DNA from: an uncultured Fimbriimonadales bacterium
GTDB lineage: Bacteria; Armatimonadota; Fimbriimonadia; Fimbriimonadales; GBS-DC
DNA: 27,823 nucleotides
Direction: 5' to 3'
Assembly: GCA_964470265.1 (NCBI GenBank)
Contig: CAYYCA010000002.1
Span: 1-27,823, forward strand
A program made the translations under genes and the position numbers. Within the stretch, counting starts at the first letter, position 1, and every line of letters starts with the position of its first letter. Under the pieces are notes generated by a model, which had not been told where the DNA came from, searched no databases, and saw only the letters and a program-made list of their open reading frames with translations. Positions 1 through 27,823 of this stretch are shown here, piece after piece.

Positions 1-248
1 CTCAAGCGCAGATGGCTCTGACACGGGCGGGACGCCCGTGCCACGCAGTGTGGCTGGAGCATCTCGCTCAAGCGCAGATGGCTCTGACACGGGCGGGACG
101 CCCGTGCCACGCAGTGTGGCTTGAGCGTCCCGCTCAAGCATAGGAGACGCTGGTGGCTGCACGGGCGGGACGCCCGTGCTACGCGGTGTGGCTTGAGCGT
201 CTCGCTCAAGCGCAGATGGCTCTGACACGGGCGGGACGCCCGTGCCAC
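1..248. repeat. Tandem array of REPIN/BIME-like units (paired inverted REP palindromes), truncated by the window edge
   Basis: Units 1..44 (partial), 50..110, 116..182 and 188..248, period 66/66/72 nt. Each unit is GTGG-CTTGAGCG-TCT/TCC-CGCTCAAG, a linker, then CACGGGCG-GGA-CGCCCGTG-CCAC/CTAC. A GTGG/GTAG tetranucleotide 5' of a GC-rich palindrome is the known REP architecture. Confidence 0.9.
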
Positions 249-879
249 TGGAGGCTAAGAACGCAGGCTTGTAAAACTCCAGCACGCGTTCGACAATCTG
301 TTCAAGAGGCTGGTCGGGGCGCTCCATCATCCACTCCATCTGGCAAAGACGATAGAGACGGATGGCCTGATGCGCCAGTTCTTCCGCCGAAACATCGGTG
401 CGAAATTCGCCTGTGCGCTGTCCCGCTTCAAATCCCGTTCGTGCACGCTCGGTCGCCTCTTTGGTGATTTCCAGCATCTGCTCGCGCAACACCGAGCTGT
501 GGCAGCAAGCGACCATCATCGAACGCGCTATCTGAATCGAGCGTCCCTCGCGCTGCGCGATAAAGAGCATCACCTGCCGCAGCACTTCCCACTGACTCGG
601 CGCGTTCTCGGGCTGAAGCGAATCCAAGAATTCGTACACCTCGTCCGTCATGTCACGGATGTAGGCGTGCAGCAGGTGTTCTTTGGTGGGGAAATAGGTG
701 AAGAATGTGCCTTTGGCGACATCGGCGAGTTCCGTGATTTCCTCAACCGTGACCTGATCGAAGGGTTTTTCGTGCATCAACGCGAGCGCCGCCTCGATGA
801 GCCGCTGGCGGGTCTCCTCCCGACGGCGCTCGCGTCGATTCGCGTAGGGACGCGATGCGGTTGTGATAGCTCGTTCCAT
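1..879 (-). CDS. TetR/AcrR family transcriptional regulator; 3'-partial, no stop codon in the window, reads into the REP array
   Basis: Manual translation from ATG 879: MERAITTASRPYANRRERRREETRQRLIEAALALMHEKPFDQVTVEEITELADVAKGTFFTYFPTKEHLL..., a typical TetR HTH, and a C-terminal GQRTGEFRTDVSAEELA segment. Absent from the ORF track because it has no stop in the window. Confidence 0.9.
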   Translation of the reverse strand, partial: MERAITTASRPYANRRERRREETRQRLIEAALALMHEKPFDQVTVEEITELADVAKGTFFTYFPTKEHLLHAYIRDMTDEVYEFLDSLQPENAPSQWEVLRQVMLFIAQREGRSIQIARSMMVACCHSSVLREQMLEITKEATERARTGFEAGQRTGEFRTDVSAEELAHQAIRLYRLCQMEWMMERPDQPLEQIVERVLEFYKPAFLASSGTGVPPVSEPSALERDAQATPRSTGVPPVQPPASPMLERDAQATLRGTGVPPVSEPSALERDAPATLRGTGVPPVSEPSALE

Positions 880-902
880 AACGCTCGTTCTGATATGCAA
901 GT

Positions 903-926
903 GCTTGAGCGAGACGCTCAAGCCAC
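903..926 (-). repeat. Single REP palindrome in the tetR 5' leader
   Basis: Reverse complement is GTGG-CTTGAGCG-TCT-CGCTCAAG-C, identical to the array arm at 188..211. Confidence 0.85.
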
Positions 927-933
927 TGCAGGT

Positions 934-966
934 TTGAACCGACGGTCATTTCTGACCGTCGGTCAA
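934..966. promoter_or_regulatory. Putative TetR operator (double site)
   Basis: Perfect 10-bp inverted repeat CCGACGGTCA-tttc-TGACCGTCGG (939..962). The right half also contains the palindrome TGACC-GTC-GGTCA (953..965). It overlaps the expected start site of the tetR promoter. Confidence 0.7.
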
Positions 967-967
967 G

Positions 968-997
968 ATTATACCACAGGTCAGACGGATTTGTCAA
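968..997 (-). promoter_or_regulatory. Consensus sigma70 promoter of tetR
   Basis: Minus strand TTGACA (997..992), 18-nt spacer ending in TGG (extended -10), TATAAT (973..968). Confidence 0.85.
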
Positions 998-1004
998 GGG
1001 GGCG

Positions 1005-1832
1005 CTATGCGCTCCAGACTGTATCTACCTGCGCCCGCAGAAACGCCAGCGATTTCTGGAAGCCCGCGTCGCCCTGCGCCTGACCATCTTCGATGCTCAG
1101 GTAGCCCGCGTAGCCGTGCGCTTTCAGAATCTGCAGCAGGGGTTGGAACGGAACCGCGCCCTCGCCCAGCACACTGTGCTGGTACTCGCCCGGCAAACGG
1201 TCGCCCGCATGCACATGATGCACCTTGTGCGCCACGTGCTGCAAAATCGCCACAGGATCTGCGCCCGTCATCAGCGGGTTCGCGAAGTCGAAGTTTACGC
1301 GCACAGGCGTCGGCTCAATCTGCTCGAAAATCTGCAGGAAGCGTTCGGGCAGGAACGAGAAGTCCTCGCGCGTCCACAGGCGGTCTTTGTAGTGGTTCTC
1401 GTAGCAGGGATACACGCCACAGGGCACAGCGTACTCGGCGAGTTTGACCATGCACTCCACGGCGTACTGAACGGCGTCGCTGGGTTCCACGCCGTCGTGA
1501 ACCATGCCGGCGGTGGTGCGCACGGCGTTTGCGCCGAGTTCCGCCGCCCAGTCCACGCGCTGTTTCATCGCGTCCAGTTCGGCGGCTCGCACGGCGGGGT
1601 CGGGGTTCGTAAAGTCGGGCGCGCAGGTAATCTGGCTCACACGCAGCTCCAGCGCGTTCAGCTCGGCTTTCACCTGCGGCAGGTTCTCGTTGCTGAGAAA
1701 AGCGTGATAGATCTCCACCGCCTGCACGCCAAACATAGGGGCTTGACGCAGCCAGTCCAACACCGTCATCTGCCCCTGCAGAATCGGGTGAATCAGGCGC
1801 ACGGGCATCCACGCAATCGTCGGCTTAGCCAT
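1005..1832 (-). CDS. Sugar phosphate isomerase/epimerase (xylose isomerase-like TIM barrel)
   Basis: Metal-binding motifs YENH, NFDFAN, HVHAGD and YLSIED. Start placed at ATG 1832, which overlaps the rbfA stop by 8 nt. Confidence 0.8.
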   Translation of the reverse strand: MAKPTIAWMPVRLIHPILQGQMTVLDWLRQAPMFGVQAVEIYHAFLSNENLPQVKAELNALELRVSQITCAPDFTNPDPAVRAAELDAMKQRVDWAAELGANAVRTTAGMVHDGVEPSDAVQYAVECMVKLAEYAVPCGVYPCYENHYKDRLWTREDFSFLPERFLQIFEQIEPTPVRVNFDFANPLMTGADPVAILQHVAHKVHHVHAGDRLPGEYQHSVLGEGAVPFQPLLQILKAHGYAGYLSIEDGQAQGDAGFQKSLAFLRAQVDTVWSA

Positions 1833-2157
1833 CTTTGAGTAAGCGGGCGATTCGATCCGCATCACGGAGCGAGGGGTCGTCGACAAACACCAGTTTCGGG
1901 ATGCGCTTCAGGTGCAACCGTTTGCCCAGCAGCCCCTTGATATAGCCCGCCGAGTGTTGCAGCTTATCCAGCGTCTGCTTGCGCCGTCGCTCGTCGCCCA
2001 ATACGCTGACATAAACCGTTGCCTGTGAAAGGTCGCGCGCGACCTTCACGCCCGTAATCGTCGCCAAGCCTAAATCCTGTCCTGCTAAATCCTTCAATAG
2101 CACCTGACTGAGTTCGGCAGTCAGGAGCGATTCCAGCCGTTCCATGCGTCCGCCCAT
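1825..2157 (-). CDS. rbfA: 30S ribosome-binding factor A
   Basis: TITGVKVARDLSQATVYVSVLG...GKRLHLKRIPKLVFVDD matches RbfA; SD AAGGAGG 6 nt before ATG 2157; follows ylxP. Confidence 0.9.
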   Translation of the reverse strand: MGGRMERLESLLTAELSQVLLKDLAGQDLGLATITGVKVARDLSQATVYVSVLGDERRRKQTLDKLQHSAGYIKGLLGKRLHLKRIPKLVFVDDPSLRDADRIARLLKDG

Positions 2158-2171
2158 TGGCGTCCTCCTTG

Positions 2172-2459
2172 TCAAAGTAGCTCTAAATGGCTTTCCAGTA
2201 GCATGATACGCCCGTCGGTCTCCAGGCGTTCCAGTACGGTATCCAGTACCCGATTGACAAAGTCGGTCTGGTTGCCCACGCACGCTATTGCGATGCACGC
2301 CCGCTGGTGCAAATCGTGGTGGTCGACTTCCGCGATGGAGAGGTTGAAGTCGTTGCGCAGGCGCGTAATCAGGCTCTGCACCACCTGTCGCTTCTCCTTC
2401 AGCGAGCGACAACCGCCAATATGGAGTTCGACGGTCAAAACGCCAATCCGTGCCGCCAT
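2172..2459 (-). CDS. ylxP: DUF503 (YlxP-like) protein
   Basis: LTVELHIGGCRSLKEKRQVVQSL...FNLSIAEVDHHDLHQRA matches DUF503; normally adjacent to rbfA. Confidence 0.9.
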   Translation of the reverse strand: MAARIGVLTVELHIGGCRSLKEKRQVVQSLITRLRNDFNLSIAEVDHHDLHQRACIAIACVGNQTDFVNRVLDTVLERLETDGRIMLLESHLELL

Positions 2460-2467
2460 TTGAGAGA

Positions 2468-2477
2468 AGTATACCTG
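2468..2477 (-). promoter_or_regulatory. -10 element CAGG-TATACT, 8 nt before the ylxP ATG (leaderless or short leader)
   Basis: Minus strand CAGGTATACT-tctctcaa-ATG; no SD. Confidence 0.6.
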
Positions 2478-2479
2478 TT

Positions 2480-2504
2480 GTGGCTTGGGCAGTCGTGTCC
2501 AAGC
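2480..2504 (+). repeat. REP palindrome, subtype with ACA-GTCS-TGT core
   Basis: GTGG-CTTGGGCA-GTCG-TGTCCAAG-C, nearly identical to the REP at 15790..15814. Confidence 0.7.
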
Positions 2505-2570
2505 GCGGCGGTTTCTGATACCTGTCAGGGTTTCTGATGGCTACCCCTTTGAGAGAAGAAAACCGTGTTT

Positions 2571-2580
2571 CAGGTATCCT
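2571..2580 (+). promoter_or_regulatory. -10 element CAGG-TATCCT, 9 nt before the lspA ATG
   Basis: CAGGTATCCT-atttccgcg-ATG; no SD. Confidence 0.5.
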
Positions 2581-2589
2581 ATTTCCGCG

Positions 2590-3057
2590 ATGTTCTGGCG
2601 CGCGGCGATAGCAGTGTTCCTGCTGGATCAACTCACCAAACTCTGGGCAACGGCAAGCCTGACCTTAGACCAGTCAGTTCCTGTGTTGCCCCCCTACTTC
2701 TATTTCACCCTTACGCACAATACAGGGATTGCATTTGGACTGCTGGAGGGGCGCGGCTGGCTCACGATTCCGCTTACCCTCTGTGTCGCGGGGGGACTAA
2801 TCTGGTATCACTATCGGCATAAGCCGTCGCGCGTCGTGCAACTATTGACAGGGCTGCTGCTGGGGGGCGCGCTGGGCAATTTTATTGACCGTCTCCGACT
2901 GGGCTATGTGGTGGATATGTTCGACTTCGTGGTGTGGCCCGTGTTCAATGTAGCGGACATCGCGATTACCTGCTCCTTGCTGGGACTGATGGCGTTGCAA
3001 TTTTTCGGCGCACGCGAGACAGAGCCGGTCGGCGCTGCTGAGGAGCCGCCCCGATGA
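2590..3057 (+). CDS. lspA: Lipoprotein signal peptidase II
   Basis: LDQLTK, NTGIAFG, GALGNFIDR, VVD and WPVFNVAD motifs. Start set at ATG 2590; the ORF-track extension looks non-coding. Confidence 0.93.
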   Translation: MFWRAAIAVFLLDQLTKLWATASLTLDQSVPVLPPYFYFTLTHNTGIAFGLLEGRGWLTIPLTLCVAGGLIWYHYRHKPSRVVQLLTGLLLGGALGNFIDRLRLGYVVDMFDFVVWPVFNVADIAITCSLLGLMALQFFGARETEPVGAAEEPPR

Positions 3058-3848
3058 GACCTGAACTCGTCAAAATCGGACCCGTCACGCTCTACACCTA
3101 CGGCTTCATGTGGATGGTGGGCATCTGGCTCGCTGTGTGGCGGGCGCTACGCTACGCGCCGCGCTACGGAATCAAACAGGACGATGTACTGGATATCGCC
3201 TTCTGGAGCGTCGCGCTGGGGATTGTGGGGGGACGACTTGCGTTCGTAATCACCAACTGGTCGCAATACGCGCCCGATCCGCTCAGTGTGTTTCGAGTAT
3301 GGGAAGGGGGGATGTCGTACTTTGGGGGCTTCGGTCTGGCGATAGTGACGGCGATTTATCTGATCCGCAGGCGCGCCATCCCTATCTGGCAACTGGGCGA
3401 TTTAGCCGCGCCGTCGCTCGCGCTGGGCTACGCAATTGCGCGTATCGGGTGCTTCGGCGCGGGATGCTGCTACGGCGCGCCCACTGACCTGCCGTGGGGC
3501 GTGCGGTTCCCTGGAATGGATCACCCTGTGCATCCTACGCAGCTCTATGCGACTGGGATGAACCTGCTGATTTTCGCAATTCTCTCCGTCTGGGCGACGC
3601 GCCGTCGGTTCGAGGGGCAACTTTTTGCGAGTTTTCTCATGCTGCACGGGCTGTATCGGTTCATCAACGAGTTCTTTCGCGCGGGCGCGACCTCGAAGCT
3701 GATGGTGGGTATGTTCACTTATGGGCATCTGGTTGCGCTGCTGGTCGTTCTGATTGGGGCGGGGCTGTATGCTGTGCTGGCTCAGCGGGCGAAGCAGGTA
3801 TACTCTCTGCCGACGGAGAGAGACGACCATGGCAGGCTACGCCCCTGA
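3054..3848 (+). CDS. lgt: Prolipoprotein diacylglyceryl transferase
   Basis: YTYG, WEGGMS, ARIGCF, HPTQLY and RFINEFFR motifs; ATGA overlap with lspA. Confidence 0.92.
   Translation: MRPELVKIGPVTLYTYGFMWMVGIWLAVWRALRYAPRYGIKQDDVLDIAFWSVALGIVGGRLAFVITNWSQYAPDPLSVFRVWEGGMSYFGGFGLAIVTAIYLIRRRAIPIWQLGDLAAPSLALGYAIARIGCFGAGCCYGAPTDLPWGVRFPGMDHPVHPTQLYATGMNLLIFAILSVWATRRRFEGQLFASFLMLHGLYRFINEFFRAGATSKLMVGMFTYGHLVALLVVLIGAGLYAVLAQRAKQVYSLPTERDDHGRLRP
3795..3804 (+). promoter_or_regulatory. Putative internal -10 element CAGG-TATACT for tkt, inside the lgt 3' end
   Basis: Same 10-mer as before ylxP and alaS; followed by GGAG and the tkt ATG 24 nt later. Confidence 0.45.
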
Positions 3849-5700
3849 ACTGATTACGGCTTTACAGGCGAAAGCGAACCTTCTGCGCATTCATTCCATC
3901 CGCACGACGACGAAAGCAGGCTCTGGGCATCCCACCACCTGCCTGTCGGCGGCGGATCTGGTCGCCGCGCTGTTTTTCCACGCGCTGCGCTACGATGTGC
4001 CGAACCCGCGCAACCCGCTCAATGACCGCGTGATTTTCTCTAAGGGGCACGCAGCGCCGCTGCTGTATGCGGCGTGGGCGGAGGCAGGCGCGTTCCCGAT
4101 TGAGCATTTAGACACCCTGCGCGAGTTCGAGAGCGATTTAGAGGGGCACCCCACGCCGCGCTTTGCATGGTACGGCGCAGCGACTGGCTCGCTGGGGCAG
4201 GGACTCTCCATCGCGGCGGGCATGGCGCTTGCGCTGCAGCGCGACGGCGTTCCCGCAAAGGTTTACTGCCTGATGGGCGATGGCGAGACCGCAGAGGGCG
4301 CGGTCTGGGAAGCCGCCGCCTTCGCGAGTTATTACAAACTGAACAACCTGATTGCGCTGGTCGATGTGAATCGTCAAGGTCAGAGCCAACCAACAATGCT
4401 TCAGCACGATCTGGACACTTACCAGCGTCGGTTCGAGGCGTTCGGCTGGCAGGTTCTCGCCATCGATGGGCACGACATGGCGCAGATTTTGAATGCGCTG
4501 GACGCGGCGCAAGCGGCGGAGCGACCTGTCGCCATCCTCGCCCGCACACTGAAGGGTAAGGGGGCGTCTGCCGTGGAAGACAAAGAGGGCTGGCACGGCA
4601 AACCGCTGCCGCCCGACCTCGCGCAGCAGGCGATTGCTGAACTGCAGCCGACGCCTGAGCAACTGGAGCTTGCCTCGCAGCTGCGCGTGCAGCCCCCGCG
4701 CGAGGGACGCGCGCCCATACATCCTGCCGAAATCCCCGCCGTGAGCCTGCCCGCCTACGAACTCGGCGCACAGGTCGCTACACGCGAGGCATACGGCGAC
4801 GCTTTAGTGGCTCTGGGGCGCGCGGACGCCCGAATCTACGCGCTCGACGGCGATGTGAAGAACTCCACCTTCTCCGAGAAGTACCTCAAGGCGTTCCCCG
4901 ACCGATTCGTGGAGTGTTTTATTGCCGAGCAGAACCTGGTGGGCGCGGCGGTCGGCGCGGCGGAGTGCGGCAAAATCCCCTTCGCCTCCAGCTTCGCCTG
5001 TTTTCTCTCGCGCGCCTATGACTTCATCCGCATGGCGGCGATTGGCAGGGCGAATGTGAAGTTCTGCGGCTCGCATGCGGGCGTGTCCATCGGCGAAGAC
5101 GGTCCGTCGCAGATGGGGCTGGAAGACCTCGCGATGTTCCGCGCCATTCCTGACGCGGTCGTGCTGTACCCCTCCGACGCCGTGTCCACGGTGAAGCTGG
5201 TGGAGCAGGCGGCGCGGTATCGGGGAATCGCCTACATTCGCACCACCCGCCCCAAAACGCCCGTGATTTACTCGAACGACGAGGCGTTCCCGATTGGCGG
5301 CTGCAAGCTCGTGCGCCAATCCCCGCACGATGTGGTCACTGTCGTCGGCGCAGGCATCACGCTGCATGAGGCGTTGAAAGCGCATGAGCAGTTGCAGCGC
5401 GAAGGGCTTGCCATCCGCGTGATTGACCTCTACTCGGTGAAGCCTATCGACGCGGAGACGCTGATTCGCAGCGGGCAGCTGACCAACGGCGTAATAATCA
5501 CGGTGGAGGATCACTACCCCGAAGGCGGACTGGGCGAGGCGGTCGCGGCGGCGGTCAACGGCTACGGGATTCGCGTCCATCGGCTGGCAGTGCGCGAAGT
5601 GCCCCGTTCGGGCAAACCCGAAACCCTGCTCGCAGCGTATGGCATCGACGCGCAGGCGATTATCGAGGCGGTGCGCGCCGTCGCACAGGGGGCGGCTTAG
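3829..5700 (+). CDS. tkt: Transketolase (623 aa, single chain)
   Basis: GSGHPTTCLS, KGHAAP, EGHPTP, ATGSLGQG, TPP-binding GDGE...N, FIAEQN, GEDGPSQ and VEDHY motifs; SD GGAG before ATG 3829. Confidence 0.92.
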   Translation: MAGYAPELITALQAKANLLRIHSIRTTTKAGSGHPTTCLSAADLVAALFFHALRYDVPNPRNPLNDRVIFSKGHAAPLLYAAWAEAGAFPIEHLDTLREFESDLEGHPTPRFAWYGAATGSLGQGLSIAAGMALALQRDGVPAKVYCLMGDGETAEGAVWEAAAFASYYKLNNLIALVDVNRQGQSQPTMLQHDLDTYQRRFEAFGWQVLAIDGHDMAQILNALDAAQAAERPVAILARTLKGKGASAVEDKEGWHGKPLPPDLAQQAIAELQPTPEQLELASQLRVQPPREGRAPIHPAEIPAVSLPAYELGAQVATREAYGDALVALGRADARIYALDGDVKNSTFSEKYLKAFPDRFVECFIAEQNLVGAAVGAAECGKIPFASSFACFLSRAYDFIRMAAIGRANVKFCGSHAGVSIGEDGPSQMGLEDLAMFRAIPDAVVLYPSDAVSTVKLVEQAARYRGIAYIRTTRPKTPVIYSNDEAFPIGGCKLVRQSPHDVVTVVGAGITLHEALKAHEQLQREGLAIRVIDLYSVKPIDAETLIRSGQLTNGVIITVEDHYPEGGLGEAVAAAVNGYGIRVHRLAVREVPRSGKPETLLAAYGIDAQAIIEAVRAVAQGAA

Positions 5701-5710
5701 CAGGTACACT
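5701..5710 (+). promoter_or_regulatory. -10 element CAGG-TACACT, 8 nt before the moxR ATG
   Basis: CAGGTACACT-ttaccctg-ATG; no SD. Confidence 0.55.
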
Positions 5711-5718
5711 TTACCCTG

Positions 5719-6711
5719 ATGATTCAGGAAACCACAACCCCCTGGCTCTCGGAGACAGAAGCTCATGCAGTGGCGGAGCAGGCGCGCGCCATCATACGCG
5801 CCGTCGAGCAGGTGATTCTGGGCAAGAGCGAGACGGTGCGCATGATGGTCATCGGTCTGCTCAGCGGCGGGCACTTGCTGATTGAAGACATCCCTGGCGT
5901 AGGCAAGACCACGCTGGCGCGTGCGATTGCCAAAGCGATTGGCGGGCAGTTCCGCCGCATCCAGTTCACGCCCGACCTGCTGCCCGCCGATGTCACTGGC
6001 TCCGTGATTTACAATCAGGCGCGCGGCGCGTTCGAGTTCCACCCTGGTCCGATTTTTGCGAACATCGTGCTGGCGGACGAGATTAATCGCGCCACGCCGA
6101 AAACGCAATCCGCTCTGTTGGAGGCGATGGAGGAGCGTACGGTCTCGGTCGAGGGCGAGTCGCACCCTCTGCCGCAGCCGTTCCTCGTAATCGCCACGCA
6201 GAACAATATTGAGATGGTGGGCACATATCCCCTGCCGGAGGCGCAGATGGATCGCTTCTTCGCGCGTATCTCGCTGGGCTACCCTTCGCCCGAAGTGGAG
6301 GCGCAGATTTTGGAGACCCGCCAGCTCGACTCGCCGCTGGAGCAGCTCCAGCCGGTGCTGACGCCGGAGCAACTGGTGGCGCTGCAGCATCAGACGCGGC
6401 GCGTGTATCTCAGCCCTGCCGTGCGTCGTTATCTGGTCGAGGTCGTGAGCGCGACGCGCCGCCATCCGAAGGTGGCGCTGGGGGCAAGCCCGCGCGCGTC
6501 GCTCGCGCTGATGCTCGGCGCACAGGCGCACGCCCTGCTCGCCAATCGCAACTATGTCTCCCCCGACGATGTGCAACAGATGGCGATTCCCGTGCTGGCG
6601 CACCGCCTGATGCTCCGTTCGGACGGCATGGGCGCAACGCGCGCCGAGACCGTGATTCGAGAGATTCTGAACCAGGTTCCCGTGCCGATAGGGAGCGACG
6701 CGCCTGTATGA
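5719..6711 (+). CDS. MoxR family AAA+ ATPase
   Basis: EDIPGVGKTT (Walker A), RIQFTPDLLPADVTG, LADEINRATPKTQSALLEAMEE, YPLPEAQMDRF and GASPRA. Confidence 0.95.
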   Translation: MIQETTTPWLSETEAHAVAEQARAIIRAVEQVILGKSETVRMMVIGLLSGGHLLIEDIPGVGKTTLARAIAKAIGGQFRRIQFTPDLLPADVTGSVIYNQARGAFEFHPGPIFANIVLADEINRATPKTQSALLEAMEERTVSVEGESHPLPQPFLVIATQNNIEMVGTYPLPEAQMDRFFARISLGYPSPEVEAQILETRQLDSPLEQLQPVLTPEQLVALQHQTRRVYLSPAVRRYLVEVVSATRRHPKVALGASPRASLALMLGAQAHALLANRNYVSPDDVQQMAIPVLAHRLMLRSDGMGATRAETVIREILNQVPVPIGSDAPV

Positions 6712-7775
6712 GAGAGTATAAACTGACCGCGCTGATGGCGGCGACCTCGTTCCTGCTCTGTTCAGGGCTGATGACGAACAACCGCCAGATGTATTGGATG
6801 GCGAGCGTGCTGGGCGCGCTGATGCTGGGCGCATACCTGCTGGTCAAGCGCGGCGCACAGAGACCCAGCGTCGTTCGTCAGTGCCCGCCCGAAATGGTGG
6901 AGGGCGAAACCGTCGAGGCGCAGCTCGAGGTCGCGCTGCAGGCGCGCGCTGGCTTGCTCTGGGTGCAGGCGCAGGATACCGCCACCTCGGGGCTGGCGAT
7001 TGAACCGATTGAAACGGAGCCGATTAGCCTGTTTAGCGGCGCAGCGCGCTACCACCTCACCGCCCTGCGCCGCGGGGAACAACGGCTCGGACCCGTGCAA
7101 TTAACGCTCTCCGATCCGTTCGGGCTGTTTATTCACCATCAGCAGATTGAGGACATCGCGCCGATTCTCGTGCTGCCGCGCCCTGTGGCGCTGCCGAACT
7201 GGAACTGGGAAGGCGGCGGACGCGGGCGGTTTGTTGCCTCGACCCTGCGCGGGCGACGCGGCGAAGGTACAGACTGGCACGGCGTGCGCCCCTATATTCC
7301 GGGCGACCCACTGCGCCGCATCCACTGGCGCGCGACCGCCCGCCACGGCGACTGGCATGTGAAAGAGTTCGAGACGAGCCAGCTCGCGCCCACTGTGATT
7401 GCCCTTGAACAAGCCCCCACATGGCGCGCCGAGGGCGACGCCTACCCCGATTTCGATCAGGCAATCCGCCATATCGCGTGGATTGCGCTGGAAGCGCCTC
7501 GGCAGGGTGTGGCGCTGATTCTCGTCGGTTCGAACCTGCCCGAAATCCGCCTCACGCCCGAAACTTACGCCGACTCGCGCGTTCTGTTGCGCCAGCTCGC
7601 CCGCGTCCAGCCCGACGCGCGCCACTCGATTCTGGACGACCTCCCGCGCCTGATTCAGCAGTACGGCGAGCAGTATCGCATCGCGCTCTTCGCGCCGCCG
7701 CAGGAATACAGCGTGTTCCAGGCAAAGGCACAAAGTTATCAGGCGCAGGGTTATTCGGTAGAGGTCTATGCGTGA
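6708..7775 (+). CDS. DUF58 domain membrane protein (usual MoxR partner)
   Basis: Two N-terminal hydrophobic helices; RPYIPGDPLRRIHWRATAR...VKEFE signature; ATGA overlap with moxR. Confidence 0.92.
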   Translation: MREYKLTALMAATSFLLCSGLMTNNRQMYWMASVLGALMLGAYLLVKRGAQRPSVVRQCPPEMVEGETVEAQLEVALQARAGLLWVQAQDTATSGLAIEPIETEPISLFSGAARYHLTALRRGEQRLGPVQLTLSDPFGLFIHHQQIEDIAPILVLPRPVALPNWNWEGGGRGRFVASTLRGRRGEGTDWHGVRPYIPGDPLRRIHWRATARHGDWHVKEFETSQLAPTVIALEQAPTWRAEGDAYPDFDQAIRHIAWIALEAPRQGVALILVGSNLPEIRLTPETYADSRVLLRQLARVQPDARHSILDDLPRLIQQYGEQYRIALFAPPQEYSVFQAKAQSYQAQGYSVEVYA

Positions 7776-9006
7776 GCAGTCGCCTGAGCCGCCTGCGAAG
7801 TGGACGCTGTATGGCTTGCCCCTGCAGAAGGGACTGGCGTTAGGGGTAGGCGCGCCGCTCTATCTGCCCACTTACGGTAGTCCCATCTGGTTCGACCCAC
7901 GCCTGTTCGCGCAGGACGAAGACGAGTGGCACGCCATCGAGTACCGCATGCCCACCGAGCCAGTAGAGGTCATCGGCATCGTACGCGATTTACATGACAT
8001 CCCGCCGGTGCTTGCGCCCTATGTGCGCGTGGTCGGCTGGATTGTGGAGCGTGCGCCCGATCCGCCCCTGCCGCAGACGCCCGTACTGCTCGTGCCGAAA
8101 CTGCCTGCGCTCCTGCCCCCTGAAGCGACGGTCGTGCTGGATGCGAACGCGGGCGTGGCATACATCGAGCCGAGCGTTGCGGTACTGGCGCGCTACCAGA
8201 GCCAGCTGCTGCGCGTCGCCACCCATACGCGATTCCATCTGGAAGGCGAGCATCTGCCCGTGACCACTTGGGACGGCAGGCGCGTGTTGGTCGGGGGCGT
8301 TGCAGAAGACTGGGATGCGGTTGCGCAGACGGCGGACGCGGGCGCGGAGCTGATCTGGCTCATGACGGACGCCCTGCCCGAAAGCGTTTCAGCGATTGCC
8401 CACGCGCTCGGCGGGAAGCCGCTCTGGCTATATGACCCGCTCGCCCCGACGCGCGACGACGCCCACTGGCAACGCCTGCTACGCATGAGCGCGGAGCTAA
8501 ACCTCACGCTGTTCGTGGACACACCCGACGCGCTGCGCGAGGCGCGCGACTCGCTGGAGGTGGCGCGAGAGGCATTGCGCACAGAACATGTCCCCATCGG
8601 CGCGCTGGAGGTGGGGCTGACGATGGACGCTGCAGGCGCATACACGCTCACCGAAAACGAGGCGGATTCGTTCCCACTGGAACCGCCCTACGCCGTCTGC
8701 TGGCGCGCGGCGGGGTTCACGAAGCCGATAGCGGAGTCGCTCTGGGCGCAGCAGACGGTTGCCCGCGCGCTGGGAGTCCGACGCGCTCTGATTGCGCCCG
8801 ATGCAGCCCCTGATACGCTGGCAACCGCGCTCGGATACGAGCCGCATGCGCTCTTTCTACCGCCTGAGCAGATTGCGGACGCTAAGACGCGCCTCGCGCT
8901 GCTCAGCGTCGCCGAGTGTCGTGAATGGCTGCTGCAACGGCTGCGACGCTGGAGCGACCGAACGATTCGTCGCTTGCCTCAACAGTGGATCGAGAGCAGG
9001 ATATAA
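7768..9006 (+). CDS. Degenerate PTS Enzyme I (PtsI)-like protein, probably catalytically inactive
   Basis: Collinear EI-like segments: GLPLQKGLALG, VVLDANAGVAYIEP, PVTTWDGRRVLV, DAGAE, LREARDSLEVAREAL...LEVGLTM and IADAKTRLALLSVAEC. The TSH and CGE catalytic motifs are absent. Alignment by eye only. Confidence 0.6.
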   Translation: MREQSPEPPAKWTLYGLPLQKGLALGVGAPLYLPTYGSPIWFDPRLFAQDEDEWHAIEYRMPTEPVEVIGIVRDLHDIPPVLAPYVRVVGWIVERAPDPPLPQTPVLLVPKLPALLPPEATVVLDANAGVAYIEPSVAVLARYQSQLLRVATHTRFHLEGEHLPVTTWDGRRVLVGGVAEDWDAVAQTADAGAELIWLMTDALPESVSAIAHALGGKPLWLYDPLAPTRDDAHWQRLLRMSAELNLTLFVDTPDALREARDSLEVAREALRTEHVPIGALEVGLTMDAAGAYTLTENEADSFPLEPPYAVCWRAAGFTKPIAESLWAQQTVARALGVRRALIAPDAAPDTLATALGYEPHALFLPPEQIADAKTRLALLSVAECREWLLQRLRRWSDRTIRRLPQQWIESRI

Positions 9007-9034
9007 TACCAATCGCGCGTTCAAGTAGTACAAA

Positions 9035-9094
9035 TCGTCGGCGGGACGCCAACGCTACGAACGCGCTCGCGTAGCGTCGGCGTCCCGCCGACGA
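9035..9094. repeat. Back-to-back REP pair between convergent genes
   Basis: TCGTCGGCG-GGA-CGCCAACG-CTAC (9035..9058) and GTAG-CGTCGGCG-TCC-CGCCGACGA (9071..9094); same GCGTCCCGC core as the array. Confidence 0.85.
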
Positions 9095-9117
9095 CGCACT
9101 TGAAAACCCAGTTGGTA

Positions 9118-9888
9118 TCACTCACTCCCCACTGCTTCCAGCACGCCCCCGAACTTGCGCTGACGCCCCTGATAGTCCAGAATCGCCTCAATTAGATGCT
9201 CCATCGTGAAGTCGGGCCACAGGGTGGGCGTGATATACAGCTCGGTGTAGGCGGTCTGCCATATTAAGAAGTTGCTTGTGCGCCGCTCGCCCGCCGTGCG
9301 AATCAGCAGGTCGGGGTCGGGCAGGTCAGGTTGATAAAGGAACGCCTGCACGGTTTCTTCATCGATGGCGTCGGGTTCGAGCCGCCCTGCCTGTACCTCG
9401 CGGGCAATCGCGCGCATGGCGTCCACCAGTTCGGCGCGTCCGCCGTAGTTGATGGCTAAGTGCAGGATAATGCGCCGATTGTGCGCGGTCATCTGCTCGG
9501 CGCGGCGCAGGGTGGCTTGCAACTCGGGTGAGAGTTCCTCGATACGCCCGCTGAATCGAATCTGCACGCCGTTGCGCATCATCACGGGCAGCTCCTCGCG
9601 GGCGGAGCGCTCCAGCAGGCGCATCAGTCCCTCCACCTCTTCCTGCGGGCGACGCCAGTTCTCCGTGCTGAAGGTATAGAGCGAGAGCGCCTCGATGCCC
9701 AACTCGGCGCAGCCCAGCACCATGCGTCGGACGGTGCTGTGTCCGTTTGCGTGCCCGACGAGTCGGTGCAGCCCGCGCGCCCGCGCCCAGCGCCCGTTGC
9801 CGTCCATAATCATCGCGATATGGCGGGGCAGGCGCGTCAGGTCTACCCCGCGCCGCGCCGCCGCCTCGCGCCAGTCAATTACCTGCAT
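9118..9888 (-). CDS. uppS: Undecaprenyl diphosphate synthase
   Basis: PRHIAMIMDGNGRWA, FSTENWRRP, INYGGRAE and PDLLIRTAGERRTSNFL. Confidence 0.96.
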   Translation of the reverse strand: MQVIDWREAAARRGVDLTRLPRHIAMIMDGNGRWARARGLHRLVGHANGHSTVRRMVLGCAELGIEALSLYTFSTENWRRPQEEVEGLMRLLERSAREELPVMMRNGVQIRFSGRIEELSPELQATLRRAEQMTAHNRRIILHLAINYGGRAELVDAMRAIAREVQAGRLEPDAIDEETVQAFLYQPDLPDPDLLIRTAGERRTSNFLIWQTAYTELYITPTLWPDFTMEHLIEAILDYQGRQRKFGGVLEAVGSE

Positions 9889-9897
9889 CCGCTCGCC

Positions 9898-10485
9898 TCA
9901 GACCTCCATCAACTCTTCGTCTTTCGCTTTCTGGAGCTTGTCCACCTCTTCAATATATTTGTGGGTGAGTTTCTCCATCTGCTGCTCATAGCGTTTGAGT
10001 TCGTCTTCGGAGATTTGTTTATTCTTCTGCATCTGGCGCAGATGTTCGTGGAGGTCGCGGCGGATGTTGCGGATGGCGACGCGCCCCTCCTCGGCGCGTT
10101 TATGCACCTGCTTGATGAGGTCTTTGCGCCGCTCTTCAGTCAGCGGGGGCAAGGTAATCCGCAGCGTGCGCCCATCGCTGACAGGGTTCACGCCGAGGTC
10201 GGAACGCTGGATTGCTTTCTCTATGGCGGGAACCGCCGACTGATCCCAGGGCTGAATCAGCAGCTGGCGCGGCTCTGGCACGGTAATCGACGCCAGATGC
10301 TGCAACTGCATCGGCGTTCCATGATAGTCGACCATAATCCGCTCGACCATCGCGGGGTTGGCGCGTCCCGTGCGGTAGCCCGCAAGGTCTTGCTTGAGGT
10401 GTTCAATCGCGTGCTTCATGCGCTCCTCCGCGTCTTTGAAGAGGACATCGGCATTAGCAGGGGTACTCAGTTCATGTTTAGACAT
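9898..10485 (-). CDS. frr: Ribosome recycling factor
   Basis: RTGRANP, PPLTEERRK and RVAIRNIRRD; SD AAGGAGG. Confidence 0.97.
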   Translation of the reverse strand: MSKHELSTPANADVLFKDAEERMKHAIEHLKQDLAGYRTGRANPAMVERIMVDYHGTPMQLQHLASITVPEPRQLLIQPWDQSAVPAIEKAIQRSDLGVNPVSDGRTLRITLPPLTEERRKDLIKQVHKRAEEGRVAIRNIRRDLHEHLRQMQKNKQISEDELKRYEQQMEKLTHKYIEEVDKLQKAKDEELMEV

Positions 10486-10502
10486 AGCATCGCCTCCTTC
10501 GG

Positions 10503-11237
10503 TCAGTGTTCGTGTCGGATGAGTGTGCCAATCGGTTCGCCTAAGACGATTCGGCGCAGGTTGCCCGGCTCCCAGATATTAAAAACGACCACCTCCATCG
10601 TGCGTTCCATACACAGGGTGAAGGCGGTCAAATCCATAATGCGCAGTTGGCGTTGCAGGGCTTCCTCGAACGAGAGGGTGTCGTATTTGACAGCGTCGGG
10701 ATGTTTGCGCGGGTCGCGGTCGTAGACGCCGTCGACATTCGTGGCTTTGAGCAGCGCGTCGGCGTTGAGTTCGACGGCGCGGAGCGAGGCGGCGGTGTCG
10801 GTGGTGAAAAACGGGTTGCCCGTGCCCGCCGCCAGAATCACGATTCGCCCTTTTTCGAGGTGGCGGAGGGCGCGTCGTCGGATGAACGGCTCGGCGACGG
10901 CTTGCATCGCGATGGCGGATTGTACGCGCGTATCCACGCCGTGCCGCTCGATAGCCGCCTGCAGCGCAAGCGCGTTGATGACCGTGGCAAGCATACCCAT
11001 ATAGTCGGCGGTCGCGTGTTCGATGCCCGTGGGAGCAATCGCCGCGCCGCGTACGATATTCCCGCCGCCCACCACCACCGCGGTCTGCACACCCAGCCGA
11101 TGAACCGCAATCACCTCGCGCGCGAGGTAGTCGATCGACTCAGGGTCTAACCCAACGCCCTGTTCCCCTGCGAACGCCTCTCCACTCAGTTTAATCAGAA
11201 TCCGTCGCCATCGCGGCTGCAACTCCGAGCCTTCCAT
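10503..11237 (-). CDS. pyrH: Uridylate kinase
   Basis: LIKLSGEA, VGGGNI, ADYMGMLATVINA, GTGNPFFTTD and NVDGVYDRDP. Confidence 0.97.
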   Translation of the reverse strand: MEGSELQPRWRRILIKLSGEAFAGEQGVGLDPESIDYLAREVIAVHRLGVQTAVVVGGGNIVRGAAIAPTGIEHATADYMGMLATVINALALQAAIERHGVDTRVQSAIAMQAVAEPFIRRRALRHLEKGRIVILAAGTGNPFFTTDTAASLRAVELNADALLKATNVDGVYDRDPRKHPDAVKYDTLSFEEALQRQLRIMDLTAFTLCMERTMEVVVFNIWEPGNLRRIVLGEPIGTLIRHEH

Positions 11238-11246
11238 GTCGGCAAA

Positions 11247-11305
11247 AGTATACCCTGCAGACGCCCCGCCGTCAGCCCCATCGGTTGCTCCGATTCAGGT
11301 ATACT
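11247..11305. promoter_or_regulatory. Divergent -10 elements for pyrH (minus, TATACT 11252..11247) and alaS (plus, CAGG-TATACT 11296..11305)
   Basis: CAGGG-TATACT lies 9 nt before the pyrH ATG; CAGG-TATACT lies 22 nt before alaS ATG 11328. Confidence 0.55.
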
Positions 11306-11327
11306 CCTGTCGCCGTCATCCCGTTGT

Positions 11328-14006
11328 ATGGAGCAGAGAGCGATGCACTGGAACGCGCGTGCGCTGAGACAGGCTTTTCTGGGCTACTTTCAGGAAAAAG
11401 GGCACTTGCTGCTGCCCTCCGATAGCCTTGTGCCCAAGGATCCGTCGCTGCTCTTTACGAGCGCGGGCATGGTGCAGTTCAAGCCCTACTTTCTGGGCGT
11501 GGCGCAGCCGCCCGCCCCGCGCGTCACAACCGTCCAAAAGTGCCTGCGCACCACTGATATTGAATCAGTAGGCGACCTGTCGCACCTGACCTTTTTTGAG
11601 ATGCTGGGCAACTTCAGCTTCGGCGACTACTTCAAGCGCGAGGCGATTCTGTTTGCCTGGGAGTTCCTCACCGAACGACTGAAGGTGGACACCGACCGCC
11701 TGCAGTTCACCGTGTTCCAAGACGACGACGAGGCGTTCGAGGTGTGGAACCGCGAGGTGGGCATCCCCGAAAACCGCATCTGGCGACTGGGCGAGAAAAC
11801 CAACTTCTGGCCCGCCAACGCGATTAGCGAAGGTCCCAACGGTCCCTGCGGGCCCTGCTCCGAGATTTTCTACGACACGCGCATCGACACGGGCTGCACA
11901 AACCCCGACTGCGGTCCCGCGTGCGATTGCGGGCGGTGGCTGGAGATTTGGAACCTCGTGTTTATGCAGTACGAGCGCAGCGAGGAGAACGGCAAGCCGA
12001 AACTGACGCCGCTGCCCAAGAAAAACATCGACACAGGCATGGGGCTGGAGCGCACCGCCGCCGTGCTGATGGGCTTCGACAGCCCGTTCGAAACCGATGT
12101 GTTCGCCCCCATCGTGAAACGCATCGAGGAACTGGCAGGCGTGCGCTACAAACAGGGCGAACCGACCGATACCGCGATACGCCTGATTGCGGACCACATC
12201 CGCACGGCGACCTTCACCATTGCCGACGGCGTGATTCCGCAAAACGAGGGGCGCGGCTATGTGCTGCGACGCATTATCCGACGCGCCATACTCAGAGGGC
12301 AGCGCGTGCTGGGCTTCGAAAAACCGTTTTTCGCCGACCTTGTGCCCGCCGTGATTGACGCGCTGGGCGACCAGTACCCTGAAATCGTGCAGCGGCAGGA
12401 GTATATCCAGACCACCCTGCGCTACGAGGAGGAGCGGTTCCGCCACACGGTGCAGGCGGGCTTGGCGCGACTGGAGGAGATGCTCGCCGAACCCGACACG
12501 CAACAAAGCCAGCAACTGTCGGGCGAGCGCGTGTTTATGCTGTACGACACCTACGGCTTCCCACTGGAGCTGACGCGCGAAATCGCCGCTGAGCGCGGCA
12601 TCAGCGTCGATATGCAGGGCTTCGAGCAAGCGTTGGAGGCGCAACGGCAGCGCGCCCGCGAAGCGAGCGGCATCTCCGAGAAACTGTTTGTGCAAACGGG
12701 CGCGGCGCTGGCGGAACTGGCGCAGCAGACCGCCCCCACGCAGTTCATCGGCTACGAACATCTTGAAGGCGAGGCGCAAGTGGTCGGACTCGTGCGCGAG
12801 GGCAACCTGATTCCTGAAGCGCACGCAGGCGAGACTGTCGAAATCGTGCTGAACCGCACGCCCTTCTACGCCGAAGCGGGCGGACAGGTGGGCGACACGG
12901 GCATGATTGAATGGCAGAGCGGGCGCGCGCAGGTGCTGGACACCCAGAAAGCGAACGACTACTACTTCCACCACGCCAAAGTGCTGGAGGGAACCCTGCG
13001 GCTGGGCGAATCGGTACATGCGCAAGTGGACGCGGAACGCCGCCTTGATATTCAGCGCAATCACACGGCGACGCACCTGCTGCACGCCGCGCTCCGTCAG
13101 GTGCTTGGAACCCATGTGGCGCAGGCAGGCTCGCTGGTCGCGCCCGACCGACTACGCTTCGACTTCACGCACCCGCGCGCCGTGACGCCCGACGAACTGG
13201 AGCGCATCGAGGCGCTGGTGAACGAGAAGCTGCTGCAGGAGCTGGAGGTGCGTGTGTATACCGATGTGCCCATCGAGGAAGCCCGACGGCGCGGCGCGAT
13301 GATGCTGTTCGGCGAGAAGTACGGCGAGCGCGTGCGCATGGTGGAGATTCCGGGCTTCTCGCTCGAACTCTGCGGCGGCACGCACCTACACAACACGGTA
13401 GAGGCAGGGCTATTTAAGATTGTGCATGAAGGCAGCGTGGCGGCGGGCGTGCGGCGCATCGAGGCGCTCACAGGGCGCGCGTTGTATCAGTGGCTGCGCG
13501 AGCGTGAACACGCCGTGCGCGAAGCCGCCGAACGCCTGCAAACGCCCGTGCCCGAACTGCCCCGCGCCGTCGAACGCCTCCAACACCAGATCGACGCGCT
13601 TCAAACCGAACTGGAGCAACTCAAGCAACGCGCGGCGGCGCAGGCGTTGGAACAGATTACCCCCGTCGAAGTAAACGGCGTACCCGTGGCGGCGCAAGCG
13701 TTGCAGGGCGTGGACGCCAAATCGCTGGGTGCAATCGCCGACCGCCTGATTCAGAAAGGCGTGGGCGTGGCGGCGCTCGGCGCAGCGCAGGACGGCAAAG
13801 CGGTTCTGGTGGTCAAAGTCGCGCCTGAGTATATCGCGCGGGGACTGCACGCGGGCAACCTGATTCGGCAAATCGCCCAGATGGTGGGCGGTTCGGGCGG
13901 CGGGCGACCTGACTTCGCGCAGGCAGGCGGCAAGCAGCCCGAGAAACTCGCCGACGCGCTCGCGCTCACCCCCAAACTGGTGGCGGAGCAGTTGCGGAAC
14001 TCTTGA
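11328..14006 (+). CDS. alaS: Alanine--tRNA ligase (alternative start 11343)
   Basis: LLFTSAGMVQFK, HLTFFEMLGNFSFGDYFK, DTGMGLER, GRGYVLRRIIRRA, editing motifs HTATH and ELCGGTH, and C-terminal GGGGRPDFAQAGG. Confidence 0.98.
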   Translation: MEQRAMHWNARALRQAFLGYFQEKGHLLLPSDSLVPKDPSLLFTSAGMVQFKPYFLGVAQPPAPRVTTVQKCLRTTDIESVGDLSHLTFFEMLGNFSFGDYFKREAILFAWEFLTERLKVDTDRLQFTVFQDDDEAFEVWNREVGIPENRIWRLGEKTNFWPANAISEGPNGPCGPCSEIFYDTRIDTGCTNPDCGPACDCGRWLEIWNLVFMQYERSEENGKPKLTPLPKKNIDTGMGLERTAAVLMGFDSPFETDVFAPIVKRIEELAGVRYKQGEPTDTAIRLIADHIRTATFTIADGVIPQNEGRGYVLRRIIRRAILRGQRVLGFEKPFFADLVPAVIDALGDQYPEIVQRQEYIQTTLRYEEERFRHTVQAGLARLEEMLAEPDTQQSQQLSGERVFMLYDTYGFPLELTREIAAERGISVDMQGFEQALEAQRQRAREASGISEKLFVQTGAALAELAQQTAPTQFIGYEHLEGEAQVVGLVREGNLIPEAHAGETVEIVLNRTPFYAEAGGQVGDTGMIEWQSGRAQVLDTQKANDYYFHHAKVLEGTLRLGESVHAQVDAERRLDIQRNHTATHLLHAALRQVLGTHVAQAGSLVAPDRLRFDFTHPRAVTPDELERIEALVNEKLLQELEVRVYTDVPIEEARRRGAMMLFGEKYGERVRMVEIPGFSLELCGGTHLHNTVEAGLFKIVHEGSVAAGVRRIEALTGRALYQWLREREHAVREAAERLQTPVPELPRAVERLQHQIDALQTELEQLKQRAAAQALEQITPVEVNGVPVAAQALQGVDAKSLGAIADRLIQKGVGVAALGAAQDGKAVLVVKVAPEYIARGLHAGNLIRQIAQMVGGSGGGRPDFAQAGGKQPEKLADALALTPKLVAEQLRNS

Positions 14007-14016
14007 ACCCCTGTGA

Positions 14017-15744
14017 TTACACCGGCTCCAGCAGCGCAGCGCGGTAGAGCTGTGCATACGCCCCGCCGCGCTGAATCAGTTCCGTATGCGTACCCTGCTC
14101 CACCAGACGCCCGCGCTCCAGCACCAGCGCGCGGTCAGCGCACTGCACCGTCGTCCAGCGATGGGCGATAATCAGCGTGGTGCGCACGCCGCGCCCCTCT
14201 TCAATAACTTGCTGGATGATGCGCTCCGACATGGGGTCGAGCGACGCCGTCGCCTCGTCCAGCACCAGTATCCGCGGGTTGCGCAGCAGGGCGCGGGCAA
14301 TCGCGATTCGTTGCGCCTCGCCGCCCGACAGGCGCACTCCGCGGTCGCCAATCAGCGTGTCGTAGCCGTCGGGCAGGCGTTCGATGAACTCGTGCGCGTG
14401 CGCCTGCCGCGCCGCCTGCTCAATCTCCTCGCGTGTGGCGTCGGGCTTGCCGTAGGCGATGTTCTCGGCGACCGTGCCCACAAACAGCACCGTCTGCTGC
14501 GGCACGACGCTGATTTGCGAGCGCAGGCTCTCTAAGGTCGCCTTCTGAATATCGTAGCCGTCGAGCCGAATGACGCCTTCCTGCGGATGATAGAAGCGCA
14601 GCAGCAGGTCGACGAGCGTGCTTTTGCCCGCGCCTGAATGCCCCACCAGCGCAACCACCTCGCCAGGCTGAATCTCGAACGACACTTCGCGCACCGCCTG
14701 CTCGCCAGTGGGGTAGCGGAAGGAGACCCTGTCGAACTCGATGCGCCCCTGCAGCGGGGGCAGCGGCTTTGCGTCGGGCGCGTCGTAGGCTTCTGGCTCC
14801 ACATCGAGCGCCTCGCGGAAGATGCGCTGCGCGGCGGCGCGTACCTGCTTGCGCGTGAGCTGGATTGCCCCCACGCCCGACGCCGCCTGCGCAATCTGAT
14901 GGAGCAGGAATAGGAAACTCAGCAGTTGCGCCGTGGTCATCTGCCCGCGCGCCACCTCCTGCCCGCCGAACCACAACACCAGCGCGATGCTCGCCGCGCC
15001 GATGAACTCCACCGTAGGGCGCAGCCGCGCGCGCCGTCGCTCGCCTCGCAGCGAATGGCGCAACACCTCGCGATTGCGCTCGATGAACCGCTCAATCTCC
15101 CGATCCTCGGCGGCGAAGGTTTTGATGACCCGCACACCCGACAGCGCCTCCTGCACCAGCGCGGAGACGCTCGCCAGCGCGCCCTGCGTCTGATGCGTGA
15201 TGCGATGCACCTGCCTGCCGAGCCGCTGTATCAGCGCAGCAATCAGCGGCAGGAAAAGCAGGGCAAGCATCGCCAGCCGCCAGTTCAAAATAAAAATGTA
15301 CGCCATGAACGCCACGATGCGCAACGGCGCGTCCAGAACATCGCGCACCAGTAGCACCGCGCTCTGCAGCACGGGCACATCGTTCGTGATGATGGACTGA
15401 ATCGAGCCGACCTGACGCGACTGGAAAAAGCCGAGCGGCAGGCGTTGCAGATGGGCGAAAATGTCCTCACGCAGCTTCGCCGTGAGCCGTTGCCCTGCCA
15501 GCGCAAGGTAATAGACCTGCCCGTAAGAGAAGAACCACTTCAGCGCGAACACCCCGATGACGGTCAGCGACACGCGATTGAGCATCGCCGCGTCGCGCAT
15601 ATCCATCGAGCGAATGACCTGCTCCAGAAGGTAGGCGGTGAAGCCTGTAATCGCCGTCACGCCGACCGAACAGAGAATAGCAACCACCAGCGGCTTCCAC
15701 TGCGCCGCCACATACCGCCAGAATCGGCGCTCTACCGCGTCCAC
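14017..15744 (-). CDS. MsbA-like type IV ABC exporter (fused TMD-NBD, 575 aa)
   Basis: Multi-helix TMD, Walker A GHSGAGKST, signature LSGGEAQR, Walker B ILVLDEAT, H-loop IAHR. Start reassigned to GTG 15744, 6 nt after TACAAT; the ORF-track extension is translated REP sequence. Confidence 0.88.
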   Translation of the reverse strand: MDAVERRFWRYVAAQWKPLVVAILCSVGVTAITGFTAYLLEQVIRSMDMRDAAMLNRVSLTVIGVFALKWFFSYGQVYYLALAGQRLTAKLREDIFAHLQRLPLGFFQSRQVGSIQSIITNDVPVLQSAVLLVRDVLDAPLRIVAFMAYIFILNWRLAMLALLFLPLIAALIQRLGRQVHRITHQTQGALASVSALVQEALSGVRVIKTFAAEDREIERFIERNREVLRHSLRGERRRARLRPTVEFIGAASIALVLWFGGQEVARGQMTTAQLLSFLFLLHQIAQAASGVGAIQLTRKQVRAAAQRIFREALDVEPEAYDAPDAKPLPPLQGRIEFDRVSFRYPTGEQAVREVSFEIQPGEVVALVGHSGAGKSTLVDLLLRFYHPQEGVIRLDGYDIQKATLESLRSQISVVPQQTVLFVGTVAENIAYGKPDATREEIEQAARQAHAHEFIERLPDGYDTLIGDRGVRLSGGEAQRIAIARALLRNPRILVLDEATASLDPMSERIIQQVIEEGRGVRTTLIIAHRWTTVQCADRALVLERGRLVEQGTHTELIQRGGAYAQLYRAALLEPV

Positions 15745-15750
15745 ACCCTG

Positions 15751-15756
15751 ATTGTA
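15751..15756 (-). promoter_or_regulatory. -10 element TACAAT of the leaderless ABC exporter gene
   Basis: CAGGG-TACAAT-cagggt-GTG. Confidence 0.6.
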
Positions 15757-15762
15757 CCCTGC

Positions 15763-15814
15763 GTAGCACGGACAGTCCTGTCCGTGCTCGCTTGGACAGG
15801 ACTGTCCAAGCTCC
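15763..15814. repeat. REPIN-like inverted REP pair between divergent promoters
   Basis: GTAG-CACGGACA-GTCC-TGTCCGTG-C (15763..15787) and, on minus, GGAG-CTTGGACA-GTCC-TGTCCAAG-C (15814..15790). Confidence 0.85.
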
Positions 15815-15820
15815 ATGGGG

Positions 15821-15826
15821 TATACT
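15821..15826 (+). promoter_or_regulatory. -10 element TATACT of the leaderless RAPP uORF
   Basis: GGGG-TATACT-ctattt-ATG 15833; no SD. Confidence 0.6.
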
Positions 15827-15832
15827 CTATTT

Positions 15833-16138
15833 ATGCACAGGCGCACGCTTCGACGCGCCGCAGTGCTGGCGGCAGTGGTCTGGCTGATCACCATCGTATC
15901 AGCCGAGCTTTTGCACGCCGTCATCGAGTCCGAGAGTCAGGCTACGCATCGGCAGTGCCCGGTCTGTCTGTTCCACTCCACGCATGGTCAGACCCACCAG
16001 CCCGACACGGTGCTGAAGCCTGTGTTGCTGTTGACGCTGGTTGAAGCAGCGCCGGCGCCTGTCTACTCGGAACTGATTCCCAAATCGTATCTTGCGTTTC
16101 ATCGGAGCATTCGCGCCCCGCCTGCGCACGCGCTGTGA
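15833..16138 (+). CDS. DUF2946-like (CruR/CutF-like) leader protein with CxxC and a C-terminal RAPP arrest motif
   Basis: 101 aa: basic N-terminus and hydrophobic helix, [17 protein letters not shown], Pro-containing linker, [10 protein letters not shown]. This layout matches the described DUF2946 architecture; no profile search was run. Confidence 0.7.
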
Positions 16139-16257
16139 GGCTCCCGCTGCGGACGCACGCTGCGTCTGACGCGGTCTCTCGGCGCGGGCAGGCAAGTCCT
16201 GCTTGCGGTTCGTCCGCCATCGTTGGCGGCGCAACTATTGGCAACAGGAGGCAAACG

Positions 16258-17055
16258 ATGAAACGCAATGGCTTCACGCTGATTGAACTGCTGGTCGTGA
16301 TTGCGATTATCGCGATTCTGGCGGCGATTCTGTTCCCGGTGTTCGCGCAGGCGCGCGCAAAAGCCCGCCAGACCCAGTGCTTGAGCAACATGCGCCAGAT
16401 TGGCGTCGCGGTGAACATGTACCTTAACGACTACGACGAGGGCTACCCCTTCACGATGGCGATTATCAACGGCGTGCCCAGCACGGTGAACTACTGGGCG
16501 GTGCATAACTATCAGGCGGCGCTGGAGCCGTATATCAAGATGGATCGCGGACTGCGCAACAAGCAGAACATCTGGTGGGATCCGTCCGACCCTGACCGCA
16601 GCGTGCCCGCGATGTGGGGGTCGTTTACCACGAACGGCTTCTTTACGGCGATGCCGCGCCGTCTGGCGGAGGTGACGCGCCCTTCGAACACGCTCTACTC
16701 CATCCTACGCGGCGACCCGTGGGTGCGCATCACGGGCATTAACCCGCCGAACCCGCTGCCCACGGATAACCCGAACCATCCGTTCTGGGTGTCGGAGTTC
16801 TTTGATATGTGCTTAGACCCGTGGGCGGAGACGACCGATGTGAACCATCCCTACCACTGGTCGAAGGGGCGTGCTACGCCGCCGTGCAGCCTGTTCCCGA
16901 ACGCGGCGCACTGCGGCGACTGGGATCAGCAAATCGCCAAAACGCGCTATCAAGGTGGAACCGCCGCGCTCTATGCCGACGGGCACTCCAAGCATGTGCG
17001 GTTCCCACAAACCTATCGCGCGATTGACGATAACCAGTGGAGTATTAACCTGTAA
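16258..17055 (+). CDS. Prepilin-type N-terminal cleavage/methylation protein (DUF1559-type, H-X9-DG-like C-terminus)
   Basis: MKRNG|[39 protein letters not shown] class III signal; C-terminal [14 protein letters not shown]; SD AGGAGG at 16246..16251. Confidence 0.92.
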
Positions 17056-17083
17056 AGTCCCCCAACATCACGCCCCTTTCCAG

Positions 17084-17263
17084 CCTCGCCCCCTGCCTCT
17101 CTCCATAGAGAGTGGTTGGGGGTGAGGACAGCAAGGGGGGGCTTTGGCGCCGGTGAAAAGCTCCCTTCTGCTGCGGTGCATGCAGCGAAGCCGCCCCTCT
17201 CCCCGCGAACGGGAAGGGAGCGCAAGCGTGGGCAGCGGCAACGCCTCCCTCGTTCATAGGGGA
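17084..17263. repeat. Cluster of pyrimidine-arm/purine-arm hairpins (CCCTCTCCC...GGGAGAGGG type)
   Basis: Hairpins at 17084..17127 (CCTCGCCCCC...GGGGGTGAGG), 17194..17218 (CCCCTCTCCCC-gcgaac-GGGAAGGG) and 17246..17263; a related copy lies at 27640..27665. Confidence 0.6.
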
Positions 17264-17335
17264 CTGGAAGCGGGAAGAGCAGTAGAAAAAAGGGACCAAT
17301 TTGTTGGTGAGAATCACCCCATGAAAAGCATTTAT

Positions 17336-17345
17336 CAGGTAAAAT
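17336..17345 (+). promoter_or_regulatory. -10 element CAGG-TAAAAT upstream of infA
   Basis: Same CAGG-TAnnnT motif, followed by SD GGAGGTGA and ATG 17365. Confidence 0.55.
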
Positions 17346-17364
17346 TACGCCCGGAGGTGATGCC

Positions 17365-17592
17365 ATGGCGAAGACCGAAGGCAAGGACATCGAGGTCGAG
17401 GGTACGGTGGTGGAGTGCCTGCCGAACACTACTTTCAAGGTGGAAATCGAAGGTGGGCATACGGTTTTGGCGCATCTGTCGGGCAAGATGCGAATCAACT
17501 TCATTCGCATTCTGCCGGGCGATCGCGTGAAGGTCGCGCTCTCGCCCTACGACCTGACGCGCGGGCGAATCGTGTACCGCTACAAGAGTTGA
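17365..17592 (+). CDS. infA: Translation initiation factor IF-1
   Basis: [19 protein letters not shown]...[37 protein letters not shown]. Confidence 0.98.
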
Positions 17593-17602
17593 ACATCCCT
17601 GC

Positions 17603-17674
17603 GGTGCGACGGCGTCCCCGCCGTCGTAAAGCTTGGTATGGCGATGACTGGAAAGTCGTCGCGCCAGAGGCTAC
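17603..17674. repeat. Degenerate REP pair between infA and rpmJ
   Basis: GGTG-CGACGGCG-TCCC-CGCCGTCG (17603..17626), a second hairpin GCGATGAC-tggaaa-GTCGTCGC (17641..17662) and a terminal CTAC. Confidence 0.6.
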
Positions 17675-17728
17675 TTGCATGCTCAACGCGATTATTAGGT
17701 ATAATACGCCTTCGCGAGTGGGTATACT
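17675..17728 (+). promoter_or_regulatory. Candidate tandem promoters for rpmJ-rpsM-rpsK-rpsD-rpoA-rplQ
   Basis: TTGCAT (17675..17680), N19, TATAAT (17700..17705); second GGG-TATACT at 17723..17728. Confidence 0.5.
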
Positions 17729-17757
17729 CATGCGCCCGCTGAACGGAGGCGATATCG

Positions 17758-17871
17758 ATGAAGGTACGAGCATCAGTGAAGAAGATGTGCGCCAAATGTA
17801 AAATCATTCGGCGCAAGGGCGTGGTTCGGGTCATCTGCGAGAACCCGAAACACAAACAGCGTCAAGGTTAG
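17758..17871 (+). CDS. rpmJ: 50S ribosomal protein L36, zinc-binding form
   Basis: Manual translation [37 protein letters not shown]; SD GGAGG; too short for the ORF track. Confidence 0.97.
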
Positions 17872-17885
17872 GAGGCAAATAGAGG

Positions 17886-18269
17886 ATGGCGCGTATTGCT
17901 GGAGTGGACTTGCCGCGCGACCGTAAGGTGGAGTATGCCCTGCCTGTGATTTACGGGATAGGGCTGTCCTCGGCGCGCAAGATTTTGCAGGCGACGGGCG
18001 TCGACCCGAACAAGCGCGTGCGCGACCTCACCGAAGAAGAGGTCGCCAAACTGCGCGCGGAAATCGAGAACAACTATACGATCGAGGGCGACCTCAGGCG
18101 CGAGCAACAGATGAACATTCGCCGCCTGATCGAAATCGGTTGCTATCGCGGGATACGCCACCGACGCGGGCTGCCCGTGCACGGACAGCGCACCCGCACC
18201 AACGCCCGCACGCGCAAAGGACCACGGAAGACCGTCAGTACAGGCAAGCGGGCGAAGGCGAAGAAGTAA
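17886..18269 (+). CDS. rpsM: 30S ribosomal protein S13
   Basis: [10 protein letters not shown]...[27 protein letters not shown]. Confidence 0.98.
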
Positions 18270-18281
18270 GGGAGAACGACT

Positions 18282-18677
18282 ATGGCGCGTAAAGCACGAG
18301 CCGGCGCACAGCCGCAGAAGGAACGCAAGAACATCGTACACGGCGTGGCGCATATCCACGCCACCTTTAATAATACGATTGTGTCGATTACCGATGTGAA
18401 CGGGAATGTGATTTCGTGGGCGAGCGGCGGCTCGGTCGGCTTCAAGGGCACGAAAAAGGGCACGCCGTTCGCGGCGCAGGTCGCCTCTGAACGCGCCGCC
18501 CGCGCCGCGATGGAACACGGAATGCGCAAAGTGGATGTGCTGGTCAAGGGTCCCGGACCAGGACGCGAGACCGCCATCCGCTCGCTGCAGGCGGCGGGGC
18601 TGGAGATTCTGAGCATCAAAGATGTGACCCCCGTGCCCCACAACGGCTGTCGCCCGCCCAAACGCCGCCGAGTGTAA
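18282..18677 (+). CDS. rpsK: 30S ribosomal protein S11
   Basis: [24 protein letters not shown] and [18 protein letters not shown]. Confidence 0.98.
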
Positions 18678-18695
18678 TCAAGGAGGAAAGCAAGT

Positions 18696-19328
18696 ATGTC
18701 AGTTGTCTGGGATTCGAAATGCAGCATGTGCCGACGCGCGGGCGTGAAGCTCTACCTGAAAGGCGACCGCTGCTATACCAAAAAGTGCGCCCTTGAGCGA
18801 CGCAACTACCCGCCGGGGCAGCACGGTCCCCGCACGCGCGACCGCAAAATGAGCGAGTACGGCGAGCAGCTCCGCGAGAAACAGAAGCTGCGCCAGATGT
18901 ACCAGCTGCGCGAGGCGCAGTTCCGCAAGTATGTCGAGGAGGCGCAACGCGCCCGCGGCGTCACGGGCGAAGTGCTGCTGCGCCAGCTCGAAATGCGCCT
19001 CGATAATGTCGTCTTTCGGCTCGGCTTCGCCAGCTCGCGCGGGCAGGCGCGGCAGATGGTCTCGCACAAGTTCATTACCGTCAACGGCAAGCGCGTGAAC
19101 ATCCCCTCTTATCAGGTGCGCGAGGGCGATGTGATCAGCATCCACGAGTCGAAGCGCTCCACCGCGCTCGCGAAAGACGCGCTTGCACGCGCCGCCGAGC
19201 ATACCCCGCCCGCATGGCTGGCGTATGACCCGACGCAGGTGCAGGGCAAGGTGCTGCACGCGCCCCAAATTGACGAGATCGATACCAAAATCGAAATGCA
19301 GAAGATTATCGAGTTCTACAGCCGCTAA
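18696..19328 (+). CDS. rpsD: 30S ribosomal protein S4, four-Cys zinc-binding form
   Basis: CSMCRR...RCYTKKC, PPGQHG, SEYGEQLREKQK and EMRLDNVVFRLG. Confidence 0.98.
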   Translation: MSVVWDSKCSMCRRAGVKLYLKGDRCYTKKCALERRNYPPGQHGPRTRDRKMSEYGEQLREKQKLRQMYQLREAQFRKYVEEAQRARGVTGEVLLRQLEMRLDNVVFRLGFASSRGQARQMVSHKFITVNGKRVNIPSYQVREGDVISIHESKRSTALAKDALARAAEHTPPAWLAYDPTQVQGKVLHAPQIDEIDTKIEMQKIIEFYSR

Positions 19329-19345
19329 GGAGGCGTTCATACTTT

Positions 19346-20317
19346 ATGACGGTACAGATGGTGGAAACAGAGGTTCGCACGCTCATCAGCGAACCGAAGT
19401 ATGGCAAATTTGAAGTGGAGCCGCTGGAGCGGGGCTACGGCGTGACGCTGGGCAACGCGCTGCGCCGCGTGCTGCTCTCGTCGATTCCGGGCGCGGCAAT
19501 CACCAGCGTGCGCATCGAAGGCGTGCTGAGCGAGTTCGAGCCGATGCCCGGCGTGAAGGAAGACACCATCCACTTCCTGCTCAACCTCAAAAATGTGGCG
19601 ATCCGCATCCACTCGTCGCAGCCGCGCGATAAATATTCGCTGCGCCTGCAGGTGCAAGGCCCGGGGCGCGTCACGGCGGCAGATATTCAAGCCCCTGCGG
19701 ATGTGGAGATTGTGAACCCTGAACTCTATCTGGCGACGCTGAGCGACTCCAGCGCGCGGATCAACGCCGACATTACGGTAGAGATTGGACGCGGCTATGT
19801 GGCGGCGCTCAAGCGCGAGCGCGGGCGCGGCTCGGTTGGCGAAATCCGCACAAATGCCCTGTTTAGCCCCGTCACGAAGGTGAACTTTCTCGTGGAGCCG
19901 ACGCTGGTGGGCGAGCGCACTGACTACGACCGCCTGATTCTGGAGGTTTGGACGAACGGCGCGATTACCCCCTCGGAAGCCGTGTTTCAGGCGGCAGCCA
20001 TCCTGCGCGACCAGTTTAGTCGCCTGATGGCGCTCGGCGGCGAGGAAGGCGCCCTGGAAGCAGCGGCGGTGGTGCCCGCCCCGCCCGGCGTCACCGTGCC
20101 CGACCGCCCGTTGGAAGATCTGGGGCTGTCCACGCGCGTGCTGAACGCCCTGCGCAGCGGCGGCATCGACACCCTCTATAAACTGCTCAGCACCCCCGAA
20201 CAGAAACTGCTTACCCTGCGCAACTTCGGCGAAACCGCCAAAAAAGAGGTCGAAGAGAAACTCAGCTCGATGGGGCTGAGCCTGATGAAAGCCGGAAGGA
20301 GGCGAGGTTCATCATGA
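19346..20317 (+). CDS. rpoA: RNA polymerase alpha subunit
   Basis: [48 protein letters not shown] and a CTD with LSTRVLNAL...RNFG. Confidence 0.97.
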
Positions 20318-20667
20318 ATCACGGAGCTGGCTATCGCAAATTAGGACGCCCCAGCGACCACCGCATGCACATGCTGCGCAATCAGGTGCGCTCGCTGCTG
20401 ATTCACGAAAAGATTGAGACGACCGTCACGCGGGCGAAAGAGACCCGCCGACTGGCGGAGAAGATGATTACGCTGGCGAAGGAGAACACCCTGCACGCCC
20501 GGCGTCAGGCGCGCGCGTTCCTGCGCGACGAGAGCCTGGTCAAACATCTCTTTGACAATATCGCGCCGCGCTACAAAGAGCGCAACGGCGGCTATACCCG
20601 AATCGTGCGCGTCGGCGTCCGACGCGGCGACGCGGTGGAAACCGCCATCCTAGAACTGGTCGAGTAG
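20314..20667 (+). CDS. rplQ: 50S ribosomal protein L17
   Basis: [20 protein letters not shown] and RNGGYTRI. Confidence 0.97.
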
Positions 20668-20670
20668 CGC

Positions 20671-21399
20671 ATGCGCAACCTGCGCCTGCAGGTCGAGTAC
20701 GACGGTACCGACTTTCACGGCTTCGCCCGACAACAGGGCGTGCGCACCGTACAGGGCGTGCTGGAGAGCGCACTGCAGGCGACGCTGAACGAACCGATTG
20801 AGGTCATCGGCGCAAGTCGCACCGACGCGGGAGTCCATGCGCGCGGGCAGGTGGTGAACTTTCTCACCAGTCGCCCCGTGCCCGTCGAACGGCTGACGGC
20901 GGTTCTGAACCGTCGCCTGCCGATGGATTTGAAAGTGATTCGCGCGCGAGAAGTTGGCGCGAACTTCCACGCGCGATTCTCAGCGAAGAGCCGCGTGTAC
21001 CGCTACAGCATCTACACGGGGGCGCACCCCTCCGTGTGGAAGATACGGTACGCATGGCATTACCCCCATGCGCTGGACTGCGCGGCGATGCAGGCGGCGC
21101 TGGAGTTGATTCTGGGCGAGCACGACTTTCGTCCGTTCTCGGTGAAGATACCGACCGAGAAAAACACGGTACGCACGCTGTATCGTGGGATTGTACAGCC
21201 GACGCGCGACGGCGTGCGCATCGAGCTGGAAGCAAACGGCTTCCTGCGCGGCATGGTGCGCCTGATTGTCGGCGAGTTAGTGCGCGTCGGCGAAGGGAAG
21301 CAAGCTATCGGCTCCCTGCGCGAGCGATTGGAACGCCGAGTTCAGGCGACCCAGATGGCGCCCGCGCAGGGATTGTGCCTGATGCGGGTAAAATACTAA
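20671..21399 (+). CDS. truA: tRNA pseudouridine(38-40) synthase
   Basis: EYDGTDFHGF, GASRTDAGVHA, FHARFSAKSRVYRY, NGFLRGMVR and APAQGLCL. Confidence 0.96.
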   Translation: MRNLRLQVEYDGTDFHGFARQQGVRTVQGVLESALQATLNEPIEVIGASRTDAGVHARGQVVNFLTSRPVPVERLTAVLNRRLPMDLKVIRAREVGANFHARFSAKSRVYRYSIYTGAHPSVWKIRYAWHYPHALDCAAMQAALELILGEHDFRPFSVKIPTEKNTVRTLYRGIVQPTRDGVRIELEANGFLRGMVRLIVGELVRVGEGKQAIGSLRERLERRVQATQMAPAQGLCLMRVKY

Positions 21400-21404
21400 T
21401 TCGC

Positions 21405-21472
21405 GTGGCACGGGCGTCCCCGCCCGTGCGGGCGGTTGTGGCTTTTGTGCTTGAGCGGGACGCTCAAGCCAC
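21405..21472. repeat. REPIN-like unit between truA and rplM
   Basis: GTGG-CACGGGCG-TCCC-CGCCCGTG...CTTGAGCG-GGA-CGCTCAAG-CCAC; the same two arms as the 1..248 units, in reverse orientation. Confidence 0.88.
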
Positions 21473-21492
21473 AGGCGAAGGAGGCAGCGATT

Positions 21493-21924
21493 ATGTTGCA
21501 ACGCACCTATACGATGAAAAAAAACGAAATCCAGCGGACATGGTGGGTCGTCGACGCGGCGGGTAAGCCCGTCGGGCGAGTCGCCGCTCAGGTCGCGCGC
21601 CTGCTGCAGGGCAAGCATAAACCCACCTACACGCCCCACATGGATATGGGCGACCATGTGATTATCCTGAACGCAGAGAAAGCCATCTTTACAGGGAAAA
21701 AGCTGGACGAGGTCATCTACCACCACACGATGCACCCGGGCGGGCTGCGCGCCTACACGCGCCGCAAGATGATGACCGAGAAGCCCGAAAAGATGATCAC
21801 GCGCGTGGTGAGCCGCATGCTGCCCAAGAACAAGCTGCGCGCTCGCATGCTCAAGCGGCTGCGCGTGTTTCAGGGCGCGGAACATCCTCACACGGCACAG
21901 CAGCCCCAGCCCTATGAACTGTAA
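21493..21924 (+). CDS. rplM: 50S ribosomal protein L13
   Basis: WWVVDAAGKPVGRVA, GKHKPTYTPHMDMGD and MLPKNKL; SD AAGGAGG supports ATG 21493. Confidence 0.97.
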   Translation: MLQRTYTMKKNEIQRTWWVVDAAGKPVGRVAAQVARLLQGKHKPTYTPHMDMGDHVIILNAEKAIFTGKKLDEVIYHHTMHPGGLRAYTRRKMMTEKPEKMITRVVSRMLPKNKLRARMLKRLRVFQGAEHPHTAQQPQPYEL

Positions 21925-21936
21925 GGAGTAGACACT

Positions 21937-22329
21937 ATGGAACCGATTCGATACTACGGTACGGGACGACGCAAGACCGCTTCGGCGCGCGTGTGGCTAA
22001 TGCCCGGCGAGGGAAAAATCACCATCAACGGGCGCGAAGCGCCTGAGTACCTGCGCCGCCCGATTCTGGAGCGCATCGTGACGCAGCCCCTGCGCCTGCT
22101 GGGGCTCGAGGGGCAGTACGACATTCGCGCGACGGTGCGCGGCGGCGGACTGTCGGGACAGGCGGGCGCGATTCGACACGGCGTGGCGCGCGCCCTGCTG
22201 CAGGTGAATCCCGAATATCGCGCTGTGCTGAAACAGAACGGGTTGCTCACGCGCGACGCCCGCGAGAAAGAACGCAAGAAGTACGGACGCCACGGCGCAC
22301 GCCGCGGGTTCCAGTATGTGAAGCGCTAA
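21937..22329 (+). CDS. rpsI: 30S ribosomal protein S9
   Basis: [26 protein letters not shown] and ERKKYG...QYVKR. Confidence 0.98.
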
Positions 22330-23591
22330 TGCGCATCCTCTTAGTCGGCGGCGGCGGACGCGAACACGCGCTGGCGTGGAAACTGCGCCAGAGCGCGCAC
22401 TGCGACGCGCTCTACGCCGCCCCCGGCAACGCAGGCATCGCCCAGCTCGCCGAGTGCGTCCCCATCGCCCCCAAAGCCATCCCCGAACTCGTCGACTTCG
22501 CGAAACAGAACGCCATCGATCTGGTCGTGGTCGGTCCCGAATCGCCCCTGATTGCTGGGATTGCCGACGCCCTGCAGGAGGCGAATATCCCATGCTTTGG
22601 TCCCTCGCGTGCAGCGGCGCAACTGGAGGGGAGCAAAGCGTTCGCCAAGCAGATTCTGGCGGAGGTGAACGCCCCCACCGCCCCCTTCGCCGTGTTCGAC
22701 GACCCCGACGCGGCGCAGACCTACCTGCGTGAGCGGTTTCTGGAGCGTCCCTGCGTCGTCAAAGCCGACGGCGAAGCGCTGGGCAAGGGCGTGTTCGTAT
22801 GCGAAACGCTCAGCGACGCGCTGGACGCCGTGGAGTTTCTGATGGTGGAGCGCGGGCTGGGCGAAGCGGGCGCGCGAATCGTCATCGAAGACCGCCTGTA
22901 CGGGCGCGAAATGTCGCTCCTGTGCCTGACTGACGGACAGACCGCACTGCCCATGCCCCCTGTGCGCGACTATAAACGCGCGCTGGACGGCGACCGCGGG
23001 CCCAACACGGGCGGTATGGGCTGCTACACGCCTCTGCCCGACGCGACGCCCGAACTGATAGAGACCGCCCTGAGCCAGATTGTACGCCCCGTCATCAGTG
23101 AAATGGCGCGGCGGGGAACCCCTTACAGGGGCGTGCTGTACGCTGGGCTGATGATTCACGATAACCAGCCCTCCACGCTGGAGTTCAACTGTCGCTTCGG
23201 CGACCCCGAAACGCAGGTTCTGATGCCCCTGCTGGAGAGCGACCTCGTGGAACTCGCGCTGTCGACGATTGAGGGCAGGCTGCCCGAGACGCCGATGCGC
23301 TTCGCGTCGCGCGCTGCCGTGTGCGTCGTGCTGGCGTCGGGCGGCTATCCCCACGAATACCGCACAGGATTGCCCATCGAGGGGCTGGAACAGGCAAGCC
23401 AGTCGCCCGATGTGCTGATTTTCCACGCGGGTACACGCACCGAAAACGGTCAGATTGTCACATCAGGCGGGCGCGTGCTGAATGTCGTCGGGCTGGGCGA
23501 GACGCTTACTCAGGCTCGTGAAAACGCCTACCGCGCCGTGCAGCAAATTCATTTTGAGGGAATGCATTATCGGGGCGATGTGGCGCGTTGA
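22329..23591 (+). CDS. purD: Phosphoribosylamine--glycine ligase
   Basis: GGGGREHAL, APGNAG, VGPE, LEGSKAFAK, KADG..GKGV, GPNTGGMG, EFNCRFGDPE and TSGGRVL; TAATG overlap with rpsI. Confidence 0.97.
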   Translation: MRILLVGGGGREHALAWKLRQSAHCDALYAAPGNAGIAQLAECVPIAPKAIPELVDFAKQNAIDLVVVGPESPLIAGIADALQEANIPCFGPSRAAAQLEGSKAFAKQILAEVNAPTAPFAVFDDPDAAQTYLRERFLERPCVVKADGEALGKGVFVCETLSDALDAVEFLMVERGLGEAGARIVIEDRLYGREMSLLCLTDGQTALPMPPVRDYKRALDGDRGPNTGGMGCYTPLPDATPELIETALSQIVRPVISEMARRGTPYRGVLYAGLMIHDNQPSTLEFNCRFGDPETQVLMPLLESDLVELALSTIEGRLPETPMRFASRAAVCVVLASGGYPHEYRTGLPIEGLEQASQSPDVLIFHAGTRTENGQIVTSGGRVLNVVGLGETLTQARENAYRAVQQIHFEGMHYRGDVAR

Positions 23592-23616
23592 CACTTTTGA
23601 CACCCATAAGTATAGA
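23588..23616 (+). promoter_or_regulatory. Possible sigma70 promoter for the Gfo/Idh/MocA gene
   Basis: TTGACA (23588..23593), N17, TATAGA. The -10 lacks the conserved final T. TTGACAC is directly repeated 9 nt later. Confidence 0.35.
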
Positions 23617-23676
23617 GCAGCCTCCCTTTACCTCTGCCTGCAGGATTCCAGTGCCGTAGAGCGTAATTAGTCAACT

Positions 23677-24945
23677 ATGAACCACACACTTACACGGCGG
23701 GAGTTTTTGAAGGCGGGCGTGGCGCTGAGCGCGCTGCCGATTGCGCAGTTCGCCCACGCGCAGGGTTCGGACAGGATTAAGGTTGGTCTGGTCGGTTGCG
23801 GCGGGCGCGGCACTGGGGCGGCGATCGACTGCCTCCGGGCCGATGAGGGCACAATCATCTGGGCGCTGGGCGACATCTTTGAAGACCGCTTGAACGCAAG
23901 TTATGAGGGTCTCAAGGAGCAATTTGCTGACCGCGTGGAAGTTCCCCCCGACCGACGCTTTCTGGGGTTCGACGCCTACAAGAGGGTGCTGGAGAGCGGG
24001 ATCGATTTAGTGTTGCTCTGCACGCCCCCGGCGTTCCGCCCCGTGCATTTCCTCGCAGCGATGGAGGCAGGCAAGCATGTGTTTATGGAAAAGCCCGTTG
24101 CGGTGTGTCCTGAGGGCGTGCGGATGGTGCTGCGCGGCGACGAGCTTGCCCGTCAAAAGCGGCTTGGCGTGATGCCCGGCACGCAGTATCGCTGGCATCC
24201 GGGCTATCAGGGCGTGATTGAGCGCATTCGCGCGGGACATATTGGAGAAATCCGCGCCGCCTACGCCTATTACAACGCCGCCAGCCCCGCGCCCCAACCG
24301 CGTCAGGAAGGCTGGACGGATATGGTGTACCAACTCCGCAACTGGCTGTTCTACAACTGGCTCGCAGGCGACCAGCCCGTGGAACAGTTCGTCCACAATA
24401 TCGATGTGATGAACTGGGTGATGGACAGCGTGCCCACGCGGGCGATGGCGATGGGCGGCAGGCAAGTGCGCACCGCGCCCGAATACGGCGATGTGTACGA
24501 CCACTTCGCGATTGAGTACGAGTATCCCAACGGCGTGCGTGTGCTGGCGATGTGCCGCCAGATGGACAACACCGCCTATCGCGTGTCGAACCTCGTCGTC
24601 GGCTCCCAGGGAACCGCCCTGATGGAGCAGCTCACCAACTTCTATGTGCGCGGCAAGGAGACATGGGAGCCGGGCAAGCAGTGGCTCAACCCCTATGTGG
24701 AGGAGCATCGCGTGCTGATTGAGAGCATCCGTAAAGGCAGTCCGATTAACGAGACGCGCACGATTGCGGAAAGCACGCTCACCGCGATTATGGGACGCAT
24801 GTCGGCGTACACGGGCAAGATTGTGACCTGGGAGGCGGCGATGAACTCGAAGCTGAACCTTGTGGAGCGCGTGATGAATATCAACTACGACACACCTGCG
24901 CCGCAGGATCCCGTGCCCATTCCCGGCAAGACGGCGCTGGTGTAG
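23677..24945 (+). CDS. Tat-exported Gfo/Idh/MocA family oxidoreductase
   Basis: Twin-arginine signal TLTRREFLK, Rossmann motif VGLVGCGGRG, HVFMEKP and EQFVHNID. Confidence 0.92.
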   Translation: MNHTLTRREFLKAGVALSALPIAQFAHAQGSDRIKVGLVGCGGRGTGAAIDCLRADEGTIIWALGDIFEDRLNASYEGLKEQFADRVEVPPDRRFLGFDAYKRVLESGIDLVLLCTPPAFRPVHFLAAMEAGKHVFMEKPVAVCPEGVRMVLRGDELARQKRLGVMPGTQYRWHPGYQGVIERIRAGHIGEIRAAYAYYNAASPAPQPRQEGWTDMVYQLRNWLFYNWLAGDQPVEQFVHNIDVMNWVMDSVPTRAMAMGGRQVRTAPEYGDVYDHFAIEYEYPNGVRVLAMCRQMDNTAYRVSNLVVGSQGTALMEQLTNFYVRGKETWEPGKQWLNPYVEEHRVLIESIRKGSPINETRTIAESTLTAIMGRMSAYTGKIVTWEAAMNSKLNLVERVMNINYDTPAPQDPVPIPGKTALV

Positions 24946-24965
24946 CAAGTCCGCGGAGGACTTCC

Positions 24966-26675
24966 TTGCACGCGCCGAAACCAATCCCGTTCGACAGCCT
25001 GAACCTGTACGCGGTCTTGCAGGAGCGCGGCTTTTTCACGGGCGGGCGGATTCAGGAGATTCGCCAGCCCGACGCGCTGACCATCGTGCTGCACATTTAC
25101 GCCCAGCGCGTGGAGCATCGCCTGCTCATTTCCGCCGACGCGCAACACGCCCGGATGCACTGCATCAGCCACAAGACGCCGAACGCGCCCACGCCCCCGC
25201 CGTTTCTGCAGAGCCTGCGCAAACACATCGACGGCGGGATTATTCGGAGCCTGCAGATGGTCGGGTTTGATCGCATCGTGCAGTTCGAGATTCAGACGCG
25301 CGAGGGGGTCTATCGGCTGATGGTCGAGCTGATGGGCAAGCATTCGAATATCATCCTTGTGGAGCCAGTGGGGGTGATACGGAGCGCCATCAAGTGGGTT
25401 TCTCCGCGTCAGAGCGAGGCGCGCCCGATTCGCGCAGGCGAGCCGTACCAGCTGCCCCCGACGCGCGTGGCGGGGCTGCTGAACCCCCTCGCGATGTCCG
25501 ACGACGATTGGCGCGCGCTTTGGGAGCGCATGGGCGCGGAACGCGATTGGCAGGCGCATTTGGAAGGGCTGAGTCGGTTCACCGCAGGCGAGCTGGAAGC
25601 GATTGCGCAGGCGCGCGGGCTGGACGGCGTGCTGGAATGGGCGCATCGGCTGCGCGAGGGGCTGTGGGAGCCAGTCGCCATTCGCGAACCGCAGACCCGC
25701 CGCGTTCTCGGCGCGTATCCGTTTCGCAGCCTGCAGTTTCCCCCAGAATGGCAACACTCCCGCGCGAGCGTTAATCTCGCATGGGAGCAGGTGTTCGCGG
25801 AGCGCACCCAGCAGGCGCGTGTCGACGCCCTGCGCCAGAGCCTGCTGCCGAACCTGCGCCGTGCGCTGGAAGCCCGCCAGCGCGCCGCCGCCGAACTGCA
25901 GCGCGCCCTGCAGGACAGCCAGCAGGCAGATCGATGGCGTCTGTACGGCGAGCTGATACTGGCGTATGGACATACGCTGCCCGCCGGCGCAACCACCCTA
26001 CACGCTCCCGACTACACGCAGCCCGAAACGCCCCTGATCGAAATCCCCATCGACCCCAGCAAAACCGTCGCTGAGAACGCCGAGCGCTACTTCCAGAAGG
26101 CGCGCCGCGCCCGCGAGAGCCGCGCGGAGCTGCAGAAACGCCTCGAACGCCTGCAGGACGAACTCGCTCAGATACAGGGCGCGCTGCTGGAGATGGAGAG
26201 CAACCCCGACGAGGCGACGCTGCGCCAGATTCATGAGCAGGCGAAGGCGCACGGCTGGCTGCGCGAGGCGTCCCCGCTCGCCCCCGCCAAACGCGTCGAG
26301 AAAGACCCGTTCGAAGGGCACAAAATCCGGCTGCATCTTAGCCCCGACGGCTATCAGGTGCTGGTCGGCGAGAACGCGCAGGCGAACGATTTCTTGCTTA
26401 CCCGCATCGCCAAGCCGAACGACTGGTGGCTCCATGTGCGCACGGGCACAGGGGCGCATGTGATTATTCGCACGGAGAACCAGCCCCAGCGCACGCCGAG
26501 AAGCACGCTGGAGTTCGCCGCGCGGCTCGCGGCGCAGCACAGCGCGGACAAACACGCCCGCATAGTGGAAGTGGACTACACGCTCCGCAAATATGTGCGC
26601 AAGCCGAAAGGCGCGCCGCCCGGCTTCGCCCTCTACACGCACGAAAAGACCCTGCGCGTAGAGATGAAGCCCTGA
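24966..26675 (+). CDS. rqcH: NFACT family ribosome quality-control protein RqcH (FbpA-like)
   Basis: GFDRIV, ELMGKHSNII, long coiled coil (ENAERYFQKARR), NFACT-R W.LH...GAHVII and VDYT..KYVRKPKGAPPG; TTG start after GGAGG. Confidence 0.88.
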   Translation: MHAPKPIPFDSLNLYAVLQERGFFTGGRIQEIRQPDALTIVLHIYAQRVEHRLLISADAQHARMHCISHKTPNAPTPPPFLQSLRKHIDGGIIRSLQMVGFDRIVQFEIQTREGVYRLMVELMGKHSNIILVEPVGVIRSAIKWVSPRQSEARPIRAGEPYQLPPTRVAGLLNPLAMSDDDWRALWERMGAERDWQAHLEGLSRFTAGELEAIAQARGLDGVLEWAHRLREGLWEPVAIREPQTRRVLGAYPFRSLQFPPEWQHSRASVNLAWEQVFAERTQQARVDALRQSLLPNLRRALEARQRAAAELQRALQDSQQADRWRLYGELILAYGHTLPAGATTLHAPDYTQPETPLIEIPIDPSKTVAENAERYFQKARRARESRAELQKRLERLQDELAQIQGALLEMESNPDEATLRQIHEQAKAHGWLREASPLAPAKRVEKDPFEGHKIRLHLSPDGYQVLVGENAQANDFLLTRIAKPNDWWLHVRTGTGAHVIIRTENQPQRTPRSTLEFAARLAAQHSADKHARIVEVDYTLRKYVRKPKGAPPGFALYTHEKTLRVEMKP

Positions 26676-26678
26676 ATG

Positions 26679-26687
26679 GGGTACACT
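26679..26687 (+). promoter_or_regulatory. -10 element GGG-TACACT, 10 nt before the trxB ATG
   Basis: GGGTACACT-ttgcgccgac-ATG; no SD. Confidence 0.55.
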
Positions 26688-26697
26688 TTGCGCCGAC

Positions 26698-27633
26698 ATG
26701 GAAGGCGTGGAGAAACTGATTATCGTCGGCTCTGGACCTGCGGGCTACACCGCAGCAATTTACGCTGCCCGCGCGAGTTTGCAACCCTTGCTGTTCGCGG
26801 GAATCCAGCCCGGTGGACAGCTGATGATTACGACCGATGTCGAAAACTACCCCGGCTTCCCCGAAGGCGTGCAGGGTCCCGAACTGATGGAGCTGTTCCG
26901 TAAGCAAGCGGAGCGGTTCGACACGCGCATTCTCTACGAGACGATTACGAAAGTGGACTTCAGCGAGCATCCGTTCCGCCTGTGGAGCGACGCGGGCAAG
27001 GAATATCGCGCCCTCGCCGTGATTATCGCCACAGGCGCGTCCGCGAAGTGGCTCGGACTGGAGAACGAGGCGAAACTGCAGGGACGCGGCGTGTCGGCGT
27101 GCGCCACCTGCGACGGGTTCTTCTTCAGAGGGAAAAAAGTCATCGTGGTCGGCGGCGGCGACACCGCGATGGAGGAGGCAATCTACCTCACCAACCACTG
27201 CGAGAAGGTCTATGTGGTGCATCGCCGCGACGAGCTGCGGGCGTCCAAAATCATGCAGGAGCGCGCCTTCCGCAACCCCAAAATCGAGTTCATCTGGAGC
27301 ACCGTCGTGCGCGACATCTACGATGTAAACGCGGGCAAGGTCACGGGCGTGCGCCTGCACAACCTCAAAACCGACGAGGAGTACGATTTCCCCATCGATG
27401 GCGTGTTCATCGCGATTGGACACACGCCCAACACGCAAATCTTTCAGGGCATTCTGGAAATGGACGAGCAGGGCTATATCATCACGCGCAACGGCACTTA
27501 CACGAGCGTGGAGGGCGTGTTCGCAGCGGGCGATGTGATGGACAAAGTGTACCGCCAGGCGGTCACGGCGGCGGGCACGGGCTGTATGGCGGCGCTGGAC
27601 GCCGAACGCTGGCTCGCGGCGAAGTTTCACTGA
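26698..27633 (+). CDS. trxB: Thioredoxin-disulfide reductase
   Basis: GSGPAGYTAA, GGQLMITTDVENYPG, CATCDG, GGGDTAMEEA and AAGDV...YRQAVTAAG. Confidence 0.97.
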   Translation: MEGVEKLIIVGSGPAGYTAAIYAARASLQPLLFAGIQPGGQLMITTDVENYPGFPEGVQGPELMELFRKQAERFDTRILYETITKVDFSEHPFRLWSDAGKEYRALAVIIATGASAKWLGLENEAKLQGRGVSACATCDGFFFRGKKVIVVGGGDTAMEEAIYLTNHCEKVYVVHRRDELRASKIMQERAFRNPKIEFIWSTVVRDIYDVNAGKVTGVRLHNLKTDEEYDFPIDGVFIAIGHTPNTQIFQGILEMDEQGYIITRNGTYTSVEGVFAAGDVMDKVYRQAVTAAGTGCMAALDAERWLAAKFH

Positions 27634-27639
27634 CGCCGC

Positions 27640-27665
27640 CCCCTCTCCTGCACGCGGGAGAGGGG
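27640..27665 (+). repeat. CCCCTCTCC...GGAGAGGGG hairpin immediately after trxB; may serve as terminator or 3' stabiliser
   Basis: 9-bp perfect stem extended by G-U and G-C pairs, loop CACG; no U-tract; same family as 17084..17263. Confidence 0.6.
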
Positions 27666-27687
27666 CTGAGGTAAGGGCAAAAAACCA

Positions 27688-27755
27688 GTAGGCGCGCCCC
27701 TAACGAAGGTTTTACAGCCTTGCAAGAGAGGGCACGCACCGGGACGTGCCCCTAC
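27688..27755. repeat. GTAG-type REP (27730..27755, minus) with a truncated partner at 27688
   Basis: Minus strand GTAG-GGGCAC-GTCCCGGTGC-GTGCCC; plus strand remnant GTAGGCGCGCCCCT. Confidence 0.55.
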
Positions 27756-27823
27756 AATGCCTGCACTGAGTGTATTCCCTAAGGGACGATTGCTTCTGCG
27801 AGGCGCTTAAGTCCCTCAAAGGT

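Follow-up and report, generated by a model that had tools for sequence, protein, structure and literature searches.

The window analysed here is a 27,823-nucleotide stretch of DNA (GCA_964470265.1, CAYYCA010000002.1:1-27823) from an uncultured member of the Fimbriimonadales (Armatimonadota) from hot springs. At its left end, on the minus strand, lies a gene for a TetR-family regulator that opens with ATG 879 and is translated for 293 codons, up to base 1, without meeting a stop. Beyond the end of the regulator fold, the frame passes into a tandem array of REP doublets. A promoter and a candidate operator lie ahead of the gene, and further REPs of the same family are found elsewhere in the window (Table 1).

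The tetR gene and the REP array

The core of the regulator ends at F207 of ...LEFYKPAF and is 65-83% identical to intact orthologues; the protein collection holds no protein more than 83% identical to the window TetR. The N-terminal helix-turn-helix of the TetR/AcrR family is recognised by TetR_N (PF00440) at residues 27-72 (E = 4e-14), and the all-helical C-terminal ligand and dimerisation domain is also present, with residues 16-203 aligning to PDB 3ang. Solved TetR-family structures, TtgR and MtrR among them, match up to about residue 203. An AlphaFold2 model, built from an input alignment of 29 orthologues, has pLDDT above 95 at residues 11-210 and contains nine helices, of which the final one spans 192-207. 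At residues 211-293 pLDDT is 45-59 and secondary structure is absent, and this tail is predicted to be disordered. The REP-derived tail, of about 82 residues (about 211-293), reads GTGVPPV-x5-7-LERDAQAT-x3 and is rich in Pro, Ser, Ala and Gly; its predicted tryptic peptides include GTGVPPVSEPSALER, STGVPPVQPPASPMLER and DAQATPR.

The inverted repeat that directly follows the -10 element is the best-conserved block of the upstream alignment. Judged from its sequence, this palindrome is likely the TetR operator, and a putative OEP-MFP-RND target lies downstream of tetR in the orthologues fetched (the window ends earlier). A single consensus promoter appears to drive the whole operon.

TRF reports one array at 1-248, with a period of 66, 3.7 copies and 84% matches, and successive units start 66, 72 and 66 nt from one another. 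Each unit is a doublet of two hairpins, A and B, the latter also taking the general form CTTGAGCG-NNN-CGCTCAAG. Each hairpin matches the window five times, against 0.02 (A) and 0.08 (B) matches expected from shuffles. In the window and in loci L001-L078, GTGG or GTAG stands ahead of hairpin A on the coding strand and GTGG ahead of hairpin B on the opposite strand. Because the two tags lie on opposite strands in every doublet, the doublet is an inverted pair of GT(A/G)G-tagged REPs, which is the organisation of REPINs and BIMEs. The units are short (20-40 nt), GC-rich, imperfect palindromes capable of forming stem-loops, with strong predicted folding, a 5' GT(A/G)G tag, many dispersed copies and inverted pairing, as REPs, REPINs and RAYTs are described in passages of Bertels and Rainey 2011 (PMC3116915), PMC3337134 and Di Nocera et al. 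2013 (PMC3733652). The array at 1-248 departs from the REP definition in that it lies inside the tetR ORF rather than outside genes. Besides the array, the window holds three further REP sites, of which the copies at 901-926 and 21402-21473 are extragenic. The former is confined to the window genome and is missing from all six aligned orthologues; the latter ends 20 nt ahead of an rplM-like ATG at 21494. An Rfam search of the window matched no family.

Table 1. Position and character of the features at the tetR locus and of related repeats in the window
Feature	Position	Strand	Details
tetR core, codons 1-207, HTH plus helical ligand-binding domain	259..879	-	translation, Pfam, PDB alignment, AlphaFold2
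In-frame REP-doublet array, at least 3.7 doublets, residues about 211-293	1..248	-	TRF; cut by window end
Out-of-frame TAG within Leu208-Ala209 codons TTA GCC	255..257	-	+1 frame; not a vestigial stop
Hairpin A copy 1, CACGGGCG-NNN-CGCCCGTG	226..244		GTGG tag upstream on coding strand, 248..245
Hairpin A, other array copies	160-178 (GTAG tag), 88-106, 22-40		every A in codon phase 2
Hairpin B copy 1, GTGG-CTTGAGCG-NNN-CGCTCAAGC	188..211		tag on + strand, inverted relative to A
Hairpin B, other array copies	116-139, 50-73, partial 1-9		all end in phase: CAA GCC ACN
Solitary hairpin B in tetR 5'UTR, GTGG-CTTGAGCG-TCT-CGCTCAAG (minus strand)	901..926		roughly 32-nt insertion
Candidate TetR operator, inverted repeat TTGACCGACGGTCA-GAAA-TGACCGTCGGTTCAA	934..966	-	directly 3' of -10 element; sequence
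Sigma-70-type promoter of tetR, TTGACA, 18 nt, TG-TATAAT	968..997	-	12/12 matches; kept in six orthologous loci
Extragenic A plus B member of REP family	21402..21473		3 nt after stop of ORF 20671..21399

The initial annotation, made from the sequence alone, had described a TetR frame that enters and passes through a REP array, a fold that ends at about residue 207 with at least 82 REP-encoded residues after it, array periods of 66 and 72 nt, and a TAG at 257..255 that is one base off the TetR frame. All of this agrees with the translation, the predicted structure and the unit spacing given above. The lack of a stop was considered as a significant observation in its own right and was rejected as such. 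Across 1-248 two of six frames are open, and other arrays of the family have 0-5 open frames, so a missing stop is not improbable by itself.

The repeats are abundant in their genomes. Logan word depth over 1-250 is 10-40 times the single-copy level in four hot-spring runs that contain the window genome, and is likewise 10-40 times that level over the REPs of L033, a locus in the sister genome (MAG SKW266) whose flank is about 88% identical to the window. When the genome collection was scanned for hairpin B, 49 loci were obtained, almost all of them in two Fimbriimonadales MAGs. Bases 1-248 are identified as a cluster of REPIN/BIME-like REP doublets, probably RAYT-mobilised and present in tens of copies in the window genome.

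The transposase itself is seen at the sister locus, where the tetR ORF comprises 479 codons in one frame: TetR, one REP doublet, a 200-aa Y1_Tnp/RAYT, two more doublets and EGNPCD*, the stop of which overlaps the OEP ATG. The transposase matches PF01797, with HUH and Tyr motifs intact and all invariant residues of the family alignment kept, and its relatives are annotated as 'REP element-mobilizing transposase RayT'. At the positions where its relatives begin and finish it lacks, respectively, an ATG, GTG or TTG and a stop codon, and it is flanked by the same doublets exactly at the tetR-OEP junction. RAYTs are typically single-copy (PMC5581495). In the runs with the window genome, a RAYT homologue about 83% identical is present at single-copy depth with REP sequence ahead of it, and contigs link a B hairpin to the 5' region of OEP; together these suggest that a RAYT may lie just left of base 1. 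A protein search for the RAYT of the window species itself gave a best match of 59% identity.

Orthologous junctions and the reading frame

Wherever an orthologous locus was fetched along with its called genes, co-directional OEP (TolC-like), MFP and RND genes come after tetR; in L078 the sequence ends just past the start of the next ORF. In the 16 orthologous loci compared, tetR continues for about 11-14 codons after ...KPAF. Fifteen of these loci have a tetR stop that overlaps the OEP start codon (ATGA or ATGCGACTAA); in the sixteenth, L074, a separate TAG stands 3 nt ahead of the OEP start. Repeat-free orthologues read 11-14 codons beyond the fold, as in LATHDLGKEANPCD and VNPERLIKEENR, and these extra codons hold the Shine-Dalgarno sequence and the ATG of OEP. 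Closer relatives have one to six REP hairpins directly after ...KPAFLA, and the ORF ends at the same overlapping stop; after the insert only the last five to eight codons or so of tetR remain, and these are the ribosome-binding site and start of the next gene. Since tetR and OEP overlap with no intergenic spacer, a REP that lands in the junction falls inside the tetR ORF.

This arrangement bears on two suggestions of the initial annotation. It had proposed that the native stop was lost, but the REPs of orthologues sit upstream of the overlapping stop, which is thus still in place, and the main reason why the window ORF seems to have no end is that the contig breaks within the repeat. It had also treated the TAG at 257..255 as a near miss. 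As a former stop this TAG is rejected: it belongs to conserved Leu-Ala codons, TTAGCC, which are kept in orthologues with and without REPs.

The tail differs among genomes along with their repeats. The hairpins of the relatives have a different inner stem and consequently encode the peptide RSTDSPVRA...RLDTTVQAT, so that the tail tracks the REP consensus of each genome, GTGVPPV..LERDAQAT in the window and RSTDSPVRA..RLDTTVQAT in the relatives. Tails are found in at least ten related genomes, with one to more than four units and, in one case, a transposase; the close relatives L075, L072 and L066 are tail-less.

The junctions differ in length but not in frame. Measured from the codon that follows KPAF up to the ATG of OEP, the distance is 32 or 35 nt in the six loci without inserts, and 89, 98, 101, 104, 107, 149, 158, 275 and 821 nt in the nine loci with REPs. 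In all 15 loci the length is 2 mod 3, and the frame is therefore kept across related genomes; the sole exception is L074 (87 nt), which has a different relative frame and in which hairpins are not recognisable. Frame-preserving lengths are thus enriched, an outcome for which the initial annotation had proposed to look. In the junctions of seven genomes, 13 of 13 A hairpins and 13 of 13 B hairpins share one codon phase. An intrinsic triplet periodicity of the family was rejected as a cause, given that array periods elsewhere (35, 36, 44, 46, 51, 55, 56, 57, 60, 61, 64, 69 and 70 nt) split 7/9/5 by residue mod 3. All 15 doublets within open spans of at least 900 nt have an A-to-B offset of 1 mod 3, compared to 8 of 41 elsewhere, a test that is partly circular in that one alternative phase brings the TGA of CTTGAGCG into frame. 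That nine different lengths all keep the frame, when the background would be about one in three, argues for purifying selection on the frame, with the proviso that duplication of a unit already in frame could pass on multiples of 3, so that the length events are not all independent.

In the sister genomes, doublets of the same orientation and peptide phase also interrupt unrelated genes, with Pfam domains on both sides. In a CheA-type kinase (L022), five units stand between Hpt and the kinase core, two units lie inside SAM_HAT_C (L024), where 42 residues stand in place of 8 in PDB 2cw5, and one doublet separates ADH_N from ADH_zinc_N in an ADH-like ORF (L044). In the same MAGs, FlgA-like and FliH proteins have further copies close to their N-termini. 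Of the six phases of the doublet, four are stop-free but only one is seen inside genes, which suggests that the encoded peptide must at least be tolerable. A search of the protein collection with the 82-aa REP peptide gave no significant match, for which composition-bias correction in HMMER or database size are possible causes, and the census of REP-bearing proteins is consequently confined to the fetched loci.

Readings of the junction and of the left end

The preferred explanation, to which a probability of about 0.7 is given as a whole, is that a cluster of REP doublets lies between F207 and the native stop, with the frame kept through to the start of the pump gene. REPs of the RAYT-mobilised family would insert between the end of the TetR fold and the stop that overlaps the OEP start, and only insertions in one orientation and phase, with lengths in multiples of 3, would persist, the phase in question (GTGVPPV...LERDAQAT) being free of stops. 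Ribosomes that start at ATG 879 would then read through the hairpins, TetR would gain a disordered tail with a length set by the number of repeats, and termination would still occur at the start of the pump gene. Past base 1, the window ORF would accordingly run on to the start of the pump gene and end there, perhaps with additional units or, as in SKW266, an in-frame RAYT on the way.

The tail itself is probably a tolerated passenger, given that its peptide tracks the REP variant of each genome and that tail-less close relatives exist. The frame would be kept either by selection for translational coupling or by selection against a long, untranslated and structured gap, with its polarity; termination at the stop/start overlap is taken to support coupling to the pump genes. 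A further step can be suggested only tentatively, namely that the phase lock is functional. Translation would be needed to melt the REP hairpins and carry ribosomes to the stop/start, the pump genes would be expressed from the single tetR promoter through both coupling and relief of polarity, and the RAYT of the sister genome would be made solely by way of a TetR-REP-RAYT fusion or by coupled translation. If so, REP mobilisation would be tied to de-repression of the efflux operon.

The most direct challenge to an open frame comes from the assembly. Copy number and unit order left of about 219 derive from assembled short reads of a sequence with 10-40 copies in the genome; Logan unitigs of runs X1-X4 break at 219, and none passes base 1. 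An exact 29-mer from the tetR/REP boundary had no match among metagenome contigs, and a protein-guided metagenome scan returned other species only, at most 88% identical, with no public contig of the window species spanning the array. The frame might therefore be closed within the array of the window genome by an out-of-phase REP unit, either just left of base 1 or in place of units 2-4, such that the rest is an untranslated intercistronic cluster. A single-copy REP unit with a spacer (CCGTGCAAACCT) that is 17 nt shorter is present in the same runs, and X1, X2 and X4 each contain an 80-nt unitig, at the depth of a single copy, made up of B hairpin-AGGTTTGCACGG-B hairpin. A metatranscriptome contig from X18 joins tetR 412..181 to the short-spacer unit after the first REP unit; in the tetR frame, worked out by hand, this unit reads ...ATPRPCKPICA and then the TGA of hairpin B. 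The joint, however, falls exactly on a 31-nt repeated word common to many REP copies, 31 nt being what we take to be Logan's k, so that the path is ambiguous and may be an artefact of the assembly graph. The X18 contig is also the only RNA trace of tetR with its first REP unit, with carry-over of DNA possible, and raw metatranscriptome reads from X21 and X22 on 1-2000 number zero. Against closure, unitigs 81-184 and 155-229, at single-copy depth in X1 and X2, support the window's own path, and all nine REP-bearing orthologous junctions are in frame. On this evidence, closure of the frame in the window genome is doubtful. A different reading, in which the open frame is an artefact or a sign of decay, from a 1-nt sequencing or assembly error near 255-300 or from a degenerating gene's loss of its native stop, is scarcely credible. 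The out-of-frame TAG had made a 1-nt indel over 255..300 seem worth checking, but Logan contigs of five DNA runs (X1-X4 and X7) carry no indel across 219-586, which excludes a sequencing error in that interval. REP-free orthologues likewise have no stop at this TAG, and the identity of the core to intact orthologues, with its confident fold, does not fit a decaying gene.

Two other explanations accept the open frame and differ about its product. The array could be mainly an RNA element, acting as a block to 3' exonucleases or a transcript end within the ORF and leaving stop-less tetR mRNAs, with protein products marked by tmRNA for degradation; TetR would then be lowered and uncoupled from the pump genes, and the full tail would rarely be made. 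REPs stabilise upstream mRNA in E. coli, and Liang, Rudd and Deutscher are said to have found in 2015 that REPs near stop codons lead to stalling and tmRNA tagging. The RNA of 1-270 is predicted to fold very stably (-142.9 kcal/mol, z = -6.3), and REPs prefer sites just after ORF ends, where they are thought to be RNA elements, according to passages of PMC3733652. Such a role leaves unexplained the single codon phase of all junction lengths and hairpins across genomes, and doublets are tolerated in the middle of the CheA-type kinase and SAM_HAT proteins, with downstream domains that need to be translated. A search of 1-1100 found no terminator-like site, and no promoter of the pump genes' own is evident in the short junctions; this explanation is held to be distinctly unlikely. 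Still less likely is the recruitment of the repeat as a functional, expandable C-terminal domain of TetR, one of the options raised by the initial annotation. Its appeal lies in the in-frame tails of the related genomes and in the use of one of four stop-free phases, as the peptide sequence matters at least for tolerance. Yet the peptide changes wholesale with the REP variant of the genome, the unit number varies from one to more than four, with a transposase included in one case, unrelated proteins contain the same peptide, predicted structure is absent, and the tail-less relatives lack any such domain. The in-frame REP cluster upstream of the native stop thus remains the preferred reading.

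Relation to known repeats and significance

The repeats share with GTAG-tagged REPs and REPINs of RAYT systems their tagged, GC-rich hairpins, inverted pairs, arrays, tens of copies and genome-specific stems, along with a Y1/HUH transposase flanked by the same repeats, here in L033. The differences are that the cluster is within an ORF, with each unit locked to one codon phase, and that the RAYT of the sister genome is embedded in the tetR ORF without a canonical start or stop of its own. The array also resembles E. coli BIMEs (Y/Z REPs, intercistronic), operon-internal tandem arrays in which two types of REP alternate in orientation. BIMEs follow stop codons and are untranslated, whereas the array described here precedes the stop. 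With AcrR, TtgR, MtrR and CmeR the regulator has in common an N-terminal HTH, a helical ligand domain, a candidate palindromic operator over its own promoter and, in the orthologues, an OEP-MFP-RND neighbour; it differs in that tetR is co-directional with the pump and overlaps its first gene, as seen in the orthologues, and carries a REP-encoded extension after the last helix.

The likeness to the palindromic RPEs of Rickettsia drawn by the initial annotation is apt, as a likeness of behaviour only: REP doublets insert in frame, in the same phase, within the CheA-type kinase, SAM_HAT and ADH-like proteins, and the flanking protein is conserved. RPE membership is not claimed for the REPs. RPEs are mostly single insertions, in contrast to the tandem arrays here; RPE-1 elements are longer, about 100-150 bp, and have no known link to a RAYT. 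RPEs are described as palindromic repeats in frame in ORFs, with a continuous and probably functional product (Ogata et al. 2000, as related in part of PMC3733652).

The view that classical REPs are extragenic, on which the initial annotation relied, is not absolute. Di Nocera et al. 2013 (PMC3733652), in the sections on intragenic repeats, catalogue REPs with GTAG or CGTC tags that lie within the ORFs of several species, including Opitutus terrae and Thauera, as monomers, dimers and clusters. Dimers and grouped repeats encode 20-30 aa and clusters 43-82 aa, about 10% of the intragenic REPs are at the C-terminal end of the ORF, and they are read there as probably neutral insertions in linkers or termini. 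The tetR case is therefore a new example, in a new phylum, of an event already documented in those sections. It is distinguished from the Opitutus and Thauera cases by its host, one of the Armatimonadota (Fimbriimonadales), by a different REP sequence and by its position at the overlapping stop/start junction of a regulator-efflux operon. Conservation of frame across genomes, here about ten, does not figure in those sections of the survey. A phase-locked array at an overlapping stop/start in about ten genomes, and a RAYT embedded in a host ORF, are uncommon rather than categorically new.

For annotation, long or 'endless' ORFs at the contig ends of REP-rich MAGs often represent REP read-through and not fusions or lost stops, and tail lengths taken from short-read assemblies are unreliable. 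The locus provides a natural example of selfish palindromic repeats colonising coding sequence and leaving the host protein with a disordered tail that varies in length. Where genes overlap and no spacer is available, the survivors are only those insertions in the stop-free phase and in multiples of three. If the phase lock does reflect translational coupling, the locus would be a simple test system for the interplay of REP structure and ribosomes in operons.

REP doublets and a RAYT gene within open reading frames

REP doublets of the type found in the tetR array also lie in frame within other ORFs of related genomes, and in five loci they are read in the identical peptide phase, GTGVPPVQ..LERDAQAT (L022 522-2801, L024 1246-2181 and L044 3992-6193, together with L034 1-1292 and L041 1934-3166 on the minus strand). 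A CheA-type kinase has five in-frame REP units, a SAM hydroxide adenosyltransferase carries two inside its C-terminal domain, and an ADH-like protein contains a doublet of the same phase in its interior. FlgA-like and FliH proteins carry additional copies close to their N-termini. In the sister genome, a RAYT, the transposase associated with REPs, is included in the tetR ORF; it retains all of the residues invariant in its family, and has neither a canonical start at the homologous position nor its own stop.

Features in the window and in related loci
Feature	Location	Strand	Context
Extended sigma-70 promoter and inverted repeat	window 934-997	minus	sequence, orthologue conservation
Lone REP hairpin B, insertion of ~32 nt	window 901-926		tetR 5'UTR
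Near-perfect inverted repeat, 25-bp arms	window 9035-9094		two GTAG-tagged hairpins
REP doublet, other stem variant, CTTGGACAGTCCTGTCCAAG + GCACGGACAGGACTGTCCGTGC-TAC	window 15750-15827	minus	
DDE_Tnp_1 transposase gene	L006 2796-3863		GCA_026003075
TetR, REP doublet, RAYT and two REP doublets in a single ORF	L033 6196-7635		MAG SKW266; 479 codons

Variation of the tetR tail and its junction

A unitig of single-copy depth, found in three hot-spring runs with the window genome (X1, X2 and X4) and in the metatranscriptome X18, links two B hairpins via AGGTTTGCACGG (versus window 181-217), and so represents a REP unit without most of hairpin A. If this unit is part of the tetR array, a TGA would close the frame. 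The tetR of GCA_026003075, adjoined on its upstream side by the DDE_Tnp_1 gene, has a tail that is degenerate and without recognisable hairpins, yet in frame. The central ~70 residues of the orthologue P0039 (JGI, 216 aa) are Ala/Gly/Arg-rich and unrelated to the family, with normal family sequence on both sides, a pattern that resembles a pair of mutually offsetting frameshifts or sequencing errors.

In another sublineage (L059-L065), the tetR stop is at the ancestral place, and a MITE-like palindromic element of a different kind follows ~60-150 nt past it (for instance, at L059 3230-3330). The element reads GGTTCCCCCTGCAAGCAGGGGGAACC ... GGTTCCCCTCGCGAAGCGGGGGGAACC, with CCCCCTCCTTAAGG / CCTGAAGGAGGGGGG at its flanks, and is in frame within a 5' extension of the ORF for OEP, the downstream outer-membrane efflux gene. 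Length differences among these loci are all multiples of three.

Other REP elements and the tetR leader

The two hairpins that make up the inverted repeat at 9035-9094 belong to a third type, CGTCGGCG-TCC-CGCCGACG; the repeat separates convergent ORFs (7768..9006, plus strand; 9118..9888, minus strand), which is a typical REPIN position. The stem variant of the 15750-15827 doublet is typical of related genomes; an ABC exporter ORF has this doublet at its 5' end, where it shares the frame of an ATG at ~15822 and may either be 5'UTR or decorate the N-terminus.

Upstream of tetR, the sigma-70 promoter is perfect (TTGACA, 18 nt, TG-TATAAT) and is directly followed on its 3' side by the inverted repeat of 33 nt. 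Both are kept in six orthologous loci, and from sequence they are probably the promoter and operator of autoregulated tetR-efflux genes. The lone hairpin B lies between this candidate operator and the tetR start codon, is present in one of seven aligned sequences, that of the window genome, and could affect the stability or translation of the tetR mRNA.

Follow-up and report, generated by a model that had tools for sequence, protein, structure and literature searches.

Does a short open reading frame lying just ahead of a pilin-like gene in a 27,823-nucleotide stretch of DNA from an uncultured Fimbriimonadales bacterium (contig CAYYCA010000002.1, hereafter the window) encode a nascent-chain sensor that controls its neighbour? 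A preliminary description had read this frame as a metal-sensing ribosome-arrest leader, with CxxC and RAPP motifs, acting through a structured spacer on a DUF1559 gene. Here we report a computational analysis of the locus, the features of which are collected in Table 1. The leader is a genuine member of a class of switch that is already known. A stall-dependent translational switch in the manner of CutF and SecM, in which the stall turns the pilin-like gene on, is the best reading of it and one that we hold to be moderately probable.

Table 1. Features of the leader and the pilin-like gene, numbered from the first letter of the window
Feature	Positions	Strand	Remarks
Putative promoter -10 element, GGTATACT (TATACT 15821-15826)	15819..15826	+	Ends 6 nt before the leader ATG
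Leader ORF, 101 aa	15833..16138	+	ATG 15833, stop 16136-16138; homologue alignments A1 and A5
N-terminal hydrophobic helix, residues 9-27	15857..15913	+	Kyte-Doolittle maximum 2.55 over residues 10-24
CxxC motif, C42-P-V-C45	15956..15967	+	Flanked by conserved H28, H48 and H51
RAPP motif, R94-A-P-P97 (CGC GCC CCG CCT)	16112..16123	+	RAPP invariant in A1
Predicted anti-Shine-Dalgarno, CCGCCUG (Pro-Pro codons plus one base)	16118..16124	+	RNAalifold pairs columns 22-28 with 161-167
Hairpin H1	16150..16168	+	Six pairs in the consensus structure, 2 changing on both sides
Hairpin H2, 10 bp	16183..16207	+	Both partners altered in 4 of 10 pairs
Hairpin H3 (core 16214-16229)	16211..16231	+	Both partners altered in 3 of 8 pairs
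Shine-Dalgarno AGGAGG of the pilin-like gene	16246..16251	+	6 nt before ATG 16258; GGAGG invariant in 18 spacers
Prepilin-type (N_methyl)/DUF1559 pilin-like protein, 265 aa	16258..17055	+	Pfam and NCBIfam matches

The ORF, the CxxC motif and the RAPP motif of the earlier account are all present on inspection of the sequence. The leader peptide begins with an Arg-rich N-terminus, which precedes a hydrophobic helix that would serve as a signal peptide or signal anchor, and W17 is invariant across the family (alignment A5). C42, C45 and H28 are invariant in both A1 and A5; H48 and H51 are so in A1 only. Between C45 and R94 lie 48 residues in the window leader and 48-49 in distant loci, and RAPP is followed by AHAL and the stop. 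The peptide carries all three of an export signal, a CxxC motif and a RAPP near the C-terminus, and RAPP at residues 94-97 of 101 in a small peptide of secretory or membrane type is the arrangement by which a RAPP arrest peptide is recognized.

About 40 homologues of the leader were found, all of them in the Fimbriimonadales/Armatimonadota, and these retain the reading frame. In A1 the two cysteines and R94-A-P-P97 are invariant in 9 of 9 sequences, with a mean column identity of 78% over the whole peptide. Members of the wider family with identities as low as about 26-36% still have the CxxC, the 48-49-residue gap and a C-terminal RAPP tail, with one RGPP member and with RVPP in place of RAPP in one metagenomic lineage, which bears out the claim of a conserved CxxC-RAPP leader. 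Kinship with DUF2946, for which an HMM check had been proposed, fared less well. Pfam DUF2946 (PF11162) scored the window leader at E = 0.007 and 17.4-17.6 bits, short of the gathering threshold of 23.7; for eight of the nine family members the match was no better than E 0.002. The spacing between CxxC and RAPP is fixed, but at 48 residues in the window and 48-49 in the family, outside the 45 +/- 2 of DUF2946. A search of 1.84 billion representative proteins with the leader profile returned no canonical DUF2946 proteins, and an hhalign comparison with planctomycete leaders located ahead of DUF1559 genes reached probabilities of only 17-37%. Homology to canonical DUF2946 is not established, given the sub-threshold Pfam scores, the absence of canonical proteins from the exhaustive search and the weak hhalign result.

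The leader is the first gene of its operon and is separated by a long intergenic gap from the gene that it would regulate, in window-type and distant loci alike. As had been claimed, a pilin-like gene accompanies it throughout the homologous loci, with a structured spacer of some 120 nt between the two; the spacer measures 117-126 nt in window-type loci and 99-207 nt in more distant ones, where leaders also head a five-gene operon with a DUF1559 pilin gene in last place. Since the leader and pilin pair recurs beside at least five different upstream neighbours among genomes, elsewhere including an H+-PPase gene, CcmE/CcmF genes, an IscA-like gene or a GFO/IDH/MocA oxidoreductase gene, the divergent ABC exporter of the window is not part of the system, and the suggestion that it belonged there was rejected. 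The flanking genes of the module are for the most part housekeeping genes, which counts against the reading preferred below. More distant pilin-like orthologues (45-60% identity, other Armatimonadota orders) had no leader upstream in the two loci examined, and one pilin-like orthologue without a leader ORF stands directly 3' of a run of DtxR-family, VIT1 and MntH genes.

The leader mRNA is probably leaderless, as had been proposed, because the -10 box ends 6 nt before the ATG. The window holds 8 copies of the motif GGTATAMT where chance would give 0.2, and GGTATAMT followed by 6 nt and ATG is found in 24 of 24 loci of the window-type subfamily despite their differing upstream genes; in more distant loci the gap between box and ATG is 6-9 nt. 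An alternative start codon, the ATG at 15815, was rejected in favour of 15833 on grounds of conservation. Palindromes at 15766-15809 were likewise rejected as an operator of the module, being missing where the upstream neighbours differ. A consensus scan of the + strand of the spacer gave no sigma-70-like promoter, and the lineage's own -10 motif is absent from 15826 to 17698, so that both searches agree with the earlier account of a spacer with no evident promoter. Scanning for terminator-like sites, i.e. a hairpin followed by a U-tract, likewise found none in the spacer.

The downstream product is a prepilin-type and putatively DUF1559 protein; DUF1559/prepilin-type proteins, to our knowledge, form large paralogous families with no assigned function. 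It has a prepilin methylation motif and a hydrophobic alpha-1 helix (residues 8-58 in the AlphaFold2 model), and it matches N_methyl (PF07963) at 36.5 bits (threshold 21.2) and TIGR02532 at 35.6 bits. The match to DUF1559 (PF07596) reaches 28 bits against a threshold of 23.3, yet covers only positions 2-34 of the 268 in the profile. TIGR04294, the H-X9-DG C-terminal motif that NCBI uses to name prepilin-processing-associated relatives, does not match the window protein; it does match the subfamily-2 pilin of locus L027. The model (pLDDT 92.4) consists of a long N-terminal helix and a globular domain, and fold and sequence searches of the PDB matched the N-terminal pilin helix, with no match to the globular domain. 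Conservation falls chiefly on Asp, Trp and Pro, together with a single Cys pair, the nearly invariant C210 and C219; no Cys/His metal site is apparent in the protein, a further point against the preferred reading.

The spacer (16139-16257, 119 nt) contains three hairpins, and these covary, which is a new point here. In the consensus structure 95.2% of cells are standard pairs, a share that falls to 30-48% on sliding the partners by 1-3 columns; both sides change in 51 cells, where shuffling gives 20.2 +/- 3.7 and none of 500 shuffles reaches 51. The apical sequence of H3, GCCAUCGUUGGC, is identical in 16 of 18 spacers (alignment A4). Of the hairpins in the preliminary description, H1 and the core of H3 stand as they were drawn; H2 is longer than had been thought. 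No Rfam family was found in the spacer, the single match being at chance level and outside it.

Besides the hairpins, the other new point is the predicted pairing of the Pro-Pro codons of RAPP with the Shine-Dalgarno sequence of the pilin-like gene. Pro97 is under constraint at the nucleotide level: its codon is CCT in 20 of 20 sequences, and CCT makes up only 8.5% of the Pro codons in eight window genes. Among 18 invariant residues with at least four synonymous codons, a single codon is used only at Leu18 (CTG) and at Pro97; at each of the four remaining invariant prolines, by contrast, 3-4 codons occur. In the outgroup locus L026 there is a compensatory change, CCA being paired with UGGAGG. 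The CCT constraint could alternatively reflect a decoding effect in the A-site. Over 18 orthologues the predicted probability of the pairing averages 0.71, with only 0.18 for the window sequence, whose own minimum-free-energy fold gives the Shine-Dalgarno a different partner, UCCUG in the 3' arm of H2; the exact pairing thus differs between clades. Four of the six pairs of the long-range helix never vary and therefore carry no covariation signal, and in the second subfamily the pairing is not consistently present. We also considered the hairpins as a requirement for the predicted pairing; this was unsupported, the probability being 0.61 with a shuffled spacer and 0.71 with the native one, and the anti-Shine-Dalgarno model therefore leaves the three conserved hairpins unexplained.

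Folding with and without a ribosome footprint, as had been suggested, agreed in silico with the proposed occlusion, the Shine-Dalgarno being predicted as mostly paired in the free mRNA and exposed by a ribosome on RAPP. With the footprint on RAPP, the predicted probability that it is unpaired goes up from 0.10 to 0.42, and in the window sequence from 0.17 to 0.78. Exposure peaks only with the P-site on the Pro96 codon (predicted, 0.34 against a baseline of 0.11; in the window 0.78 against 0.17).

What the analysis shows is motif conservation, conserved synteny, the fixed distance of the -10 box, hairpin covariation and the codon constraint at Pro97. In the reading that we prefer, the two genes would form one unit, transcribed as a leaderless mRNA from the one promoter ahead of the leader, and the leader product would be a small exported or membrane-anchored peptide. 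By analogy with CutF, CruR and ApdA/ApdP, we infer that its RAPP tail arrests the ribosome; Pro96 would then occupy the P-site and Pro97 the A-site, a register borrowed from the CruR toeprint in PMC12992588. The Shine-Dalgarno of the pilin-like gene would be paired in the free mRNA, in most orthologues with the Pro-Pro codons. In the window fold it would be held by the 3' arm of H2, and the 3' end of the leader ORF would hold the 5' arm. A ribosome arrested on RAPP would cover the 3' end of the leader and so free the Shine-Dalgarno, whereupon a second ribosome could initiate on the pilin-like gene. The duration of the stall would depend on the fate of the CxxC/His segment, which lies 48 residues upstream, after its emergence from the exit tunnel: it might bind a thiophilic metal, copper for example, or form a disulfide during export. 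It is the motif that suggests metal as the signal, and the direction of the response likewise.

The output could instead be transcriptional, as in CruR, with the stalled ribosome blocking Rho or favouring an antiterminator so that RNA polymerase reads into the pilin-like gene. CruR, the closest precedent with both RAPP and CxxC, does operate by Rho-dependent termination, within an intergenic region of 162 bp; when the mRNA is leaderless, the first ribosome is bound to be tightly coupled to RNA polymerase, and the three hairpins, dispensable for the predicted pairing of the Shine-Dalgarno, might act as signals for pausing or termination. The spacer, by inspection, is however a poor rut site, because it is G+C-rich, with G about equal to C, and almost fully structured, and it offers no hairpin with a U-tract. 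The CCT constraint and the compensatory change in L026, moreover, point specifically to pairing with the Shine-Dalgarno, and we regard a transcriptional output as quite unlikely. More improbable still is a reading of the 101-aa product as a small, stable membrane protein, for example a chaperone or anchor, that partners the pilin-like protein and in which RAPP is structural rather than regulatory. Conservation of the whole peptide beyond its two motifs would suit such a protein, but bacterial proteomes strongly avoid RAPP except for arrest (PMC12992588), the pilin-like orthologues examined in other Armatimonadota manage without a leader, and Pro97 is under its nucleotide-level constraint, with the predicted Shine-Dalgarno pairing.

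What the leader senses is a separate matter, and it may monitor export, membrane insertion or periplasmic disulfide formation rather than metal, much as the monitoring substrates of Sec and YidC do. Pulling force or oxidation of the CxxC would then release the stall, tying pilin output to the capacity of the envelope. The RAPP peptides ApdA and ApdP are secretion monitors, RAPP uORFs with conserved Cys pairs also lie upstream of DsbA and thioredoxin genes (PMC12992588), and disulfide formation itself relieves the stall in the CutF model; the pilin-like protein, too, needs Sec-dependent insertion and prepilin peptidase, and has its C210/C219 pair. Against this, no feedback loop is obvious, the downstream gene lying outside the machinery of export and oxidative folding, and the conserved H28, H48 and H51 around the CxxC fit metal ligation. 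The gene classes enriched behind RAPP uORFs are mostly metal-related (PMC12992588), and the pilin-like orthologue that follows the DtxR-family, VIT1 and MntH genes argues in the same direction. We think a monitor of export or redox state unlikely.

For the DUF1559 family, a sensor-like leader would supply a concrete regulatory input to these prepilin-type proteins, namely the metal or redox state of the envelope. It is tempting to go further and to propose that DUF1559 pilin-like proteins are effectors of extracytoplasmic metal handling, for example pseudopilus-based capture or uptake, which in Armatimonadota are placed under a CxxC-RAPP nascent-chain sensor whose stall codons act as the anti-Shine-Dalgarno. 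This proposal is speculative and unlikely, but if true it would give the first functional handle on the family. The locus extends CxxC-RAPP leaders to the Armatimonadota, a phylum with scant experimental work, and offers a compact natural case of putative RAPP arrest: a leaderless mRNA, 101 aa, a CxxC-RAPP spacing fixed at 48 residues, and stall codons that would double as the anti-Shine-Dalgarno.

The gain is incremental, because earlier publications already contain both the general principle and the link to DUF1559 genes. In the Fig. 4A/B source data of PMC12992588 (EMBO J 2025), 'DUF1559 domain-containing protein' is among the top classes downstream of RAPP/RGPP uORFs, so that the system, put forward earlier as a candidate for an undescribed one, is not wholly so. 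These entries appear only in the source tables, the main text does not discuss them, and their profiles compare weakly with the present family; the examined parts of the Fig. 4 source tables contained no Armatimonadota or prepilin-annotated entries. One example from that paper, REK33014.1 (annotated DUF2946 by NCBI), resembles the window leader in having a signal peptide, a CxxC, a C-terminal RAPP and a DUF1559 gene downstream, with the CxxC in the context CPICLYQ there and CPVCLFH here. CruR (Bp2923), which precedes bfrG in Bordetella pertussis (PMC9426467), shares the N-terminal export signal, the CxxC, a RAPP few residues before the stop, a fixed CxxC-RAPP spacing, the long intergenic region and the first position in the operon. 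It differs in passing the DUF2946 threshold, in its spacing of 45 residues against 48-49 here, in its output by Rho-dependent termination, in its target, a TonB-dependent transporter, and in belonging to the Proteobacteria. ApdA and ApdP share the RAPP arrest chemistry, and SecM and MifM the sequestered Shine-Dalgarno that is opened by a stalled ribosome, but all four lack a CxxC and regulate Sec or YidC components. In CutF-cutO of Rhodobacter capsulatus, stalling melts a stem-loop that shields the Shine-Dalgarno (bioRxiv 10.1101/2022.11.11.516240, 10.1101/2025.02.05.636593). CutF is likewise a small Sec-targeted leader at the head of its operon, carrying a Cys motif and, at the C-terminus, a stall site built on proline, and here too mRNA structure is predicted to shield the Shine-Dalgarno of the next gene until a stalled ribosome opens it. 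CutF, however, has CxxxC and an EF-P-sensitive PPP stall site in place of CxxC and RAPP, and its target is a multicopper oxidase rather than a pilin-like DUF1559 protein. Unlike that of CutF, the mRNA here is probably leaderless, and the stall codons themselves appear to serve as the anti-Shine-Dalgarno, about 125 nt from the Shine-Dalgarno and with three hairpins between.

The region comprising the leader ORF, its spacer and the pilin-like gene agrees with the preliminary description, with one exception: all three spacer hairpins (H1, H2 and H3) exist, but H2 is longer than had been claimed (10 bp). The first search yielded eight leader homologues of approximately 100 aa and a profile search 43, and every organism-identifying source or record name was Fimbriimonadales or Armatimonadota. 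In an alignment of nine leader sequences (A1, 60-92% identity) the invariant residues include H28, C42, P43, C45, L46-F47-H48, T50-H51-G52 and R94-A95-P96-P97; after addition of members with 27-36% identity, M1, R8, W17, L27, H28, C42, C45, R94, P96 and P97 were still invariant. RGPP occurs in one member of the widened alignment and RVPP in the leader of one metagenomic lineage. CxxC and RAPP are separated by 48 residues in the window and by 48-49 in five distant loci. The leader ORF is a real gene.

Features of the leader-pilin region and other sites in the window
Feature	Position	Strand	Remarks
GGTATAMT, eight copies	968-975, 2468-2475, 3797-3804, 11247-11254, 11298-11305, 15819-15826, 17698-17705, 17721-17728
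Perfect palindrome 1	15766-15787		GCACGGACAG-TC-CTGTCCGTGC
Perfect palindrome 2	15792-15809		TTGGACAG-GA-CTGTCCAA
Leader ORF	ATG 15833, stop 16136-16138	+	101-aa product
Hydrophobic helix of leader	residues 9-27		after Arg-rich N-terminus; Kyte-Doolittle maximum 2.55
CxxC of leader	15956-15967	+	C42-P-V-C45
RAPP of leader	16112-16123	+	R94-A-P-P97, then four residues and stop
Spacer	16139-16257		119 nt
H2	16183-16207
H3	16214-16229		apical sequence GCCAUCGUUGGC
Pilin-like ORF	16258-17055	+	265 aa; AGGAGG at 16246-16251, 6 nt before ATG
NFACT/RqcH-type gene	24966-26675

The Pfam DUF2946 model aligned with the stretch between the CxxC and the C-terminal end of the leader, but its 17.4 bits fell short of the gathering score of 23.7, and the DUF2946 matches had E values of 0.002 or weaker in eight of the nine members. 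An exhaustive leader-profile search of 1.84 billion representative proteins returned a handful of relatives only, none of them a canonical DUF2946 protein. Because of the sub-threshold match and the lack of canonical relatives, demonstrated membership was not adopted, and the family is called DUF2946-like in architecture.

The pilin-like protein contains a prepilin N-methylation motif (36.5 bits) and a DUF1559 match (28 bits), both above the Pfam thresholds, yet the latter is confined to the first 34 positions of the profile. The residues conserved in the protein are Asp, Trp, Pro and a C210/C219 pair, with no Cys/His cluster among them, and no PDB structure is related to the globular domain. 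Orthologues with 45-60% identity are present in other orders of Armatimonadota; the leader was absent upstream of them in both loci examined.

Leader and pilin-like gene co-occur, 117-126 nt apart, within variable surroundings. The upstream neighbour is an ABC exporter in the window and in two related loci (L004, L007); its place is taken in L001 by an H+-PPase gene, in L002 by CcmE/CcmF genes, in L009 by an IscA-like gene and in L026 by a GFO/IDH/MocA oxidoreductase gene. Downstream, too, the neighbour varies. In the window the unit is surrounded by housekeeping genes, with alaS upstream and infA, rpsM, rpsK, rpsD, rpoA and rplQ downstream. Since the upstream neighbour differs among loci, the earlier suggestion that the ABC exporter could belong to the system is rejected. 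The feature is real, and the core interpretation was largely right.

Distant leaders (26-31% identity, motif NLLHPLxH...DCLVC...PRAPP) are the first gene of a larger operon (L027 4397-7094; also L028 and L030). Besides the leader, this operon codes for a 309-aa protein whose dockerin-like match is weak and sub-threshold, for a PEP-CTERM protein and for a DUF1559 pilin (225-230 aa) with an H-X9-DG motif. L027 and L028 contain an extra 133-aa gene, whose product in L027 matches the SaoD/DsrE family above the cut-off (NF040913, 203.6 bits). The link between the leader family and DUF1559 pilins therefore holds across two operon architectures. Signs of decay, which could reflect either true pseudogenisation or errors of assembly, were seen in one group of metagenome contigs (L020-L024): the pilin-like gene of L020 lacks its Shine-Dalgarno and its N-terminal part, the pilin-like ORF is shortened to 107 and 113 aa in L021 and L022, its ATG is ACG in L024, and the leaders of L022 and L023 have RVPP instead of RAPP.

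GGTATAMT occurs eight times in the window against 0.2 copies expected by chance, and thus appears to be the -10 promoter element of this lineage. It ends 6 nt before the leader ATG in 24 of 24 window-type loci, irrespective of the upstream gene, and 6-9 nt before it in distant loci; this fixed distance supports a leaderless transcript, which would begin at or beside 15833. Motif and consensus scans of the spacer found no GGTATAMT, no sigma-70-like site on the plus strand and no terminator-like site. On the minus strand, the copy at 11247-11254 precedes the start codon of the gene at 10503..11237 by 9 nt, and leaderless or near-leaderless transcripts may therefore be common in this lineage. Many related loci carry an inverted copy approximately 25 nt upstream, which suggests back-to-back divergent promoters. 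Two palindromes with the common core GGACAG-N2-CTGTCC lie upstream of the leader promoter, within the 97 nt that separate it from the probable GTG start of the ABC exporter (15735, minus strand). Palindrome 1 is kept in L004 and part of palindrome 2 in L010, and both are missing where the upstream neighbour differs; they belong to the exporter side and may be its operator or a 5'-UTR hairpin.

A consensus fold of 18 distinct spacers (alignment A4) was computed with RNAalifold and consisted of H1, H2, H3 and a long-range helix, in which the Pro-Pro codons and the next base (CCN-CCU-N) pair with N-AGGAGG of the pilin Shine-Dalgarno. Standard pairs fill 95.2% of alignment cells, against 30-48% with the 3' partners slid by 1-3 columns, and 51 cells are changed on both sides, compared with 20.2 +/- 3.7 after shuffling (none of 500 shuffles reaches 51). 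Pairs with changes on both sides number two in H1, four in H2 and three in H3, whereas four pairs of the long-range helix are invariant and one covaries (A-U, G-C, G-U). Codon usage at Pro97 independently supports this helix: among 18 invariant residues with at least four synonymous codons, only Leu18 (CTG) and Pro97 (CCT) use a single codon across 20 distinct sequences; CCT makes up 8.5% of Pro codons in eight window genes, and the other four invariant leader prolines use 3-4 codons each. The outgroup L026 has CCA as second Pro codon and UGGAGG at the Shine-Dalgarno flank, a compensatory change that yields a perfect 8-bp helix. The apical sequence of H3 (A4 columns 127-138) is identical in 16 of the 18 spacers, and the base of its stem covaries. 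The hairpins may serve as a pause site, a protein-binding site or a folding scaffold. Rfam contains no family for this region.

Folding with and without a ribosome footprint, proposed earlier as a check, gave the anticipated outcome. In the free mRNA the Shine-Dalgarno is predicted to be mostly paired (mean unpaired probability 0.10), with a mean probability of pairing with the Pro-Pro codons of 0.71. This pairing is low (0.00-0.25) in the window (0.18) and in L001, L004 and L010 of its clade; in the window the Shine-Dalgarno is predicted to pair instead with UCCUG in the 3' arm of H2, the 5' arm being held by the 3' end of the leader ORF. A 30-nt unpaired footprint centred on the RAPP P-site raised predicted exposure from 0.10 to 0.42; for the window the value was 0.78. 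When the footprint was moved along the leader, exposure peaked only with the P-site at the codon for Pro96, where it reached 0.34 (baseline 0.11) and, in the window, 0.78 (baseline 0.17). Synonymous recoding of Pro97 lowered predicted Shine-Dalgarno pairing from 0.71 to 0.45-0.49. Pairing with the Pro-Pro codons was still 0.61 after spacer shuffling, so the hairpins are unnecessary for it in silico.

The best-supported reading is that the leader would act as a translational switch governed by stalling, of the SecM/MifM/CutF kind. Arrest on RAPP would place the ribosome over the segment that, when free, keeps the Shine-Dalgarno of the pilin-like gene shut; the assumed register, in which the P- and A-sites contain the two Pro codons, follows the CruR toeprint (PMC12992588). 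The spacer is structured, rich in G+C and without a hairpin followed by a U-tract, which makes Rho-dependent control, as in CruR (PMC9426467), less likely. The window also holds a gene for an NFACT/RqcH-type protein, which is probably coincidental.

As to the signal of the translational switch, we infer only that stall length would be set by metal binding to the CxxC and flanking His, or by disulfide formation during export. A metal link is favoured by one independent hint, of manganese or iron: in L032 (1-4528, Capsulimonadales) a 59% identical orthologue without the CxxC-RAPP leader is preceded on its strand by genes for a DtxR-family regulator, a rubrerythrin-VIT1 transporter and, 55 nt away, MntH (Nramp). 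The hint comes from one locus, and such a context is absent at the second one examined. Copper relieves the CruR stall and induces that of CutF, so the direction of the response cannot be predicted here.

The CruR paper (PMC9426467) places DUF2946 genes mostly in Proteobacteria, with few in Planctomycetes, and leaves pilins unmentioned; the CutF paper has 'PILIN' among the signal-peptide classes by which CutF-like proteins and their downstream proteins are sorted. That RAPP leaders precede DUF1559 genes is already on record, since the source data of Fig. 4A/B in Fujiwara et al. (EMBO J 2025, PMC12992588) list 'DUF1559 domain-containing protein' in the top 30 downstream classes by enrichment for small RAPP and RGPP uORFs. 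According to these data, the class follows 112 small uORFs with RAPP against 68 with AAPP (6.5-fold) and 116 with RGPP against 24 (8.7-fold), approximately 92-93% of these uORFs are predicted secretory, and the table examples include CxxC motifs, one being annotated DUF2946 by NCBI; the class is not discussed in the main text. The novelty of the leader-pilin system is thus modest, and to these known systems the window locus adds a divergent family restricted to Armatimonadota, a leaderless arrangement, the 48-residue spacing and comparative evidence for stall codons doubling as an anti-Shine-Dalgarno segment.
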